Source: Candidatus Dojkabacteria bacterium | GTDB lineage: Bacteria > Patescibacteriota > Dojkabacteria > SC72 | Length of the DNA stretch: 64,000 nt | Assembly (NCBI GenBank): GCA_050950145.1 | Contig: JBMNHB010000001.1 | Coordinates: 428,820-492,819 of the forward strand | Direction of reading: 5' to 3' | In this document: piece after piece, positions 1-64,000 of the stretch | Layout: each line of letters begins with the position of its first letter | Position numbering within the stretch: position 1 is the stretch's first letter | Notes under the pieces: generated by a model | The model's input: only the letters and a program-made list of their open reading frames with translations | The model's database searches: none | What the model was told of the DNA's origin: nothing | Position numbers and translations under genes: made by a program

Positions 1-662
1 AAAGGAGTTACATTATCTCTGTGTGCAATCACTATGGTTCTCTTCCAGTCTGTACCTGCTGGGTAACAAGTCATTAAGGTAAGTGTATCTTGATCAGAGT
101 ACTTGTTTAGGTATTTTACTTCATCTCTGTTTACAATCTTTACTTCAGAAACAATATATTTGTAGATTATTCCATTGTAGCTGACAAATACCTCATCCCC
201 TTGTTCTAGTTCTGTAAGAAGATAGAAGTAGATATCATATTTTCTTCTTTCATAGAAGTTTACTGCTGAATGAGCAAAGAGAAATACATTACCTTGTTGG
301 TCTGGTGTGTTTGTTCCTTTTGCATGAGCTATACCTTTTTCTAATGCTGCAATGTATTCTTTTTCATTGGTAGGATTTATATCTTTGAGTACTGATGCTG
401 CAATTCTAATCTTAGGAATGTATAGTCCGAAGTTAGAATCAAGCATTACTGTATCAGTGTCTTTATTGATTTCTTTAGTAACTTGAGAAGAGTCATCAGT
501 TATCTCTATTCTTGTTTCTGCTACATAATTACGATTTGTGTAGTGAATATAGTACGACTTGAGGACAGGCCAATAGGTAATAACTAGGACAGTAAGGCCT
601 AGTAGGAGTAGTATTACTCCTACTAGAACCTTTTTGTTAATTCCTCTTTTGCTTTCTGACAT
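1..662 (-). CDS. Sortase-family transpeptidase, partial. The N-terminus lies in the window and the gene runs off the window start. It is not in the supplied ORF track because no stop codon falls inside the window.
   Basis: Manual reverse-strand translation from the ATG at 662..660 gives MSESKRGINKKVLVGVILLLLGLTVLVITYWPV..., an N-terminal TM anchor. Further on it has the conserved His (FLFAHSA), the TLxTC catalytic motif (LTLMTCYP) and a downstream Arg (IVIAHRD). The frame is open to position 1. It overlaps the 3' end of the giant surface-protein gene by 26 nt. Confidence 0.7.
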   Translation of the reverse strand, partial: MSESKRGINKKVLVGVILLLLGLTVLVITYWPVLKSYYIHYTNRNYVAETRIEITDDSSQVTKEINKDTDTVMLDSNFGLYIPKIRIAASVLKDINPTNEKEYIAALEKGIAHAKGTNTPDQQGNVFLFAHSAVNFYERRKYDIYFYLLTELEQGDEVFVSYNGIIYKYIVSEVKIVNRDEVKYLNKYSDQDTLTLMTCYPAGTDWKRTIVIAHRDNVTP

Positions 663-3600
663 AGTATGCAACTCCTCCAAGAACAACAATTGCTATAACC
701 CAGATATACCATTTACCTAAAACTTTCTTACCTGTTTCTTCTACATCTCCATCTGTTTTCTCCTCACTATCTTCTGTTTTTTCAACTTCTTGATCATCTA
801 CTTCTAAAACATCATCTTTCTCTCCTGCTACCTCTCCTTCATCTGTAGTATCTTTCTGGCCTGCAACCTCTCCACCTGTTGTTGTAGTGGTGGTAGTGGT
901 TGTTGCAGTAGGAGTACTTATTTTAGGTACTTCTATCACTTCAGGGTCTGATACTATGGTAGATACATTACCAAGCGCATCTACTGTTCTAAGAGCATAG
1001 TAGTATGTCTTTCCTGCTTCTGCTGTAGTATCTGTCCATGAATACTCTGTATTTGGGGATACAGGCATTGGATGAATCCTTGTACTTTCATTTGCAGTGT
1101 ATGATGGTTTATCAGATCTATGAATTTCAACTGTCTTTATTTTTGGATCATTTGGTGTCTTAAACTTTATCACATTACCTGCTTTAGAGTAGTCTATTAC
1201 AGGTGCTGGTTTTTCTAAATCTACAACAACTGTTACATCTGCTGATTTTTGCTCACCTGAAGTAGATTTTGCTACTACATAGAAAGTATATGTACCACTT
1301 GCGCTTACTGTTACTGGACAGTTACCTGTGTTTGCAGTGAATGTTGCAAATGGTGCAACTTCTGCATCTTTGTAACATTCTACTGTAATTGAATTGTTGT
1401 TAAGATCTAATGCTACAAATCCAACATTAAAGCTACTCTTGTTTGTTGGAGTTGCAGGTTGCATTATTCTTACTTTAATATCACTGTCTAATGCTAATAC
1501 TCTATTAGGAGTGAGTAGGGTTACAAATGATATTGCCATTAAACCTGTAAGAAGAGCATAGCTTAACTTCTTGAATGGTTTAAGGAGTAGGGTAATTGCA
1601 CCTAATATCATCATAATTAATGCACCTAATGTTAGATATGTACTTGCACCAGTTACTGGTAGAGTAATTGATGCACCTAATACTTCTCCTTCTTCTGTTT
1701 CAACTGGCTCTATGACTGTTACATCTGTTCCTACAAATGGTGTCTCTGGATCTACTGTAGAAGCACCTAGTACTTCACCGTCTATTAGTGATGTACCTGC
1801 TACCCATGCAATATCTGGATAGTTACCTGGATCTTGATCGAGAGAGATTTTAGTTTTGTATGTTAACACAACTTTATCTCCTTCTTTCATATCTCCAATA
1901 TTCCATTTTGCCTGACCTTTATCATCGTATATAGGTTCTGGTACTGAGATACCAACACCATTCTTTTGTGCTATCCATGAATCAAGGATATATTTGAATC
2001 CTGCTGGAGCAATGTCAGAAACTACTACATTATTTAGAACATATGTACCTTCTGATTCATCGCTTGGTGCTGTTACTGTAATTGTGTATGTAACAATATC
2101 ACCTGCTGATAATGCAACAACTGCATCATTGCTCTTTTCGATCTGTAGGATTGGATCAATTACTTTGTTGATACACTCAACTTCAAGAGTTTGATTACTT
2201 CCTAATATAACCTCTCCATCTAAGAGAACCCCTTCATCATTTACACATCCTCCGAAAGTGTATCCTTCTTTTGGTGTCTCTGTGAATGAATGAACACCTG
2301 GCTGTAATCCTTCAAATACTGCTGGTTGTTTACCATTTGATGTATCTGCAATTTGTTCTGTTACTTCACCTAAGACAACATCAAACAAATCATCTGAGAA
2401 TATATCCCCATCTACATCCTCTCCTTCACTATTTACTACATCCTTTGTAACTATTAATGTAGCTGGTAATTGTGCATTCTTACATACTACATTGTATGTC
2501 TCACCACTTCTTACTGAATAATTAGTAAATTCTTTCTTACTAATGAAGCATCCCAGAGTTGTATAATTCTCATCTTCTACTTCTGATATGGTATGTTTAC
2601 CATTTGCAACCTTGTATGTAGCTGTTGTTCCCTCTGCAATTGTTTGACCAGTACCCTCATCGTTGTTAAGAAGTGCTGTAAACTCGTGTGTATCTATCAT
2701 ATTCGTTTTTCCATCAACTCCAACAACATCTTTAGTTACATTAATTGTTGCATCTTTGAAGTTACCAAAGTTTACCAATACCCTAACATCCCCAGCTGCT
2801 ATTGTAATTGGAGCTGGATTAGCAGATGTTTGAGTCCAACCATCTTTCTGTACCTCACGAATTATATATGTTTCGCCTACTGGTAGGTTAGTAAACTCGT
2901 AGTATCCTAATATGTTTGTTATTGTAGATGGTTCTCCTACATCTAGAACACCATCATTATCCAAATCAATGAAGATTGTCCATCCTCTTAATGGTAATTC
3001 TGAGAATAGTGGTAACACATCCCACTTTCCATTACCATTTCTATCCTCATATTTGAAACCTGAGATACTACCTAATTTTTCATTAGTAAATGTACATGTT
3101 ACTGTTTCATTATCTCCAACCTTGATGTTTGCTGTATATCCATCTCTAACACTATCAGTATCATCACATACTAGAGATTTTAGATTCCAACCCTTTTCAA
3201 ATTGTTCTGTTACAGAGTAATCTCCTGGGATTACTACCTTTTCAATAGTTCCATTGTTACCAATTGTTCCAGTTAGCTCTCCTGTAAATGTAAACTTAGT
3301 CTTATCTCCTCTAGGTTCAACTAATTTCTTGATAATTATTTTACCGTGTGTACTTTTATTTGTGATTGTACATACCTTGTTATCACCAACATTTAGTGTA
3401 ACATTTCCATCTGAATCACAATCATCACTAAATGTTGCCACATATCCATCAAGATTATCTTCACTTACAGTGTAGTCACCTGCATTAAACTTATTAACTT
3501 CTCCACTAGTTACCTTATTACCTGAGACATAGAGAGTGAAGTCTGATACTTGCTTATCTCCATATGTTCCGTTATCAACAACTTTCTCTACAGTTAGTGT

Positions 3601-6600
3601 TGGTTGAATATCATTATTAACAATTGTACAAGTTACATTTTGTCCTTCTGGAAGTGTAAAGACGCCATCACTACCAAGAGAACATTCCAAACTATCCATC
3701 GTATATCCTGTACCTGCAACAGTTTCAGATAGTGTGTATTCCTTATTAACATCACCAAATACTGTTGCTGTGTAGGTTGTTGTATCACCTTCCTCAACAC
3801 CTGCGTCAAATTCTAATGTTGAGTCGGTTAGGGTGATATCAAAGTCATCTACTGTTGCTGTACCACCATGATCATTAATTACTTTCTTGATTACAGTAAT
3901 CTTAGACTGAGAGTCACTATTTGTAATTGTACAAGTCTTATTCTCACCTGAACTTAATGTAATCTTTCCATCTGCACTACAATCTCCACTCCAAGTTGAT
4001 GCTGTATATCCAGGTAACTGATCTTCTCTTACTGTATATTCAACTCCCGAGTTAACTTTGTGAGCCTTACCACTTGTTACTTCAGTATCTCCAATGTAGA
4101 GTTTAAAGTCTGCCACCTGTTTTAAGCCTCCATGATTGTTCTCAACTGTCTTCACAAGTGTAAGAGTTGGTTGTATCTCTGTATTCTTAATTGTACATAC
4201 AGTAGTCTGACCAACTTCAAGAGTTATCTGATTATTATCATCTACAACGATATCATTGGTACAATCCCAGTCACCTGCTTCATATCCTGAAATTCCTTCC
4301 TTAGCAATCTCACTTAATGTATATGTACCTGCTTTGAAGTTACCCCCACTCTTTACTCCACTATCACCAGAGATTGTTGTTGGACCTGTTGCTGTTAATG
4401 TCCAATCAGTAATTTGTGCATTACCACCATATTTATTGTCAACCTCTTTAACTAATTCTAATGATGGTGCAATGTCATCATTAGTTATTGTACAGGTTAC
4501 TCTTTGACCTTCTGTTAAAGAGAACTGATAACTACCAATAATCTTCCCTGTCTTATCATCTGTACAACTCCATTTTCCTTCCTTGTAACCAGGATGATCT
4601 ATCTCCTCCAACTCATATTTTGTATTAGATTTTACTTCTGGAGTAGCAAAATAAGTAGATGTATATTTTCCTATCTCTCCTGGCCATGTTTTAAATTTTA
4701 ATTCATCACCATTTAATTTAATTCCAAAATCATTTGCTGTTGCTGTTCCTCCGTTATCATTAACTACCCTCTTAATTACTGTTAGGGTTGGTGCTACATC
4801 ATCATTTGTAATTGTACAAACAGCTTCTTTTCCTTTTTCAACTATTATCTTGTCACAATTATCATATGTAGTAGCATATCCTCTTTGATTTGCCTCTGGC
4901 TCTATAATAGAGTAGGTACCTGTTGGGTATCTCTTATATATATTTTCACCTAATAGTGGATTTGTGGGATCTTGATCAAAACCAACACCTTTACTAGTAC
5001 CAATCTTAAATGAGAACTCTCTTGCCTCCAATTTACCACCATTATCATTAATAACTTCCTTTCTAACAATCAATGTGCCTGTATCTCTAGTATTAATAAA
5101 TCTACATAATATTTTATCTCCTGAGTTTATTGTTAACTTTGTACTCTCAGTTGGTTTCTCAAAGAATTTTACCCCGCCATTATCACACATCATTGATTTA
5201 ACAGTATAATCATCTTTCTGAATTTCAGAGATAGCATATGTACCTGGCATTATTTCCATAGGTTTTTCCTCTTTACCAAACATTTTGTATTCTTTATCAT
5301 CCAACATCCATGTCCAATCTGTTACATATCTATCATCTACTTCTCCATCACCATCTGTGTCTACAAATTTAATAACTTTAATGGTTGGTCTTTCAATATT
5401 GATAAAATCAACATTCTTTTTATCTTCTCCAGGAGAAAGTTTTATTGTCCAACTTGTACTTGTACCTGGTAAAACAATCCAACCAACCTTCATTACTTCA
5501 ACAACTGTATATTCACCTGGCTCTAATCCAGTAAATGAATATGAACCATCAAGAGCTGTTGTTGTATGTGGTTCTGTAGTTGTATCCAATTTTCCATCGC
5601 CATCTTTATCTATAAAGATTGTATATCCATATACAGGTTTTCTATCATTCGTTGTACTTGCTAATCCATCTAAATCATGAAGCTTACGACCTGAGATAGA
5701 TCCATATTTTGTATTTGTAAATGTACAAGTAACTGATTCTCCTGCACTTAATGAAATATTATCTATTGTTTTTCCATCCGTACAAGAGTATGTTGTTTTC
5801 CAATCACTATAATTATTCTCTGCAACTGCATATGTACCTGCTTTCAAACTAAATGTTTTACTTGGATCTTCTGTATCTGAGTTATCTACCAAATTAAATT
5901 GTTCATTAACTCCATTACCACCTGTCAAAGTAAATCCAAATGTATCGGTACCAAATGGTAATGCTTTCTTAACGATAGTTAATGAACCATCTTGTGTGTT
6001 AGTAATAGTACACTCCTTAGTCTCATTATTTGTAATTGTAATATTTGAACATGTATTACTTACTAAGCTCCAACCTGCTGGTAATGTTTCTGTAATATTG
6101 TATGTACCAGGCATTACATTGTATGTATGAGATTTGGTTGTTCTAATCTTCCCAATATTACTATTAGCCTCATACAAGAAAGTAGGGGAACCGTTTATCG
6201 AAGGAGTACCACTACCTGTTATTGTAAATTCAGTATTATCATTATTAGAAGCTGGACTTAGAACTTTCTTGACAGTTATCTGACCTTGTGGAATTATACA
6301 ATTATTATTGTATATCGCCTGTCCATACTCACTCCAGTTAAGACCTGTAAAGGGAATTCCATCATATGATGTGAATGGAGGAATAATATCTCCCCATTCT
6401 ACTGTTATACCTGGAAACCAAATATCACCAGTATGTCCTGCATGTCCATTTAAATTTCCAGATGCATCAGGTTCAATTACTTCATAAGGACTTGTATGAG
6501 ACTTAGTTCTATGACAAATCTTAATTGTAGGGATAATACCTTTATAGTTTGCAGGATCACTTGCTGATAAGTTATGAGATGATGTAACTGTACCAATGTT

Positions 6601-7560
6601 AGTATAGTTACCTGCAATAGCTGTAGCACTTCCTGTACAAGTCATATTTGTACCAGGTTCTAACTCTGTTCCTGGGCATGTTACTTGTACACCTTTGTCA
6701 TCTGTTACTGCAATGTTTGTTAACTTTACATTACCTGTATTTTGTACAATATATGTAAAGTTTACTGTATCTCCTGCATTTACTTGTACTGCTTCCCCAA
6801 GGGTGTTTGCATCTTGTCCATTTACTTCCTTAACAATTGAGATAGCTGGTCTTTCAACTAAGACAGAACTTAAACGACCTACTAAGTATGCAACATTATT
6901 TTTTTGCTCTTCTGTTACAAATCTATTGAGTGTATTACCTTTTGAATCTTGGAAACCATCTATTTTCAATGTATATTTCATATCTCCAATCGTATAGACC
7001 TGTTCACCATAACCACCATTAGGGAAGGTTATTATGTCATCACAAGGAGTGGTAGACTGTTGGTGTGCACCACAAGGACGTCTGTTTGGTGTTTCATCAA
7101 TATCAAAATCATAAGTAAATGTTGGTGATGGAGAAATTACAGGATTTGAGAAGTTTAATGTTACATTAAGTGTTGCACCATTAGCAGAAGTTCCTGACTG
7201 TGTTGCCCAGTTAAAATGAGTAAAATCACCGATAAGGAATGTCTCATTAGCATTAAAAGTTGTTTCTCCTTTACCATCAAATCTTAAACCACTCTTCTGA
7301 GATCCTACTGGTTTTCCCCATCTAATTTCTTTTGTATTCAAACCAGTTATATTACTACCTCCTGAGACACTTGTCCAAATACCACTAGTAGAAGAAATAG
7401 TATATGGCCCATCAGCAGCAGCTACAGGAGTAATCTCTCCTCCTATATCTCTCAACTGATCAATGGCTAAAAATGGTGGGGCAAAGTTATATCCTACTAA
7501 AAATAGGACTGTTGAAACCTTATACAAAGATTTCAAAAAAGATTTTTTGTTAAACTTCAT
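637..7560 (-). CDS. Giant (2307 aa) secreted cell-surface protein. It has many tandem beta-sandwich modules (DUF11/prealbumin-like modules ending ...VTCTITN, and SdrD/Cna-B-like DxDGDG calcium-binding modules). An internal LPVTG sorting signal lies about 340 aa before the C-terminus. Then come an FN3/Ig-like domain, a poly-Thr linker, an acidic stretch and a C-terminal TM anchor.
   Basis: The ORF is uninterrupted. It has an N-terminal signal peptide (MKFNKKSFLKSLYKVSTVLFLVGYNF), repeated CTITN/CTFTN-terminated modules, and DKDGDGKLD / DTDGDGEVDD / DLDNDGVLD motifs. LPVTG+hydrophobic+KPFKK sits at about aa 1967 (nt 1648..1662). The C-terminus reads TPTATTTTTTTTTGG ... WYIWVIAIVVLGGVAYYVRKQKRN. 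Confidence 0.8.
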   Translation of the reverse strand: MKFNKKSFLKSLYKVSTVLFLVGYNFAPPFLAIDQLRDIGGEITPVAAADGPYTISSTSGIWTSVSGGSNITGLNTKEIRWGKPVGSQKSGLRFDGKGETTFNANETFLIGDFTHFNWATQSGTSANGATLNVTLNFSNPVISPSPTFTYDFDIDETPNRRPCGAHQQSTTPCDDIITFPNGGYGEQVYTIGDMKYTLKIDGFQDSKGNTLNRFVTEEQKNNVAYLVGRLSSVLVERPAISIVKEVNGQDANTLGEAVQVNAGDTVNFTYIVQNTGNVKLTNIAVTDDKGVQVTCPGTELEPGTNMTCTGSATAIAGNYTNIGTVTSSHNLSASDPANYKGIIPTIKICHRTKSHTSPYEVIEPDASGNLNGHAGHTGDIWFPGITVEWGDIIPPFTSYDGIPFTGLNWSEYGQAIYNNNCIIPQGQITVKKVLSPASNNDNTEFTITGSGTPSINGSPTFLYEANSNIGKIRTTKSHTYNVMPGTYNITETLPAGWSLVSNTCSNITITNNETKECTITNTQDGSLTIVKKALPFGTDTFGFTLTGGNGVNEQFNLVDNSDTEDPSKTFSLKAGTYAVAENNYSDWKTTYSCTDGKTIDNISLSAGESVTCTFTNTKYGSISGRKLHDLDGLASTTNDRKPVYGYTIFIDKDGDGKLDTTTEPHTTTALDGSYSFTGLEPGEYTVVEVMKVGWIVLPGTSTSWTIKLSPGEDKKNVDFINIERPTIKVIKFVDTDGDGEVDDRYVTDWTWMLDDKEYKMFGKEEKPMEIMPGTYAISEIQKDDYTVKSMMCDNGGVKFFEKPTESTKLTINSGDKILCRFINTRDTGTLIVRKEVINDNGGKLEAREFSFKIGTSKGVGFDQDPTNPLLGENIYKRYPTGTYSIIEPEANQRGYATTYDNCDKIIVEKGKEAVCTITNDDVAPTLTVIKRVVNDNGGTATANDFGIKLNGDELKFKTWPGEIGKYTSTYFATPEVKSNTKYELEEIDHPGYKEGKWSCTDDKTGKIIGSYQFSLTEGQRVTCTITNDDIAPSLELVKEVDNKYGGNAQITDWTLTATGPTTISGDSGVKSGGNFKAGTYTLSEIAKEGISGYEAGDWDCTNDIVVDDNNQITLEVGQTTVCTIKNTEIQPTLTLVKTVENNHGGLKQVADFKLYIGDTEVTSGKAHKVNSGVEYTVREDQLPGYTASTWSGDCSADGKITLSSGENKTCTITNSDSQSKITVIKKVINDHGGTATVDDFDITLTDSTLEFDAGVEEGDTTTYTATVFGDVNKEYTLSETVAGTGYTMDSLECSLGSDGVFTLPEGQNVTCTIVNNDIQPTLTVEKVVDNGTYGDKQVSDFTLYVSGNKVTSGEVNKFNAGDYTVSEDNLDGYVATFSDDCDSDGNVTLNVGDNKVCTITNKSTHGKIIIKKLVEPRGDKTKFTFTGELTGTIGNNGTIEKVVIPGDYSVTEQFEKGWNLKSLVCDDTDSVRDGYTANIKVGDNETVTCTFTNEKLGSISGFKYEDRNGNGKWDVLPLFSELPLRGWTIFIDLDNDGVLDVGEPSTITNILGYYEFTNLPVGETYIIREVQKDGWTQTSANPAPITIAAGDVRVLVNFGNFKDATINVTKDVVGVDGKTNMIDTHEFTALLNNDEGTGQTIAEGTTATYKVANGKHTISEVEDENYTTLGCFISKKEFTNYSVRSGETYNVVCKNAQLPATLIVTKDVVNSEGEDVDGDIFSDDLFDVVLGEVTEQIADTSNGKQPAVFEGLQPGVHSFTETPKEGYTFGGCVNDEGVLLDGEVILGSNQTLEVECINKVIDPILQIEKSNDAVVALSAGDIVTYTITVTAPSDESEGTYVLNNVVVSDIAPAGFKYILDSWIAQKNGVGISVPEPIYDDKGQAKWNIGDMKEGDKVVLTYKTKISLDQDPGNYPDIAWVAGTSLIDGEVLGASTVDPETPFVGTDVTVIEPVETEEGEVLGASITLPVTGASTYLTLGALIMMILGAITLLLKPFKKLSYALLTGLMAISFVTLLTPNRVLALDSDIKVRIMQPATPTNKSSFNVGFVALDLNNNSITVECYKDAEVAPFATFTANTGNCPVTVSASGTYTFYVVAKSTSGEQKSADVTVVVDLEKPAPVIDYSKAGNVIKFKTPNDPKIKTVEIHRSDKPSYTANESTRIHPMPVSPNTEYSWTDTTAEAGKTYYYALRTVDALGNVSTIVSDPEVIEVPKISTPTATTTTTTTTTGGEVAGQKDTTDEGEVAGEKDDVLEVDDQEVEKTEDSEEKTDGDVEETGKKVLGKWYIWVIAIVVLGGVAYYVRKQKRN

Positions 7561-7665
7561 TAATTTGTAATTAAAAATTAATAAATAAAGTTATCATAAC
7601 CAAGTAGAGACAATACTCTACATATTTGGGATTATACCAAAAACCCTATAGATTTACAATACCCT

Positions 7666-8967
7666 GCATTAGATAAAAACTAGTGTTACCCAACAACACC
7701 CCGTTAGATAAAAATAGTGTTACCCAAATATACTCTGTAATTAAACTAAATACATCAGAGTATGCAAGACAATATTTTTACTAAAATGGCGGTAGTCAAA
7801 AGAAAAAAAGAATATCTAGAAACTAAAAAACGGGAAGAGAAAACTGAGATACTAGACTGGCTAGTCAAAGATACAAACAGGTCTAGGAAGTCACTCATTA
7901 GATCTCTGAACAATCCAAATATTACAGAGAGAAACATATCTGGAAGAGGTGGAAGGAAAAAGAAATATACTCCACAATCTAAAAACATCGTAAAAATGAT
8001 ATGGCAAGCAAATGATTGTATCTGTGCTGAGAGATTTCATGGTCAAATTGAAGAAACACTAAAAGATTTAAAACAAGCAAACAAACTAGAAGGATATATA
8101 GATAGCGACATTGAGTTGGTGAGGAAAATACCTCTAGGTACACTTAAACTCTTTGTTGCTAAGTTCCCTAAACCTAAAAGAGGAAGTATTAGTTCTTCGG
8201 GAAGTGTGAGAGCATTACAAAAACAAATACCTGTGAGAACTTACTTCTCTACTAACATTAAATCGGGCTTCTTTGGTGTTGACTTTGTTGATCATAATGG
8301 AGGAAATGCTACTGGTAAGTTTGCTAGAACATTGGTATTTACAGACCCTAAAACCACATGGATTGTGAGAAGTGCTTGTCTGGGAAAAGATAGCTTAGCT
8401 GTGGGGAATGCTTTTGAATTGAACAAAAAGAAAATACCATACACAATTGAAGGATTACACTCTGACAATGAACCTGCATTACTAACCTCTCTGCTCTCTT
8501 CTAAGGCTAAAGAAAACAATATATTCATTACTAGAAGCAGAAGTTACAAAAAAGAAGATAATGGACATACAGAACAGAAGAATGGAGACAAAGTGAGAGG
8601 TTTAGTGGGATACCGAAGATATGATACATTACAACATATTGATTTACTTAACAGGATATATGAGATTGATGACCAATTTCAAAATCATTTTGTGCCTTCT
8701 GTGAAATTGAAAGAAAAAGAATTTAATGACTTAGGTAGAGTAATTAAGAAGAAATATGATAGTCCTAAAAGTCCATATCAGAGGGTAATGGAAGAGAAGG
8801 ATATTGATATACAATTCAAGATGTCACTTGCGAGTAAACATTCTAAATTAAATAGGTTAGAATTGTTAGAGGAAAGAGATAAATTGTTAAGAAAGTTAAC
8901 TCGCTTAGGTAACACTATTTTTATCTAACGGGTTTGCATTCGGTAACATTTAGTTTTTATCTAACGG
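7666..8967 (+). mobile_element. Insertion sequence, about 1.3 kb, carrying one DDE (rve-superfamily) transposase gene and bounded by nested terminal inverted repeats.
   Basis: Inner inverted repeats are perfect 24-mers: 7701..7724 ccgttagataaaaatagtgttacc is the reverse complement of 8908..8931. Outer imperfect copies are at 7666..7690 and 8942..8967. The transposase stop codon lies inside the right inverted repeat. A possible TACCC flank occurs on both sides. Confidence 0.7.
7762..8928 (+). CDS. DDE transposase/integrase-core (rve) family protein of the insertion sequence. IS481/IS3-like, family not resolved.
   Basis: 388 aa. The D..D..E triad is spaced like retroviral-integrase-type transposases (VDFVDHNGG ... 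LHSDNEPAL ... NGHTEQKNGDKVRG). It has a basic N-terminal HTH-like region. Confidence 0.7.
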   Translation: MQDNIFTKMAVVKRKKEYLETKKREEKTEILDWLVKDTNRSRKSLIRSLNNPNITERNISGRGGRKKKYTPQSKNIVKMIWQANDCICAERFHGQIEETLKDLKQANKLEGYIDSDIELVRKIPLGTLKLFVAKFPKPKRGSISSSGSVRALQKQIPVRTYFSTNIKSGFFGVDFVDHNGGNATGKFARTLVFTDPKTTWIVRSACLGKDSLAVGNAFELNKKKIPYTIEGLHSDNEPALLTSLLSSKAKENNIFITRSRSYKKEDNGHTEQKNGDKVRGLVGYRRYDTLQHIDLLNRIYEIDDQFQNHFVPSVKLKEKEFNDLGRVIKKKYDSPKSPYQRVMEEKDIDIQFKMSLASKHSKLNRLELLEERDKLLRKLTRLGNTIFI

Positions 8968-9035
8968 TTACCCCCATATACACCCTCTACAAGTACCTTT
9001 TCATGACCCTAATTTAGTGATAGAATCACCCGCGT

Positions 9036-10946
9036 ATGTCAGAGAATATCAATGAACAAAACAACCTAAGAAACATCGCTATCATCGCACATGTAGACCA
9101 TGGCAAAACAACCTTGGTTGATGCCTTCATGAAGCAAACACACCTCTTTAGAGATAATCAAGAGGAGATGCAACAAACAAGAATACTAGACAAAGGAGAA
9201 CTAGAAAAAGAGAAAGGTATTACAATCAGTGCAAAGAACATCTCCATAGTATATAAAGGAGTAAAGATAAATATTATAGATACACCTGGACACTCCGACT
9301 TTGGTGGAGAGGTAGAAAGAACTCTTAATATGGCAGATAGTTGCCTTCTACTTGTAGATGCAAAAGAAGGAACTATGCCTCAAACAAAATTTGTTCTTAA
9401 AAAAGCACTTGAGCTAGGATTAAAGCCGGTAGTGATAATTAATAAGATAGATAGGAAGTTAGCTAACATTGAAAAAACAACATCTAAAATCAATGACCTC
9501 TTCCTTTCATTAGCTACTAAAGAAGAGCAACTAGACTTCCCAATATACTATGCTATCTCCAGAGAAGGAAAAGTCTTCAAAGAGATGCCAACTGGAGATT
9601 TAACAATACCAGAAACTACAAGTGGGGATCTAACTCCAATATTAGATGAGATAGTTACAAACCTTCCTGCACCAAGTGGAGATATTAACAAACCATTTCA
9701 GATGCAGATAACTAGTATTGAATATGATGAACATCTAGGAAGATACCTAATTGGTAAGATATCAAATGGGAAGGTAAAGGTAGGTGATCCAATTGTTCTT
9801 GTTTCTAACCAAGAAGATTTTGAAAAGAAACAAGGTAGAGTTAATGAGCTTTTTACTAAAGTTGGATTAGAATGGACTCCAATTCAAGAAGGAGGAGTAG
9901 GAGAGATTGTTGCAGTTACAGGTATTAACTCTACAGATATTGGTGCAACACTTTGTAGTGTTGATAATCCAGAGCCATTGCCTGATATTAAGATTACACC
10001 TCCAACAGTTAGAGTAAAGTTCTCTGCTAATACATCCCCATTTGTTGGAAAGGAAGGTAAGTTTGTTACTGCAAAACAACTACAACAGAGGTTAGACCAA
10101 GAAAAGAGATTGAATATTAGCTTGAAGATTGAGAGCAAGGGAGCAAATGCCCACTATGTTTCAGGGAGAGGAGAGTTACAACTTGCAATCTTGGTTGAAC
10201 AGTTAAGAAGAGAAGGATATGAGTTTGAATTAGGAAAACCAGAGGTAATCTTACAAAAGATTGACGGAGTAGAGTGTGAACCATTAGAGGAGTTAATTAT
10301 AGATGCCCCAGAAGAATACCTAAGTGCAATTACAGAAGAGGTTAGTGGAAGAAAAGGAAAGATGGTAAATATGGAAAATGAAGAGGGACAGAGTAGGTTT
10401 ACATACCATATCCTAACTAGAAATCTAATAGGTCTTCATAGGAACTTAATGACAGCAACAAAAGGAACTACCATTATTAACAGTGCTGTTTTAGAATATG
10501 TCCCTTATGAAAAAGGAGAAAACTTATACAGAAAAGGTGTAATCATATCATCAGAGACTGGAACAGCTCTTGCATATGCCCTTATGAGTGTTCAAGAGAG
10601 AGGTAGACTCTTCATTTCAGGTTCAACAAATGTATATGAAGGTATGATAATTGGTATTACTAATACAATGGAGGATGTAGAAGTAAATCCATGTAAAGAG
10701 AGACACAAAACAAATGTAAGAATGGCACATTCACAAGTCACAGAGATTGCTCTTAAAACACCAATCCTACTTACTATTGAATATGCACTGTCATTTATAA
10801 AGGATGATGAGTTGATAGAAGTAACACCTAAACATATACGACTTAGAAAGAAACTTCTTAAAAGCACAGAGAGAATATGGGCAAAGAGAAAGAATCTCAC
10901 CTTCTATGCAAAACAACAGCTTGAGAAACTGGAAGGCCAGGCCTAG
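9036..10946 (+). CDS. typA: Translational GTPase TypA/BipA.
   Basis: The N-terminus AIIAHVDHGKTTLVDAF carries G1 to G4 motifs (DTPGH, NKID). Length and domain order match BipA. Confidence 0.9.
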   Translation: MSENINEQNNLRNIAIIAHVDHGKTTLVDAFMKQTHLFRDNQEEMQQTRILDKGELEKEKGITISAKNISIVYKGVKINIIDTPGHSDFGGEVERTLNMADSCLLLVDAKEGTMPQTKFVLKKALELGLKPVVIINKIDRKLANIEKTTSKINDLFLSLATKEEQLDFPIYYAISREGKVFKEMPTGDLTIPETTSGDLTPILDEIVTNLPAPSGDINKPFQMQITSIEYDEHLGRYLIGKISNGKVKVGDPIVLVSNQEDFEKKQGRVNELFTKVGLEWTPIQEGGVGEIVAVTGINSTDIGATLCSVDNPEPLPDIKITPPTVRVKFSANTSPFVGKEGKFVTAKQLQQRLDQEKRLNISLKIESKGANAHYVSGRGELQLAILVEQLRREGYEFELGKPEVILQKIDGVECEPLEELIIDAPEEYLSAITEEVSGRKGKMVNMENEEGQSRFTYHILTRNLIGLHRNLMTATKGTTIINSAVLEYVPYEKGENLYRKGVIISSETGTALAYALMSVQERGRLFISGSTNVYEGMIIGITNTMEDVEVNPCKERHKTNVRMAHSQVTEIALKTPILLTIEYALSFIKDDELIEVTPKHIRLRKKLLKSTERIWAKRKNLTFYAKQQLEKLEGQA

Positions 10947-11136
10947 GCCTGCCCCTGATTCATAACTTTTTAATCTCACCAAAAGATTACCTACTACTAA
11001 GTAATTACCATATCCGATATCTCCCTAGACCAAAATTCCTACAAAATACAAGGGGTCTCTTTCCAGAAAGGCTCCTGTGGAAAGGGTTGGGAGATGATGA
11101 AATCTAGATTAACGTGGGGCAGACCTAGGTCAGACC
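10935..11136. repeat. About 202-bp miniature inverted-repeat (MITE/REP-pair-like) element, copy A.
   Basis: The left end GGCCAGGCCTAGGCCTGCCCC (10935..10955) overlaps the typA stop codon. The right end GGGGCAGACCTAGGTCAGACC (11116..11136) is its inverted counterpart. The same end motif flanks a 204-bp element at 43070..43273. Confidence 0.55.
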
Positions 11137-11205
11137 TTAAAGAAATTTGTATAAAAAAAAGAGAGGTATTTCTACCTCCCTTCCAATTTACAATGTACTT
11201 AGCTA

Positions 11206-11466
11206 TTAAAACTCTTTTTTCTCTTCTCTAGCCAATGAGACATTGACAGCTCTACCATCAATCTCTTGACCATTAAGAGCTTCCATTGCTTTCTGTGCTT
11301 CCTCTTCTGTGGACATTGTAACAAAGCCAAATCCCTTAGATCTGTTCTTCATTCTATCCATAATGACAACTGCTTCTTCAACAGTACCATGAGGAGCAAA
11401 TGCTTCCTTCAACTCTTCGTCTCTGACGTTCCAGCTGAGGTTGCCTACAAACAACTTTTTACCCAT
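11206..11466 (-). CDS. RRM-type RNA-binding protein (Rbp/glycine-rich RBP-like).
   Basis: RNP2 LFVGNL and RNP1 KGFGFVTM motifs; 86 aa. Confidence 0.85.
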   Translation of the reverse strand: MGKKLFVGNLSWNVRDEELKEAFAPHGTVEEAVVIMDRMKNRSKGFGFVTMSTEEEAQKAMEALNGQEIDGRAVNVSLAREEKKEF

Positions 11467-11615
11467 TTGTTTATAAATATAAAAAAATAAAATTCGCTAC
11501 ACCACAAAATATGGGAGATTACACTCTAAGCAGTCTATCACAGAAAGCTTCCATAGCTATTTATATTATACCACAAATCTTAGAGTCTAAGGAAGGGGTA
11601 TTGTATAATACAAGT

Positions 11616-12167
11616 ATGATACTAAAAAACCTTGTCATACACACATGTTGTGCAGATTGTCTTTTAAATGCTCTCTTAGATTTAAAGAGTAGGGGACTAA
11701 TTGATAAGGAAACGGAGATAACCTCCCTCTTTTACAATCCAAACATTCATCCAAGAACGGAATATTTAGAAAGATTAAATGCAGTAAAGAAGATATTTCC
11801 AGAACTAAAAGAGAAGTGGAATATTAAACTAGTTATTCCCAACTACTCACCAAAAGAATATTTAAGTAAAGTATTAGATAACAAGAAAAATAGATGTGCA
11901 ATCTGTTGGAACTTAAGATTAGAGAATCTATTCAACTATGCCAAGGAGAAGAAGATTAAGAATGTAACAACAACCTTACTTACTAGTCACTACCAAGAAA
12001 GAGATACTATTGTAAAAATAGCTAAAGATTTAAACAAGAAATACAATATCAATTTTATTGAAATTGATAATATTTCAAATAGAAAACATTCTGGTTTTTA
12101 CAAACAAAACTATTGTGGATGTTGCTTCTCATTAACTGAAAAGATGATATCATTTAGAAAGAATTAA
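11616..12167 (+). CDS. queH: Probable epoxyqueuosine reductase QueH (DUF208 family). The track ORF starts at 11511; the likely true start is the ATG at 11616.
   Basis: HTCCADC motif near the N-terminus, then YNPNIHP, CAICWN and NYCGCC cysteine motifs, as recalled for QueH. About 184 aa. Confidence 0.55.
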   Translation: MILKNLVIHTCCADCLLNALLDLKSRGLIDKETEITSLFYNPNIHPRTEYLERLNAVKKIFPELKEKWNIKLVIPNYSPKEYLSKVLDNKKNRCAICWNLRLENLFNYAKEKKIKNVTTTLLTSHYQERDTIVKIAKDLNKKYNINFIEIDNISNRKHSGFYKQNYCGCCFSLTEKMISFRKN

Positions 12168-12172
12168 AAAAT

Positions 12173-12301
12173 ATGAATACAAACTACATATTAATAATCT
12201 TACTATCCTTACCAATACTCCTTCTTGTACTATTTTTAATCTCAAAAATACTCCCAAAAGGTCAAGAAGATGATGAAACTAGAGAAGAGGATGAAGAGTA
12301 A
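12173..12301 (+). CDS. Possible small (42 aa) membrane protein with an acidic tail.
   Basis: MNTNYILIILLSLPILLLVLFLISKILPKGQEDDETREEDEE. One hydrophobic helix. No homology recognised. Confidence 0.25.
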   Translation: MNTNYILIILLSLPILLLVLFLISKILPKGQEDDETREEDEE

Positions 12302-12343
12302 GATTGTAAGAATTCTGTAAGAAGAAGCTGTATATATTAGAAC

Positions 12344-13015
12344 ATGAGAAGTAGGGATATTCTTATTATTGATGATTGTGCAAGCTTAGTCCATGTTCTC
12401 CAAAAGTTTTTTGAAAGTTTAAGTCTTACATCCGATTTTGCATATAATGGAAAGGAAGCATATAGAAAAATTAGAAACTATAGCTATTCCTTACTAATCT
12501 TAGATATAGGTTTGCCTGATATCAGTGGACACATACTACTAGAAAGAATTAGAGAAATATACGAAAAGAAACCAATTATAGTCATATCAAATGATGTTAG
12601 TATTAAAAATGAAATAGAGTCATACAGAAATGGAGCAAATATTTTTCATAAAAAACCTTTGGAATATGAACTTCTAGAAGTGCAAGTATTAAACTTTTTC
12701 TCTAAGAAATTCTATCCTAGAGCAATTCGTATAAAAGATTTAACACTCACAGAGGATAAGATAGTTACTAAAAAAGGAAAAGGAGAAATACATTTAACAA
12801 AAACAGAGTTCGGCCTTCTACTACTTCTTGCAAAAAACAGAGGTGTTATATTTAGTAGAGATAAAATTATCTCTATACTAGATGCATTAAATATAGATAA
12901 GAGTATTGGTTCTGTTGACACATTAGTATGTAGGCTAAGGAAAAAGTTAAATGCCTCAGATTGCAATAAATATATCGAAACTGTAGAGGGTTTAGGATAC
13001 AGAATACCCAAGTAA
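12344..13015 (+). CDS. OmpR/PhoB-family response regulator (receiver plus winged-helix domain). It is an orphan: no histidine kinase gene is adjacent.
   Basis: Receiver residues LIIDD ... LLILDIGLPD ... K. The C-terminal trans_reg_C-like part reads LTKTEFGLLLLL ... VDTLVCRLRKKL ... VEGLGYRI. Confidence 0.8.
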   Translation: MRSRDILIIDDCASLVHVLQKFFESLSLTSDFAYNGKEAYRKIRNYSYSLLILDIGLPDISGHILLERIREIYEKKPIIVISNDVSIKNEIESYRNGANIFHKKPLEYELLEVQVLNFFSKKFYPRAIRIKDLTLTEDKIVTKKGKGEIHLTKTEFGLLLLLAKNRGVIFSRDKIISILDALNIDKSIGSVDTLVCRLRKKLNASDCNKYIETVEGLGYRIPK

Positions 13016-13219
13016 CTTACAAAGTTTTTTCTCTACAATTTTAATATTGGATAAAAGATGCTTGTCTAATACCTTTGCTTCTTCTTTAGATAGCTTTACT
13101 CTCTTTTTAATGATATGACAACCTCTAATAACACTTACAGGAGTTGCAACATCAGATAGAAAATTTTTCATTATTATATTTTTACAAACCAACCTTACAA
13201 AATTCTTACAAAACTAATT

Positions 13220-13708
13220 ATGGTATACTTAATCATGGCAAAAGTTTTAAGAATACTTACAATTGAAGATAAAAAGGATGAAGAGATCTTAAGAAAAAAG
13301 AGCTTACCTGTAAAAGAGGAAGAGTTTAATACTAAAGAATTTAATGAATTTCTAAATAATCTTCTTGAAACAGCAAAACAGAGTAGTGAACCTGCAGGTG
13401 GTATTGCAGCAAATCAAGTAGGAGTAAACAAAAATGTATTCTACCTTCTTAACTACGATACTAATATCTGGGAGCTTTTTATAAATCCAATTGTAGAACC
13501 TGATGGCTTTACAAAAATGAGTATAGAAGAATCATGCTTAAGCGTTCCCAACAGAGAAGAGAAGGTTTTAAGATACAAAAAGATTAAAATTACATATCAA
13601 GATAGGGAAGGAAACAAACAAGTAAAAAAATATAGTGACTTAAATGCTATTACAATACAGCATGAGAAGGACCACCTTGATGGAATTTTATTTATAGATA
13701 GAATATAA
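13220..13708 (+). CDS. def: Peptide deformylase.
   Basis: All three motifs are present: GIAANQVG, ESCLSVP (EGCLS) and QHEKDHLDG (HExxH). Confidence 0.85.
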   Translation: MVYLIMAKVLRILTIEDKKDEEILRKKSLPVKEEEFNTKEFNEFLNNLLETAKQSSEPAGGIAANQVGVNKNVFYLLNYDTNIWELFINPIVEPDGFTKMSIEESCLSVPNREEKVLRYKKIKITYQDREGNKQVKKYSDLNAITIQHEKDHLDGILFIDRI

Positions 13709-13736
13709 CTTAGTTAACTTTATTAATCTGCCAAAA

Positions 13737-14822
13737 ATGAAATTAAGAACAATTACAATATCCCTTCTTATATTACTAATACTCACTCCTATGCAAGTAT
13801 TTGCCCAAGAAGAAGAGAAAAAAACTACCGATCCACTACAGCAACAACTTAATTTAGATATACCAAAAATCACTGATAATCCAAGTCTAATAATAAATTT
13901 CAATGATCCTTCAAAAGAGAAACAAGGAGTACAGTTAAGTGTTGACAAAAAAGGATTTGAAACAATTACAAGTCCCCACACTCTACCTGCATTAAGTATT
14001 GGAGATCACCTTTTAACTTTCAAGTTTACTGATGAATACGATGTAACACAAAGTATTGATAAAGAACTAATTGTAATTCCAAGAGCACCAGTACTTAATA
14101 CTCCACTAATACAACAAAATGAGATAACATTCTCTGGAACAGCACTAGCTGGTTCAGAAGTTACCATTATTATCAACTCTAACCAAAAAATGGTTACAAA
14201 ACTAGTTGAGGTAGATAATGATGGTGTATGGAATGTAAAATTAGATGAAAATCTTCCATCAGGCTTGTATACTTTCTCTGGTTTAACAAAAAAATATGGA
14301 TATGCAAGTGATTTAGCAGAACCAATAACACTAGATATCGACAGTAAAGGCTCAAAAGAAGTAATAACAACAACTACAACACCGATACACTTTGCTTTTA
14401 AAGACATGGACAGTGATAATATTCAAACATTAACAAATACAAATATTGATTTACTTGTTCTCTCTGTTGGACTTCTTTCAATAGGTTTGCTACTTGGTAT
14501 ATTATTCTCTTCTCTCTCTAAAAAGAAAAAAGAGGAGAAAGTGGTTAAAGAAGTTGCTAAAACTTTAGATAAGCCAATAGATGAAAAAGAGAAACCTATG
14601 ACATTACTTGAGAAGTTAAAAGAGAAAACTGTAAATATTGAAAACCCCATTCCAGAAAAGAATTCAAAAGAGGAAAAAACAAAAGAAGAGAAACCTGAGG
14701 AACCAAAAGAAAAGATTGTTACAAAAGTAGATTTCCTGAAGGGATTTAAAGAACACGACCCTGATGATGATAAGGGAAAAGAAAAGAAGGATTTGAAGAT
14801 ATCGCTTACTTCAAAAAAGTAA
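13737..14822 (+). CDS. Secreted, membrane-anchored hypothetical protein (signal peptide, Ig-like region, TM helix, Lys/Glu-rich tail).
   Basis: Signal peptide MKLRTITISLLILLILTPMQVFAQ. TM segment LLVLSVGLLSIGLLLGILF. The tail is K/E-rich. Confidence 0.55.
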   Translation: MKLRTITISLLILLILTPMQVFAQEEEKKTTDPLQQQLNLDIPKITDNPSLIINFNDPSKEKQGVQLSVDKKGFETITSPHTLPALSIGDHLLTFKFTDEYDVTQSIDKELIVIPRAPVLNTPLIQQNEITFSGTALAGSEVTIIINSNQKMVTKLVEVDNDGVWNVKLDENLPSGLYTFSGLTKKYGYASDLAEPITLDIDSKGSKEVITTTTTPIHFAFKDMDSDNIQTLTNTNIDLLVLSVGLLSIGLLLGILFSSLSKKKKEEKVVKEVAKTLDKPIDEKEKPMTLLEKLKEKTVNIENPIPEKNSKEEKTKEEKPEEPKEKIVTKVDFLKGFKEHDPDDDKGKEKKDLKISLTSKK

Positions 14823-14823
14823 A

Positions 14824-14906
14824 GCCAGGGTGGTGAAATGGCAGACACGCTACGTTCAGAACGTAGTCCTAGAAATAGGGTGGGGGTTCAACTCCCCCCT
14901 CTGGCA
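14824..14906 (+). tRNA. tRNA-Leu (anticodon CAG), class II with a long variable arm.
   Basis: Acceptor GCCAGGG/CTCTGGC. Anticodon stem-loop CTACG-TTCAGAA-CGTAG. T-arm GGGGG-TTCAACT-CCCCC. Discriminator A. 83 nt. Confidence 0.8.
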
Positions 14907-14912
14907 TATGAA

Positions 14913-16688
14913 TTATTTCCAATACCACTCTTCTATATTATGAAATCTTTCATAGGAATGAGAAACTGAATCAAGGTCTATACCAACTAAGTTGTCCCTA
15001 GTAATATATTCATATATAGGATTGTAGAGGAATATCGCTGGTGCATCAGCCATTAAATATTTCTGAAACAGGTGGTATTTCTGCTTTCGTATCTCTTTAT
15101 CCATAGTCTGCCTTCCTTCCTCAAGCAAAATATCTACCCTTCCATAATTGTATCCTGAAAGATTTAAATCTGGGAAATTCGCTTTTAATGAATGCCATAA
15201 GTTATACTGATCTGGATCCACACTAGTCTCTATTTCATACAACAAAAGTTCAAAATCCCTTGTTGAAATAACCTCTTGTGTTATCTGTGTGTAATCTAAC
15301 CTCTCTATCTTTAAAAACACCCCTTCTTCCTTATAATAATCAGCAAGAAGCGTAACTAATCTCTCATTAGACGGGGTTGATAGATAACTAATAGTAAATG
15401 TTAAAATCTCTCCCTGCTGATTTTCAAAATAACCACTATTAGGATTCTTCTTGTAACCAAGTTTTTCAAGCTTCTCAGTCGCTTTAGTAGGATCATATTT
15501 AAGGTAATCAACATCCTTATTATACGCCCAAGATGTTTCAGGTAATGGACCGTTTAGAACTCTACCTCCAACACCATACTCATCAATTAACTTCTCCTTA
15601 TTCAGTAAAAGCGTAAGTATAATCCTGATTTCTTTATCCTTTAATGAATCCTTCCTTGTATTAAAGAATATTAATTTCTCTCTGTCCTCTATAACCAGAT
15701 CATTTCTGACAAAACTATCATATTCTTCAATATAAGAAGTTATCATTCTATCCCAGGAGCCAATTGCATCCAAATTACCAGCTCTAAAAGCCATCTCTAA
15801 AGAATCCCAGTCAGGATACATCTTAAAAACAATATTCTTAATATGAGGTTCATATTTATCATAAGGATTATCAATTAAATATATAGAAGAACTATCCATT
15901 TTTACAAAACTATACTTTCCACTTCCAATCGGACTCTTTGTAAAAACATCAAAAGCCATCTTACTAATTTCAACTTCTTCTAAGTATTTACGAGGAACTA
16001 TATAAATGGACAGTGCTCTAAAAATAACAGGATTCTTCTCTTTAACTCTAAATTGAACAGTATTTTCATCCAGTTTAGTGACTTCCATATCTACAAAAGC
16101 AATACCAACAGAGTCAAAACCCGCTTCTTTAGAAAGTTTTATCGCTGTATCAAATGTAAATACCACATCATCAACAGTAACTTCACTGCCATCATGCCAA
16201 AAATGTCCCTCATCTATTTTAAATTCATAAACCAAACCATCTTCCTTACTCTCCCAATTCTTAGCAATACCAGGTGTAGCATTACCATCACTATCAATAT
16301 TAATAAATTTTTCAAAGATGAGACTATCTATAGATCTCTCAATATAGTTATTTGTTACATACAAAGGATTAAGAGAGTTAACTGTACCTACAACACCACC
16401 AACGAGAGAATCTTTCTTCTGATTACCCCTAACAATCTTTGTAAAAGTAACTGAATTTAAAAAGAGAATAATCAAGAGAGAAATCAAGCCAAAGACTAGA
16501 ATATAACTAATAGGAATAAGTTTCTTAAAAGAATTTACTAAAAACTCAGGATAATTCCAAAAAATATCCCTAAAATCAAAAGGTTTCTTTTCACTAACAG
16601 GAGAAGCCTTTACACTTAATTCCTCAAGGACGACTTTCATTAAAGAATCCTCTTTAGTGAGAACTTTAGCTTTTTTTGTTTTCTTCAT
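14913..16688 (-). CDS. Membrane-anchored family-5 (OppA/DppA-like) solute-binding protein.
   Basis: 591 aa. The N-terminal TM anchor is followed by a region whose size and composition fit SBP_bac_5 (recognition by general similarity only). Confidence 0.55.
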   Translation of the reverse strand: MKKTKKAKVLTKEDSLMKVVLEELSVKASPVSEKKPFDFRDIFWNYPEFLVNSFKKLIPISYILVFGLISLLIILFLNSVTFTKIVRGNQKKDSLVGGVVGTVNSLNPLYVTNNYIERSIDSLIFEKFINIDSDGNATPGIAKNWESKEDGLVYEFKIDEGHFWHDGSEVTVDDVVFTFDTAIKLSKEAGFDSVGIAFVDMEVTKLDENTVQFRVKEKNPVIFRALSIYIVPRKYLEEVEISKMAFDVFTKSPIGSGKYSFVKMDSSSIYLIDNPYDKYEPHIKNIVFKMYPDWDSLEMAFRAGNLDAIGSWDRMITSYIEEYDSFVRNDLVIEDREKLIFFNTRKDSLKDKEIRIILTLLLNKEKLIDEYGVGGRVLNGPLPETSWAYNKDVDYLKYDPTKATEKLEKLGYKKNPNSGYFENQQGEILTFTISYLSTPSNERLVTLLADYYKEEGVFLKIERLDYTQITQEVISTRDFELLLYEIETSVDPDQYNLWHSLKANFPDLNLSGYNYGRVDILLEEGRQTMDKEIRKQKYHLFQKYLMADAPAIFLYNPIYEYITRDNLVGIDLDSVSHSYERFHNIEEWYWK

Positions 16689-16696
16689 AAGACTAC

Positions 16697-16927
16697 TTAC
16701 TTAGAAGATAGTTTTAAAATAAATAGGGATAAGACAATCACTACTACAATTAATGCAATAGTAAAGTAGTAGAGGAACTTTTCTAAACCTCTTTTGGTTC
16801 TGAAAATCTCACCACCTCCACCAAACATTTGCCCTAATCCCTCAGCTCTATTTTGTAAGAGAATACTCACAACTAGTAAAGCACAAACTACTATCTGTGA
16901 TATTAATAATATTTTTGTAGTATCCAT
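16697..16927 (-). CDS. secG: Preprotein translocase subunit SecG.
   Basis: 76 aa with two TM helices and the LLQ...G.G..FGGGG...F..RG motif (ILLQNRAEGLGQMFGGGGEIFRTKRG). Confidence 0.65.
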   Translation of the reverse strand: MDTTKILLISQIVVCALLVVSILLQNRAEGLGQMFGGGGEIFRTKRGLEKFLYYFTIALIVVVIVLSLFILKLSSK

Positions 16928-16955
16928 AGATGGCTATTATACACTAAAAACAAAG

Positions 16956-17366
16956 TTATTGCTTCCTATCAAGCTCTTTATATATCGCAGTAACAAAAGA
17001 TGTAAGGAAAGAAACAACAATAATTGAAATAATAGGAGTTACTGTAAATTCATTAATCTGTAATGTTCCTAATTTTAATTCACTAAATAAAAACTCCTCT
17101 ATTGCGAAATCAACCATAAACATCTTTAAAATATAAAGAGTTCCACTAAGAACGATGGTTCCCATTAAAACATAGGTTATGAAATTACACTTAACTGTTA
17201 GAAAATTAAGAAAAGGACATACAACTAACAAAACAAGACCAACAATTAATAAGATAATGAACAGATATAAAAATGATACGGGAAGATGGATTGCTTCATT
17301 AAACAGACTAGCAAAAAAATGAAAGACAAGCATTCCAACTAAAGCTAACTTAACACCTTCTTTCAT
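16956..17366 (-). CDS. Hypothetical integral membrane protein (4 predicted TM helices).
   Basis: Hydrophobic 136-aa ORF. No recognisable motif. Confidence 0.45.
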   Translation of the reverse strand: MKEGVKLALVGMLVFHFFASLFNEAIHLPVSFLYLFIILLIVGLVLLVVCPFLNFLTVKCNFITYVLMGTIVLSGTLYILKMFMVDFAIEEFLFSELKLGTLQINEFTVTPIISIIVVSFLTSFVTAIYKELDRKQ

Positions 17367-17437
17367 AGACAGTTTTAATAAATCTTAACTACTAAAGAGG
17401 ATACAATGTTTTAACAAAAATTACAAAATCATATAGA

Positions 17438-18874
17438 ATGTTGTATACTAGAATACAATTTACTGCCCAAATGAATAGAATCGCAAAAACAAAAATAATC
17501 GCTACTATTGGCCCATCTACATGGGATAATCAAGTGTTAAGAAAAATGTTTGAATCAGGAATGCTACTTGCAAGAATCAATTCTTCATTTGCAGATTTTG
17601 CTGAGTTAGATAGAGTTTCAAAACAGATAAGGAATATCTCGCCCAGGATTGCAACTGTTTTAGATACTCAAGGTACTAAAATTCGAGTTACAGGTTTACA
17701 AAAAGATACGGAGATAAAAGAAACAGTAACACTTACATCAGCCAATACTCCAAACCCCAATATTATAAAAATAACATATCCTACACTACATAAAGATGTT
17801 ACTGTAGGAACAAAGATTCTTCTAGATGATGGGAACATCCAGTTAGTTGTTAGAGAGATAAAAGGGGAAAGTGTGGTATGTGATGTAATTCAGGAAGGTA
17901 TTCTTAAACCAAATAAGACTGTTAATATTCCTGATATCAATCTCCATTTTCCAGCACTTACAGATAAAGATAGACAAGATATAGAATATGCAAAAGAATT
18001 AGATTTTGACTTTGTTTGTGCTTCTTTTGCAAGAAATAGAGAAGACATTATTACAGTAAAAAAGATTTTAAAAGGAAGTAATGTAAAAGTAATTGCAAAG
18101 ATTGAAAATAGACAAGGAGTAGAGAATTTTGACGAGATTCTTGATGAGAGTGATGCAATTATGATTGCAAGAGGAGATATGGGGGTGGAGTTAGACTTAG
18201 AAGAAGTTCCTATTTTACAGAAACAGATGATTTTTAAATGTAGAATGGTTGGAAAACCAGTGATTGTAGCAACACAGATGCTTGAATCTATGAAAACTAA
18301 TAAACGACCAACAAGAGCAGAGGTCTCAGATGTTGCAAATGCAGTAATGGATGGTGCTGATTGTGTTATGCTTTCAGCAGAGACATCTACAGGAAAATAT
18401 CCTGTAGAAGCTGTGAAAATGATGAACAGAATAGCTCTAAGAACAGAAGAAATCATGAAATTATCACCTGTTCATGGAGAGACTGAAGCAGGAAAAGAGG
18501 TAGATGAATTTGGATTAACAGCATGTAAGTTTTCACAAGAGATTCATTACAATGCGATTCTAATTATCTCAGATATTAAAAGTGTAGTAGGTAGTGTTAG
18601 TAGACATAGACCAACTGTACCTATTTTTGTAGTAAGTTCTTCTATAGAGAATATCAGGCAAAATGCAATATATAGAGGCGTAAAAACACACTATATAAAA
18701 GAGTTATCTGATGACAGAGATAGAAATATTTTCTTAGCTGTAGAAAAGATTTATGGCAGTGGGGAGTTGGATTTATTGGATAAAATTGCTATTATTAGCG
18801 GTAGCTCAATCAAAAACAAAGAAACAGATAGTATATTAGAGATTGTTACCGTTAAAGATATACTAAATTCCTAG
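17438..18874 (+). CDS. pyk: Pyruvate kinase. The true start is probably the ATG at 17471.
   Basis: KTKIIATIGPST N-terminus. Motifs MIARGDMGVE and MLSAETSTGKYP. About 470 aa. Confidence 0.9.
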   Translation: MLYTRIQFTAQMNRIAKTKIIATIGPSTWDNQVLRKMFESGMLLARINSSFADFAELDRVSKQIRNISPRIATVLDTQGTKIRVTGLQKDTEIKETVTLTSANTPNPNIIKITYPTLHKDVTVGTKILLDDGNIQLVVREIKGESVVCDVIQEGILKPNKTVNIPDINLHFPALTDKDRQDIEYAKELDFDFVCASFARNREDIITVKKILKGSNVKVIAKIENRQGVENFDEILDESDAIMIARGDMGVELDLEEVPILQKQMIFKCRMVGKPVIVATQMLESMKTNKRPTRAEVSDVANAVMDGADCVMLSAETSTGKYPVEAVKMMNRIALRTEEIMKLSPVHGETEAGKEVDEFGLTACKFSQEIHYNAILIISDIKSVVGSVSRHRPTVPIFVVSSSIENIRQNAIYRGVKTHYIKELSDDRDRNIFLAVEKIYGSGELDLLDKIAIISGSSIKNKETDSILEIVTVKDILNS

Positions 18875-18947
18875 GGTGACGTAGCCAAGTTGGTTAAGGC
18901 CGCGGTCTGCAAAACCGCTACCACGGGTTCGAGTCCCGTCGTCACCT
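18875..18947 (+). tRNA. tRNA-Cys (anticodon GCA).
   Basis: Acceptor GGTGACG/CGTCACC. Anticodon arm GCGGT-CTGCAAA-ACCGC. T-arm ACGGG-TTCGAGT-CCCGT. It begins directly after the pyk stop codon. Confidence 0.8.
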
Positions 18948-18992
18948 CATTTTCAAAATCACTTATATTTGATAAAATACATATATTACTAA

Positions 18993-19076
18993 GCAGGAAT
19001 GGCGGAATAGGCAGACGCGCGGGACTTAAAATCCCGTTCTAGAAATAGAGTGAGAGTTCGATTCTCTCTTCCTGCA
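18993..19076 (+). tRNA. tRNA-Leu (anticodon TAA), class II with a long variable arm.
   Basis: Acceptor GCAGGAA/TTCCTGC. Anticodon arm CGGGA-CTTAAAA-TCCCG. T-arm GAGAG-TTCGATT-CTCTC. Confidence 0.8.
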
Positions 19077-19158
19077 TATCTTACCAATATCCAAACAAGG
19101 TGTTCGAAATATTCATTATCTGATAAAATAGGCATCTAAAAATCAACTAATAATAAAA

Positions 19159-19839
19159 ATGAACTTACAACTAACTAGTCCGTATATTAAATGCCCATAT
19201 GGTTGCCCATATTGTGTATCAGCTTTCGATGGAGAAAATCCCTACAACGATGATTTCTACAATAATAATACAGAGCTGTATTTAGAAAGATTAAACAAAG
19301 CTATAACAAATCATAATATATCTACTGTTGTCATAACTGGAATGACAGAACCAACATTGTTTCCTAACTTTATAAACAATGTCTTAAAAGTACTATCTAA
19401 CCATCAAAATTGTCAAGTAGAAATACAAACCGCTAATCTGAATTTCAAAGGTCTTCCTGAAATAGATGTAGTAGCATACTCTATGAGTAAAATTCCAACA
19501 AAACTCCCAGTTGCCAATTTTGGAATTACAAGATATACAATTATTTTAACAGATCAATTGTCATATGCCGATATCATAGAATTAAGAAAAAGAGTTGGAG
19601 ATGACAAACAGATTACAGTTAAGTATTTACAAAAAACATCAAATCACCATCCAAAGGTTGATGTGTATATAGAACAACACAGGAAAACTTTTTCAACTAT
19701 AGAAGCTAAAACATTAAGAGAGAAATATAATGTATGGGTTGATGAATCATGCATGGATAGTACAAACAGATATCTGGTATACAGAACAAATGGTAATTTA
19801 TATTCTACATGGGATTTTAACTCTCAGATAGAGATATAA
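19159..19839 (+). CDS. Small radical SAM enzyme, island member 1 (activase/QueE-sized, 226 aa).
   Basis: CPYGCPYC (Cx3Cx2C) at residues 12-19. VVITGMTEPT sits where the GGEP SAM-binding motif is expected. Confidence 0.6.
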   Translation: MNLQLTSPYIKCPYGCPYCVSAFDGENPYNDDFYNNNTELYLERLNKAITNHNISTVVITGMTEPTLFPNFINNVLKVLSNHQNCQVEIQTANLNFKGLPEIDVVAYSMSKIPTKLPVANFGITRYTIILTDQLSYADIIELRKRVGDDKQITVKYLQKTSNHHPKVDVYIEQHRKTFSTIEAKTLREKYNVWVDESCMDSTNRYLVYRTNGNLYSTWDFNSQIEI

Positions 19840-19907
19840 TCCATCATAAACACTCATTAGATTAAAGCACTTCATTTAGCTTCTGCTTTACAACCATTTC
19901 CATATGC

Positions 19908-19936
19908 TTGACAAGTTACCATAGTGGTGATATTAT
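19908..19936 (+). promoter_or_regulatory. Sigma70-type promoter for the radical SAM 2-3-4 plus kinase operon.
   Basis: TTGACA (19908..19913), 17-nt spacer, TATTAT (19931..19936). This sits about 40 nt upstream of the 19976 start codon. Confidence 0.4.
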
Positions 19937-19975
19937 CAAAATGTAAATAACACACATCTATATTAAAACAACACA

Positions 19976-20647
19976 ATGGAACTAATAAGAATATATATAA
20001 ATCTAACCAACAAGTGTAATGCGGATTGCGAATTTTGCTGCATGTGGTCCGAATCATCAAAAACCACTTTCATCTCATTTGATAAATTTAAAGAAATTAT
20101 AGACTCATATGATGATGACTTCGAACTTCAACTCGAAGGCGGAGAACCACTCCTACACAAAGACTTATATCTATTTATAGAATACGCTCAAAGTACAAAT
20201 AGATGTAAGAAAATAATCATAGTAACAAATGGCATATTACTTAAAAGACATATACATAGATTAGTTGAACTTCACAAATGGTACAAAACACCTGTTCTTA
20301 TAAAAATTAGTATCAACTATTGGTTATATAACATGAATAAGAATTGTATAGATGAGGCTAAAGATTTACACCTCTCTACTGAATTCATAAAAGACTTCAA
20401 CATTATTTTAAATGTAAGATTGAGAAAAAAAGATGATTGGTTAAAAAAATTAATAAAAGAAAAAGATTTAGAGAGGATATCAAATCTTTACTATCTACAA
20501 CGATATGGAAAATATGAAAACGAAAGTGAATATGATTTGCCTGTAATTGTCCAGAATGTTGATGATTGGTATATTTACTCCTGCGATGGTAAAAACTTTA
20601 AGCAAGATTTAATAGCAAGAAGTAATTATGAAAGGGGGTTAAAATAA
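19976..20647 (+). CDS. Small radical SAM enzyme, island member 2 (223 aa).
   Basis: NLTNKCNADCEFC (Cx3Cx2C). LEGGEPLL glycine-rich SAM motif. IVTNG and KISIN motifs. Its stop overlaps the next start (ATGA). Confidence 0.7.
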   Translation: MELIRIYINLTNKCNADCEFCCMWSESSKTTFISFDKFKEIIDSYDDDFELQLEGGEPLLHKDLYLFIEYAQSTNRCKKIIIVTNGILLKRHIHRLVELHKWYKTPVLIKISINYWLYNMNKNCIDEAKDLHLSTEFIKDFNIILNVRLRKKDDWLKKLIKEKDLERISNLYYLQRYGKYENESEYDLPVIVQNVDDWYIYSCDGKNFKQDLIARSNYERGLK

Positions 20648-21630
20648 TGAATACAATAAAATTTACACCAGCAAGTAATGAAAGAACTGAAACACACAAT
20701 ATAGAGGTTTATGACATCAAAGAGAAGATTTTTAATAAAAAGAAATACAGAGTATACGGGAATGCTTCCCTGACAATATATATAACTAACAAATGTAATG
20801 CTAATTGTCCTTTCTGTATGAATAAATACAAGGATAATTATCTCTACTCCAAAGAGATTAATAGCGATAAAGAATATATTGAAAGACTAGATTATGTATT
20901 AAACCAACTAAAAGATTTAAACCCAGCAATAGCTATAACTGGTGGAGAACCAACAAAAAGTTCAAAATTAGTACCAACCTTACAACTTATTAAAAGATAT
21001 GGATACAAATATAAAAGTTTCTCAACCAATGGTAGTGGCTTGCTAGATTTAGTTGACAACAAACCAATACTACAACATATGTTAGAAAACAATGTAGTTC
21101 AGAATATAAATATTAGTCGCATGCATTCAGATCAAAGAGTAAATTCAAAACTTATGATGACTCCATATGCGATCTCTAATGAAGATGTAAAAAGGATTGC
21201 AACATTCTGTAACATAAACGGGATGGGAGTTAGAATGGGATGTACTCTACAAAAGGGGGGAGTAACAAACTTAAAAGAAATACTAGATTATAGAGATTTC
21301 TATAAAAACCTCGGAGTTGAAACTACACTCTTTAGGGAGTTAGTCAACATTAAGAAATCTGCACCTAATTATGACAGTTATATGAACAAATTGGTTGACA
21401 TATCAGAAATAGTTAGAGAATTAAGAAAAAATCAAAAATTTAAACATATTAGAGATATGGAGGGACTCTATTACTCTGTACAAGTATTTTCTTATGAAGA
21501 TTCTATTGTCAAGTGTTATACAGAAAAAGATTATGATAATGACATTATAAGAGATTTCGTTTTCTATGCAGATGGACGTTTGATGGATACAGATTGGAAT
21601 AACAGGAGTAAGGTTTTATTAAATTATTAA
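20647..21630 (+). CDS. Radical SAM enzyme, island member 3 (327 aa). Viperin/MoaA-like core with no auxiliary-cluster cysteines.
   Basis: IYITNKCNANCPFC, ITGGEPT, FSTNGS and NISRMHSDQRVN sit at spacings like viperin (YHFTRQCNYKCGFC ... SGGEPF ... SNGS ... ISCDSFDEEVN). No SPASM/twitch CxxC clusters are present. Confidence 0.65.
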   Translation: MNTIKFTPASNERTETHNIEVYDIKEKIFNKKKYRVYGNASLTIYITNKCNANCPFCMNKYKDNYLYSKEINSDKEYIERLDYVLNQLKDLNPAIAITGGEPTKSSKLVPTLQLIKRYGYKYKSFSTNGSGLLDLVDNKPILQHMLENNVVQNINISRMHSDQRVNSKLMMTPYAISNEDVKRIATFCNINGMGVRMGCTLQKGGVTNLKEILDYRDFYKNLGVETTLFRELVNIKKSAPNYDSYMNKLVDISEIVRELRKNQKFKHIRDMEGLYYSVQVFSYEDSIVKCYTEKDYDNDIIRDFVFYADGRLMDTDWNNRSKVLLNY

Positions 21631-21640
21631 ATGTAAAAAC

Positions 21641-22666
21641 ATGTCAGAATTTGAAAAACTAAGATATACACGTCAAGCAAATTTTGACATAAATCAAAAG
21701 GAGCTTATAGATTTTGACTTTGATGGGTTAAAGAAAAAGGTCTACGGAAATTGTAATCTATCAATATTTGTTGATGATTTCTGTAATGCCGACTGTAAAT
21801 TCTGTGTAGCACAACTACGATATGAGAATGTGGCTAAAATCTATAAAAAAGAAACAATTAAGAATACTAATGAATACTACAAAAGGTTAGATAAAGTGCT
21901 AACAAAGTTAGAACCCCTTAATCTAAGTGTTTCATTAACTGGTGGAGAACCAACTGCATCACCTAAGTTACTAGGTATTCTAGAACTCTTAGAGAAACAT
22001 AATATGAGAAAAAGAACCATCACTACAAATGGAAGCTACCTATTACACAAGATAAATGGAGAAAGTATCCTTGATTTACTAATCAAATATAACTTTGATC
22101 ATTTGAATATTAGTAAAACACACTATGATGATAACATAAACAGGAAAATAATGAGATATAGAGAAGGGTATTGCTCTAATGAAGATTTAGCACGAATAAT
22201 ACTATATGCTTTGGAAAGAAAGTTAAGACCAAGACTAAGTTGTCTCTTGCTAAAAAGTGGGATCAGTACAATGCAAGATATAGAGAACTACATTCAATTC
22301 TATGAAAAACTTGGAATTGATAATGTCATCTTCAGAGAACTTATGGATTATGATGAAAAATCTATGTCGAATATCGAAAAAATGAAATATTGCAAAGAAA
22401 ACAAAGTAGTACTGAATAACATCTGGAAAGAAATTGATAAAAACCCCAAATTTGTACCTATCAAAAATATTTTAGGGTATTATTACTATGTAGAGATATA
22501 CCAATATAACAATGTAGTTGTATGCTCTGAATCTGCAGACCTAAAAAAGCTATATGCAGAGAAAGCTAAACATAAAGATAAAGTCTATGAAATGGTTTTC
22601 CACCCAAATGGAAATCTTAATGGTAGCTGGGTAGATAATGAAGATATTTTAATGAAATATGAATAA
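21641..22666 (+). CDS. Radical SAM enzyme, island member 4 (341 aa), a paralog of member 3.
   Basis: VDDFCNADCKFC, LTGGEPT, ITTNGS, NISKTHYDDNIN. It shares the N-terminal KKxVYGN.(S)L(T/S)I signature with the 20647 ORF. Confidence 0.65.
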   Translation: MSEFEKLRYTRQANFDINQKELIDFDFDGLKKKVYGNCNLSIFVDDFCNADCKFCVAQLRYENVAKIYKKETIKNTNEYYKRLDKVLTKLEPLNLSVSLTGGEPTASPKLLGILELLEKHNMRKRTITTNGSYLLHKINGESILDLLIKYNFDHLNISKTHYDDNINRKIMRYREGYCSNEDLARIILYALERKLRPRLSCLLLKSGISTMQDIENYIQFYEKLGIDNVIFRELMDYDEKSMSNIEKMKYCKENKVVLNNIWKEIDKNPKFVPIKNILGYYYYVEIYQYNNVVVCSESADLKKLYAEKAKHKDKVYEMVFHPNGNLNGSWVDNEDILMKYE

Positions 22667-23231
22667 AGAGAAAAAGAAAAAACATATTGTAATTGGAGGA
22701 GCTAGTAGATCAGGAAAAACTACCTTAGCTTCTATGATACGAAAAAAGAAACCCTACTACAATTACATTCCTATGGATAGTATAAAAAGAGGGATATTTA
22801 ATAATTTTGTCAAAAGTAATGGGAAAAGATGGCCTCAGGCAAGCCCTAAATTGGTAAAACTTATGAACACCATCATGGAATCAAACAACTCTAATATCAA
22901 CAAGCATTTTTACATATTTGATATCCCAATATTGTATCCTCGAGATGTTGTAAATCTAAACAATAAAGACGCTATAGTAATATTCTTTGGTTATCCCAAT
23001 ATAACCACAAAAAAGAAGATAAGATTAATTCAAAAACATGACTCTAAATGTTCTTGGTCCTATGGATTAAGTAAAGATAAGCTAAAAAAAATTGTAGTTT
23101 CAAACATTAAATTTAGCAAAGTTTTAGAAAAAGAGTGTAAAGATTTAAATATAGAATTTTTTGACACATCAAAAAACAGAGAAGTTATTTTAAAAAAGGC
23201 ATTAAAATATCTAGAGGCACAAACCCTATAG
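22659..23231 (+). CDS. P-loop NTPase, probably a small-molecule/nucleotide kinase (AAA_33-like), translationally coupled to radical SAM 4.
   Basis: Walker A GGASRSGKTT. 190 aa. Its start overlaps the preceding stop codon. Confidence 0.55.
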   Translation: MNKEKKKKHIVIGGASRSGKTTLASMIRKKKPYYNYIPMDSIKRGIFNNFVKSNGKRWPQASPKLVKLMNTIMESNNSNINKHFYIFDIPILYPRDVVNLNNKDAIVIFFGYPNITTKKKIRLIQKHDSKCSWSYGLSKDKLKKIVVSNIKFSKVLEKECKDLNIEFFDTSKNREVILKKALKYLEAQTL

Positions 23232-23248
23232 TACATATAGTGAGTTTC

Positions 23249-23293
23249 TGATATAATGCATGTGTAAATATATCACTTAGTGAATTTACACAT
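23249..23293 (+). promoter_or_regulatory. Extended -10 promoter plus a 9-bp inverted-repeat operator candidate upstream of pncB.
   Basis: TGaTATAAT (23249..23257). Inverted repeat TGTGTAAAT (23261..23269) / ATTTACACA (23285..23293) with 15-nt spacing. The AAAGGAG RBS follows, then the ATG at 23362. Confidence 0.35.
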
Positions 23294-23361
23294 CGTTCCT
23301 TATTGTTCTTTAAAAATCAAAAAAATTTATAGAAATAGTCAAGTAGTAAAGGAGAAAAACA

Positions 23362-24807
23362 ATGAATAAAGTTATAGACTTTTATGAGCTAACAATGGCT
23401 CAGGTTGATTACTTTCACGGCTTCAAAAACCTATGGCAATGCTTTGATGTCTATTTCAGAAATGATAGACGAGAAGAAGCAGAACAGAAGGGGTACTCTA
23501 TAAGTGCAGGTTTAAATGAAATCATCGATTACATTCAGAACCTGTCATTCTCTAAGGAAGAAATAGACTACCTGAGCAAGAATAGTGACTTGAAAAAAGA
23601 GTTCTTAGAATATTTAAGAACATTCAAGTTTACTGGAGATGTGTATGCCATTCCAGATGGTACACCCATTTTCCCGAACGAGCCTGTAATAACAGTATGG
23701 GCTCCAGCAATTGAAGCGAAAATCATTGAGACAGACATATTGAATCGCTTCAATCATGGGTCAATGATTGCTACCAAGGCAAAAAGAATTGTCCATGCCG
23801 CAGCAGGAAGATCAGTAATGGAGTTCGGAGCTCGAAGAGCACAAGGACTAACAGCAGCTATAAACGGCGCGAAATATGCTTACATGGCAGGGTGCGCTGG
23901 CACATCGTGCTATGGAACAGGGCTAGAATACAATGTTCCACTACTTGGAACTATGGCACATAGTCTCGTAACCCAATTTGATACTGAATATGAAGCTTTC
24001 ATTGCATATGCAAGAGAGTTTCCACACAATACTGTGCTACTCGTGGATACATACGACACACTAAGAAGTGGAGTACCTAATGCTATAAGAGTAGCAAAGG
24101 AATATCTTGAACCTCTAGGTCAAAGATTGAAGGGTATTCGTTTGGATAGTGGGGACTTAGCCTACCTTGCCAAGCAAGCAAGAAAAATGCTTGATGAGGC
24201 AGGATTACAAGACTGCAAAATTGTAGCATCCAATTCCTTGGATGAGTACACTATCCAAAGTCTGCTTGCACAGGGAGCGCCCATCGATTCCTTTGGAGTT
24301 GGTGAAAACCTCATCACTTCAAAAAGGACCCCTGTTTTTGGAGGTGTCTACAAGCTTGCTGCAATAAAGAAGGGTCGTTCAATCATTCCTACAATCAAAG
24401 TGAGCGAAGACAATACAAAGACTACCACACCAGGGTTTAAGAAGGTATATCGTTTCTACGATGAGGATACTGGCTTTGCTCTTGGCGACTTAGTTGCCTT
24501 AGCAGATGAGGTAATTCCTACCGACCAGTATAGGTTAGTAGACCATAACCATCCTTGGAAATACAAAGATCTGTCGAATTATGTATTGAAAGAACTTCAA
24601 GTTCCAATTTTCCAAAAGGGAAAGTTGGTTTACAATGTCCCATCACTCGAAGAGAGCCAGGATTATTGTTCAAGAGAATTTCAAACTCTCTATCCAGAAG
24701 TCATACGTTTAGACAATCCGCATGGCTACTACGTTGACCTTTCTGTCAAACTGGCAGATATGAGGAATCGAATGATCTTTGAACAAAGAGGCGTTCAATA
24801 CTGCTAA
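23362..24807 (+). CDS. pncB: Nicotinate phosphoribosyltransferase.
   Basis: N-terminus MNKVIDFYELTMAQVDYFHG. NAPRTase family length and architecture (481 aa). Confidence 0.85.
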   Translation: MNKVIDFYELTMAQVDYFHGFKNLWQCFDVYFRNDRREEAEQKGYSISAGLNEIIDYIQNLSFSKEEIDYLSKNSDLKKEFLEYLRTFKFTGDVYAIPDGTPIFPNEPVITVWAPAIEAKIIETDILNRFNHGSMIATKAKRIVHAAAGRSVMEFGARRAQGLTAAINGAKYAYMAGCAGTSCYGTGLEYNVPLLGTMAHSLVTQFDTEYEAFIAYAREFPHNTVLLVDTYDTLRSGVPNAIRVAKEYLEPLGQRLKGIRLDSGDLAYLAKQARKMLDEAGLQDCKIVASNSLDEYTIQSLLAQGAPIDSFGVGENLITSKRTPVFGGVYKLAAIKKGRSIIPTIKVSEDNTKTTTPGFKKVYRFYDEDTGFALGDLVALADEVIPTDQYRLVDHNHPWKYKDLSNYVLKELQVPIFQKGKLVYNVPSLEESQDYCSREFQTLYPEVIRLDNPHGYYVDLSVKLADMRNRMIFEQRGVQYC

Positions 24808-24825
24808 ACAATAAGGAACGGAAAA

Positions 24826-24901
24826 GCACCACAAGAGGTAAGATATATGTACAACAATGTACACTCTAATATCTTAAACCAACCTCAAGTGGTGCTTTTT
24901 T
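24826..24901 (+). terminator. Candidate intrinsic terminator after pncB (long stem, large loop with an inner palindrome, then a T-run).
   Basis: GCACCACAAGAGGT (24826..24839) pairs with ACCTCAAGTGGTGC (24882..24895) with 2 mismatches. TTTTTT follows at 24896..24901. Confidence 0.35.
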
Positions 24902-24921
24902 CATAAATAAAGGTATGCCCC

Positions 24922-24950
24922 TTGACAAACAACCCTGTTCTTACTATAAT
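24922..24950 (+). promoter_or_regulatory. Perfect-consensus sigma70 promoter for pncA-nadE-nadD-nrtR.
   Basis: TTGACA (24922..24927), 17-nt spacer, TATAAT (24945..24950). An AT-rich palindrome TTAATAT...ATATTAA (24951..24982) lies between the -10 and the ATG at 24984. Confidence 0.5.
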
Positions 24951-24983
24951 GTTAATATCAATATAAATTAATATTAATATATA

Positions 24984-25604
24984 ATGAAAAACAAAGAAAC
25001 AAAACTGCTCATTGTTGTGGATATGGTTAATGGTTTTGTAAAAGAAGGTGCACTTGCAGATCCCAAGATTGCAAAAATAGTACCTGAAATTACAAGACTC
25101 ATTGAACAAACAATAGATGAAGGCAATCGTGTTGTATTTGTTAAAGACACACACCATGAAAACAGTAAGGAGTTTGAGTCTTTTCCTCCACACTGTATCA
25201 AAGGTACTTCAGAAGCAGAACTTATCGATGAATTTAAACTATATGAAGAGTTAGACTTAGCAACCTCATATGAAAAGAACTCAACAAGTACTATGTTTGC
25301 AAAAGGATTCCTTAAAGATTTAGAAGAGATGGAGGAGCTAAATGAAGTTGTAATCACTGGCTGCTGCACAGATATCTGTATTACAAATCTAGCAATTCCT
25401 CTTAAGAACTACCTTAATGAAAACGACAAGGATGTAAGAGTCATTGTTCCAGAAAATGCTGTAGATACATATGATAGTGAGTGGCATAACAGAGATGAGT
25501 GGAATCTAATGGGATTAGCAATGATGAAACAGGCTGGAGTAGAAGTGCTCAAGGAATACAAAGCAGAGACAGATATTCATCACGAATGGAAAACTATTAG
25601 CTAA
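24984..25604 (+). CDS. pncA: Nicotinamidase (isochorismatase family).
   Basis: The catalytic triad context is present: VVDMVNGF (Asp), K, and ITGCCTDICI (Cys). 206 aa. Confidence 0.8.
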   Translation: MKNKETKLLIVVDMVNGFVKEGALADPKIAKIVPEITRLIEQTIDEGNRVVFVKDTHHENSKEFESFPPHCIKGTSEAELIDEFKLYEELDLATSYEKNSTSTMFAKGFLKDLEEMEELNEVVITGCCTDICITNLAIPLKNYLNENDKDVRVIVPENAVDTYDSEWHNRDEWNLMGLAMMKQAGVEVLKEYKAETDIHHEWKTIS

Positions 25605-25625
25605 TTAAGCTTATAACCGAAAACA

Positions 25626-26384
25626 ATGAAGGATTTTAATGCAGAGAAAGAAACTAAAAACATAGTAGGATTCATAAAAGAACATTACAAAAAGAATAAT
25701 CTTGGTGGAGTTGTCATTGGAGTTAGTGGAGGAAAAGATAGTGGAATAGTACTAGGACTTCTTGTTAAAGCACTTGGAAAGGAAAATGTTGTTGCTGTAT
25801 GGATGCCTTGTCACTCTAAAGATCAAGATATGAAAGATGCTCAAGAAGTTACTGACTACTATGGTGTAGATTTACTCTCCTTTGACCTTACAAAAACATA
25901 TGATGTCTTTAAAAAGGAAGTAGAGAAGGTAATAGGGGAAGATGAAAAATATATGCTTAATGCAGATATCAATGTAAAACCACGAATGAGAATGACTACC
26001 CTTTACTACATTGCTGCATATATGACTGCTAAAACTGGAAAACAATATATTGTTGCAGGAACATCAAACAAGTGTGAGATATTCATCGGTTATTTTACCA
26101 AATGGGGTGATGGTGCAAGTGATATAGCAACAATTGCAGACTACACAGTAGAGGAAGTAATAAGGATTGGAGAGTATCTAAAAGTACCAAAGTCTTGTCT
26201 TTACAAAACTCCAGATGATGGACTCTCAGGATTAACAGATGAAGAAAAATTGGGAGTGAACTATAACGAGGTTATGAAGTATATGAAAGACCCTCAAAAA
26301 GTATCAAAAGAAGCTAGGGAGAAAATTAAAAAAATGCATGAGAGTTCTCAACATAAATTTAGCATACCAACATATAGAAGATAA
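25626..26384 (+). CDS. nadE: NH3-dependent NAD+ synthetase.
   Basis: PP-loop GVSGGKDSG. About 250 aa. Its stop overlaps the nadD start (TAATG). Confidence 0.9.
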   Translation: MKDFNAEKETKNIVGFIKEHYKKNNLGGVVIGVSGGKDSGIVLGLLVKALGKENVVAVWMPCHSKDQDMKDAQEVTDYYGVDLLSFDLTKTYDVFKKEVEKVIGEDEKYMLNADINVKPRMRMTTLYYIAAYMTAKTGKQYIVAGTSNKCEIFIGYFTKWGDGASDIATIADYTVEEVIRIGEYLKVPKSCLYKTPDDGLSGLTDEEKLGVNYNEVMKYMKDPQKVSKEAREKIKKMHESSQHKFSIPTYRR

Positions 26385-27010
26385 TGAGAATTGGAATATT
26401 TGGAGGGTCGTTTAATCCTCCACACAAAGGACATTATAAAATTGCTACAAATCTCATTAAAAATGGATATGTAGATAGAGTGATTTTTGTACCAACAGGT
26501 AAAGAATATCCAAAAGATGATTTAGTTGAAGACAAGCACAGGTTAAAAATGTTGAAGATTATGACAAGTCAAGATTCTAAGTTGGATGTCTCAGATTTTG
26601 AACAGAAAGCAGAGAGAGTATATACATATCAAACATTAGATTTCTTTCAAAAAAAGTATCCCAAAAACAATATATATTTCATATGTGGAAGTGATAATTT
26701 AGAATATTTTACCACATGGAAAAACTGGGAATATATACTTACTAATTACAAACTTTTAGTGCATATAAGAAGAATATTCTCATACCCTCAAGACTTAGAA
26801 AAATATAAAAAGAATGTAATATTTTTACAAAGAAGATATAATGTGTCCTCTACAGTTATTAGAGAGCTATTAAGAGATAAAAAGGATAGAAAATGCCTAA
26901 CAAGATTTTTAGATCCAAATGTATTAAAATATATTGAAAGGAAACATTTATATGAAAGAAACAAAGTATCATTCGGAAGAAGAGTTCTTACAACATTACA
27001 ATCCCAATGA
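26384..27010 (+). CDS. nadD: Nicotinate-nucleotide adenylyltransferase.
   Basis: GIFGGSFNPPHKGH (the (H/T)xGH motif) at the N-terminus. The C-terminal part contains the SxT-type motif. Confidence 0.85.
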   Translation: MRIGIFGGSFNPPHKGHYKIATNLIKNGYVDRVIFVPTGKEYPKDDLVEDKHRLKMLKIMTSQDSKLDVSDFEQKAERVYTYQTLDFFQKKYPKNNIYFICGSDNLEYFTTWKNWEYILTNYKLLVHIRRIFSYPQDLEKYKKNVIFLQRRYNVSSTVIRELLRDKKDRKCLTRFLDPNVLKYIERKHLYERNKVSFGRRVLTTLQSQ

Positions 27011-27791
27011 CTACGAAAGATTATCTGCGACAGTAGACATTTTAATTTTTAGTGTCTCGGATACTTTTACTGATAATTATAGAAAAACAAATAAGAAAAA
27101 CTTTAGTATTTTGCTCGTAAAGAGAAAGACTTATCCATTCAAAGACAAGTGGTGTTTACCAGGAGGGTTTGTTGATGTAAAAGAAACAATTGATGATGCT
27201 GCCAAGAAAGTACTCGCCAATGAAACAAATCTTCATAACATCTATATAGAACAACTATATACAATGGGTGAAGTTGATAGGGATCCAAGAATGAGAGTAA
27301 TTAGTATTTCGTATATGGCTTTAATAGATAAAAATCTTTTAGAAGATAAACTTCCCAAAAATGCAGATTGGTTTGATATTTCATTAAACGAAAATGAAGA
27401 ACAGATAGATGTTGAGTTAAAAGGAAAGAATGAGAAAATTAATTTTTCAGTGAAAAAAGAGTTAATAGAAAAAACTACAATGAAGTACCGATACAATGTT
27501 GTACAAAACGATAAGATTGCATTTGATCATCCAGTAGTAATTGCAATAGGAGTTGAAAGATTAAAGAATAAAATAGAATATACAGATATTGTATTTAATA
27601 TGATGCCAAAACTATTTACTTTAGGAGAATTACAAAAAGTATATGAGGTTATTCTAGATAAGAAACTATTAGCTCCAGCATTCAGAAGGATTATTAAGAA
27701 TAAAGTAGTTAAGACCAATAATATGAAAACAGGTGCAGGACATAGACCATCAGTACTATACAGGCACAAAAATATAAGAACTAGATATTAG
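26934..27791 (+). CDS. nrtR: Nudix-domain protein with a C-terminal winged-helix domain, a probable NrtR-type NAD-metabolism regulator. The start is uncertain because it overlaps nadD.
   Basis: A degenerate Nudix box GGFVDVKETIDDAAKKVLANETNL. The C-terminal FTLGELQKVYEVILDKKLLAPAFRRII resembles the NrtR wHTH signature (FTLSELQ.VYE.ILG...NFRRK). It is encoded in an NAD salvage operon. Confidence 0.55.
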   Translation: MKGNIYMKETKYHSEEEFLQHYNPNDYERLSATVDILIFSVSDTFTDNYRKTNKKNFSILLVKRKTYPFKDKWCLPGGFVDVKETIDDAAKKVLANETNLHNIYIEQLYTMGEVDRDPRMRVISISYMALIDKNLLEDKLPKNADWFDISLNENEEQIDVELKGKNEKINFSVKKELIEKTTMKYRYNVVQNDKIAFDHPVVIAIGVERLKNKIEYTDIVFNMMPKLFTLGELQKVYEVILDKKLLAPAFRRIIKNKVVKTNNMKTGAGHRPSVLYRHKNIRTRY

Positions 27792-27796
27792 TCTTA

Positions 27797-28030
27797 TCAC
27801 TCCGCATCATTAAACTTATCAGGATTATTATTCCCACACTTAGGACATACCTTTAGTGTTACAGCTCCCTCATAAAGATAACCACACATCATGCACTTCC
27901 ATCTTAACCACATACTATCCAAATCTTCTCTCTCTGGATTAGGATTAAGCTTGTCATATTCCACAGGGGTCAAATTTGGTTGACTTGGCTGTAGTGGATT
28001 ACTTTGATCATTATTTAATATATCCTCCAT
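27797..28030 (-). CDS. Small zinc-ribbon / rubredoxin-like protein (CxxC-x12-CxxC).
   Basis: WKCMMCGYLYEG ... VCPKCG. 77 aa with a polar N-terminal extension. Confidence 0.5.
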   Translation of the reverse strand: MEDILNNDQSNPLQPSQPNLTPVEYDKLNPNPEREDLDSMWLRWKCMMCGYLYEGAVTLKVCPKCGNNNPDKFNDAE

Positions 28031-28649
28031 CTTTTATCCTTTCTAAAATTAAATCAAAAGTCTCTTTTGCATTTAATTCAGAACTATCTAATACAATATC
28101 ATTATACAATTCCTGCTTACCATACTCCACATCATACAATTCCTTATACCTCCGTCCATCCTTTACCCTTCTCCTTGTTAAATTAAAAGAATTTACAATG
28201 TAAAACCATATCTTTCTCAAACCTCTAAGATTCTCCTGTTTACCTGCTAATCTTTTTACTCTTACATGAAGAGAAGAATCTAACCAAATCTTTACAGTAC
28301 AAGGTATATTTTCTTTAGAAGACAATGCTCCAAAAACCTTACTTTCAATCAAAACATTTCCCTTTTTCGCTCTTTCAATTAAAAATTCATCAACTTTTCT
28401 ATCTAGTTCAAAAAACTTCTCCTTTTTCTCCTTACTGTAAAAATCATCAAGACTGTCATAGCCCAAATCTTTTACAAACTCTCTGAATATTCCTCCAGCA
28501 TACACTCGCTCAAGATTAAAATGTTCAGCTAACATTTTTGCAATAGTGGAAGACCCACTACTTCCGGGCCCTCCAACAACTATAACTAAACTATTTTCTT
28601 TTTTATTATTCATATTTATTACTATATATAGTATATTAATAGCAGGCAT
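28011..28649 (-). CDS. cmk: Cytidylate kinase, short archaeal/type-2-like. The start is probably the internal ATG at about 28613.
   Basis: P-loop VVGGPGSSGSST; LAEHF..ERVYAGGIFRE; IWLDSSLHVRVKR. The overall match is to archaeal-type CMP kinases. Confidence 0.65.
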   Translation of the reverse strand: MPAINILYIVINMNNKKENSLVIVVGGPGSSGSSTIAKMLAEHFNLERVYAGGIFREFVKDLGYDSLDDFYSKEKKEKFFELDRKVDEFLIERAKKGNVLIESKVFGALSSKENIPCTVKIWLDSSLHVRVKRLAGKQENLRGLRKIWFYIVNSFNLTRRRVKDGRRYKELYDVEYGKQELYNDIVLDSSELNAKETFDLILERIKDGGYIK

Positions 28650-29849
28650 ATGTCTAGAAACAAACCAACAAAAAAGACAAATTTATTCAACAAGAAATAT
28701 ATCCCAGACAAACTGATCCTTTATTTCGTGATCTTTATGGCTATCTTTGGAGCAATTATGATTTTTGATGCAAGTGTGTACAAAGCTAACGAGGAATTTG
28801 GAGATCCTTTCCATTTTCTAAAACTACAAATTGTATGGATACTTGCAGGAGCTTTAATTGCTACAATTATATATTTCTGGGATTATAGGAAATTACTGAA
28901 AGCCTCAGTTCCTATTTTAGTGATAATTATTATCTTACTAATCTTAGTATTAATATTAGGAGAAGATATTAATGGGGCAAAGCGATGGTTTGCCATAGGA
29001 CCACTTCCACCGATTCAACCAGCAGAACTTGCTAAGGTTGGAATTGTTCTCTATCTCTCTAGCTGGATGAGTACTAATAAATATTTTCAAGATAGTACTA
29101 AAGTTGAATTAAAAGGCTCTTTTCTTAAAGCTTTTCTTGGTTTTGGTGCTATAGTAGGAATTGTAGCTTTACTAATCATTCTTGAACCTGATCTAGGTAC
29201 TACTATGATTGTTGGCTTGACAGCTTTTGCTATGTTTCTTTTAGCTAAAGGTGGTTGGGATCATACAAAATATACTCTTGGCAGTCTATTACTTCTCGGT
29301 GTTCCACTAGTAGCTATTGCAACAATACTAGCACCATACAGATTGGGAAGAATGAGAACATACCTAGATTTACTTCTAACAGGTGAAATATCCGATCCAA
29401 GAGGAGATGGATATCAAATTCAACAAATCTTAATTGGTATAGGATCAGGAGGATTCTTAGGAAAAGGTTTTGGACAATCAAGACAAAGATATGGATATTT
29501 AGTAGAAAACACAGCATTCACAGACTCAATTTATGCAATTATCTTAGAGGAACTAGGTTTTCTAGGAGGAACTATACTTGTTATAGCATGGCTCGTATTC
29601 CTTTGGAGAGGTTTTAAGATAGCGAACAATGCTCCTGACAAACAGGGGAAATTATTAGCAACAGGAATAACTGTTTGGTTAACACTTCAAGCTTTACTAA
29701 ACATGGGAGCAAATACTGGATTAATTCCATTAACTGGTATCCCAGCACCATTACTTAGCTATGGTGGTTCAAGTACAATTGTTACTTTCATAGGAATTGG
29801 TATACTACTTAATATAAGTAAGTACTCCACAAACGAAAATGGAAGATAA
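28650..29849 (+). CDS. ftsW: SEDS-family peptidoglycan glycosyltransferase FtsW/RodA.
   Basis: 10-TM protein with IQPAELAKVG, DSIYAIILEELGF and PLTGIPAPLLSYGGSS motifs. Confidence 0.85.
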   Translation: MSRNKPTKKTNLFNKKYIPDKLILYFVIFMAIFGAIMIFDASVYKANEEFGDPFHFLKLQIVWILAGALIATIIYFWDYRKLLKASVPILVIIIILLILVLILGEDINGAKRWFAIGPLPPIQPAELAKVGIVLYLSSWMSTNKYFQDSTKVELKGSFLKAFLGFGAIVGIVALLIILEPDLGTTMIVGLTAFAMFLLAKGGWDHTKYTLGSLLLLGVPLVAIATILAPYRLGRMRTYLDLLLTGEISDPRGDGYQIQQILIGIGSGGFLGKGFGQSRQRYGYLVENTAFTDSIYAIILEELGFLGGTILVIAWLVFLWRGFKIANNAPDKQGKLLATGITVWLTLQALLNMGANTGLIPLTGIPAPLLSYGGSSTIVTFIGIGILLNISKYSTNENGR

Positions 29850-31011
29850 AGAAATATTAAAAAAGAAAATAATCGTAACAGGAGGAGGATCTGGGGGACA
29901 TATCTCTAGTGCAAAAGCAATAATTGATGCTCTTAATGAAAAGTTCATACTAAATGATAATAATTTTCTCTATGTAGGTAGTGATTTAGGAAGAGAGAAA
30001 GAGAAACCAGGTTCCTCAATGGAAATGAAAATATTTAAAGATGAATGGTTTAATCAAAAATATATTAGGGGTGGGAAACTACAGAGAAGATTTAGTATTA
30101 GAGCTGTTCTCATACTACTTAGAACGATTTTAAGTTTCTTTGATTCTTTTATGATAATAAGAGAATTTAAACCAGATATTGTAATATCAACAGGTGGGTT
30201 TGTCTCAGTACCTGTTTGTTCTATGGCAAAGATATATAAAACAAAAATTTATCTTCATGAACAAACAGCAACAGTAGGATTATCAAACAAGATAGTTGCC
30301 AAATTTGCTGAGAAAATATTTATAGCATATCCTTCTTCAGCTAAGTACTTTCCAAAAGAAAAAGTTATACACTCAGGGAACCTTGTAAGAAAAGAAGTTT
30401 TTGAAAATACGGGTAAGGGAGGTATTACAGAATCTGTAAAAAAAATGATAATACACCAAGAAGATTTACCAATAATATATGTATCAGGAGGAAGTTTTGG
30501 TTCACATATAATTAACAATGTGATTAAGGAATCTCTGTTACTACTACTTCAAGACTATCAATTAATTCTACAAACAGGAGATAACAAATCCACTAATGAC
30601 TTTCAGCTTTTATCTTTAGAGAGAGATAAATTGACCAATGAATTAAAAGAAAGACTTATTGTTACAAAATATATTGGTAATGAAGAGATTGGTTTTGTAC
30701 TAAATAATGCAGATCTTTTCATTGGAAGAGCAGGAGCAAATACTGTTTACGAACTTGGATTACTCAGAATACCTTCAATATTAATTCCTATTCCTTGGGT
30801 AACACATAATGAACAGATGGAGAATGCAAAAGTTTTAGAGAGTATAGGCCTTGCAAAAATAATTAACGAAGGAGAACTGACTTCAGAGAAGTTACAAGTA
30901 ACACTAAGACTTTTCTCTAAAGAAAAGATAGTGGTAAACGAACAGAAAGCAGATGAAATATTTATAAAAGATGCTGCTACTAAGATAATTAAAAATATTA
31001 ATTTTAATTAA
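29839..31011 (+). CDS. murG: Lipid II synthase MurG (UDP-GlcNAc transferase).
   Basis: IIVTGGGSGGHISSA N-terminal G-loop. GT28 architecture. It lies in the dcw context. Confidence 0.85.
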   Translation: MEDKEILKKKIIVTGGGSGGHISSAKAIIDALNEKFILNDNNFLYVGSDLGREKEKPGSSMEMKIFKDEWFNQKYIRGGKLQRRFSIRAVLILLRTILSFFDSFMIIREFKPDIVISTGGFVSVPVCSMAKIYKTKIYLHEQTATVGLSNKIVAKFAEKIFIAYPSSAKYFPKEKVIHSGNLVRKEVFENTGKGGITESVKKMIIHQEDLPIIYVSGGSFGSHIINNVIKESLLLLLQDYQLILQTGDNKSTNDFQLLSLERDKLTNELKERLIVTKYIGNEEIGFVLNNADLFIGRAGANTVYELGLLRIPSILIPIPWVTHNEQMENAKVLESIGLAKIINEGELTSEKLQVTLRLFSKEKIVVNEQKADEIFIKDAATKIIKNINFN

Positions 31012-31028
31012 GTTTAGTATTCTTAAAA

Positions 31029-32324
31029 ATGTCTGATTTAGTAGTAAGAGGTGGAAATGTTCTTTCAGGAGATATAACACCAGCAGGAAATAAGAACTCT
31101 GCATTACCTATCCTTTGTGCATCTTTGCTTACAGATGAGGATGTCATTATAAAAAACTTCCCTGATCTTACCGATGTTCAAAAACTTATTGATTTAATGA
31201 TATCAATGGGTTCTAAAGTAGAGTGGGATAAAGAGAGAAATATTCTTAAGATTAATAACTCTGAATTTAAGGACGATTTGGGTGAGAATGGATTTCCAAT
31301 GGGGATGAGGGGAGCAATTCTTTTACTTGGACCACTTGTTACTAGAATGAAGTACATTGAAGTTAAAAAAGAGGTAGGTGGTTGTGCACTCGGTATTAGA
31401 GAGTTAGATCCACATCTAGAAGTCCTACAAGGATTAGGTGTTAAGGTGATTGATACTAAAGATTTGCTTAAAATAGATAGCTCAAACGGACTAACTGCTG
31501 GACATCTTTGGCAGGACTATATGAGTGTAACAACTACAGAAAACTTCGCAATGGCAGCATCTAAAGCAAAAGGTACTTCCTCTATGACCAATGCCGCTTC
31601 TGAACCGCACGTACAAGACTTATGTAACTTCTTAATCTCAATGGGTGCAAAAATAGAAGGTGTTGGAACTTCAACCTTGACAATTACCGGAGTAGATAAT
31701 CTTCATGGTACAGAATTCGCTATTTCCTCAGACCACCATGAAATCACAACCTTGCTTGCGCTAGGTGCAATGACAGGTGGTGAGATTAGAGTTAATAATG
31801 CAGAACCAGAATTCTTCCCATTGATAGTAAAAACATTTAAGAAATTCGGAGTAGATGTAGAGTATGAGGGAGACACAGCAATTGTAAGGGCTAGAGAAGA
31901 ACTAATAATCCAAGAGCCTTACACTAAAAATATGTTACAAAAAGTTGAAGCTGCTCCATGGCCATATTTCCCTGCAGATTTAATTCAGTTAATGATTGCA
32001 CTAGCTGTTAAATCAAAAGGTAATATTATGTTCTGGAACAAACTCTATGAAGGAGGATTCTTCTGGATTCCAGAGATGATAAAGTTCGGAGCACATATTG
32101 TAATGTGTGACCCACATAGAATTATTGTATTTGGAGATAAACCACTACAACCAGCAACAGTTGATAGTCCAAACATTATAAGAGCAACAGTAGCACTAAT
32201 GATGGTTGCACTTACAATAAAAGGAGAAAGTGTCATTAAAAATGCAGATTCTATTAAAAGGGCACATCCAAACTTTGTAGAGAATCTACAAAAATTAGGT
32301 GCAGATATATCTTGGATTGACTAA
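31029..32324 (+). CDS. murA: UDP-N-acetylglucosamine 1-carboxyvinyltransferase.
   Basis: MSDLVVRGGNVLSGDITPAGNKNSALPIL and the active-site Cys region VGGCALGIRELDPH. 431 aa. Confidence 0.9.
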   Translation: MSDLVVRGGNVLSGDITPAGNKNSALPILCASLLTDEDVIIKNFPDLTDVQKLIDLMISMGSKVEWDKERNILKINNSEFKDDLGENGFPMGMRGAILLLGPLVTRMKYIEVKKEVGGCALGIRELDPHLEVLQGLGVKVIDTKDLLKIDSSNGLTAGHLWQDYMSVTTTENFAMAASKAKGTSSMTNAASEPHVQDLCNFLISMGAKIEGVGTSTLTITGVDNLHGTEFAISSDHHEITTLLALGAMTGGEIRVNNAEPEFFPLIVKTFKKFGVDVEYEGDTAIVRAREELIIQEPYTKNMLQKVEAAPWPYFPADLIQLMIALAVKSKGNIMFWNKLYEGGFFWIPEMIKFGAHIVMCDPHRIIVFGDKPLQPATVDSPNIIRATVALMMVALTIKGESVIKNADSIKRAHPNFVENLQKLGADISWID

Positions 32325-32325
32325 G

Positions 32326-33705
32326 CTATAAAGTCCCTAGCTTTTTAAGAAAATCTGGAATCTGATAAAGGCCAAGGGAGTGACTTCCCTTCAGAAGTAT
32401 TGCAACTTTCTTATCCTTTAATCCTTGTAATTTTGTATTAAGTAGGGCTGCCACTTCATCTGCCGATTCTATCTTTTCACCAACACCAAAATCATCAATA
32501 TTCTCTCCAACATAATAAACTTCATTAAAGTTACATTCTTTAACTAATTTCCCTATCTCTACATGCCTCTCCTTTGAGACACTACCTAATTCTTTCATAT
32601 CACCTAATATAGCAATAGTATAGAAATCTTTCCCAAATATTTTCATAAAGGTCTCAATAGACATCTTCATTGAGGTTGGATTCGCATTGTATGCATCATT
32701 AATAATTGTTACATTATCATATTCAAGCTTTTGAAACCTACCATCTTGCCCTTCATACTGTTTAATACTCTTCACACAATTATCTATACTTACTCCTAAC
32801 TCATTAGCAACTATAATTGCTGCCATGGCATCACAAACAAAACCTTCTCCATATACACTCAAATCAACAGGTACTACATTATCATCATAGTATCTGAATT
32901 TGAAATGAGTTCCCTCCTTATTAACAGAAATATCAAAAATTTGGAATGTAGCTCCTTCTGTCTGACCAAATGTAATTAAGCTAGAATTTTTGTTGTAATT
33001 CTCAGCAATATGAACAAGCCTTTCATCATCAATGTTTAAAATTAAAGGTTTACCAGTTCGTTCCATATAGTCCGCAAGATCTTTTTTCTCTTGGAAAATT
33101 TCATTAATAGAACCTAATTTCTCTGCATGAACATCTCCTACATTAAGTAGAATTCCATAATCAGGATCTACAGAGTTAACATGCCATGCAATTTCTCCCT
33201 TTCTATCCATTCCACACTCCAAAACAATTACATCCTCGTTATTATACTGACCAAGAAGGACTGCATTTCCCCATACCGTATTATACCTATCAGCAGATAG
33301 TACTTTCATATAGTTCTCAAGAATTGTAACAAGCATCTTTTTTGTTGTTGTCTTCCCCGTACTACCTGTGATTGCAATTACTGGCTTCCTGATATATCCA
33401 ATAGAGTAGTTTAGAACCTTCATAAGACCTTCTTCAATGCTATCAACAATAATTACTGGTTTTGTAACTCCCTCTAAGAAAGATTGTTTTTTATTTTCAC
33501 ATAAAGATACAGAGCAACCAGCATCTAAGGACTGCGCAATGAAGGCATGTCCATCAAACCTTTCACCTACAATTGGAATATACAAGTCATCAGGATTTAC
33601 CTGTCTAGAATCATGAGTAAAACCTGTGAAAAAAGCATTCTCATCATAGTTTCTAAATCCAAACTCTGGGAACCTTTCCTTTATATCTCTTAAAAAAATC
33701 TTCAT
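32326..33705 (-). CDS. murF: Mur ligase, most likely UDP-MurNAc-tripeptide--D-Ala-D-Ala ligase (MurF).
   Basis: MurF-type N-terminus (DSRQV..DDLYIPIVGERFDGHAF). ATP P-loop ITGSTGKTTTK. 459 aa. Confidence 0.75.
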   Translation of the reverse strand: MKIFLRDIKERFPEFGFRNYDENAFFTGFTHDSRQVNPDDLYIPIVGERFDGHAFIAQSLDAGCSVSLCENKKQSFLEGVTKPVIIVDSIEEGLMKVLNYSIGYIRKPVIAITGSTGKTTTKKMLVTILENYMKVLSADRYNTVWGNAVLLGQYNNEDVIVLECGMDRKGEIAWHVNSVDPDYGILLNVGDVHAEKLGSINEIFQEKKDLADYMERTGKPLILNIDDERLVHIAENYNKNSSLITFGQTEGATFQIFDISVNKEGTHFKFRYYDDNVVPVDLSVYGEGFVCDAMAAIIVANELGVSIDNCVKSIKQYEGQDGRFQKLEYDNVTIINDAYNANPTSMKMSIETFMKIFGKDFYTIAILGDMKELGSVSKERHVEIGKLVKECNFNEVYYVGENIDDFGVGEKIESADEVAALLNTKLQGLKDKKVAILLKGSHSLGLYQIPDFLKKLGTL

Positions 33706-33778
33706 AGCAGTACATCTCTAAGTTTATCCTTAACATAATATATTGGTTCTGTGGTTATTTATCAAGTCCACCACCTTT

Positions 33779-34290
33779 AGGGTCTGTCCCAGATCTGTCC
33801 CCTGTTTTCCATACCTTTCTGCCTGTTTATCAAGGTTTGTTGGTTTGGGTACTTCTAATTTCGGCTTACAAAAATCATTCGTAATACGACGCTTCGGATT
33901 AGGAAACGATTATACAACAAGAAAAATAAAGAAAATCGTCCTAAGGGTCTATCCCAGATCTGTCCCCTGTTTTCCAAACCTTTCTGCCTACCTATCAAGG
34001 TTTCTTGGTTTGGATACTTCTGATTTCGGCTTACAAAAATCATTCGTAATACGACGCTTCGGATTAGGAAACGATTATACAACAAGAAAAATAAAGAAAA
34101 TCGTCCTAAGGGTCTGTCCCAGATCTGTCCCCTGTTTTCCATACCTTTCTGCCTGTTTATCAAGGTTTGTTGGTTTGGGTACTTCTAATTTCGGCTTACA
34201 AAAATCATTCGTAATACGACGCTTCGGATTAGGAAACGGTTATACAACAAGAAAAACAAAGATCTGTTCTAGATCTGTCCCTCCAGCTAT
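33779..34290. repeat. Tandem repeat, 165-bp unit x about 3.1 copies, in the murF/mraZ divergent intergenic region.
   Basis: Units start at 33779, 33944 and 34109 (AGGGTCTGTCCCAGATCTGTCCCC...). Copies 1 and 3 are nearly identical and copy 2 carries about 10 substitutions. A truncated fourth copy is at about 34259. The plus and minus ORFs called over it are repeat artefacts. Confidence 0.9.
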
Positions 34291-34399
34291 CGGTTGAAAA
34301 GGTAGACGAGATAGGGAGGAGGTATATATGGAAAAAGCCTGCGCTTTTGGATTAGTTCTTGGCCTAGAGTGTTATATCTTGGCCTGTAATATTTTTCTC

Positions 34400-34472
34400 T
34401 TGACGTGTACAACAGATACGGGATATATTAGTGGCAAGAAGTGGTAGAAAGTGGTGAAATATGATATAGTGG
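34400..34472 (+). promoter_or_regulatory. mraZ (Pmra) promoter overlapped by an array of MraZ-box direct repeats.
   Basis: TTGACG (34400..34405), 17-nt spacer, ATATAT (34423..34428). AGTGG occurs at 34430, 34440 and 34450, an exact 10-bp phase, with a fourth at 34468. The mraZ ATG is at 34478. Confidence 0.6.
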
Positions 34473-34477
34473 AAAAT

Positions 34478-34921
34478 ATGATAATCGGAGAATACAAAAG
34501 TAAAATAGGAGAAAAGAAAAGAGTATCACTTCCAACAAAGTTTAGGGAAGAGATTGGTGAAGATTTAATTCTCACCAGAGGATATGAAGAAGCCCTAATC
34601 CTTGTAAATAAGAAAATGTGGAAAAATGTAGCAAAAGAAGTAATAAATGGCTCTTTTACAAATAAAAATATTAGAGATACAAGTAGATTCTTAGTAGGAA
34701 GTGCAAAAGAAATTGAAATGGATGGACAAGGAAGATTTGTAATCCCCCAAGCTCTTTTTGATCATGCAGGTTTAGGAGATGAAATTGTATTTATAGGACT
34801 TGTTAACTGGATTGAGATTTGGGATGCAAAGAAATGGGCAGAAAGAGTAGAGTACCTACAAAAACATGGAGATGAAATAGCTCAAGAGATAGGTAAAATG
34901 TCAGAACAAAAGAATGGATAA
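34478..34921 (+). CDS. mraZ: Transcriptional regulator MraZ. The track ORF starts at the GTG at 34451; the conserved N-terminus begins at the ATG at 34478.
   Basis: MIIGEYKSKIGEKKRVSLPTKFRE and a second half-domain DGQGRFVIPQALFDHAGL (duplicated SpoVT/AbrB-like). Next gene is rsmH. Confidence 0.85.
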   Translation: MIIGEYKSKIGEKKRVSLPTKFREEIGEDLILTRGYEEALILVNKKMWKNVAKEVINGSFTNKNIRDTSRFLVGSAKEIEMDGQGRFVIPQALFDHAGLGDEIVFIGLVNWIEIWDAKKWAERVEYLQKHGDEIAQEIGKMSEQKNG

Positions 34922-35810
34922 GATTCATATTCCAGTACTTCTTAATGAAGTTATAGATTCTTTAGCAATCAAGGAAGATGGTTTCTACATTGATGGGACA
35001 CTTGGTGATGGAGGACATAGTTTTGAGATTCTCAAAAGGCTCTCACCCCAAGGATTCCTTATCAGCATAGACCAAGATCAACATGCAATTGATTTTGTCA
35101 AAGAGTACTACAAAGAATCAATTCCTGATAACTGGATAATCATTAAGTCAAACTTTTCCAAGATAGATAAAGTTGTAAAAGAATTTGGAAAAGGTAGACA
35201 ACCAGACGGGATATTACTTGACATTGGCCTTTCTTCAAGACAACTAGAAGAATCTCACAATAGAGGATTTAGCTATCAAGAAGAAAATGAACCTTTAGAT
35301 ATGAGAATGGATGAAACATTAGGAGTAACAGCAAAAGATTTACTAAGTGCACTCTCAGAGAAAGAACTAGCTAGAATTTTCTGGACATATGGTGAAGAAA
35401 GATATTCACAAAGAATCGCAAAAGAAATTAAAAAGAACATCTCTAATATTAATACCGTTGGAGATCTTACAAGACTTATCTACAAAGCAGTACCGGCTGC
35501 AGATAAATCTATTACTAAGAACCCTTCTCGCAGGGTCTTTCAGGCCCTGCGAATCGTGGTAAATGACGAGCTGGGTAGCTTAGAGAAAGCGTTAGATAAA
35601 TCTTTTGAGATCTTAAACAAGAATGGAAGACTCTCAGTAATAACATTCCATTCATTAGAAGATCGCATCGTTAAAAACTTTAATTTAGAAAAATCGGGAA
35701 GCGGAGAAGGGAGTTTGCTGTTTTCAAAACACATTGCCCCAACCGATGAAGAGAAAATTTCAAATCCTCGCTCCGCTTCTGCCAAGTTAAGAACATTAAT
35801 TAAAAATTAG
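34914..35810 (+). CDS. rsmH: 16S rRNA m4C1402 methyltransferase RsmH (MraW).
   Basis: HIPVLLNEVIDSL ... DGTLGDGGHS. About 300 aa, downstream of mraZ. Confidence 0.9.
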   Translation: MDKIHIPVLLNEVIDSLAIKEDGFYIDGTLGDGGHSFEILKRLSPQGFLISIDQDQHAIDFVKEYYKESIPDNWIIIKSNFSKIDKVVKEFGKGRQPDGILLDIGLSSRQLEESHNRGFSYQEENEPLDMRMDETLGVTAKDLLSALSEKELARIFWTYGEERYSQRIAKEIKKNISNINTVGDLTRLIYKAVPAADKSITKNPSRRVFQALRIVVNDELGSLEKALDKSFEILNKNGRLSVITFHSLEDRIVKNFNLEKSGSGEGSLLFSKHIAPTDEEKISNPRSASAKLRTLIKN

Positions 35811-35822
35811 GTGGTTTAAATA

Positions 35823-36128
35823 GTGAAAATTATAAACAAAGCAACTCAAAACATAGCAGGAAGTATTTTCGTATTAGCTACAATAGCCTTTGTTGTATGC
35901 CAATTAGTCATCAACTCAATACTTGCTCCTCTAGGTAAAGAACTACAGAGCCTTAATCAAGAAAAAAACTACTTAATTGAGGAGAATAGAGGAATGGAAG
36001 AAGAGATGGCAAAAAGCAATTCAATAACAGTTATTCAAAAATTAGCAGATAAATCTTTAGCTCTCTCTCCCACAAATGATAAAACTGTAGTATACATCCA
36101 AGAAGAGTCTATTGTTGCTAACAAATAG
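35823..36128 (+). CDS. ftsL: Probable cell division protein FtsL (small bitopic coiled-coil protein).
   Basis: 101 aa, single TM, then a coiled-coil. Located between rsmH and ftsI. Confidence 0.5.
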   Translation: MKIINKATQNIAGSIFVLATIAFVVCQLVINSILAPLGKELQSLNQEKNYLIEENRGMEEEMAKSNSITVIQKLADKSLALSPTNDKTVVYIQEESIVANK

Positions 36129-36130
36129 TC

Positions 36131-37972
36131 ATGGCAAGTTTAACACATCTTCACAAAGCAAATTTAGGCACAAGGTCAAGAAAGAAATCAGATAATAAAG
36201 GGAAAAAGAAAAAAACTAATAACTCTTGGCTTCTGTACGTAATTACATTTTTTGCATTCATTGTTATCTTTCAATCATTTAGATGGCAAATTCTCCACGC
36301 AGATAAATTCAAAGACCTCTCAGAGGAACAATACAAATCAACACAAATCTCTATTGCTCCAAGAGGAAAAATAACAGCTGCAGATGGTACAGTATTAGCA
36401 GTTGATGAACCTGTATGGAATATCTACGCAACACTTAGTAACAACAAAGAAGAAAGAGACAAATTCTTTAATGATAAAGACAAATTTGTATCTGAGGTCT
36501 CTGGTATCTTAGGTATTAAAAGAGAAGAGATAGAATCAAAGTTAACTGATGATTTTGTATACGCACCTCTGAAAAAAGAAGTTTCAACAGAGAAGAAGAA
36601 AGCACTTGAAAGTGCAGAGATATTTGGACCAGGTACAAGAGGCTTTGGATTACATTTTGAAAAAGAAGAGAAAAGAATCTATCCAAATGACACACTAGCT
36701 GCACATGTATTAGGCTTCATAGGAAGAGATAGCGAAGGAAAGTCAGTAGGACAATATGGTATACAAGGATATTACTTTGGAGATATAAATGGAAGATTTG
36801 GATACTCATACGAAGAGAAAGACTCTTACGGTAATGTTATCTTAACATCAGAATACCAACCTGTTCTCCCAAGAGAAGGGAAAGATTTCAAACTAACAAT
36901 ACAACCTAACTTACAAAGTAAAGTTGAAAAAATCTTAGAAGAAGGAGTAAAAAGCACACGTGCAAAGAGTGGGAGTGTAATTATAATGGATCCTAAAACA
37001 GGAGCTATATTAGTTATGGCAAACTTTCCAACATACTCACCAGAAGAATACTGGAAAGCGCCAGAAACATCTGTTTTGAAAAACAAATCAATAACCGACG
37101 TTTATGAATATGGGTCTATCCAAAAACCTCTCACAGTAGCAATAGCATTAGATGAAAAAATAATAGATAAAGATTTTAAATGTCACGATAAAACTGGATA
37201 TTTAGACCTATACCAAGCAACTGGATATGCTGATCTAAAAGGAGCTAAGGTGTATACATGGAACAAAAAAGCTGCAGGAATACTAGATATCGCTGAAATA
37301 TTTAAAACATCAAACAATCCATGCACTGCTCAAATAGCTCTAAAGGTGAACGCCCAAGAGTACTATTCTAAGCTACAAGAATTCGGTTTAGGTAAATTTA
37401 TCGGTATAGGTTTACAAGATGAATCTTCCAACTACTTAAAACCTTTTGACTATTGGACAAAATTGGATGTAATAACCTCAGCATATGGACAAGGTATATC
37501 TGCAACAGCTCTACAAGCAATCTCCGCATTTAGTGTTTTTGCTAATAATGGTGTAAGAATGAGACCATACATAATAGAAGAGATAAAGGATGAGAATGAA
37601 ATAATTAAGATAAAACCACAAGTACTTTCACAACCCATCACAAAAGAAAGTGCACATATAGTACGAGATGCTCTCAATACAGCAGTACTGAGAGGATCAC
37701 TAGGTGGATTAGTAAAGGAATTAAAAAACTATCCTGTCGCAGTAAAAACAGGAACTGCACAGATTGCAAAGAAAGATGAGGCCGGATATAAGAGTGACTA
37801 TACAAATGACACAGTAGTAGGTTTTGCCCCCCTTGATAATCCAAAAATGATAATGTTGATAAGATTAGAAGAACCTCAAACAGCAGGATTCTCATCTTTA
37901 ACAACAGCACCTATATGGGAGGAACTTTTCTTAGCAATCGCAGACGACCTAGGAATTAAGAGAAAAAACTGA
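36131..37972 (+). CDS. ftsI: Class B penicillin-binding protein (FtsI/PBP2-type transpeptidase).
   Basis: N-terminal TM anchor. SxxK (GSIQKPLT), SxN (TSNNPCT) and KTGT (VKTGTAQ) motifs. It terminates at TGA. Confidence 0.85.
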   Translation: MASLTHLHKANLGTRSRKKSDNKGKKKKTNNSWLLYVITFFAFIVIFQSFRWQILHADKFKDLSEEQYKSTQISIAPRGKITAADGTVLAVDEPVWNIYATLSNNKEERDKFFNDKDKFVSEVSGILGIKREEIESKLTDDFVYAPLKKEVSTEKKKALESAEIFGPGTRGFGLHFEKEEKRIYPNDTLAAHVLGFIGRDSEGKSVGQYGIQGYYFGDINGRFGYSYEEKDSYGNVILTSEYQPVLPREGKDFKLTIQPNLQSKVEKILEEGVKSTRAKSGSVIIMDPKTGAILVMANFPTYSPEEYWKAPETSVLKNKSITDVYEYGSIQKPLTVAIALDEKIIDKDFKCHDKTGYLDLYQATGYADLKGAKVYTWNKKAAGILDIAEIFKTSNNPCTAQIALKVNAQEYYSKLQEFGLGKFIGIGLQDESSNYLKPFDYWTKLDVITSAYGQGISATALQAISAFSVFANNGVRMRPYIIEEIKDENEIIKIKPQVLSQPITKESAHIVRDALNTAVLRGSLGGLVKELKNYPVAVKTGTAQIAKKDEAGYKSDYTNDTVVGFAPLDNPKMIMLIRLEEPQTAGFSSLTTAPIWEELFLAIADDLGIKRKN

Positions 37973-38005
37973 GATAATAGAAAAATAAATTATTTTCTAC
38001 CACAT

Positions 38006-39034
38006 ATGACAGAAATATTAAAAAAGAGTATAGAATTGCTTTTCATCTCCACATTAGTATCTGTTGTCTTTGCACCAATAATGATCTCTTTCCTTTATAA
38101 ATTCAATCAAGTTAGTGGAATTAAAAAGTCAAAAATAGGAGGAGGAGAAGGTGACAACACTCTTTTTATGAAAATTATGAAAACTGCAACTACTAATGGA
38201 ACTCCAAATATGGGAGGATTAATGATTCTAGTAATCGTTCCAACATTAGTCCTACTTTTTGTACCAATAACAGAGGTTGTAAAAGTATTCTTAATAGGAT
38301 TCGTCCTCTTTGGAGTGTGGGGATTAATAGATGTTGCTGTCTTTACAAACGGATTTAAAAATAATGAAAAAATGAAGGCATTTCAAGAAACTTTTGAATG
38401 GAGACTTGGAAAACTACTCTTTTCAATTGTATTAAATATCGGCGTAATGTCACTTCTACAAAAAACAGGAGCTATACAAGAAATTAATATTGTTAACGGC
38501 TTTGCTATTAACTTCACACCAATAATTGCTGCCTTAAGTGGAGTAGTAGGACAGTTTGCTATATATTCAGCAGAATTAACAGATGGTGCAGATGGTTTGA
38601 TGATAGGTATAATGATGATTATTACTATTACTTTCTTTTTCCTCCTAACCATCCAACAAAAATACGAATTTTTACCAATTTTAGCAATACTTCTTGGAGT
38701 AGAAATTATTGATCTTTACTTTAATATCCCTCCAGCAAGATTTTGGAATGGAGGACCAGGAGCTATGCCTCTTGGCTTTACAATGTTCTTCCTTGCTATT
38801 GTAACTAATAATTTACTACCATACTTCTTCATGTCATCAATAACCTGGTTAATCATGCTTTCCAGCCTTATACAAATAGTTAGTATGAAATTTTTTAATA
38901 GGAGAGTGTTTAAAATTGCTCCAATACACCATCATTTCCAGGCAAATGGATGGCCACAATATAAAGTAGTTATGAGATTCTGGTTATTTACACTAGCAGT
39001 CTGTATACTAGGTTTCTACATAGGAATACTTTAA
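38006..39034 (+). CDS. mraY: Phospho-N-acetylmuramoyl-pentapeptide transferase.
   Basis: TPNMGGLM, AELTDGADGLMIG and APIHHHFQ motifs. Multi-TM. Confidence 0.85.
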   Translation: MTEILKKSIELLFISTLVSVVFAPIMISFLYKFNQVSGIKKSKIGGGEGDNTLFMKIMKTATTNGTPNMGGLMILVIVPTLVLLFVPITEVVKVFLIGFVLFGVWGLIDVAVFTNGFKNNEKMKAFQETFEWRLGKLLFSIVLNIGVMSLLQKTGAIQEINIVNGFAINFTPIIAALSGVVGQFAIYSAELTDGADGLMIGIMMIITITFFFLLTIQQKYEFLPILAILLGVEIIDLYFNIPPARFWNGGPGAMPLGFTMFFLAIVTNNLLPYFFMSSITWLIMLSSLIQIVSMKFFNRRVFKIAPIHHHFQANGWPQYKVVMRFWLFTLAVCILGFYIGIL

Positions 39035-39041
39035 GAAGGTT

Positions 39042-39752
39042 CTATTTACACTCTACTGTACCTTTGCTACAACTACATAACTGTCCTGACTCGGAATCAC
39101 TAAAAACATCATCCTCACCAAACAACACTCCGTTATATAGACACGCTTCAAGATCTATCTTCTTTCCTTCTTCATTCTTGTAATACACAGAATAACTATC
39201 TTCTTTTTCAACTTCAAATGGTTTTACTATAAATGTATTTGATACTAAACAATTTTGTGTATGTACAGATTCTTCAAAAGCACTCATTGTTGAAAAAGTA
39301 ATTTCCTGTGGACCAGATTCATAATATGCTACCTGACTTGGAGCCACTAAATCCTTACTACACCAAACTTCTCTTTCAATCACCACTTTTAATTCATTAT
39401 CCATCTCCGAAATATCAACTACTTTTACTTTACTAAAATCAGGTTTTGAAGAAACTAGAGTATTTAAGAAGGAATAGGAAAATTCTAAGTTATCTGTTCT
39501 AAAGGAGGAAACAAGTAAAGAATCATCATTTGCATCCTTCTCACAAACCATAATACCATCTTTTGTACAAACACAAGGAGAGTTTGTTTCTTTATCAAGA
39601 ACTGTCTCACCATGAGATACAATCTCCCCATTATATTCACATACATCCGTTTTCGCTGACTCAATAAGTTTGTATACAACAACACCTATTGATAATAGGA
39701 ACAAAAAAACCGTAATTATTAACAACCAATTCGTATTTCTCTTTTTTACCAT
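39042..39752 (-). CDS. Hypothetical membrane-anchored extracytoplasmic Cys-rich protein.
   Basis: N-terminal TM anchor. Cys clusters near both ends (CEYNGE..SPCVCTKDGIMVCEKD and GQLCSCSKGTVECK). Confidence 0.45.
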   Translation of the reverse strand: MVKKRNTNWLLIITVFLFLLSIGVVVYKLIESAKTDVCEYNGEIVSHGETVLDKETNSPCVCTKDGIMVCEKDANDDSLLVSSFRTDNLEFSYSFLNTLVSSKPDFSKVKVVDISEMDNELKVVIEREVWCSKDLVAPSQVAYYESGPQEITFSTMSAFEESVHTQNCLVSNTFIVKPFEVEKEDSYSVYYKNEEGKKIDLEACLYNGVLFGEDDVFSDSESGQLCSCSKGTVECK

Positions 39753-39810
39753 TGCTGTATGATTTTACCATATAACACCAAGAATTGTGTAGTTTGTGAT
39801 AAAATGAAAT

Positions 39811-40698
39811 ATGCATGACTCACATATTCACATGGCCATGGAGCCATTAAAAAGTAATGTATACGAGATAGTAAAGACTTTTCTTGATGAAGGTGGAAAA
39901 TATATTCTTACTCAAGGAACAGATATTGCAGATTTTAATGACAATTTTGAAGTAGCTAAAGTTGCAAACATGATAAAGGACAATTGTATGCAAGTAGCTA
40001 TTGGTTTACATCCAATATATTTTGAAGAGATTACTCTACAAAGAGGTATAACTGAAGATATATTTGAGAAATCACAGAAAGAGATAGAGAAATTTCTAGA
40101 GATTTTTAACAAAAAGAAGAAAGAGATAAGTGCAATAGGGGAATGTGGTTTAGATTACTATCAATTTACACTAAACCAAACATATACAGAAGACATAAAA
40201 GAGCAACTAAAAGAAATCCAAAAGATTATGTTAAGAAAGGAGATTCAATTAGCGATAGAGAACTCGTTACCACTAAGCATTCATGCAAGAGATCCTATGG
40301 GTGAGCATGAATGTATGAATGATACAATTAGAATAATTGCAGAAGAGGGGAAAGGTTTAGTAAAAGGATCTTTCCATAGTTTTACAGGAACTATTGAACA
40401 GCTACAACAAGTGCTAGATTTAGGTTTCCATGTTGGATTTAATGCAATAATTACATACAAAAGTGGGGAGAATGTAAGAGAAGTTCTAAAAAACACACCA
40501 ATTGAAAGAATACTCTTTGAAACAGATGGACCATTCCTTCCTCCTCAATCTGTAAGGAAGAATAACAAGATAAAGCAGAAGTTTGCACAACCAAAAGATA
40601 TTAGAGAAATAATGCAAGTAGCAACTGAAATCAAAAACATAAGTATGGATGAACTAGAAAGAGTCACTGATGAAAGTTACCAATCTCTCTTTATCTAA
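39811..40698 (+). CDS. tatD: TatD-family metal-dependent hydrolase/DNase.
   Basis: HDSHIHM, ECGLDYY, SIHARD, FHSFTG and ETDGPFLPP motifs. Confidence 0.85.
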   Translation: MHDSHIHMAMEPLKSNVYEIVKTFLDEGGKYILTQGTDIADFNDNFEVAKVANMIKDNCMQVAIGLHPIYFEEITLQRGITEDIFEKSQKEIEKFLEIFNKKKKEISAIGECGLDYYQFTLNQTYTEDIKEQLKEIQKIMLRKEIQLAIENSLPLSIHARDPMGEHECMNDTIRIIAEEGKGLVKGSFHSFTGTIEQLQQVLDLGFHVGFNAIITYKSGENVREVLKNTPIERILFETDGPFLPPQSVRKNNKIKQKFAQPKDIREIMQVATEIKNISMDELERVTDESYQSLFI

Positions 40699-41371
40699 AC
40701 ACACACACAAATTCACCATGTGGATTCTCATCAAATTTTCTTTCTTCTAGTTGTTCTAAAACATCTGATATCTTTCCACTAAAACTTTCTTCTCTCATCT
40801 TTGATATATCTTTTGCTAAATACACATCCATGTCTCTAAACTCATTCAATATTAATCTCAAAAGCCTTGTTAACCTCTGTGGAGATTCATAAATCACAAT
40901 TGTATTTTCTAGATTCACATATTGTTCTAATAGCTTCTTTCTCCTTTCATCACTCTTTGGCAAAAAACCTAAAAATACAAACCTATCTGTTGGTAAACCA
41001 CTAACAGAAAGAGCAGCAATTACAGCAGATGCACCTGGTATTGAAATTACTTCATAACCTTTCTCTCTTAAATCTCTAACCAACTTAAAACCTGGATCAG
41101 AGATTAGGGGAGTACCAGCATCAGAAATCAGTGCTAAATCTAAACCCATATCCAACTTCTCCAAAACCTTACCTATCATCCTCTCATGGTTTTGATCTCT
41201 GTATGAAATCAACTGTGTCTCTATCTCATACCTATCAAGAAGTTTCTTACTCTCTCTTGTATCTTCAGAAAGAACAAATGCAACACTCTTTAATACCTCA
41301 ATTGCTCTAAGAGTCATATCAGATAAATTACCAATTGGTGTAGCAACTATATATAGTTTTCCTTTTTGCAT
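40691..41371 (-). CDS. rsmI: 16S rRNA 2'-O-methyltransferase RsmI (tetrapyrrole-methylase fold).
   Basis: GKLYIVATPIGNLSDMTLRAIEVLK ... EDTR N-terminus. 226 aa. Confidence 0.85.
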   Translation of the reverse strand: MQKGKLYIVATPIGNLSDMTLRAIEVLKSVAFVLSEDTRESKKLLDRYEIETQLISYRDQNHERMIGKVLEKLDMGLDLALISDAGTPLISDPGFKLVRDLREKGYEVISIPGASAVIAALSVSGLPTDRFVFLGFLPKSDERRKKLLEQYVNLENTIVIYESPQRLTRLLRLILNEFRDMDVYLAKDISKMREESFSGKISDVLEQLEERKFDENPHGEFVCVFR

Positions 41372-41374
41372 TTC

Positions 41375-42061
41375 TTAATCTTCTAATTTTAATATCTTCT
41401 CTAAAACTAATTCTTCAGAAATATCCTTTGAATCAAGAGCATCTTTAACATCATACTCTCCAATCTCACTTCTTCTTAATTCTACAGCTGTTGCAAAAGT
41501 ACCAAGACACTTACCTAAATCATCAATCAATGTTCTTACATATGTTCCTGAAGAACACTCTATTTCAAAACTTACAAATGGCCAATCATATTTAACTATT
41601 TCAAAACTATGAATATTTACCAGCTTTGGTTTAATTTCAACTTCTTTCCCTTCTCTTGCTAGTTCATATGCTTTCTTTCCTTTAATCTTTACAGCAGAGT
41701 AGGCTGGTGGTGTTTGCTCTATCTCTCCCAAAAAGTTCTTCCCTATCTCTTTAATTATCTTTTCTTTAGAAATCTTTTCTACATTTTCTGAAATATTAAT
41801 CTTCTCACCTGTACTATCCTGTGTATCTGTTGCATATCCAAATTCTGTTTTAACTAAATATTTTTTCTTCAATTGCAAAATACTAGTCATTCTCTTAGTA
41901 GCTTTTCCTAAAAGAATAATTAGCAGACCAGTAGCAAATGGATCAAGAGTTCCTGCATGACCTATCTTCTGTTTCTTTGGTAAAACTTTCTTTAGTTTTC
42001 TAATCACATCATATGATGTAATATCTCTCTGCTTGTCTATTAGTAAAATTCCGTCTATCAT
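41375..42061 (-). CDS. truB: tRNA pseudouridine-55 synthase TruB. The track ORF extends to 42151; the likely start is the internal Met at 42061.
   Basis: GILLIDKQRDITSYDV ... GHAGTLDPFATGLLIILLGKATK, and a C-terminal PUA-like region. Confidence 0.85.
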   Translation of the reverse strand: MIDGILLIDKQRDITSYDVIRKLKKVLPKKQKIGHAGTLDPFATGLLIILLGKATKRMTSILQLKKKYLVKTEFGYATDTQDSTGEKINISENVEKISKEKIIKEIGKNFLGEIEQTPPAYSAVKIKGKKAYELAREGKEVEIKPKLVNIHSFEIVKYDWPFVSFEIECSSGTYVRTLIDDLGKCLGTFATAVELRRSEIGEYDVKDALDSKDISEELVLEKILKLED

Positions 42062-42092
42062 ATATCTAATTATATATGATTCTACTACAAAC

Positions 42093-42626
42093 ATGTTAAA
42101 TGGGATAACAATAGGGATTATAATTACTGCTGTATTATTTTTTGGTGGCATTATTCTAACAGTTTTGATTAATGCTTTACTTGCTCCAACAGTTAAAACT
42201 CCACAAAAGGTAATCTCTGAAATTCTTGACCTTATGAATCTAAAAAAGAAGGATATATTCTTAGATTTAGGTTGTGGAGATGGTAGGGTGGTATTAGAAG
42301 TATATAGATATGCTAAGTGTAAGTGTTTTGGATATGATATTTCACCAATTATGATAATACTTGCTAGAACAAGAAGAATTTTAAGTTTTCCTATGTCAAA
42401 GGATATTGTATTTGATGCTGATAATGTGTTTAGTGTTGATTTGAAAGATATTACAAAGATATATTGTTATCTTGATCAGAAGAGTATGAATGCTTTAAAA
42501 AAGAAATTTACTCCTTTTATTAAGAATGGAGGAGTAGTATATAGTTATAGATATGGTATTAAGGGTATGAAAGGTGAGAGGAAGATTAAACTAAGTAATG
42601 ATGAGTATTTGTATATTTATAGTTAA
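42093..42626 (+). CDS. Class I SAM-dependent methyltransferase with an N-terminal TM helix. Substrate unknown; start uncertain (the track ORF begins at 42033).
   Basis: Motif I DLGCGDGRV. Acidic motif II FGYDIS. Confidence 0.55.
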   Translation: MLNGITIGIIITAVLFFGGIILTVLINALLAPTVKTPQKVISEILDLMNLKKKDIFLDLGCGDGRVVLEVYRYAKCKCFGYDISPIMIILARTRRILSFPMSKDIVFDADNVFSVDLKDITKIYCYLDQKSMNALKKKFTPFIKNGGVVYSYRYGIKGMKGERKIKLSNDEYLYIYS

Positions 42627-42721
42627 AGGATTTTAAAGGGGAGTAAAAAAACATAGGTTGAGAGCATTTAGCTACACCAAGTTACTCCCCCTCAAGGGTT
42701 CTACTAAAATACAAAACATCT

Positions 42722-42901
42722 TTACTTTATTAGCCCCAACACAAGGGCTAAAAAAACAATAATTAAAATTACGGCACCAAAAGCGCCGTAATTGGCGACT
42801 GATTGAGATTGTTCTTTTGGAACAATCCCTTTTCTGCCTAGGGCTCTTGCCCCGGCATACAATAACAAAAAAATCAATACACTTATCAATAATTTTTCCA
42901 T
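42722..42901 (-). CDS. Possible small (59 aa) two-helix membrane protein with a good RBS. It is below the 60-aa track cutoff.
   Basis: GGAGATaaaaaATG. Protein MEKLLISVLIFLLLYAGARALGRKGIVPKEQSQSVANYGAFGAVILIIVFLALVLGLIK. The overlapping 120-aa track ORF (42672..43034) has junk-like Cys/Arg-rich composition. Confidence 0.3.
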   Translation of the reverse strand: MEKLLISVLIFLLLYAGARALGRKGIVPKEQSQSVANYGAFGAVILIIVFLALVLGLIK

Positions 42902-43069
42902 TTTTTATCTCCTCTCTTTTTTTAGTAAAACCCAATATATCCTCTAAAACAGATAGAGAACATATTGGGTTTACCAAACAGAAAAGTATGTAGAACCTTT
43001 TTAAAGAGCAGAAAGTAGCATAATGCATACCCACTTATATTATACTATAAGCCACTCAAAACCTCAACA

Positions 43070-43273
43070 GGTCTGACCTAGGTCTGCCCCCAGTTAAGAA
43101 AAATTTAATCTCAAGGATTATGCACTTCACAAAAGGTCTCATAACCCTCGGCATTGGTAGTATATACGAGTTACAAGTACAGACACAGGGACAGACACCT
43201 CAAAAGGGTATATCAGAAACAAAGATTTGAGCCTTCAAAAAGTTATGAACGAAGGTCAGACCTAGGTCAGGCC
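43070..43273. repeat. About 204-bp miniature inverted-repeat (MITE/REP-pair-like) element, copy B.
   Basis: Left end GGTCTGACCTAGGTCTGCCCCC (43070..43091). Right end GGTCAGACCTAGGTCAGGCC (43254..43273). Same termini and size as the 10935..11136 element. The internal sequences share a TTTAATCTCA block near the left end. Confidence 0.5.
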
Positions 43274-43291
43274 TATGTAGTATAATCAGGT

Positions 43292-44497
43292 ATGAGTAAC
43301 GAACCACTAGCATCAAAGTATAGACCTAAAACTCTTGAAGAGTTTGTAGGACAAGAACACCTAGTAGGAAAGAACGGTCCAATAAGGAAGTTTTTGGAAA
43401 CAGGAAATATCCCATCTATGATATTCTGGGGTCCACCAGGTACAGGTAAAACAACCTTAGCATACATCCTTTCTTTAAATCTCTACTATGATTTTCACAA
43501 AATGCAGGCTGTAAATAGTGGAAAGGAACATCTAAGGAAAATTATTAAAATAGCAATCGGTAATCAACAGTATGGTAAGAAAACAATCCTCTTTCTAGAT
43601 GAAATACACAGATGGAACAAAGCACAACAAGACACACTCTTACCATATGTAGAGAAAGGAATCATTACACTAATTGGTGCAACTACAGAAAACCCATCAT
43701 TTACTGTAATATCTGCACTTCTTTCTAGAACAAAAGTATTTGTATTCAAACAACAAACAGAAGAAGATATATACAGTCTCCTAAAGCGAATATCAAAAGA
43801 AGAATATCCTGATATTAAAATATCAAAGAAAGTATTAAAACAGATGGCTAATCTCTCAAATGGAGATATTAGATCTGCACTAAATATACTGGAAATGAGT
43901 TCTACACTAGCAAATGCAACAGATGGAGAGAAGAAAGAGATAACTACAGACATATTAACAACAACAGTACAAAAGCCAGTATATTATGACAAAACAGGGG
44001 AAGAACACTACAACATTATCTCCGCCATACACAAATCAATGAGGTCATCTAATCCTGATGCTGCTTGTTACTGGACAGGAAGGATGTTAGCAGGAGGAGA
44101 AGACCCACTGTACATCGCAAGAAGAATGCTAAGGTTTGCAAGTGAAGATATCGGTAATGCAGACCCACAAGCTGTCATATTAGCCAATGCAGTATATGAG
44201 GCTTGTCAGAAGATTGGTATGCCTGAGTGTGAAGTATTCCTTATGCAATTAGCAATATATCTCTCCAATGCACCTAAAGATAATACAGCATACAGAGTAG
44301 AGGGTGAGGTAAAGATGGATATTGAGAAGTATGGTAATCTTCCAGTACCCATGAATATACGAAATGCCCCTACAAAATTAATGAAAGAAATAGGGTATGG
44401 TAAAGGCTATGAATATGACCATGACTTACCAAGTAAGAAGTCAGATCAACAATGTATGCCAGATAAATTAAAGAACAGGAAATATATTAAGAAATAG
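43292..44497 (+). CDS. rarA: Replication-associated recombination protein A (RarA/MgsA AAA+ ATPase).
   Basis: KYRPKTLEEFVGQEHL ... MIFWGPPGTGKTTLA. A C-terminal MgsA-specific region is present. Confidence 0.9.
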   Translation: MSNEPLASKYRPKTLEEFVGQEHLVGKNGPIRKFLETGNIPSMIFWGPPGTGKTTLAYILSLNLYYDFHKMQAVNSGKEHLRKIIKIAIGNQQYGKKTILFLDEIHRWNKAQQDTLLPYVEKGIITLIGATTENPSFTVISALLSRTKVFVFKQQTEEDIYSLLKRISKEEYPDIKISKKVLKQMANLSNGDIRSALNILEMSSTLANATDGEKKEITTDILTTTVQKPVYYDKTGEEHYNIISAIHKSMRSSNPDAACYWTGRMLAGGEDPLYIARRMLRFASEDIGNADPQAVILANAVYEACQKIGMPECEVFLMQLAIYLSNAPKDNTAYRVEGEVKMDIEKYGNLPVPMNIRNAPTKLMKEIGYGKGYEYDHDLPSKKSDQQCMPDKLKNRKYIKK

Positions 44498-44586
44498 GAA
44501 TGTTTATTGCATCATCAATCTTTTAATTGTATAATTCTCATATAAACTCCCCAACATATATTATTTTGATGATCTAATAATATAAT

Positions 44587-46164
44587 ATGGAAGTTCCGGA
44601 GTTTGAACAAGAAAAAAACACCCCTTACTATAAAGATGAAGAGATTCTAGCTTCCACTGAAAAGAATGTTGACCCTCAAAAGATATATTATAATATACTT
44701 TCTCAGATTTCAGAGAAGATAGATTCAATAGAAACTCACATTAAGAAAGTATCAGTATTTCCGAAGGATAAGGATGATAATGATAATACTGATTATAATT
44801 TGGAAGGTTTTAGAGATGATGAAGAAGTAGTTAGTATTGCTATTGAAAATAACGGTTATGCTTTAAAGTTTGCTTCTGAGAGAATAAGGAGTATAAAAAG
44901 AGTCGTAACAAAAGCAGTTGAAAACTATGGCTATGCTTTAAGATATGTTTCTAACAAACTAAAAGCTGATAAAGATACTGTCTTTGCTGCAGTTGAAAGT
45001 ATTGGTAAAGCATTAAAATTCGCCTCAGGAGAACTACAAGATGATAAAGATATTGTCTTAGCAGCAGTTAAAAAGGATGGTTTAGCTTTAGAATTTGCTT
45101 CAAAAGATTTCCATGACGATGAGGAAGTCGTTACTACTGCTATTAATAATAATGGTTATGCTTTAAAGTTTGCTTCAGAAAGATTAAGAAATAACAGAGA
45201 AATAGTTCTAAAGGCTGTTAGAAGTAATGGCTATGCTTTAAAGTTTGCTTCAGAAGAACTACAAAACGATAAATATGTTGTCCTAACAGCAGTTGAAAGA
45301 AATAATGAAGCTTTAAGATTTGCTTCAAAAGAATTACAAGCTGACAAAGATATTATCCTAGCTGCAGTTAAAAATGATGGCTTTGTTTTAGAATTTGCTT
45401 CAAAAGAATTACAAGCTGATAAAGATGTTGTTTTAATAGCAGTTAGAAATGATGGTTATGCTTTAAGATTTGCTTCAGAAGAACTACAAAACAATAGAAA
45501 TGTTGTCCTAACAACAGTTGGAAAGAATGGTTTAGCTTTAGAGTTTGCTTCAGAAGAACTACAAAATGACAAAGATGTTGTTCTGACAGCAGTTAAAAAT
45601 GATGGTTATGCACTATATTATGCTTCGGAAGAACTGCAAAATGACAAAGATGTTGTCCTTGTAGCAGTTGGAAAAGATGGTGAAGCTTTAGAGTTTGCTT
45701 CAAAGAGACTTCGTAATGATGAAGATGTAGTTATGAGAGCTATTGAGAATAACGGTAATGCTTTAAGATTTGCTTCAGAGAGATTGAGAAATAATAAAGA
45801 GATAACTCTAAAGGCTGTTAGAAAATATGGTCCTGTTTTAGCATATCTTTCCGAACAATTAAGAGATGATAAAGAGATTGTCATGGAAGCAATTAAAAGC
45901 TATGGCTATGTTCTACACTTTGCCTCAGAGCGACTAAGAAATAATAGAGAGATAGCTCTAAGTGCGGTTAAGAGGGATGCTAGAAACTTCAGAAATCTTT
46001 CAGCAGAGTTTAGAAATGACAGAGAATTAGCTATAATTGCAGTTAAAGGCGATGCAATGAATCTAGAATTTGTTTCGGATAAACTAAAACATGACAGGCT
46101 AATAGTCATAGCAGCAGTCAACAATAATGGTTATACATTAAAGTTTACTCCCACATTATTCTAA
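44587..46164 (+). CDS. Tandem-repeat protein with about 17 copies of a 25-aa (75-bp) repeat (DUF4116-like, as recalled).
   Basis: The unit ALxFASEELQNDKDVVLxAVKNDGY recurs from residue 85 or so to the C-terminus. The N-terminus is acidic and non-repetitive. Confidence 0.7.
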   Translation: MEVPEFEQEKNTPYYKDEEILASTEKNVDPQKIYYNILSQISEKIDSIETHIKKVSVFPKDKDDNDNTDYNLEGFRDDEEVVSIAIENNGYALKFASERIRSIKRVVTKAVENYGYALRYVSNKLKADKDTVFAAVESIGKALKFASGELQDDKDIVLAAVKKDGLALEFASKDFHDDEEVVTTAINNNGYALKFASERLRNNREIVLKAVRSNGYALKFASEELQNDKYVVLTAVERNNEALRFASKELQADKDIILAAVKNDGFVLEFASKELQADKDVVLIAVRNDGYALRFASEELQNNRNVVLTTVGKNGLALEFASEELQNDKDVVLTAVKNDGYALYYASEELQNDKDVVLVAVGKDGEALEFASKRLRNDEDVVMRAIENNGNALRFASERLRNNKEITLKAVRKYGPVLAYLSEQLRDDKEIVMEAIKSYGYVLHFASERLRNNREIALSAVKRDARNFRNLSAEFRNDRELAIIAVKGDAMNLEFVSDKLKHDRLIVIAAVNNNGYTLKFTPTLF

Positions 46165-46294
46165 AAATATCCAGAGAACTGAAAGATACTACAATTTTAC
46201 TAAGAATCTCATTAAAACTAATGAAGATAGAATTCACACAATTAGTAGTTAAGAACATATAGCTAAATCCACCAAATACATATATAATCAAGAT

Positions 46295-47524
46295 ATGAAA
46301 GTTAAAAAAGATTTAGAAATAATTGAAAGGATACTAAACAAAGGAGTAGAACAAATACTCCCTTCAAAAGAAGCTCTCAAAGAAAAGCTTCTCTCAGGTA
46401 AAAGATTAACAATATACCAAGGCTTTGATCCAACAGCACCAACTCTACACATTGGTCACACAGTTGGAATGAGAAAGCTAGAAGATTTTAGGAAACTAGG
46501 ACACAAAGTAATCTTCCTCATTGGTGACTTTACAGCAAGAATAGGGGACCCATCAGATAAAAAGGATGCAAGAGCATCTGCAAGAAAAGTGTTAACCAAA
46601 GAACAGATTGCAGACAATCTAAAAAACTATGTAGAACAAGCATCACACATCATTGATATAGACAACAAAGAGAATCCTGTTGAGATTAAGTACAACAGTG
46701 AATGGCTTGATAAATTAACCTTTGCAGAAATAATTGAATTAGCATCAGAATTCACAGTACAACAAATGCTAAAGAGAAGTATGTTCCAAGAAAGATTAAA
46801 AGAAGACAAACCAATATACCTAAACGAATTCCTCTATCCACTAATGCAAGGATATGACTCTGTCATGATGGAAGTTGATGTAGAGGTAGGTGGAAATGAC
46901 CAACTCTTTAATATGTTAGCAGGAAGAGACATGGTATTTAACCACTTAAACAAAGAAAAAATAGTCGTTGCAGGAAAACTCTTAGAAGCAGCAGGTGGAG
47001 AAAAAATGGGTAAATCTGAGGGTAATATGGTAAGACTAGACGATAGTGCAGAAGACATCTACGGAAAAATCATGTCTTTTGATGATGAAAAGATATTAAT
47101 CGGTTTTGAGATTCTTACAAACGCAACACTTCCTGAATACGAAGAATACAAAAAGAGATTAGAAAGTGGTGAAAACCCCATGATTCTTAAAAAAGAACTA
47201 GCATACAGAGTTACAAAAGAATTAAAAACAGAAGAGAAGGCAGAAAATGCACAAAAGGTTTTTGAATCTGTATTTCAAAAGAAAGATGTTGAAGGAGAAA
47301 TACCAACAATACAAATCAAAGAAAACAAACTACCTCTAAATGACTTACTTGTACAAATTGATTTTGCAAAAAGCAAAAGTGATGCAAAAAGATTAGTAGA
47401 ACAAGGAGCAGTAAAAATTAACGATGAGAAAAAGACTACCTACAACGAAGAGATAACTATCACAGACTCTCCTCTAACCCTTAAGGTAGGTAAGCATATT
47501 ACAAATATAACAATTCAAAAATAA
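46295..47524 (+). CDS. tyrS: Tyrosyl-tRNA synthetase with a C-terminal S4 domain.
   Basis: HIGH region PTAPTLHIGHTVG. KMSKS region KMGKSEGN. S4-like C-terminus. Confidence 0.9.
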   Translation: MKVKKDLEIIERILNKGVEQILPSKEALKEKLLSGKRLTIYQGFDPTAPTLHIGHTVGMRKLEDFRKLGHKVIFLIGDFTARIGDPSDKKDARASARKVLTKEQIADNLKNYVEQASHIIDIDNKENPVEIKYNSEWLDKLTFAEIIELASEFTVQQMLKRSMFQERLKEDKPIYLNEFLYPLMQGYDSVMMEVDVEVGGNDQLFNMLAGRDMVFNHLNKEKIVVAGKLLEAAGGEKMGKSEGNMVRLDDSAEDIYGKIMSFDDEKILIGFEILTNATLPEYEEYKKRLESGENPMILKKELAYRVTKELKTEEKAENAQKVFESVFQKKDVEGEIPTIQIKENKLPLNDLLVQIDFAKSKSDAKRLVEQGAVKINDEKKTTYNEEITITDSPLTLKVGKHITNITIQK

Positions 47525-48987
47525 TGGAAACAGAAGCACCAACAGGTGTACTAAAAAACAGGATATACTCCCTTGTACCTAAATCCTTCACTGGAGACTT
47601 AAAGAAAGCTATTGCTTACGCAGAAGAGAAATACAAGAACTCATACAGGTACAACAATGAACCGATGATTAATCACACACTCAGAATTGCCATATCACTT
47701 CTAGAAGAAGGGTTAGACCTAAACACTACATTTGCCACACTCTTCCATGAAATGACATTAGATGAAAAAACAAGAAAAGAAATTACTAAAGAGTTTGGAG
47801 TAGATGTATTAAATATACTTGATGGTATTACAAAGATTAGAAGGGGAACTAATAGTGAAGATACAAATCCTGAGATAATCATTAAATATATCTTAAACAG
47901 TTCAAAAGACCTCAGACCAGTCTACCTAAAAATATATGACACCTTACACGATGTCCTTTCATTTGATGAAATCCCCGAAAACGAGAAAAAAAGTAAGCTT
48001 TACAAAGCAATTAACATATATGCAAAACTTGCAGAATACCTTCATTTAGAAAAACTAAGAGCTCAACTAGAAGAAATATCATTTAAGTATTATCTACCTC
48101 TTGAATATCAAAGTATTACAAACAAGATGGGCATATTAGGTATATCCCCTGAGTTACAAAAGAGATATGAGGAAGTTATTAAAGAGTGCATAAAGGAATC
48201 CAAGGTAAAACCAGAGATACAGGGTAGAATTAAAAATAAGTACAGTATTTACAAGAAGTTAAAGAAATATGAAAAGGAATGGATTGATCCAAATATTAGA
48301 AGATTAGATGATTTAATTGCTTTTAGAATTATGGCTTCCAATGAAGACTCTTGCTATCTAGTCATTGAGAAACTAATGGATAAAGGAGAGATAAATGAAG
48401 AGAGATATGATGACTACATATCCAATCCAAAACCAAATGGATACAGGGCTGTACAATTTCCAATTAGATTCCCTGAGATTTCGGATATGTTTGTAGAAAT
48501 ACAGATTCTTACAGAAGAGATGTATTACGAAAATACTTTTGGTAAAGCCTCCCACATTGCATACAAAGCTAGTAAATCTAGATTTGCTAAACCTACTAAC
48601 AAATACGATTGGGTTAAAGATATACAAGATGAGATTACTCAAAGCAGAAAAGAGACAAGAACTACAAAGAGTTACCCAATTAAATGTAACATCTTTGAAG
48701 ATGAGGTTTTTCCTTTTACTCCTAAAGGTAAAATTATTCCATTAAACAAAGGAGATACTGTCTTAGATTTTGCTTTCAAGTTACATACTGATATTGGAAA
48801 TAGTATGGAATCAGCAAAGGTTAATGGTAAACCTGCAAAGTTAGGACAAGAGTTAGAAACAGGAGATGTAGTTGAGATAAGGGTGGATAAAAACAAGACA
48901 CATCAGAAAGATGCAACTTTGGAATATGCCAATTCTCCTACAACTAAGAACAAAATTAGAAAGAATTTGAAAATAGGGGTTAAATAA
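47524..48987 (+). CDS. RelA/SpoT-homolog (p)ppGpp synthetase (HD-like domain, Rel synthetase domain, TGS). No ACT domain. The HD motif is degenerate (HE).
   Basis: HTLRIAISLLEEG...LFHEMTLDE (HD-domain position reads His-Glu). Synthetase motif GRIKNKYSIYKKL...DLIAFRIM. TGS region FPFTPKGKIIPLNKGDTVLDFAFKLHTDIGN. Confidence 0.75.
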   Translation: METEAPTGVLKNRIYSLVPKSFTGDLKKAIAYAEEKYKNSYRYNNEPMINHTLRIAISLLEEGLDLNTTFATLFHEMTLDEKTRKEITKEFGVDVLNILDGITKIRRGTNSEDTNPEIIIKYILNSSKDLRPVYLKIYDTLHDVLSFDEIPENEKKSKLYKAINIYAKLAEYLHLEKLRAQLEEISFKYYLPLEYQSITNKMGILGISPELQKRYEEVIKECIKESKVKPEIQGRIKNKYSIYKKLKKYEKEWIDPNIRRLDDLIAFRIMASNEDSCYLVIEKLMDKGEINEERYDDYISNPKPNGYRAVQFPIRFPEISDMFVEIQILTEEMYYENTFGKASHIAYKASKSRFAKPTNKYDWVKDIQDEITQSRKETRTTKSYPIKCNIFEDEVFPFTPKGKIIPLNKGDTVLDFAFKLHTDIGNSMESAKVNGKPAKLGQELETGDVVEIRVDKNKTHQKDATLEYANSPTTKNKIRKNLKIGVK

Positions 48988-48996
48988 AGAAATAGA

Positions 48997-49052
48997 AGGG
49001 TTGTGTGATTTTCAATACTAATGTAGAGAAGATCCACACAACCCTTTCTTTT
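48997..49052. terminator. Bidirectional intrinsic terminator between the convergent Rel-homolog and SPFH genes.
   Basis: AGGGTTGTGTG (48997..49007) pairs with CACACAACCCT (49035..49045). T-runs follow on both strands. Confidence 0.45.
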
Positions 49053-49071
49053 AACTTACTTCAAATCAATT

Positions 49072-50289
49072 TCACTGAGGGGATATTAAAATCCCACCAT
49101 TAACACCACTAAATTGTGGCAAAACACCATTCCATTGCATTAACTTAATATACTCTATTAAGTTTGGAGTCAATCCAATTGCAATGAGTTCATTTGCCTG
49201 TGCTCTCGCTTTTGCTTCCTGCGCAATTCTATACGCTTCTGCATCAGCACGAACCCTGACTTCTTCGGCTTGCTGCCTCGCAGTATAAAGTGCAGCATCA
49301 GCAATAGCCTCTTGCTCTGCACGTGTAGCAGCAGCTCTAGCCTCTGCTTGACTAATTGCTACTCTTTTTTGACCATCAGCCTCTACAACTGCTTGCTCAG
49401 CAAGAGCCTTCTCAACATCAATATATTTCTCAGCAACTAAAGCCGTCTGCGCAGCCACCATTTCTTCATTAAGCTGAATTTCATAATCCCCCTTAATGCC
49501 AAGAGTTGGCTTTCTAAAACCAAAGAAGACTAACTCTAAACCTGCCTCTTGCATTTTGGAGCTTAATTCTTCCTCAACAGTTGCATCAACATTATCTACC
49601 TCAAGATAGATTTGTTTTGCAGTGAAGTCTTTTAACTTCTGCCGCACAATAATTCTAGTTGTGGCCTGTACTGCTTTCTCTACAGCCTCATCAAGAGAAC
49701 CAAAATTTTCGTAAATATGAATTACCTTTTCAGGAATGATTTGCCCAATAACGGTATAAGTTACAGAAACTTGGACATTGTCCAATGTAACTAACGATGC
49801 TGGGTGTTCTATATAGTCATCAGTAGCTGTTTCCATGTAACTCTCAATCATAGTTGAATACGTCCACTGTTTTTTACTAAAAACAACGACTCTATCAACA
49901 TATGGAATAAGAACACGCAAGCCAGGATTACCAATCTCTATCGCCTTACCCAATCTAGTTACCACACCGACTTCTGTTTGATCAATAGTGACAAACCCAC
50001 CAATGACAAACTGAAGTGTAATAAAGAGAATAGGAAGAAGTACAGCAACCAATATCCTAATTTTCTTATATTTCTCTTTTTCCAAATCGGTGTCTCTCAT
50101 ATCAGGACCAAATCTCCAAAACAATACCCATCCGATGCCAATAAAGACAACTAGCGTTACCAGAAACCATATTGGATGGCTTCCTAGAGTTCTAGTTCTA
50201 TCCACTTCACCAACGGAACTACATCCGCTCAAGAGTAATGAGAGAACTAAAACAGATAGCACAAAAATCAGAGAAATTTTCCTTTTCAT
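49072..50289 (-). CDS. SPFH/band-7 (stomatin/HflK-like) lipoprotein with an Ala/Glu-rich coiled-coil C-terminus.
   Basis: Lipobox LLLSGCSS. The SPFH core reads QTEVGVVTRLGKAIEIGNPGLRVLIPYVDRVVVF. The C-terminus has an AEARAAATRAEQEAIADAA-type repeat. Confidence 0.8.
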   Translation of the reverse strand: MKRKISLIFVLSVLVLSLLLSGCSSVGEVDRTRTLGSHPIWFLVTLVVFIGIGWVLFWRFGPDMRDTDLEKEKYKKIRILVAVLLPILFITLQFVIGGFVTIDQTEVGVVTRLGKAIEIGNPGLRVLIPYVDRVVVFSKKQWTYSTMIESYMETATDDYIEHPASLVTLDNVQVSVTYTVIGQIIPEKVIHIYENFGSLDEAVEKAVQATTRIIVRQKLKDFTAKQIYLEVDNVDATVEEELSSKMQEAGLELVFFGFRKPTLGIKGDYEIQLNEEMVAAQTALVAEKYIDVEKALAEQAVVEADGQKRVAISQAEARAAATRAEQEAIADAALYTARQQAEEVRVRADAEAYRIAQEAKARAQANELIAIGLTPNLIEYIKLMQWNGVLPQFSGVNGGILISPQ

Positions 50290-50583
50290 TATCCTTTCCT
50301 TTCATTAATGAATTCCAACTAAAATGTTTTTGAAGTAAGTTGTTCAAGATCATCAATTTCATTGAATTGACAGATAAATTATACCACAAAAGACCTATAG
50401 TGTCAATGTTTCTACATAGCCTTATTTCCAAAATTATTCAAAAAGAGATAGAATAGAATATGGCAAAAATAAAGAAAAAAACAAAAAAGAATGTAAGAAC
50501 TATCTTAAACATAATATTAATAGTCGTTATGCTTGCTGGTATTCTACTACCAATGATTTTGGTTCTTACAACTCTCTAAAAAG

Positions 50584-52587
50584 ATGTTAACTAAGAACAC
50601 ACCAATATCAGAATTAAAAGGCATTGGACCTAGGTCCTTACCTCTGTATGAAAACTTAGGAATATACACTGTTAAAGATCTTCTCTTTCACATACCTTTC
50701 AGATATCAAGACACATCTGAAATTATCTCAATCAAAGAATTCAAAGAGAGAGGAGAAGGAACATTTCTTGCAGAGATTGAAGATGTAAAAACCACATACT
50801 TTAGGAAAAAGATAACAACTGTAAAAGTAAAAGATGATACAGGAACCCTTAGACTTGTCTACTTCAACCAAGCATATCTTTCTAAAACATTAAAAAAAGG
50901 AGACATATATCTCTTTGATGCTAAGATTACAGAAAAAAATGGTAGAAAGAATATTTACAATCCTAAATTTGAACAATTCAAAGAAAAGAAAGAAGATCAG
51001 TTACATGTTGGAAAAATAGTAGGAGTGTATCCAGAAACAAAAGGATTAACATCTGCAATGCTAAGACGAAAGATTGCAGACTTTCAAGATGATATACCAG
51101 AGATACTAGATGACCCTTTAGAGGGATATATTAAAAAAAGCAACCTGAAGTTGCCCTTCATTTCTAAAGCTATTGAAAAAATCCACTTCCCAAAAAGCCA
51201 AGGAGATATTGAAAAAGCACAAGAAAGATTATCTTTTGACGAAATGTTAAGAATTGCAATTAAGATTGAGAAAGAAAGAGCTAATACAAAAAAAGAAAAA
51301 GCACATGATATCCCTTTAGACAGTAAAACTGTAAATACCTTTATCAAATCACTCCCTTACAAATTAACAGATGATCAAAACAAAGCAATTCAAGAGATTC
51401 TAGAAGATTGTAATAGTAAAAAGCCAATGAACAGACTTCTAAATGGTGATGTAGGAAGTGGAAAAACAATTGTAGCAGCAGTAGCAATATTAAATTGTAT
51501 TAAAAATGGATTCTCTTCAATTCTTCTAGCCCCAACAACTGTACTTGCTAAACAACATTTTGAAACATTTAGTAAACTTTTTAAAGATTTAAATATTGAC
51601 ATTGAACTCTGTATCTCAACAGAAAAGAACATATCGGATGCAGATAACAAGTTAATAATCGGTACACATGCAATTCTATATGATATGACTCTTCCTAAAG
51701 ATTTGAACCTTGTGATAATTGATGAACAACATAGATTTGGAGTAGAACAGAGAGAATACTTCAGAGAGAAAGGAAAATATTCTCCCCATTATCTTACTAT
51801 GACTGCAACACCAATTCCTCGTAGCTTAACAGAAATCTTCTTTGGTGGACTAGATGTATCCGAAATTAGAGAAAAACCAAAAGGAAGAATTGAAGTTAAA
51901 ACATATTTTACCCCTGCTAAAAAGAGACTAGAGTGTTTTGAGTGGATTAAGGAGAAGATAGTTGCAAGCAAAAGACAGGATCAGGCCTTTGTCATATATC
52001 CACTCATAGAAGAAACTGAAAAATCTACAAGGAAATCCATTCTAAATGAATATGAGACATTAACAGAGATTTTCAAGGGATTAACTGTGAAGTATCTACA
52101 TGGGAAATTAAAAGAGAAAGAGAAGAATAAGCTACTTGAAGAGTTTAGAGATAAAAAGATAGATGTATTAATCTCTACAACTGTAATTGAGGTTGGAATT
52201 GATATCCCAGATGCAACAATTATGGTAATTGAAGATGCAGAAAGATTTGGTCTTGCACAATTACATCAATTAAGGGGAAGGGTGGGCAGAAGTGATAAAG
52301 AATCATATTGTTTTGTAATACCAAGCACTTCTGTTGAAAGAAAATCTCCAGCAGAGGAAAGATTGTTGTATTTTGCAAGACATAGTTCAGGGTTTGAAGT
52401 TGCAGAGTTTGATTTACAAAGTAGAGGACCTGGAGAAGTATATGGTGTAAGACAATCAGGTATTCCAATTTTTAAGGTTGCAAGTATCTATGATACAGAA
52501 CTTCTTAAGAAAGCAAGATTGTTTGCGAAAAAGTTAATAAAAGAAGATAATGACTTGGAATATATTTTAGATAATCTTTTTAGATAA
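50584..52587 (+). CDS. recG: ATP-dependent DNA helicase RecG.
   Basis: A wedge/OB N-terminal region. Helicase motifs GDVGSGKT, DEQHRFGV and QLRGRVGR. Confidence 0.9.
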   Translation: MLTKNTPISELKGIGPRSLPLYENLGIYTVKDLLFHIPFRYQDTSEIISIKEFKERGEGTFLAEIEDVKTTYFRKKITTVKVKDDTGTLRLVYFNQAYLSKTLKKGDIYLFDAKITEKNGRKNIYNPKFEQFKEKKEDQLHVGKIVGVYPETKGLTSAMLRRKIADFQDDIPEILDDPLEGYIKKSNLKLPFISKAIEKIHFPKSQGDIEKAQERLSFDEMLRIAIKIEKERANTKKEKAHDIPLDSKTVNTFIKSLPYKLTDDQNKAIQEILEDCNSKKPMNRLLNGDVGSGKTIVAAVAILNCIKNGFSSILLAPTTVLAKQHFETFSKLFKDLNIDIELCISTEKNISDADNKLIIGTHAILYDMTLPKDLNLVIIDEQHRFGVEQREYFREKGKYSPHYLTMTATPIPRSLTEIFFGGLDVSEIREKPKGRIEVKTYFTPAKKRLECFEWIKEKIVASKRQDQAFVIYPLIEETEKSTRKSILNEYETLTEIFKGLTVKYLHGKLKEKEKNKLLEEFRDKKIDVLISTTVIEVGIDIPDATIMVIEDAERFGLAQLHQLRGRVGRSDKESYCFVIPSTSVERKSPAEERLLYFARHSSGFEVAEFDLQSRGPGEVYGVRQSGIPIFKVASIYDTELLKKARLFAKKLIKEDNDLEYILDNLFR

Positions 52588-53036
52588 TGGAGATACATAT
52601 TGTACTTGATAATATTCGTTCTGTTTTTAATGTTGGTAGTATTTTTAGATCTGCTGATGGAGCAGGGAGTGTTAAAAAGATATATCTTTGTGGTATGACA
52701 GCAGATATTGACAATCCTAAACTAGAGAAGACTGCACTTGGTGCAATAGATATGGTTCCTTCTCAACATTATGATACTACACAAGAGGCTTTGGAAGAGA
52801 TTAGAGCACAGAATATTCCAATATATTCAGTAGAGTTAACAGATGATGCAGAGGATTTTCAAAAGGTAAAGTATCCTAAGAAACTAGCATTGGTATTTGG
52901 TCATGAGAAGATGGGAGTAGGCGAAGATATTTTAAAAGATTCAGACAAAAAAATTTTTGTTCCTATGAGAGGTAAGAAAGAGTCCTTAAATGTCGCTAAC
53001 TGTGCAACTACTGTTTTGTATGAGATAACCAAATAA
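52587..53036 (+). CDS. SpoU/TrmL-family RNA 2'-O-methyltransferase.
   Basis: 149 aa SPOUT fold: HIVLDNIRSVFNVGSIFRSADGAG ... LVFGHEKMGV ... SLNVANCATTVLYEI. Confidence 0.8.
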   Translation: MEIHIVLDNIRSVFNVGSIFRSADGAGSVKKIYLCGMTADIDNPKLEKTALGAIDMVPSQHYDTTQEALEEIRAQNIPIYSVELTDDAEDFQKVKYPKKLALVFGHEKMGVGEDILKDSDKKIFVPMRGKKESLNVANCATTVLYEITK

Positions 53037-53057
53037 CAGACCTGATATAATAGACAT

Positions 53058-53801
53058 ATGAGTTTAAAACACGATTCATTTAAAAAAATAAGAAAAGAGA
53101 AAAACAAATGGAGATTAGATACCCCTGAGGATTTCATAGAGATGGAAGATGCATTTCTTAAAGAAAGACTTATGAGTAAAGAACCTACCATTACAACTAC
53201 TGTTAGAATTACAGGCGGTAAAGCTAGAAACTTTACTCTTGAAGTACCTAAAGCTACAAGACCAATGACAGATAGAATGAAAGTTAGAGTCTTTGATATT
53301 CTCAGAGAAGATATTGTAAATAAAGACATTCTCGATCTCTACGCAGGAGCTGGTTCTTTTGGATTAGAAGCTCTCTCAAGAGGAGCAAAGAGTGCAACAT
53401 TTGTAGATGCATCAAAAAATGCAAATATTGTTCTTAAAAAGAATGTTGCACATACTGGTTTTCTTGTTGAATCTGAGATTGTCAAAGAAAAGGTTGAGGA
53501 ATATCTTTTTAGAATGACAAACAAAGAGAAAGAGGAGTTTCAAACCTTTGACATTATCTTCATGGACCCTCCATACAAACTTTTTAATACCAAGAAAACA
53601 TTTAAGATGGAACAAATTATCAACATGGCTTCTGAACTACTACCTGGAGTACGAAATCCACAGATAAAGAAATGGAAAGGAGCATTAATACTTAAACATC
53701 CTAAAAGGTATGATTTAGAGAAGATTGATATTAAACATTTAAGATTAGTTGAGAGTATTAATCTTGGTTTGAATGTAATTTCTTTCTTTATTGTTAAATA
53801 A
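53058..53801 (+). CDS. rsmD: 16S rRNA m2G966 methyltransferase RsmD family. It has an N-terminal extension, so the true start may be internal at about 53172.
   Basis: ITGGKARNF...TRPMTDRMKVRVFDIL...LDLYAGAGSFGLEALSRGA...FMDPPY. Confidence 0.75.
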   Translation: MSLKHDSFKKIRKEKNKWRLDTPEDFIEMEDAFLKERLMSKEPTITTTVRITGGKARNFTLEVPKATRPMTDRMKVRVFDILREDIVNKDILDLYAGAGSFGLEALSRGAKSATFVDASKNANIVLKKNVAHTGFLVESEIVKEKVEEYLFRMTNKEKEEFQTFDIIFMDPPYKLFNTKKTFKMEQIINMASELLPGVRNPQIKKWKGALILKHPKRYDLEKIDIKHLRLVESINLGLNVISFFIVK

Positions 53802-54057
53802 AGAAGTAAAATAGCTTCCCCATAGTAAGATTAAAAAACCTTAAATTTGACCTTTTAATCCTCTACCGATAAGGATAAATCTACAGACCAGGTCTGTAAT
53901 CTAGTTGCAAAATTGAGATTAAAAATATAAAATACATCTGTGTACAAAATATACGGTATAAACAAATCAAAACTAAACAGAATAGTTTTTACAACACACA
54001 ACTTTTAATGTGTGTTATTTCCAATCCACACATATTTCTTAATTAATATTTTTATTT

Positions 54058-55857
54058 TTGTATATGGAAAATGAAGAACAACAACAAGTAGAACTGTTAG
54101 AAGAGATAAGGCACTCAGCATCACATGTCTTAGCACAAGCAGTTCTTAAACTTCATCCAGATGCTAAGTTAGGAATTGGTCCTGTAATTGATAACGGTTT
54201 CTACTATGACTTTGAATTTAGTGAACCTATTGAAGAAGAAGATCTCAAACCTATTGAGAAAGAGATGAAGAAGATTATTAAACAAGGTCTTCCAATAACT
54301 CAGGTAATGATGAAAAGAGAAGATGCAATAGAGTATTACAAAAAAACAGATCAGATATATAAGCTGGAGTTAATTGATGAAATAGAGGGAAAAGAATTAA
54401 GCTTCTTTATCACAGGAGAAAATGAATTTGCAGATCTTTGTAGAGGACCTCATGTTGCATCTACTAAGGATATCGGAGCAGTTAAATTAACAAAAACTGC
54501 TGGAGCATATTGGAGAGGAGATGAAACCAAGAAGATGTTAACAAGAATATATGGAACCGCTTTTGAAACTGAGAATGAATTAAATACTTTTCTTAAGAAT
54601 CAAGAAGAAATTGAAAACAGAAATCATAGAAAAATTGGCAAACAGTTGGAGTTGTTTGCAATAATGCCTGAGATAGGACAAGGGTTACCTGTTTGGTTAC
54701 CAAGAGGATATACAATAAGGAGAATCTTAGAAGATTACATGTTAGACCTTGAAAGAAATGCTGGATATCAACATATTTTAACACCACATATCAATAGATC
54801 TGTCCTCTTTGAAACATCTGGTCACTTAAGTTTCTACAAAGAATCTATGTATCCTCCAATGCAGGTTGAGGATGAAACTTACTACCTTAAACCTATGAAC
54901 TGTCCAGCAGGAATGATGGTTTACAATTTAAGCCCTAAAAGCTATCGAGATTTACCATATAAATTAGGTGAATTTGGAACAGTTTATAGATACGAAAAAA
55001 GTGGTGAATTACAAGGAATGCAAAGAGTCAGAGGGTTTACACAGAATGATGCACACATTTTCTGTACTCCAGAACAACTTGAAAGTTCAATAAATGAAGT
55101 ATTAGATCTTCTAGCTATATTCTACAAAGATATTGGATTTACGAAATACAAATTTAGATTATCACTTTCAGACAGAGAAGCTAACCCTAAAAAATATGCT
55201 GGTGATATTGAAAGATGGAGACAAGCAGAAGAAACTCTAAGGAAAGTTTTAGTGGATAGGGGAGAAGAGTTTGAAGAGATGCCAGGAGATGCAGCATTTT
55301 ACGGCCCCAAAATTGACATCCAAGCAGTTAATGTATTTGGGAAAGAAGATTCTGTCTCCACAATTCAGCTAGATTTTAATCTTCCAGAGAAGTTCAACAT
55401 CAAATACATAGATCAAGATGGAAGTGAACAAGAACCTTTTGTTATTCACAGAGCATTAATTGGATCATTTGAAAGATTTTTTGCATTTTTAATAGAGACT
55501 CACGGTGGAGACTTCCCTCTCTGGTTTACTCCAGAACAGGTATATGTAATTCCAATATCAGATAAACACCATGACTATGCTAAACAGGTTTATGAAGAAT
55601 TATACAATGTTGGATTAAGAGTAAAACTCGATGATAGAGCAAAGAGTATGCAATCAAGAATTAGAGATGCAGAGAAGATGAAAATACCTTACATTGTAGT
55701 CGTAGGGGACAAAGAGATAGAAACAGAAACTATCTCTGTAAGAACAAGAAAGAATAAGAGCGAAGGTTTGATGAAAGTTCAAGAATTTATAGATAATCTT
55801 AAGGAAGAGATAAGGACAAAAGAACCTTTTACTCCTCCTATAGAAGAAAATAATTAA
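54058..55857 (+). CDS. thrS: Threonyl-tRNA synthetase (N2 editing, class II catalytic and anticodon-binding domains; no N-terminal TGS domain).
   Basis: RHSASHVLAQAV editing motif. Class II motifs. First gene of the thrS-infC-rpmI-rplT-pheST cluster. Confidence 0.9.
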   Translation: MYMENEEQQQVELLEEIRHSASHVLAQAVLKLHPDAKLGIGPVIDNGFYYDFEFSEPIEEEDLKPIEKEMKKIIKQGLPITQVMMKREDAIEYYKKTDQIYKLELIDEIEGKELSFFITGENEFADLCRGPHVASTKDIGAVKLTKTAGAYWRGDETKKMLTRIYGTAFETENELNTFLKNQEEIENRNHRKIGKQLELFAIMPEIGQGLPVWLPRGYTIRRILEDYMLDLERNAGYQHILTPHINRSVLFETSGHLSFYKESMYPPMQVEDETYYLKPMNCPAGMMVYNLSPKSYRDLPYKLGEFGTVYRYEKSGELQGMQRVRGFTQNDAHIFCTPEQLESSINEVLDLLAIFYKDIGFTKYKFRLSLSDREANPKKYAGDIERWRQAEETLRKVLVDRGEEFEEMPGDAAFYGPKIDIQAVNVFGKEDSVSTIQLDFNLPEKFNIKYIDQDGSEQEPFVIHRALIGSFERFFAFLIETHGGDFPLWFTPEQVYVIPISDKHHDYAKQVYEELYNVGLRVKLDDRAKSMQSRIRDAEKMKIPYIVVVGDKEIETETISVRTRKNKSEGLMKVQEFIDNLKEEIRTKEPFTPPIEENN

Positions 55858-55877
55858 TTTTTTAATAAAAATAAACA

Positions 55878-56459
55878 ATGGCTTTTGATAAGCAAGAAGA
55901 GTTAAGGAAGAAGTATGGTCCTAGGAGAAATGAATATATTAGGGTAGAGGAAGTACAGTTAATAGATCAAGAAGGAAATAATGTAGGAGTAGTAAAGACC
56001 TACAAAGCCCTAGAAATGGCAAAAGAGGCAGGGCTAGATCTTGTAGAGGTTGGTCCAAATGTTAGACCCCCTGTTTGTAAAATCATGGACTATGCAAAAT
56101 ACACATACTTGCAAAGTAAGAAGAGTAGGATGAACAAAAAGGGGAAAACGAGAGATGTGAAAGAATTTAAGTTCTCTCCTGTAATAGATAAAGCTGATTC
56201 AGAACATAGGATAAATAGAGCATTAGAATATTTAGAAAAAGGATATCCCGTAAGGTTAACTATGTTTAGAAAAGGAAGACAATCTAAAGAACAAGCCAAA
56301 GAAGTTTTTGATGAAATATTGACTAATTTCACGGATTATAGTAGCATTGAACCCAATCCTATATCAGAAGGTAATAATATTTTTGTAACATTTAGGCCAA
56401 ATGGCAAGACAAAGAACAAACAAAACAGCAAAGAAAAGAGTGAGGATATCAAATCCTAG
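55878..56459 (+). CDS. infC: Translation initiation factor IF-3 with a Lys-rich C-terminal tail.
   Basis: IRVEEVQLIDQEGNNVGVV...ALEMAKEAGLDLVEVGPNVRPPVCKIMDY. Confidence 0.85.
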   Translation: MAFDKQEELRKKYGPRRNEYIRVEEVQLIDQEGNNVGVVKTYKALEMAKEAGLDLVEVGPNVRPPVCKIMDYAKYTYLQSKKSRMNKKGKTRDVKEFKFSPVIDKADSEHRINRALEYLEKGYPVRLTMFRKGRQSKEQAKEVFDEILTNFTDYSSIEPNPISEGNNIFVTFRPNGKTKNKQNSKEKSEDIKS

Positions 56460-56613
56460 AGGACATAAAAAGGGTGTTCTTAGATATAAACAGAGTCACC
56501 AAGGTCACTTGAAGACAAAGAGATCAACTAGATCCAAGAGAAGACAGAGCGATAGTAAGAGAGTTGATAAGAATATTAGTAAAAGGATGATTGCAAAGAT
56601 TGTTAATATTTAG
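56401..56613 (+). CDS. rpmI: Ribosomal protein L35. It overlaps the infC 3' end by 59 nt in a different frame.
   Basis: MARQRTNKTAKKRVRI... The basic composition and AKKR motif match L35, and it sits in the conserved infC-rpmI-rplT position. Confidence 0.6.
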   Translation: MARQRTNKTAKKRVRISNPRGHKKGVLRYKQSHQGHLKTKRSTRSKRRQSDSKRVDKNISKRMIAKIVNI

Positions 56614-56624
56614 TAGCTATAAAA

Positions 56625-56963
56625 ATGAGAGTTAAGACTGGAATAACAAGAAAAAGAAGACATGATAAAATCCTTAAGAAAACTAAGGGTTATAGAATGA
56701 CTAAAAATAGACTCTACAAAGTTGCTCATGAGGCATATATGCATGCAGGACAATATGCATATGACCACAGACAAAAAAGAGGAGCACAGATGAGAAGGGT
56801 TTGGATTGCAAAGATTAATGCTGCATGTAAGAATAACAATATCCAATACAAAGATTTAATTGCAGGTCTTAAGAAGAATAAGATTGAATTAAACAGAATG
56901 GTACTAGCAGATATTGCAGTTAACAATCCTGAAGTATTTACAGTAATAGTAAAATCACTTTAG
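56625..56963 (+). CDS. rplT: Ribosomal protein L20.
   Basis: MRVKTGITRKRRHDKILKKTKGYR... Confidence 0.9.
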   Translation: MRVKTGITRKRRHDKILKKTKGYRMTKNRLYKVAHEAYMHAGQYAYDHRQKRGAQMRRVWIAKINAACKNNNIQYKDLIAGLKKNKIELNRMVLADIAVNNPEVFTVIVKSL

Positions 56964-56984
56964 AGTCTTTTAAAATTGATCTTA

Positions 56985-57016
56985 AAGGACTCTTAATCTA
57001 AAAGAGTCCTTTTTTA
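56985..57016 (+). terminator. Intrinsic terminator after rplT.
   Basis: AAGGACTCTT pairs with AAGAGTCCTT across a 7-nt loop, followed by TTTTTT. Confidence 0.7.
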
Positions 57017-57043
57017 TTATCCCCCAATGTTATATACTAAACT

Positions 57044-58081
57044 ATGGAACTAAAAAACAAAAATCTTCAAAAAATATACACCTCTTTAGAAAAAGATAAA
57101 GAAACACTCTCATCTGAAGAGTTAAAAAAGAAATATCTATCTAAAGAAGGATTATTAACAAAAGCCTTTAGTGAAATATCAAAAATAGCACAGAAAGAGA
57201 GAGCTCTATATGGGCAAGAAGCAAACAAACTCAAATCATACATTAATGAACTGATAGAAAGTAAAACAAATTTTACAAATGCATATTCCTCAAAAGAGAG
57301 AATTGATCCAACAGCACCTTTTGATATCAATACAAAGATAGAAGATAGACCTCAGTTCTTAGATACAAAAGGCACACAACACCCACTAACAAAAGATATA
57401 GAAACATTTGTAGATATATTTAAAGGTATGGGTTTTGACGTTTTAGAAAGTAGACAACTTGATGATGATTATCACATGTTTGAATCTCTAAACTTCCCTG
57501 TAGGACATCCAGCAAGAGATATGTATGATACTTTCTGGACAGAAGATGGTCTAGTATTACCAGCACACACCTCTACAATGCAAAATAGGGCTATGAAGAT
57601 GTTTGGACCTCCTCCAATTGCAGTTGTATTACCTGGTAGATGCTTTAGAAATGAAGCTACAGATGCAAGTCATGAACATACATTCCATCAAATAGAGGGA
57701 ATATATGTAGACGAAAATGTTTCTTTAGGAAATATGATAGCTACTATTAAAGAATTCTTACAAAGATATCTTGAAACAGATTTAGAAGTAAGAATACAGC
57801 CATCATTCTTTCCATTTACTGAACCAGATTGTGAGTTTGTGATTAGCTGTCCTTTCTGTAAAAAAGTGGGGTGTTCTACATGTGGAAATTCTGGATGGAT
57901 AGAACTAATGGGATGTGGAATGATACACCCAAATGTTTTAAGGCAAGCTGATATAGACCCAAACAAGTATTCAGGATTTGCATGGGGATTTGGAGTTGAC
58001 AGATTAACTATGATTAAAATGGGAATAAATGATATTAGATACCTAAGAGATTCTAACCTTAACTTCTTAAGACAATTCTAA
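57044..58081 (+). CDS. pheS: Phenylalanyl-tRNA synthetase alpha subunit.
   Basis: Class II motifs including HPARDMYDTFW and FPFTEPD. Confidence 0.9.
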   Translation: MELKNKNLQKIYTSLEKDKETLSSEELKKKYLSKEGLLTKAFSEISKIAQKERALYGQEANKLKSYINELIESKTNFTNAYSSKERIDPTAPFDINTKIEDRPQFLDTKGTQHPLTKDIETFVDIFKGMGFDVLESRQLDDDYHMFESLNFPVGHPARDMYDTFWTEDGLVLPAHTSTMQNRAMKMFGPPPIAVVLPGRCFRNEATDASHEHTFHQIEGIYVDENVSLGNMIATIKEFLQRYLETDLEVRIQPSFFPFTEPDCEFVISCPFCKKVGCSTCGNSGWIELMGCGMIHPNVLRQADIDPNKYSGFAWGFGVDRLTMIKMGINDIRYLRDSNLNFLRQF

Positions 58082-60564
58082 TGAGAGTAACAACAGAACT
58101 ACTAAAAACAATTGGGAATATTACAGTAGAAAGTACAGAAATTGAAAAACTTTTAAAAGAGCATATTGCCAATGTTGAGTACTCTCACAATATTGGTGAG
58201 GATTACAAAGGAATTATAGTTGCAGAGATAGTTGAAAAAGAAGATCATCCAGATGCTGATAAATTAGGAATTTATCAAGTATTCACAGGGAAAGAGAGAG
58301 TTCAAGTTGTAGCAGGTGATAAGACATTAGAGATAGGGGATAAGGTAGCATACATACCACCTGGTTCAATTGTTCCAACAACAATATACACAGAAGAGAA
58401 GCCAATTATTATTGAATCCGTAAAGTTAAGAGGAGTTCAATCAAATGGAATGTTGGGATCTGAAAAAGAATTAAATCTTGGACCAGATCATGAATATGTA
58501 ATGAGACTCTCAGAAGATGCTAACCCTGGCACTTCATTTGCTAATTACTTCATTTTCAATGACATCGCTATTGAGATAGAAAATAAAGGATTAACAAACA
58601 GAGGAGATCTATTTGGATTAGTAGGTATTGCAAGAGAACTTACAGCTATTACTGGTAATAAATTTGAAAATCCTTCATGGTATACAGACAAGAAAAAAAA
58701 TCTTAAACCTGAAGAAAATTGTTTAAATATTCAGGTAGTTAATGATGCAGAAGCCCTATGTCCAAGATATGTAGCAGTAGCTATGGATCATGTAGTTGTC
58801 GGACCATCACCAATCTGGTTACAGTCAGCTTTACTAAGGCTAGATATTAAGCCTATCAATAATATCATTGATATCACAAACTATATTTCAGCTCTCTTCG
58901 GACAACCATTACATGCATTTGATTATGACAAAATTATAAAAATAGATCCTGCTCCAGATAATAAAGTAACTATAAATGTAAGAATGGCTAGACAAGGTGA
59001 AAAAATACTAGGACTAGACCATAAAACTCACGAGCTAAATGACAGAACTATTGTAATTGCAGATAATAACCATCCAATTGCAATTGCTGGCATTATTGGA
59101 GGACAAGATACTTCTGTAGATGAAAATAGTAAAAGAATTATCTTTGAATCAGCGAACTTTGATAAGAATAGTATAAGAAGAACATCTATGGAGTTAGGTA
59201 TCTCTACTGATGCTTCTACAAAATTCAAACATTCTCTTGATCCAGAGGCTTGTGTCCCTGCTATTCTAAGAGCAGTAGAACTAGCAAAAGAAATAGCAGA
59301 AGGAAAAGTAGCATCAGAGATTATAGATATATACGAAGAACCATATGAAGAAAAAATTGTAACTGTTGATATAGAAAGATTAAATACACATACCGGATTA
59401 GACTTAAGTAAGGAAGTCATGTCTACAATCTTAACAAACTTAGGATATAAAATAACTTCATCTGATAACTCCTTTATAACTGTTGTAGTACCTAGCTGGA
59501 GAAGAGATGTACAGATACCTGAAGATATTCATGAAGACATAGCAAGAATATATGGATACAATAATATAGAAGTAGAATTACCTAGAAGACCAATTACATC
59601 ATTAAAAGATAATAAGATATTTGATCTTAAAAAAGATATAAGAAAACAAGCATCTGCTTTAGGATTAAATGAAATTTTAACTTACAGCTTTACAAGTTTA
59701 GATAATTTCAAGAAGTCTTCTTTAGATGCAGACTTAGCATACAAAGTGAAAAATGCTCTTTCACCAGAATTATCTTTAATGAGAGTATCTCTACTACAAT
59801 CCATTTTCCAAAAAGTAAAAGAGAATAAAGAGAAAGGATTTAATAAATTTGGTCTATTTGAAATAAATATTCCACATATTAACACATATATTGGTGAAGA
59901 CTCCCTTCCAAAAGAAGATTGGCATTTTTCAGCTGTAATAATTGATTCAACAATATCAAATTTACAATCTTCGTACTATTTCGCCAAAAAATATACAGAA
60001 AAAATCCTATCTACTAGAAATGTAAAGGCTGACTTTGTACTTGTTGCTGATTCTTTAGAACAAGATTTAGACGAAGATATTAAAGCTATTCTAAATATTT
60101 TTGATCCTAATGTTTCTGCTTTGTGTATTGTTGATAAAAAAGTAATAGGTATTCTTGGAGAGATAAAAAACAATATTAAAGAAAACTACAAATTACCTGA
60201 ATATTCGTGTTGCATAGATATAAATCTTAATAAATTACTAGAAATTGAAACAACAAAGAAAGAATTTAGGGACATCCCAATATATCCCACTTATTCTGTA
60301 GACTTCTGTTTTGAAACTGATATGAATGTTACATATGGAGATATGGAAAAGGAACTAGATAAAATAATAAATAGTAATGACAGTTGGGGTAGAGTAGAAG
60401 GTCTAGATATTTATCAAGATAAAAAAGATAAAGAAAGAAAAAGAACTACTTTTAGAGTCATTGGGAGCAACTACAAGAAAACAGTAACAAATAAGGATAT
60501 AAAAGCAATCATAGATAAAATAGAAAAGAAGTTTAAAGAGAAATTTGAGGCAAAAATAATATAA
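58081..60564 (+). CDS. pheT: Phenylalanyl-tRNA synthetase beta subunit.
   Basis: 827 aa. N-terminal tRNA-binding (EMAP-like) domain GIIVAEIVEKEDHPDADKLGIYQV. B3/4 and B5 regions. Its start overlaps the pheS stop. Confidence 0.9.
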   Translation: MRVTTELLKTIGNITVESTEIEKLLKEHIANVEYSHNIGEDYKGIIVAEIVEKEDHPDADKLGIYQVFTGKERVQVVAGDKTLEIGDKVAYIPPGSIVPTTIYTEEKPIIIESVKLRGVQSNGMLGSEKELNLGPDHEYVMRLSEDANPGTSFANYFIFNDIAIEIENKGLTNRGDLFGLVGIARELTAITGNKFENPSWYTDKKKNLKPEENCLNIQVVNDAEALCPRYVAVAMDHVVVGPSPIWLQSALLRLDIKPINNIIDITNYISALFGQPLHAFDYDKIIKIDPAPDNKVTINVRMARQGEKILGLDHKTHELNDRTIVIADNNHPIAIAGIIGGQDTSVDENSKRIIFESANFDKNSIRRTSMELGISTDASTKFKHSLDPEACVPAILRAVELAKEIAEGKVASEIIDIYEEPYEEKIVTVDIERLNTHTGLDLSKEVMSTILTNLGYKITSSDNSFITVVVPSWRRDVQIPEDIHEDIARIYGYNNIEVELPRRPITSLKDNKIFDLKKDIRKQASALGLNEILTYSFTSLDNFKKSSLDADLAYKVKNALSPELSLMRVSLLQSIFQKVKENKEKGFNKFGLFEINIPHINTYIGEDSLPKEDWHFSAVIIDSTISNLQSSYYFAKKYTEKILSTRNVKADFVLVADSLEQDLDEDIKAILNIFDPNVSALCIVDKKVIGILGEIKNNIKENYKLPEYSCCIDINLNKLLEIETTKKEFRDIPIYPTYSVDFCFETDMNVTYGDMEKELDKIINSNDSWGRVEGLDIYQDKKDKERKRTTFRVIGSNYKKTVTNKDIKAIIDKIEKKFKEKFEAKII

Positions 60565-60565
60565 C

Positions 60566-63556
60566 TTACTGGATAGTTACTGTAATAATATTACTAACAA
60601 TATCATTCCCATTTGAAGATTGAGCAGAGGCAGATATTGTTGCTTGTCCTAACGATGTATCGGGAGGGATAGTTGCAACCCACACACCAGGACTTTCAAG
60701 AACACCGTTAACGTCCTTAGAGTTCACCTTAAATATTACACTCCCTGTAATACTACCAGTAACTTTCGCTTTCATCTGTGTTGTACCTCTTGTTACATTT
60801 GCACCATTTTCTGGAGATATAATAGAAATAGTAGCAATAACACCCGTAACTGTTACAGATACACTATTGCTGTGACTTTTTCCAGCAGAATCTTTTGCTG
60901 TAATAATAATATTCAAAGTTGGTGCAGTATTTGGTACTGAATAATTAATCACAAAAGTCCCATCGGCATTAACAGTTGGAATACCAACTCCAGGTACATT
61001 ACTACCATTTACTTTAACAGTAAATGAAGTTAAAGCTCCAGCAAAACGAACAGATCCTGCTATTTCTAAGTTTTTTCCTGATTCAACTTTCTGACCATTT
61101 GTTGGTCTGACAATATCAACAACAGGAGCATTACCAGGACCAAGTGGCAATGGACAAAGCTCTGTCTTCGGCTCCTCAAAAATATAAGAGCCTGAATCTA
61201 AGAGATGAGATCTATAAGCATCTACCTGATTAGGATTTTCTAATTTTGTAGTGAGAAGAATCTTAGGAGACGTCAAACCAAAAAGTTTTGCTGCATCTAA
61301 ATTAGTAGGAATAGCATCATTAGCAGTACAAACCTCTATCGTCTTTCTTGCATCTACCTGTGGAGCCCTACCAGCGATATATATTGATGCTTCTTTATTA
61401 CACTCAACTTCATCAGTAGGAGACCCTCCTGTATCAGTACACACAGAAGTTGTCATAATCCCAGCAGGTCTATTAAAATTAAACTCATTATATTTATCTA
61501 TTACCCTTCTAAAGAATGAATTAGTTATATCCAAAGAAACAGTAGAGGACCAACCACCAGGCATAACCTCATTGTTATTATTTCCATTCCAAACTCCAAC
61601 TACCAAACTCTGATTATACTGAAATGCTAATAAATCTTTAGGACCATCTGTGGTCCCTGTTTTTCCACAAAGTTTGTTCCTTCCAATATAGAATGATCTA
61701 TTCGCATACCTATCATTAAACCCATTCAAATCACAAATCATCCAGTTGACAACATACGCTTCTTTCTCATCTATAACCCTTTGTCCCTCGGACTCCTTAG
61801 CTTCTTTTAGTACTTTTCCTTTAGAATCCTCAACCTTTAATATCGCAGTACTTTCATGTCTAATACCACTATTTGCCAGTGTTGCATAAGCATTAGTTAA
61901 ATCTAACATCCTCATCTCTGCAGAACCAAGTCCAAGGCTCAAACCATAACTAGACTTACTTTCAATCCCCTGTATTCCAAGTTTCTGCATTAACTGAAGA
62001 TAATTATCAATCCCACCAACCTGTAGAGTATATACAGTAGGAATATTCCTAGAAAGGACCAAAGCTTTCCTCGCTGTTATCAACCCGTTGTACCTTCCAT
62101 CCCAGTTCTTAGGTTTATAGTTGCCAAAAGAGATACTATCAATATCTGGTGTTACCAACCAAGGACCATAACCCTGACTAATCATATTAAGATAAACAAA
62201 TGGTTTAACAGAAGAACCAGTTTGTCTCATACTAGTTGTAATATTTACATTCCCATCAATTCTTGGGTCTTCAATATTCCAATAATCAACAGAACCTACC
62301 ATTGCTAGAATCTGCCCATTCTTAGGATTCATAACAATCATTGCACCATTATTAACATTATGCCTTTTGTTGTCTGCAACACCCCTGATAATCTCCTCTT
62401 CTGCAATACCCTGTAAAGTAGGATCTAAAGTCGTTGTAACCTTAAGACCACCTCTTTGTACAACATCAACACCAAATTCTTCTTCTAACAATCCTTTGAC
62501 ATAGAAAACAAAATGTGGAGACTTAATATCTATTCTACTACTTTTGTATACTAATTCTTCATCCCTTGCAGCTTCAATATCCTCTTTAGAAACACCAAAA
62601 ATTCTCTGTTTCTGTTCTAATTGATCCAATACATAGTTCTGTCTGACCTTAGCCATTTCAGGCATGGCACCAAATATCGGAGCATAGTTACTAGGACTCT
62701 GAATTAAACCTGCAATTAAAGCACTCTCTGCTAATGTCAATTCACTTACATCTTTTCCAAAATATGAATTAGCAGCTGCTTGGAATCCATAATTTACACC
62801 TCCTAAGAAGACCTCATTCATATACATCTGTAAGATTTCATCCTTAGTAAATGTTTGCTCAACCTGCATTGTTATTAATGCTTCTTTAATCTTTCTAGAA
62901 AGAGTCCTTTCATACGCCTCTTTACCAAGAATATCTTCCAGCAATGTTGTTTTAACTAATTGTTGTGTAAGAGTACTTCCTCCTCTTACAACCTTTCCAC
63001 CTTTTAGATTCTGGAAAAAAGCTTTCATAATACCAAAGTAATCTAAGCCTTTATGTTGGTAAAATTCTGCATCCTCTGCTGCCAACAAAGCTTTCTTTGT
63101 ATGCTCAGGAACTTTATCCAACGGTATAAACTCCCTATTCTCATCCCCATAAACAGTGTAAAGAAGATTTCCATTTCTATCCAAAATTTGCGTACTTTGA
63201 TCTGACGACCTTTCAACTAACTGATCTGGAGAAGGAAGAGCATCACCAATCTTCTTCAAATATGCACCTAAAACTATCAAACCAACACACCCTATGAAAA
63301 ACCCAACACCCAAAACAATATATAATACTTTCTTTATCCTCTTCTTGAATTCTGGATTCTTACCACCTTTTTTATCTTTCCTAGATGACTTAGTACTACC
63401 AATACGATTGGAAGAATATTTCTTTACATTCTTGTATGTATTAAATCCAAAACTTGGAATTGATTTACCTAAGTTTCTTACAGTTTTTCTCCTTCTAGGA
63501 GAGAAACTACTTTTCTTAGAATTAGAAAATCCTACACTATATTTCATACAATACAT
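60566..63556 (-). CDS. Class A penicillin-binding protein (GT51 transglycosylase plus transpeptidase) with a C-terminal Ig-like extension of about 230 aa.
   Basis: N-terminal TM anchor. GT51 motifs EDAEFYQHKGLD, RGGSTLTQQLVK and ESALIAGL (motif 3). TPase motifs SSVKPF (SxxK), LSRNIPT (SxN) and GKTGTTDG (KTG). The C-terminal region looks Big-like (TAPTLNIIITAKDSAG...). Confidence 0.85.
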   Translation of the reverse strand: MYCMKYSVGFSNSKKSSFSPRRRKTVRNLGKSIPSFGFNTYKNVKKYSSNRIGSTKSSRKDKKGGKNPEFKKRIKKVLYIVLGVGFFIGCVGLIVLGAYLKKIGDALPSPDQLVERSSDQSTQILDRNGNLLYTVYGDENREFIPLDKVPEHTKKALLAAEDAEFYQHKGLDYFGIMKAFFQNLKGGKVVRGGSTLTQQLVKTTLLEDILGKEAYERTLSRKIKEALITMQVEQTFTKDEILQMYMNEVFLGGVNYGFQAAANSYFGKDVSELTLAESALIAGLIQSPSNYAPIFGAMPEMAKVRQNYVLDQLEQKQRIFGVSKEDIEAARDEELVYKSSRIDIKSPHFVFYVKGLLEEEFGVDVVQRGGLKVTTTLDPTLQGIAEEEIIRGVADNKRHNVNNGAMIVMNPKNGQILAMVGSVDYWNIEDPRIDGNVNITTSMRQTGSSVKPFVYLNMISQGYGPWLVTPDIDSISFGNYKPKNWDGRYNGLITARKALVLSRNIPTVYTLQVGGIDNYLQLMQKLGIQGIESKSSYGLSLGLGSAEMRMLDLTNAYATLANSGIRHESTAILKVEDSKGKVLKEAKESEGQRVIDEKEAYVVNWMICDLNGFNDRYANRSFYIGRNKLCGKTGTTDGPKDLLAFQYNQSLVVGVWNGNNNNEVMPGGWSSTVSLDITNSFFRRVIDKYNEFNFNRPAGIMTTSVCTDTGGSPTDEVECNKEASIYIAGRAPQVDARKTIEVCTANDAIPTNLDAAKLFGLTSPKILLTTKLENPNQVDAYRSHLLDSGSYIFEEPKTELCPLPLGPGNAPVVDIVRPTNGQKVESGKNLEIAGSVRFAGALTSFTVKVNGSNVPGVGIPTVNADGTFVINYSVPNTAPTLNIIITAKDSAGKSHSNSVSVTVTGVIATISIISPENGANVTRGTTQMKAKVTGSITGSVIFKVNSKDVNGVLESPGVWVATIPPDTSLGQATISASAQSSNGNDIVSNIITVTIQ

Positions 63557-63699
63557 TATGCCCCTTTTTGTATGTAAATTTCAAGGCCAACCTGGTCTGT
63601 AAAGTTATACTTTTGTAGAAAGAGTTTTTTAATGTTTTGTTACGATTAGTTAATTTACTACAAGATAATATATGTTTTTTCAATATGGTATAATTCACT

Positions 63700-64000
63700 A
63701 TGCAAGACAAAATGAAACCACAAACATTAAAAGGATTTTACGATTACTTTGCGGATGATATGAATATCCGTAACTTCCTCAGGGATACTTTTCGCAATTT
63801 AGCCGAAAAATATGGTTTTGAACCATTAGAAACACCAGCTTTAGAGTATTCAGAATTAATTCTTGGACAGAGTGGGGCAGAGGCAGAGAAACTTTACTAC
63901 AAATTTCAAGATAACGGAGGTAGGAATGTAATGCTTAAATACGAATTAATGATTCCAATGTGTAGAGCTGTCGCAGAGAATATTAATAATATACCGATGC
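63700..64000 (+). CDS. hisS: Histidyl-tRNA synthetase, N-terminal fragment that continues beyond the window.
   Basis: MQDKMKPQTLKGFYDYFADDM...GFEPLETPALEYSELI...MLKYELMIPMCRAV (class IIa HisS motif 1 region). Confidence 0.7.
   Translation, partial: MQDKMKPQTLKGFYDYFADDMNIRNFLRDTFRNLAEKYGFEPLETPALEYSELILGQSGAEAEKLYYKFQDNGGRNVMLKYELMIPMCRAVAENINNIPM

Follow-up and report, generated by a model that had tools for sequence, protein, structure and literature searches.

The 165-bp sequence repeated head to tail between murF and mraZ in a Candidatus Dojkabacteria bacterium (CPR/Patescibacteria) is likely to be a non-autonomous REP/REPIN-like element of a Y1-transposase family, which was tandemly amplified at this locus and is most likely neutral. 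The evidence comes from the window, by which we mean the whole 64,000-nt stretch of DNA that was analyzed, and from the corresponding loci of related genomes and metagenome contigs. The nearest relatives found for RsmH, LepA, and RarA are all named Candidatus Dojkabacteria. Read in this way, the repeat of the dcw region is an amplified selfish or commensal element rather than a regulatory invention, and the promoter and the MraZ operator stand untouched beside it.

A preliminary description of this DNA had reported a 165-bp tandem repeat between murF and mraZ, and Tandem Repeats Finder (TRF) bore this out, returning 2.9 copies at 33779-34262 with 94% matches, 0 indels, and a score of 898. A repeat search of the window places the starts of three 165-nt copies at 33779, 33944, and 34109, and Pfam matches agree with the gene context. 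The same description had called copies 1 and 3 nearly identical and copy 2 diverged, and this too was confirmed: the first 150 nt of copies 1 and 3 agree at 99%, and a 150-nt comparison of copy 1 with copy 2 gives 95% identity, with 8 substitutions that all fall within unit positions 8-79. The 3′ 85 nt are the same in copies 1 and 2, and the tail of copy 3 differs from position 155 on and is shorter than in the other copies. What had been taken for a truncated fourth unit is indeed additional sequence, at 34261-34280 (GATCTGTTCTAGATCTGTCC), but it is the 20-bp terminal motif of the element, that is, an extra copy of the motif that starts every unit. The array covers ~505 of the 772 bases of the murF-mraZ intergenic region, and unit sub-sequences of 17 and 29 nt are confined to the three array sites in the 64-kb window (expected numbers, 0.03 and 0). 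The parts of the array are:

33779..33943, + strand: unit 1, type 'a' body (TRF and repeat search), which over 150 nt agrees with unit 3 at 99% and with unit 2 at 95%
33944..34108, + strand: unit 2, type 'b' body with 8 substitutions relative to unit 1, orthologous to unit 2 of two-unit relatives (95% to unit 2 of L007)
34109..34260, + strand: unit 3, again with a type 'a' body, its terminal tail shortened (unit comparison)
33781..33800, + strand: terminal motif copy 1, GGTCTGTCC-CA-GATCTGTCC (motif scans, 0 matches in shuffles)
33946..33965, + strand: terminal motif copy 2, GGTCTATCCCAGATCTGTCC, at the junction of units 1 and 2 (motif scans)
34111..34130, + strand: terminal motif copy 3, at the junction of units 2 and 3 (motif scans)
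34261..34280, + strand: right-end terminal motif (motif scans), which aligns with the right-end motifs of one- and two-unit relatives

The 145 bp between the motifs are 93-99% identical among the units of the array. A CRISPR array, in which repeats of 23-50 bp would alternate with unique spacers, was rejected on this ground, in agreement with the preliminary description, since here the sequence between the motifs is itself repeated.

We regard it as highly improbable that the array, or its copy number, is a product of mis-assembly. An error of this kind would be favored by the 99% identity of copies 1 and 3 and by a unit about as long as a short read, and an independent Logan short-read contig ends 33 nt inside unit 1, just ahead of the first difference between copies, a break that is expected because of the repeat there. 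Yet the same junction is found in the two-unit arrays of three independent assemblies (L007, L065, and L068), the 8 substitutions private to unit 2 fix the order of the units as u1-u2-u3, and both flanks are unique. The identical array sequence is also carried by a JGI contig (L001), which is possibly derived from the same data. The array is a real and recently dynamic tandem repeat, and its true length could exceed three copies.

A reading frame of 184 aa (33743-34297, + strand) is open through all the units, and a gene is called there in the JGI annotation. The frame stays open because 165 is a multiple of 3 (55 codons), and it almost certainly does not encode a real repeat protein. Among 5.8 billion clustered proteins it matches itself alone, as would be expected from the earlier judgement that the ORFs called across the array are artefacts, and Pfam gives only sub-threshold fragments. 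Nearly every difference between units 1 and 2 would change an amino acid, the start codon is TTG with no evident ribosome-binding site, and the frame has no counterpart in relatives with one unit. Arrays such as this one break short-read CPR assemblies and yield spurious ORF calls, in this case a 184-aa 'hypothetical protein'.

Copy number among relatives was surveyed in 62 loci of GTDB genomes that were anchored on RsmH and searched with the unit by BLAST, in metagenome contigs through a 23-mer scan, and in contigs recovered through RarA homologs. The numbers of units found at murF-mraZ are:

Three units: the window and its JGI twin (L001)
Two units: L007, L065, and L068
One unit: L003, L067, and L081
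No unit: more distant Dojkabacteria (L004-L006, L008, and others); L078 and L083-L086

The suggestion that units had been gained and that their number varies is therefore well founded, with relatives that carry 0, 1, 2, or 3 units. L081, with one unit, and L007/L068, with two, share a left flank of 1216 bp that is 100% identical; the single L081 unit is a hybrid of the head of u1 and the tail of u2 of the L007 pair. An identical flank next to one or two units, together with the hybrid unit, indicates that units are gained or lost inside a species-level population. In L035, two copies of the 20-bp motif are left with only 42 bp between them. Unit 2 of the window is orthologous to unit 2 of L007 (95%), so the first duplication is older than the split of these two lineages; the third copy of the window, or its conversion, is by this comparison recent. 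Between the window and L003, divergence along the locus is mosaic (identity of 72% in murF, 85-87% in the unit, and 93.5% in mraZ-rsmH), and the conservation of the unit is therefore not readable as selection.

The array lies between a Mur ligase gene (murF, 32326-33705, − strand) and MraZ (34478-34921, + strand), the latter followed by RsmH, an FtsL-size ORF, and a PBP, all on the + strand, as assigned from Pfam. The likely start of mraZ is the ATG at 34478, giving a protein of 147 aa, the same length as called in relatives. The control sequences of the two divergent genes were located as follows:

33737..33765, − strand: murF promoter-like site TTGATA-17-TATATT, outside the array
34400..34429, + strand: mraZ/dcw promoter-like site TTGACG-18-TATATT, ~120 bp downstream of the array and kept in all Dojkabacteria loci fetched
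34430..34472, + strand: MraZ-operator-like AGTGG direct repeats at 34430, 34440, and 34450 (10-bp period) with a fourth at 34468, a reading of the sequence, kept in relatives

AGTGG boxes placed after the mraZ -10 sequence are what we take to be the pattern expected of a MraZ operator from published MraZ boxes. The block formed by the mraZ promoter and the AGTGG boxes is kept, together with 34361-34399, in every Dojkabacteria locus fetched, including loci without any unit. That the mraZ control block is kept even where the element is absent indicates that the array occupies a variable part of the spacer and not the control region proper. The preliminary description had assigned the repeat a possible role at the 'master promoter' of the dcw cluster, and this does not hold up: the -35 and -10 sequences and the operator lie ~120 bp or more downstream, and they are kept in Dojkabacteria that lack the element. 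The array motif was also considered as a MraZ operator and rejected, as it consists of TCTGTCC at an 11-bp period and the AGTGG boxes lie elsewhere (34430-34454). A strong Shine-Dalgarno sequence accompanies a small ORF at 34329, but this ORF was set aside, since it is not conserved and its start is ATA in relatives. Most likely the array is a neutral passenger whose one effect is a longer spacer between the divergent promoters of murF and mraZ, and it is probably without a role in dcw regulation.

Judged by its sequence, the 165-bp unit can be placed in a dispersed family whose non-coding elements measure ~180-205 bp. The family is recognized by a GC-rich, quasi-palindromic motif of 20 bp, (GGTCNGACC)TA(GGTCNGACC), made of two 9-bp half-sites GGTC-N-GACC that are set 11 bp apart and are each palindromic save for the central base. 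With half-sites so nearly palindromic, 'direct' and 'inverted' copies of the motif differ very little. The murF-mraZ/lepA subfamily carries the variant GGTCTGTCC-CA-GATCTGTCC. In 873 kb of Dojkabacteria loci there are 61 matches to the motif, against 0 in shuffled sequence, and they always lie at element boundaries. Searches with an nhmmer profile of the unit and fuzzy motif scans identified two further bounded elements in the window, E1 and E3:

10935..11136, unstranded: E1, 202 bp, between the convergent genes for TypA/BipA and an RRM protein, its left motif holding the TypA stop codon (profile and motif scans)
43070..43273, unstranded: E3, 204 bp, upstream of rarA, its right motif ending 7 nt before the TATAAT at 43281-43286 (profile and motif scans)

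The bodies of E1, E3, and the unit can barely be aligned with one another, and their ends are the same. At three loci in the 64-kb window, the density of the family is low. E3 is present or absent among relatives, and L085 retains just half a motif. The relation of the repeat to a dispersed, REP/REPIN-like, Y1-linked family had been overlooked in the preliminary description.

A paralog of the murF-mraZ unit lies at a non-homologous locus. In four metagenome contigs of relatives, an element upstream of lepA is 77-81% identical to the unit, body included, and has its right-end 20-bp motif inverted. It is present in L066, L069-L071, and L073 and absent from L072 and L087-L092, whose LepA proteins are 98-99% identical; in L074 (LepA 92%) the element is strongly diverged and has the same architecture. 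An inverton, with an invertible promoter between inverted repeats, was rejected, since all five lepA-locus contigs and all murF-mraZ contigs hold the element in one orientation and there is no conserved internal promoter. The junctions of E1, E3, L067, and the lepA element show no consistent target-site duplication. No fixed target sequence was found either, although the left flanks often end in ACA or TTA. Viral contigs scanned with unit sub-sequences gave no match, and a literature search for repeats, MITEs, or RAYTs in Dojkabacteria, Patescibacteria, or CPR bacteria found nothing relevant.

The family is linked to a transposase through a site between the genes for a SpoU methylase and RsmD. 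In L083-L086 this site holds a gene for a 158-aa Y1 (HUH) transposase (16563-17039, − strand). The protein matches Pfam Y1_Tnp with 35.1 bits (gathering cutoff, 23), and its top NCBIfam match is the REP-associated tyrosine transposase model (REP_Tyr_transpos; E 6e-9, 35.9 bits), below the cutoff of 80 for that model. None of the IS200 models was matched at E ≤ 0.01, and a sequence search of the PDB gave no match. The HUH-type 'HYH' sequence and a C-terminal Tyr ('EYLRQNP') are visible in the protein. In all four contigs the gene is bounded exactly by the family motif, with GGCCTGGCCTAGGTCTGCCC at 16555-16574 and GGGCAGACCTAGGCCAGACC at 17082-17101, and its TAG stop codon forms the center of the left motif. 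The site occurs in three states: with the full element (L083-L086), with a non-coding mini element of 206 bp (L078, L079, L081, and L082), and empty, as in the window:

53037..53045, + strand: empty site CAGACCTGA between SpoU and rsmD, where relatives hold the Y1 element or the 206-bp mini element

The 64-kb window contains no Y1 gene. Sequences 79-90% identical to the ends of the Y1 element, ~45 bp each, are found in E1 (79-86%), E3, and the mini elements, and a tblastn search of the mini elements with the Y1 protein shows that just the last ~15 codons are kept. What the murF-mraZ/lepA subfamily has in common with the Y1 element is only the ~20-bp motif, which has diverged to a GTCC form, and not the ~45-bp ends. 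In the pieces of 13-64 kb that represent each genome, the full Y1 element was found at one locus only; its gene occupies that site in two lineages that are 90% identical, and the 90% cluster of the protein has 7 members. The Y1 enzyme is presumed to bind and mobilize the elements of the family.

The same motifs could be read as operators of a host regulator that would bind half-sites in pairs, 11 bp apart, as OmpR/PhoB or ParR do; the array would then add further binding sites to the murF-mraZ spacer and so tune the expression of cell-wall or division genes. The half-sites do recur at the period of a helical turn, the first motif of the array lies ~15 bp upstream of the -35-like hexamer of murF, the motif ends 0-18 nt before the -10 box at rarA, rsmD, and tatD (the last in L010 and L019), and L035 has retained both of its motifs. 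We nevertheless consider an operator array quite unlikely. The motif also flanks a transposase gene and holds its stop codon, and E1 is situated between the 3′ ends of convergent genes. Sites come and go among near-identical strains, and promoters persist at the empty sites. The genes concerned (murF, lepA, rarA, rsmD, and typA) form no evident regulon, and no candidate regulator was found. Resemblances to a Pho-box/WalR-type site (7-bp direct repeats with an 11-bp period) and to a LexA-like box (CTG-N8-CAG) were dropped, since the half-site is a 9-bp quasi-palindrome that flanks the transposase gene. Because the motif adjoins the -10 box at rarA, rsmD, and tatD (L010/L019), a secondary use of it in host regulation is possible, although promoters persist in empty sites.

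In most single-copy members of the family the two ends are predicted to pair with one another. In E1, E3, the murF-mraZ unit of L067, the lepA element of L070, the L078 mini element, and the E3 copy of L078, end-to-end pairing amounts to 18-33 pairs with z scores of -3.2 to -6.7 (for E1, 18-32 pairs and z -3.2 to -3.4). Folds are weaker in other single-copy members, with z of about -1.4 for E2 of L003, -0.7 to -2.7 for E3 of L084, and -2.4 to -4.0 for the L081 mini element. For the units of the window array, whose motifs are all in direct register, dinucleotide shuffles fold equally well (z -0.5 to +0.2). The window array is thus a derived form in which end complementarity has been lost.

These results bear on the idea that each unit is a small RNA gene or a cis-acting structured RNA, with the array as a tandem sRNA cluster comparable to LhrC1-4 or PrrF1/2. 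A central block of ~50 nt is ~90% conserved between the murF-mraZ and lepA paralogs, and one change from C-G to U-A fits a TTTYGG..CCRAAA hairpin. Such an RNA is, all the same, very unlikely. Units folded as RNA and as DNA, in five registers and on both strands, gave weak energies, and RNAalifold consensus folds of 10 copies over ~200 columns reach just -16.5 kcal/mol (+ strand) and -14.9 kcal/mol (− strand), with 2-3 covarying pairs that are due, largely or wholly, to the single split between the murF-mraZ and lepA copies. No Rfam 15 family reaches its gathering score in the window, and 33600-34600 yields chance-level matches alone (E 4-9). Inside the units there is no terminator-like or promoter-like site, and a -10-like TATAAT on the minus strand is not kept in relatives. 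The proposal of a repeated structured RNA in the preliminary description accordingly finds no support in these folds and searches.

Three features taken together lead to the REP/REPIN-type reading: doublet palindromes around a poorly conserved spacer, palindromes that flank a Y1 gene at a fixed site, and an extragenic, patchy presence. The history that we propose begins with an element family that would be native to this Dojkabacteria lineage, the Y1 enzyme presumably serving as the binding and mobilizing protein. Within a narrow clade, one member would have inserted in the murF-mraZ spacer; a paralog lies upstream of lepA. Head-to-tail amplification at murF-mraZ then probably proceeded through the left and right motifs, as sites of slippage or unequal exchange; the near symmetry of the motif lets them align in direct register, and both ends contain AGATCTGTCCC. 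The internal junction, with ...AAATCG..AAGGTCTGTCC on one side and CAGATCTGTCCCC TGTTTT... on the other, resembles a fusion of two half-ends, the first half of a right end as in L003 and the second half of a left end. By an alternative route, the transposase might have inserted a second copy beside the first. The a-b-a order of the units requires two steps or a gene conversion, and a later gain or conversion would have made copies 1 and 3 alike.

A more active system can be imagined, in which a Y1/REPIN-type pair has been domesticated in a streamlined CPR bacterium, the transposase builds and resolves arrays through action on the quasi-symmetric motifs at the ends, and a reversibly expandable spacer of 0 to 3 or more units alters how the divergent promoters of murF and mraZ are coupled. 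We think this unlikely. If it were true, the series of one, two, and three units with sequenced junctions would provide the missing mechanism for the formation of tandem REPINs and BIMEs.

CPR genomes are small and are usually considered poor in repeats. The elements described here, on the preferred reading of a neutral, tandemly amplified REP/REPIN-like element, document such a family together with a Y1 transposase in a CPR lineage. The states found in nature, with a full, a mini, or an empty form of one site and 0-3 units at the other, are usable for study of the origin of tandem REPINs and BIMEs, a question left open in PMC3337134.

Among known systems, the PATEs and MITE-like derivatives of IS200/IS605 resemble the present family in being linked to a Y1 (HUH) element with structured ends and in lacking a target-site duplication. 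As with PATEs, short non-coding derivatives keep the ends alone, one of them at the full element's own site (L078/L081 compared with L083). Unlike IS200/IS605 elements, the full element was seen at a single conserved chromosomal site and not in several copies, and its best family match is to RAYT and not to the IS200 TnpA. Classical MITEs of the DDE type share the inverted ends, but here there is no consistent target-site duplication. The Correia elements of Neisseria (CREE/NEMIS) and the BOX elements of Streptococcus pneumoniae are likewise small, non-coding, intergenic elements with inverted repeats, often near promoters, and BOX elements contain a variable number of internal tandem modules. 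Mobilization of Correia and BOX elements is of the DDE type or unknown, and Correia elements carry TA duplications; the present family differs in its link to a Y1 transposase and in the lack of a duplication.

The closest comparison is with the REPINs and RAYTs of Pseudomonas fluorescens SBW25 (Bertels & Rainey 2011, PMC3116915, PMC3337134). The spacers of REPINs measure 34-110 bp and those of the present elements ~140-165 bp. The present family is also of low copy number (3 loci in 64 kb), its host is a CPR bacterium, each terminal motif is a doublet of 9-bp palindromes, and the units of the window array are without end complementarity. The Y1 protein scores under the NCBIfam cutoff for RAYTs, and its gene is absent from the window. 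Some REP superfamilies have a palindrome tagged at one end with the tetranucleotide GTAG or CGTC (PMC3733652), and neither occurs in the motif GGTCNGACCTAGGTCNGACC or its immediate flanks; a GTAG beside E3 belongs to the rarA promoter, since the empty site of L085 has it as well. The resemblances lie in the architecture. As in REPINs, a poorly conserved spacer is enclosed by two short imperfect palindromes that are inverted relative to each other, orientation can be told from the central base of each palindrome, single-copy members can form a hairpin by pairing of their ends, and the members are extragenic. As in REP-RAYT systems, palindromes flank a Y1 gene at a fixed chromosomal site, which in this case is seen in relatives only, the window site being empty. 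Tandemly repeated REPINs, up to five in number, are the commonest higher-order arrangement of REPINs, as in the BIMEs of E. coli, and their origin is unexplained (PMC3337134). The BIME-2 arrays of E. coli are tandem REP Y-Z2 pairs (Gilson et al. 1991, as cited in PMC3337134). Compared with BIME-2 as it is described there, the sequences are unrelated, the 165-bp unit is far longer than a BIME module, and the GTAG/CGTC tag is lacking, but both are intergenic arrays of a variable number of head-to-tail REP-type modules whose copy number depends on the strain. The murF-mraZ array is thus best explained as a REPIN/BIME-like element of a known kind in an unusual host.

The site between the SpoU and rsmD genes occurs in three states among the Dojkabacteria loci: with a motif-flanked gene for the Y1 transposase, the presumed mobiliser of the element family; with a non-coding derivative; or empty, as in the window.
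L083-L086 (loci of relatives), 16555-17101: Y1 transposase gene with flanking terminal motifs
L078 (locus of a relative), 18385-18590: 206-bp non-coding derivative
Window, within 53030-53060: empty site, CAGACCTGA
In relatives, the SpoU stop codon is provided by the element.

Two further members of the family in the window, E1 and E3, carry the same terminal motifs as the array between murF and mraZ. E1 lies between the convergent TypA/BipA and RRM-domain genes, and its left motif contains the final four TypA codons and the TAG stop.
Window 9036-10946: TypA/BipA gene
Window 10935-11136: E1, 202 bp
Window 11206-11466 (-): RRM-domain gene, on the other side of E1
Window 43070-43273: E3, 204 bp
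L083 9039-9791 (-): 250-aa Cys-rich ORF with a hydrophobic N-terminal segment, in the rarA upstream region

The right motif of E3 ends 7 nt before the rarA TATAAT (43281-43286), and the rarA ATG follows at 43292. The E3 body is strongly divergent between the window and L078, despite 92.7% DNA identity in rarA. Upstream of rarA, L083 has the 250-aa ORF, for which no Pfam match is on record, and L084 has E3; the RarA protein is identical in both.

Only 5-7 nt separate TATAAT from ATG at rarA, at rsmD and, in relatives, at lepA, a spacing that suggests common use of leaderless mRNAs in this Dojkabacteria lineage.
Window 43281-43294: TATAAT to ATG, rarA
Window 53046-53060: TATAAT to ATG, rsmD
L070 (lepA locus of a relative), 9446-9461: TATAAT to ATG, lepA

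At the lepA locus, the number of 11-bp iterons, AGATCTGTCCC, in the element's left motif varies: L070 (9218-9250) carries three, and L069, L071, and L073 carry two; this difference is small-scale slippage within the motif. In more distant Dojkabacteria, the motif is found upstream of a tatD-like gene, as a perfect 24-bp palindrome, GGGGTCAGACCTAGGTCTGACCCC, followed 15 nt on by TACAAT (L010 10941-10964), and as a variant pair (..ACCTAGG..) approximately 130 bp apart (L019 7972-7991 and 8121-8140).

Tandem repetition in the window also occurs within a coding sequence, where the gene of a DUF4116 protein contains nested in-frame tandem repeats of 75, 150, and 300 bp (TRF 44815-45824).
Window 44587-46164: 525-aa protein with approximately 10 DUF4116 repeats

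Outside the array, a 39-codon ORF overlaps the mraZ promoter, its ATG (34329) preceded by a strong Shine-Dalgarno sequence, GGGAGGAGG.
Window 34316-34448: 39-codon Cys-rich hydrophobic ORF, including the Shine-Dalgarno
This ORF is probably not a gene, because the start is replaced by ATA in three relatives (L007, L003, and L081). Conserved upstream sequences are CTATCGG (34287-34293) and, before the mraZ -35, a block (34361-34399) of two GGCCT copies 20 bp apart and then an A/T-rich stretch; both are retained even where the spacers of relatives are short. Directly 3′ of the mraZ -10, AGTGG occurs three times at an exact 10-bp period, with a fourth copy 18 bp further (repeats at 34430-34472). 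These repeats are kept in all Dojkabacteria loci and are probably an MraZ operator.
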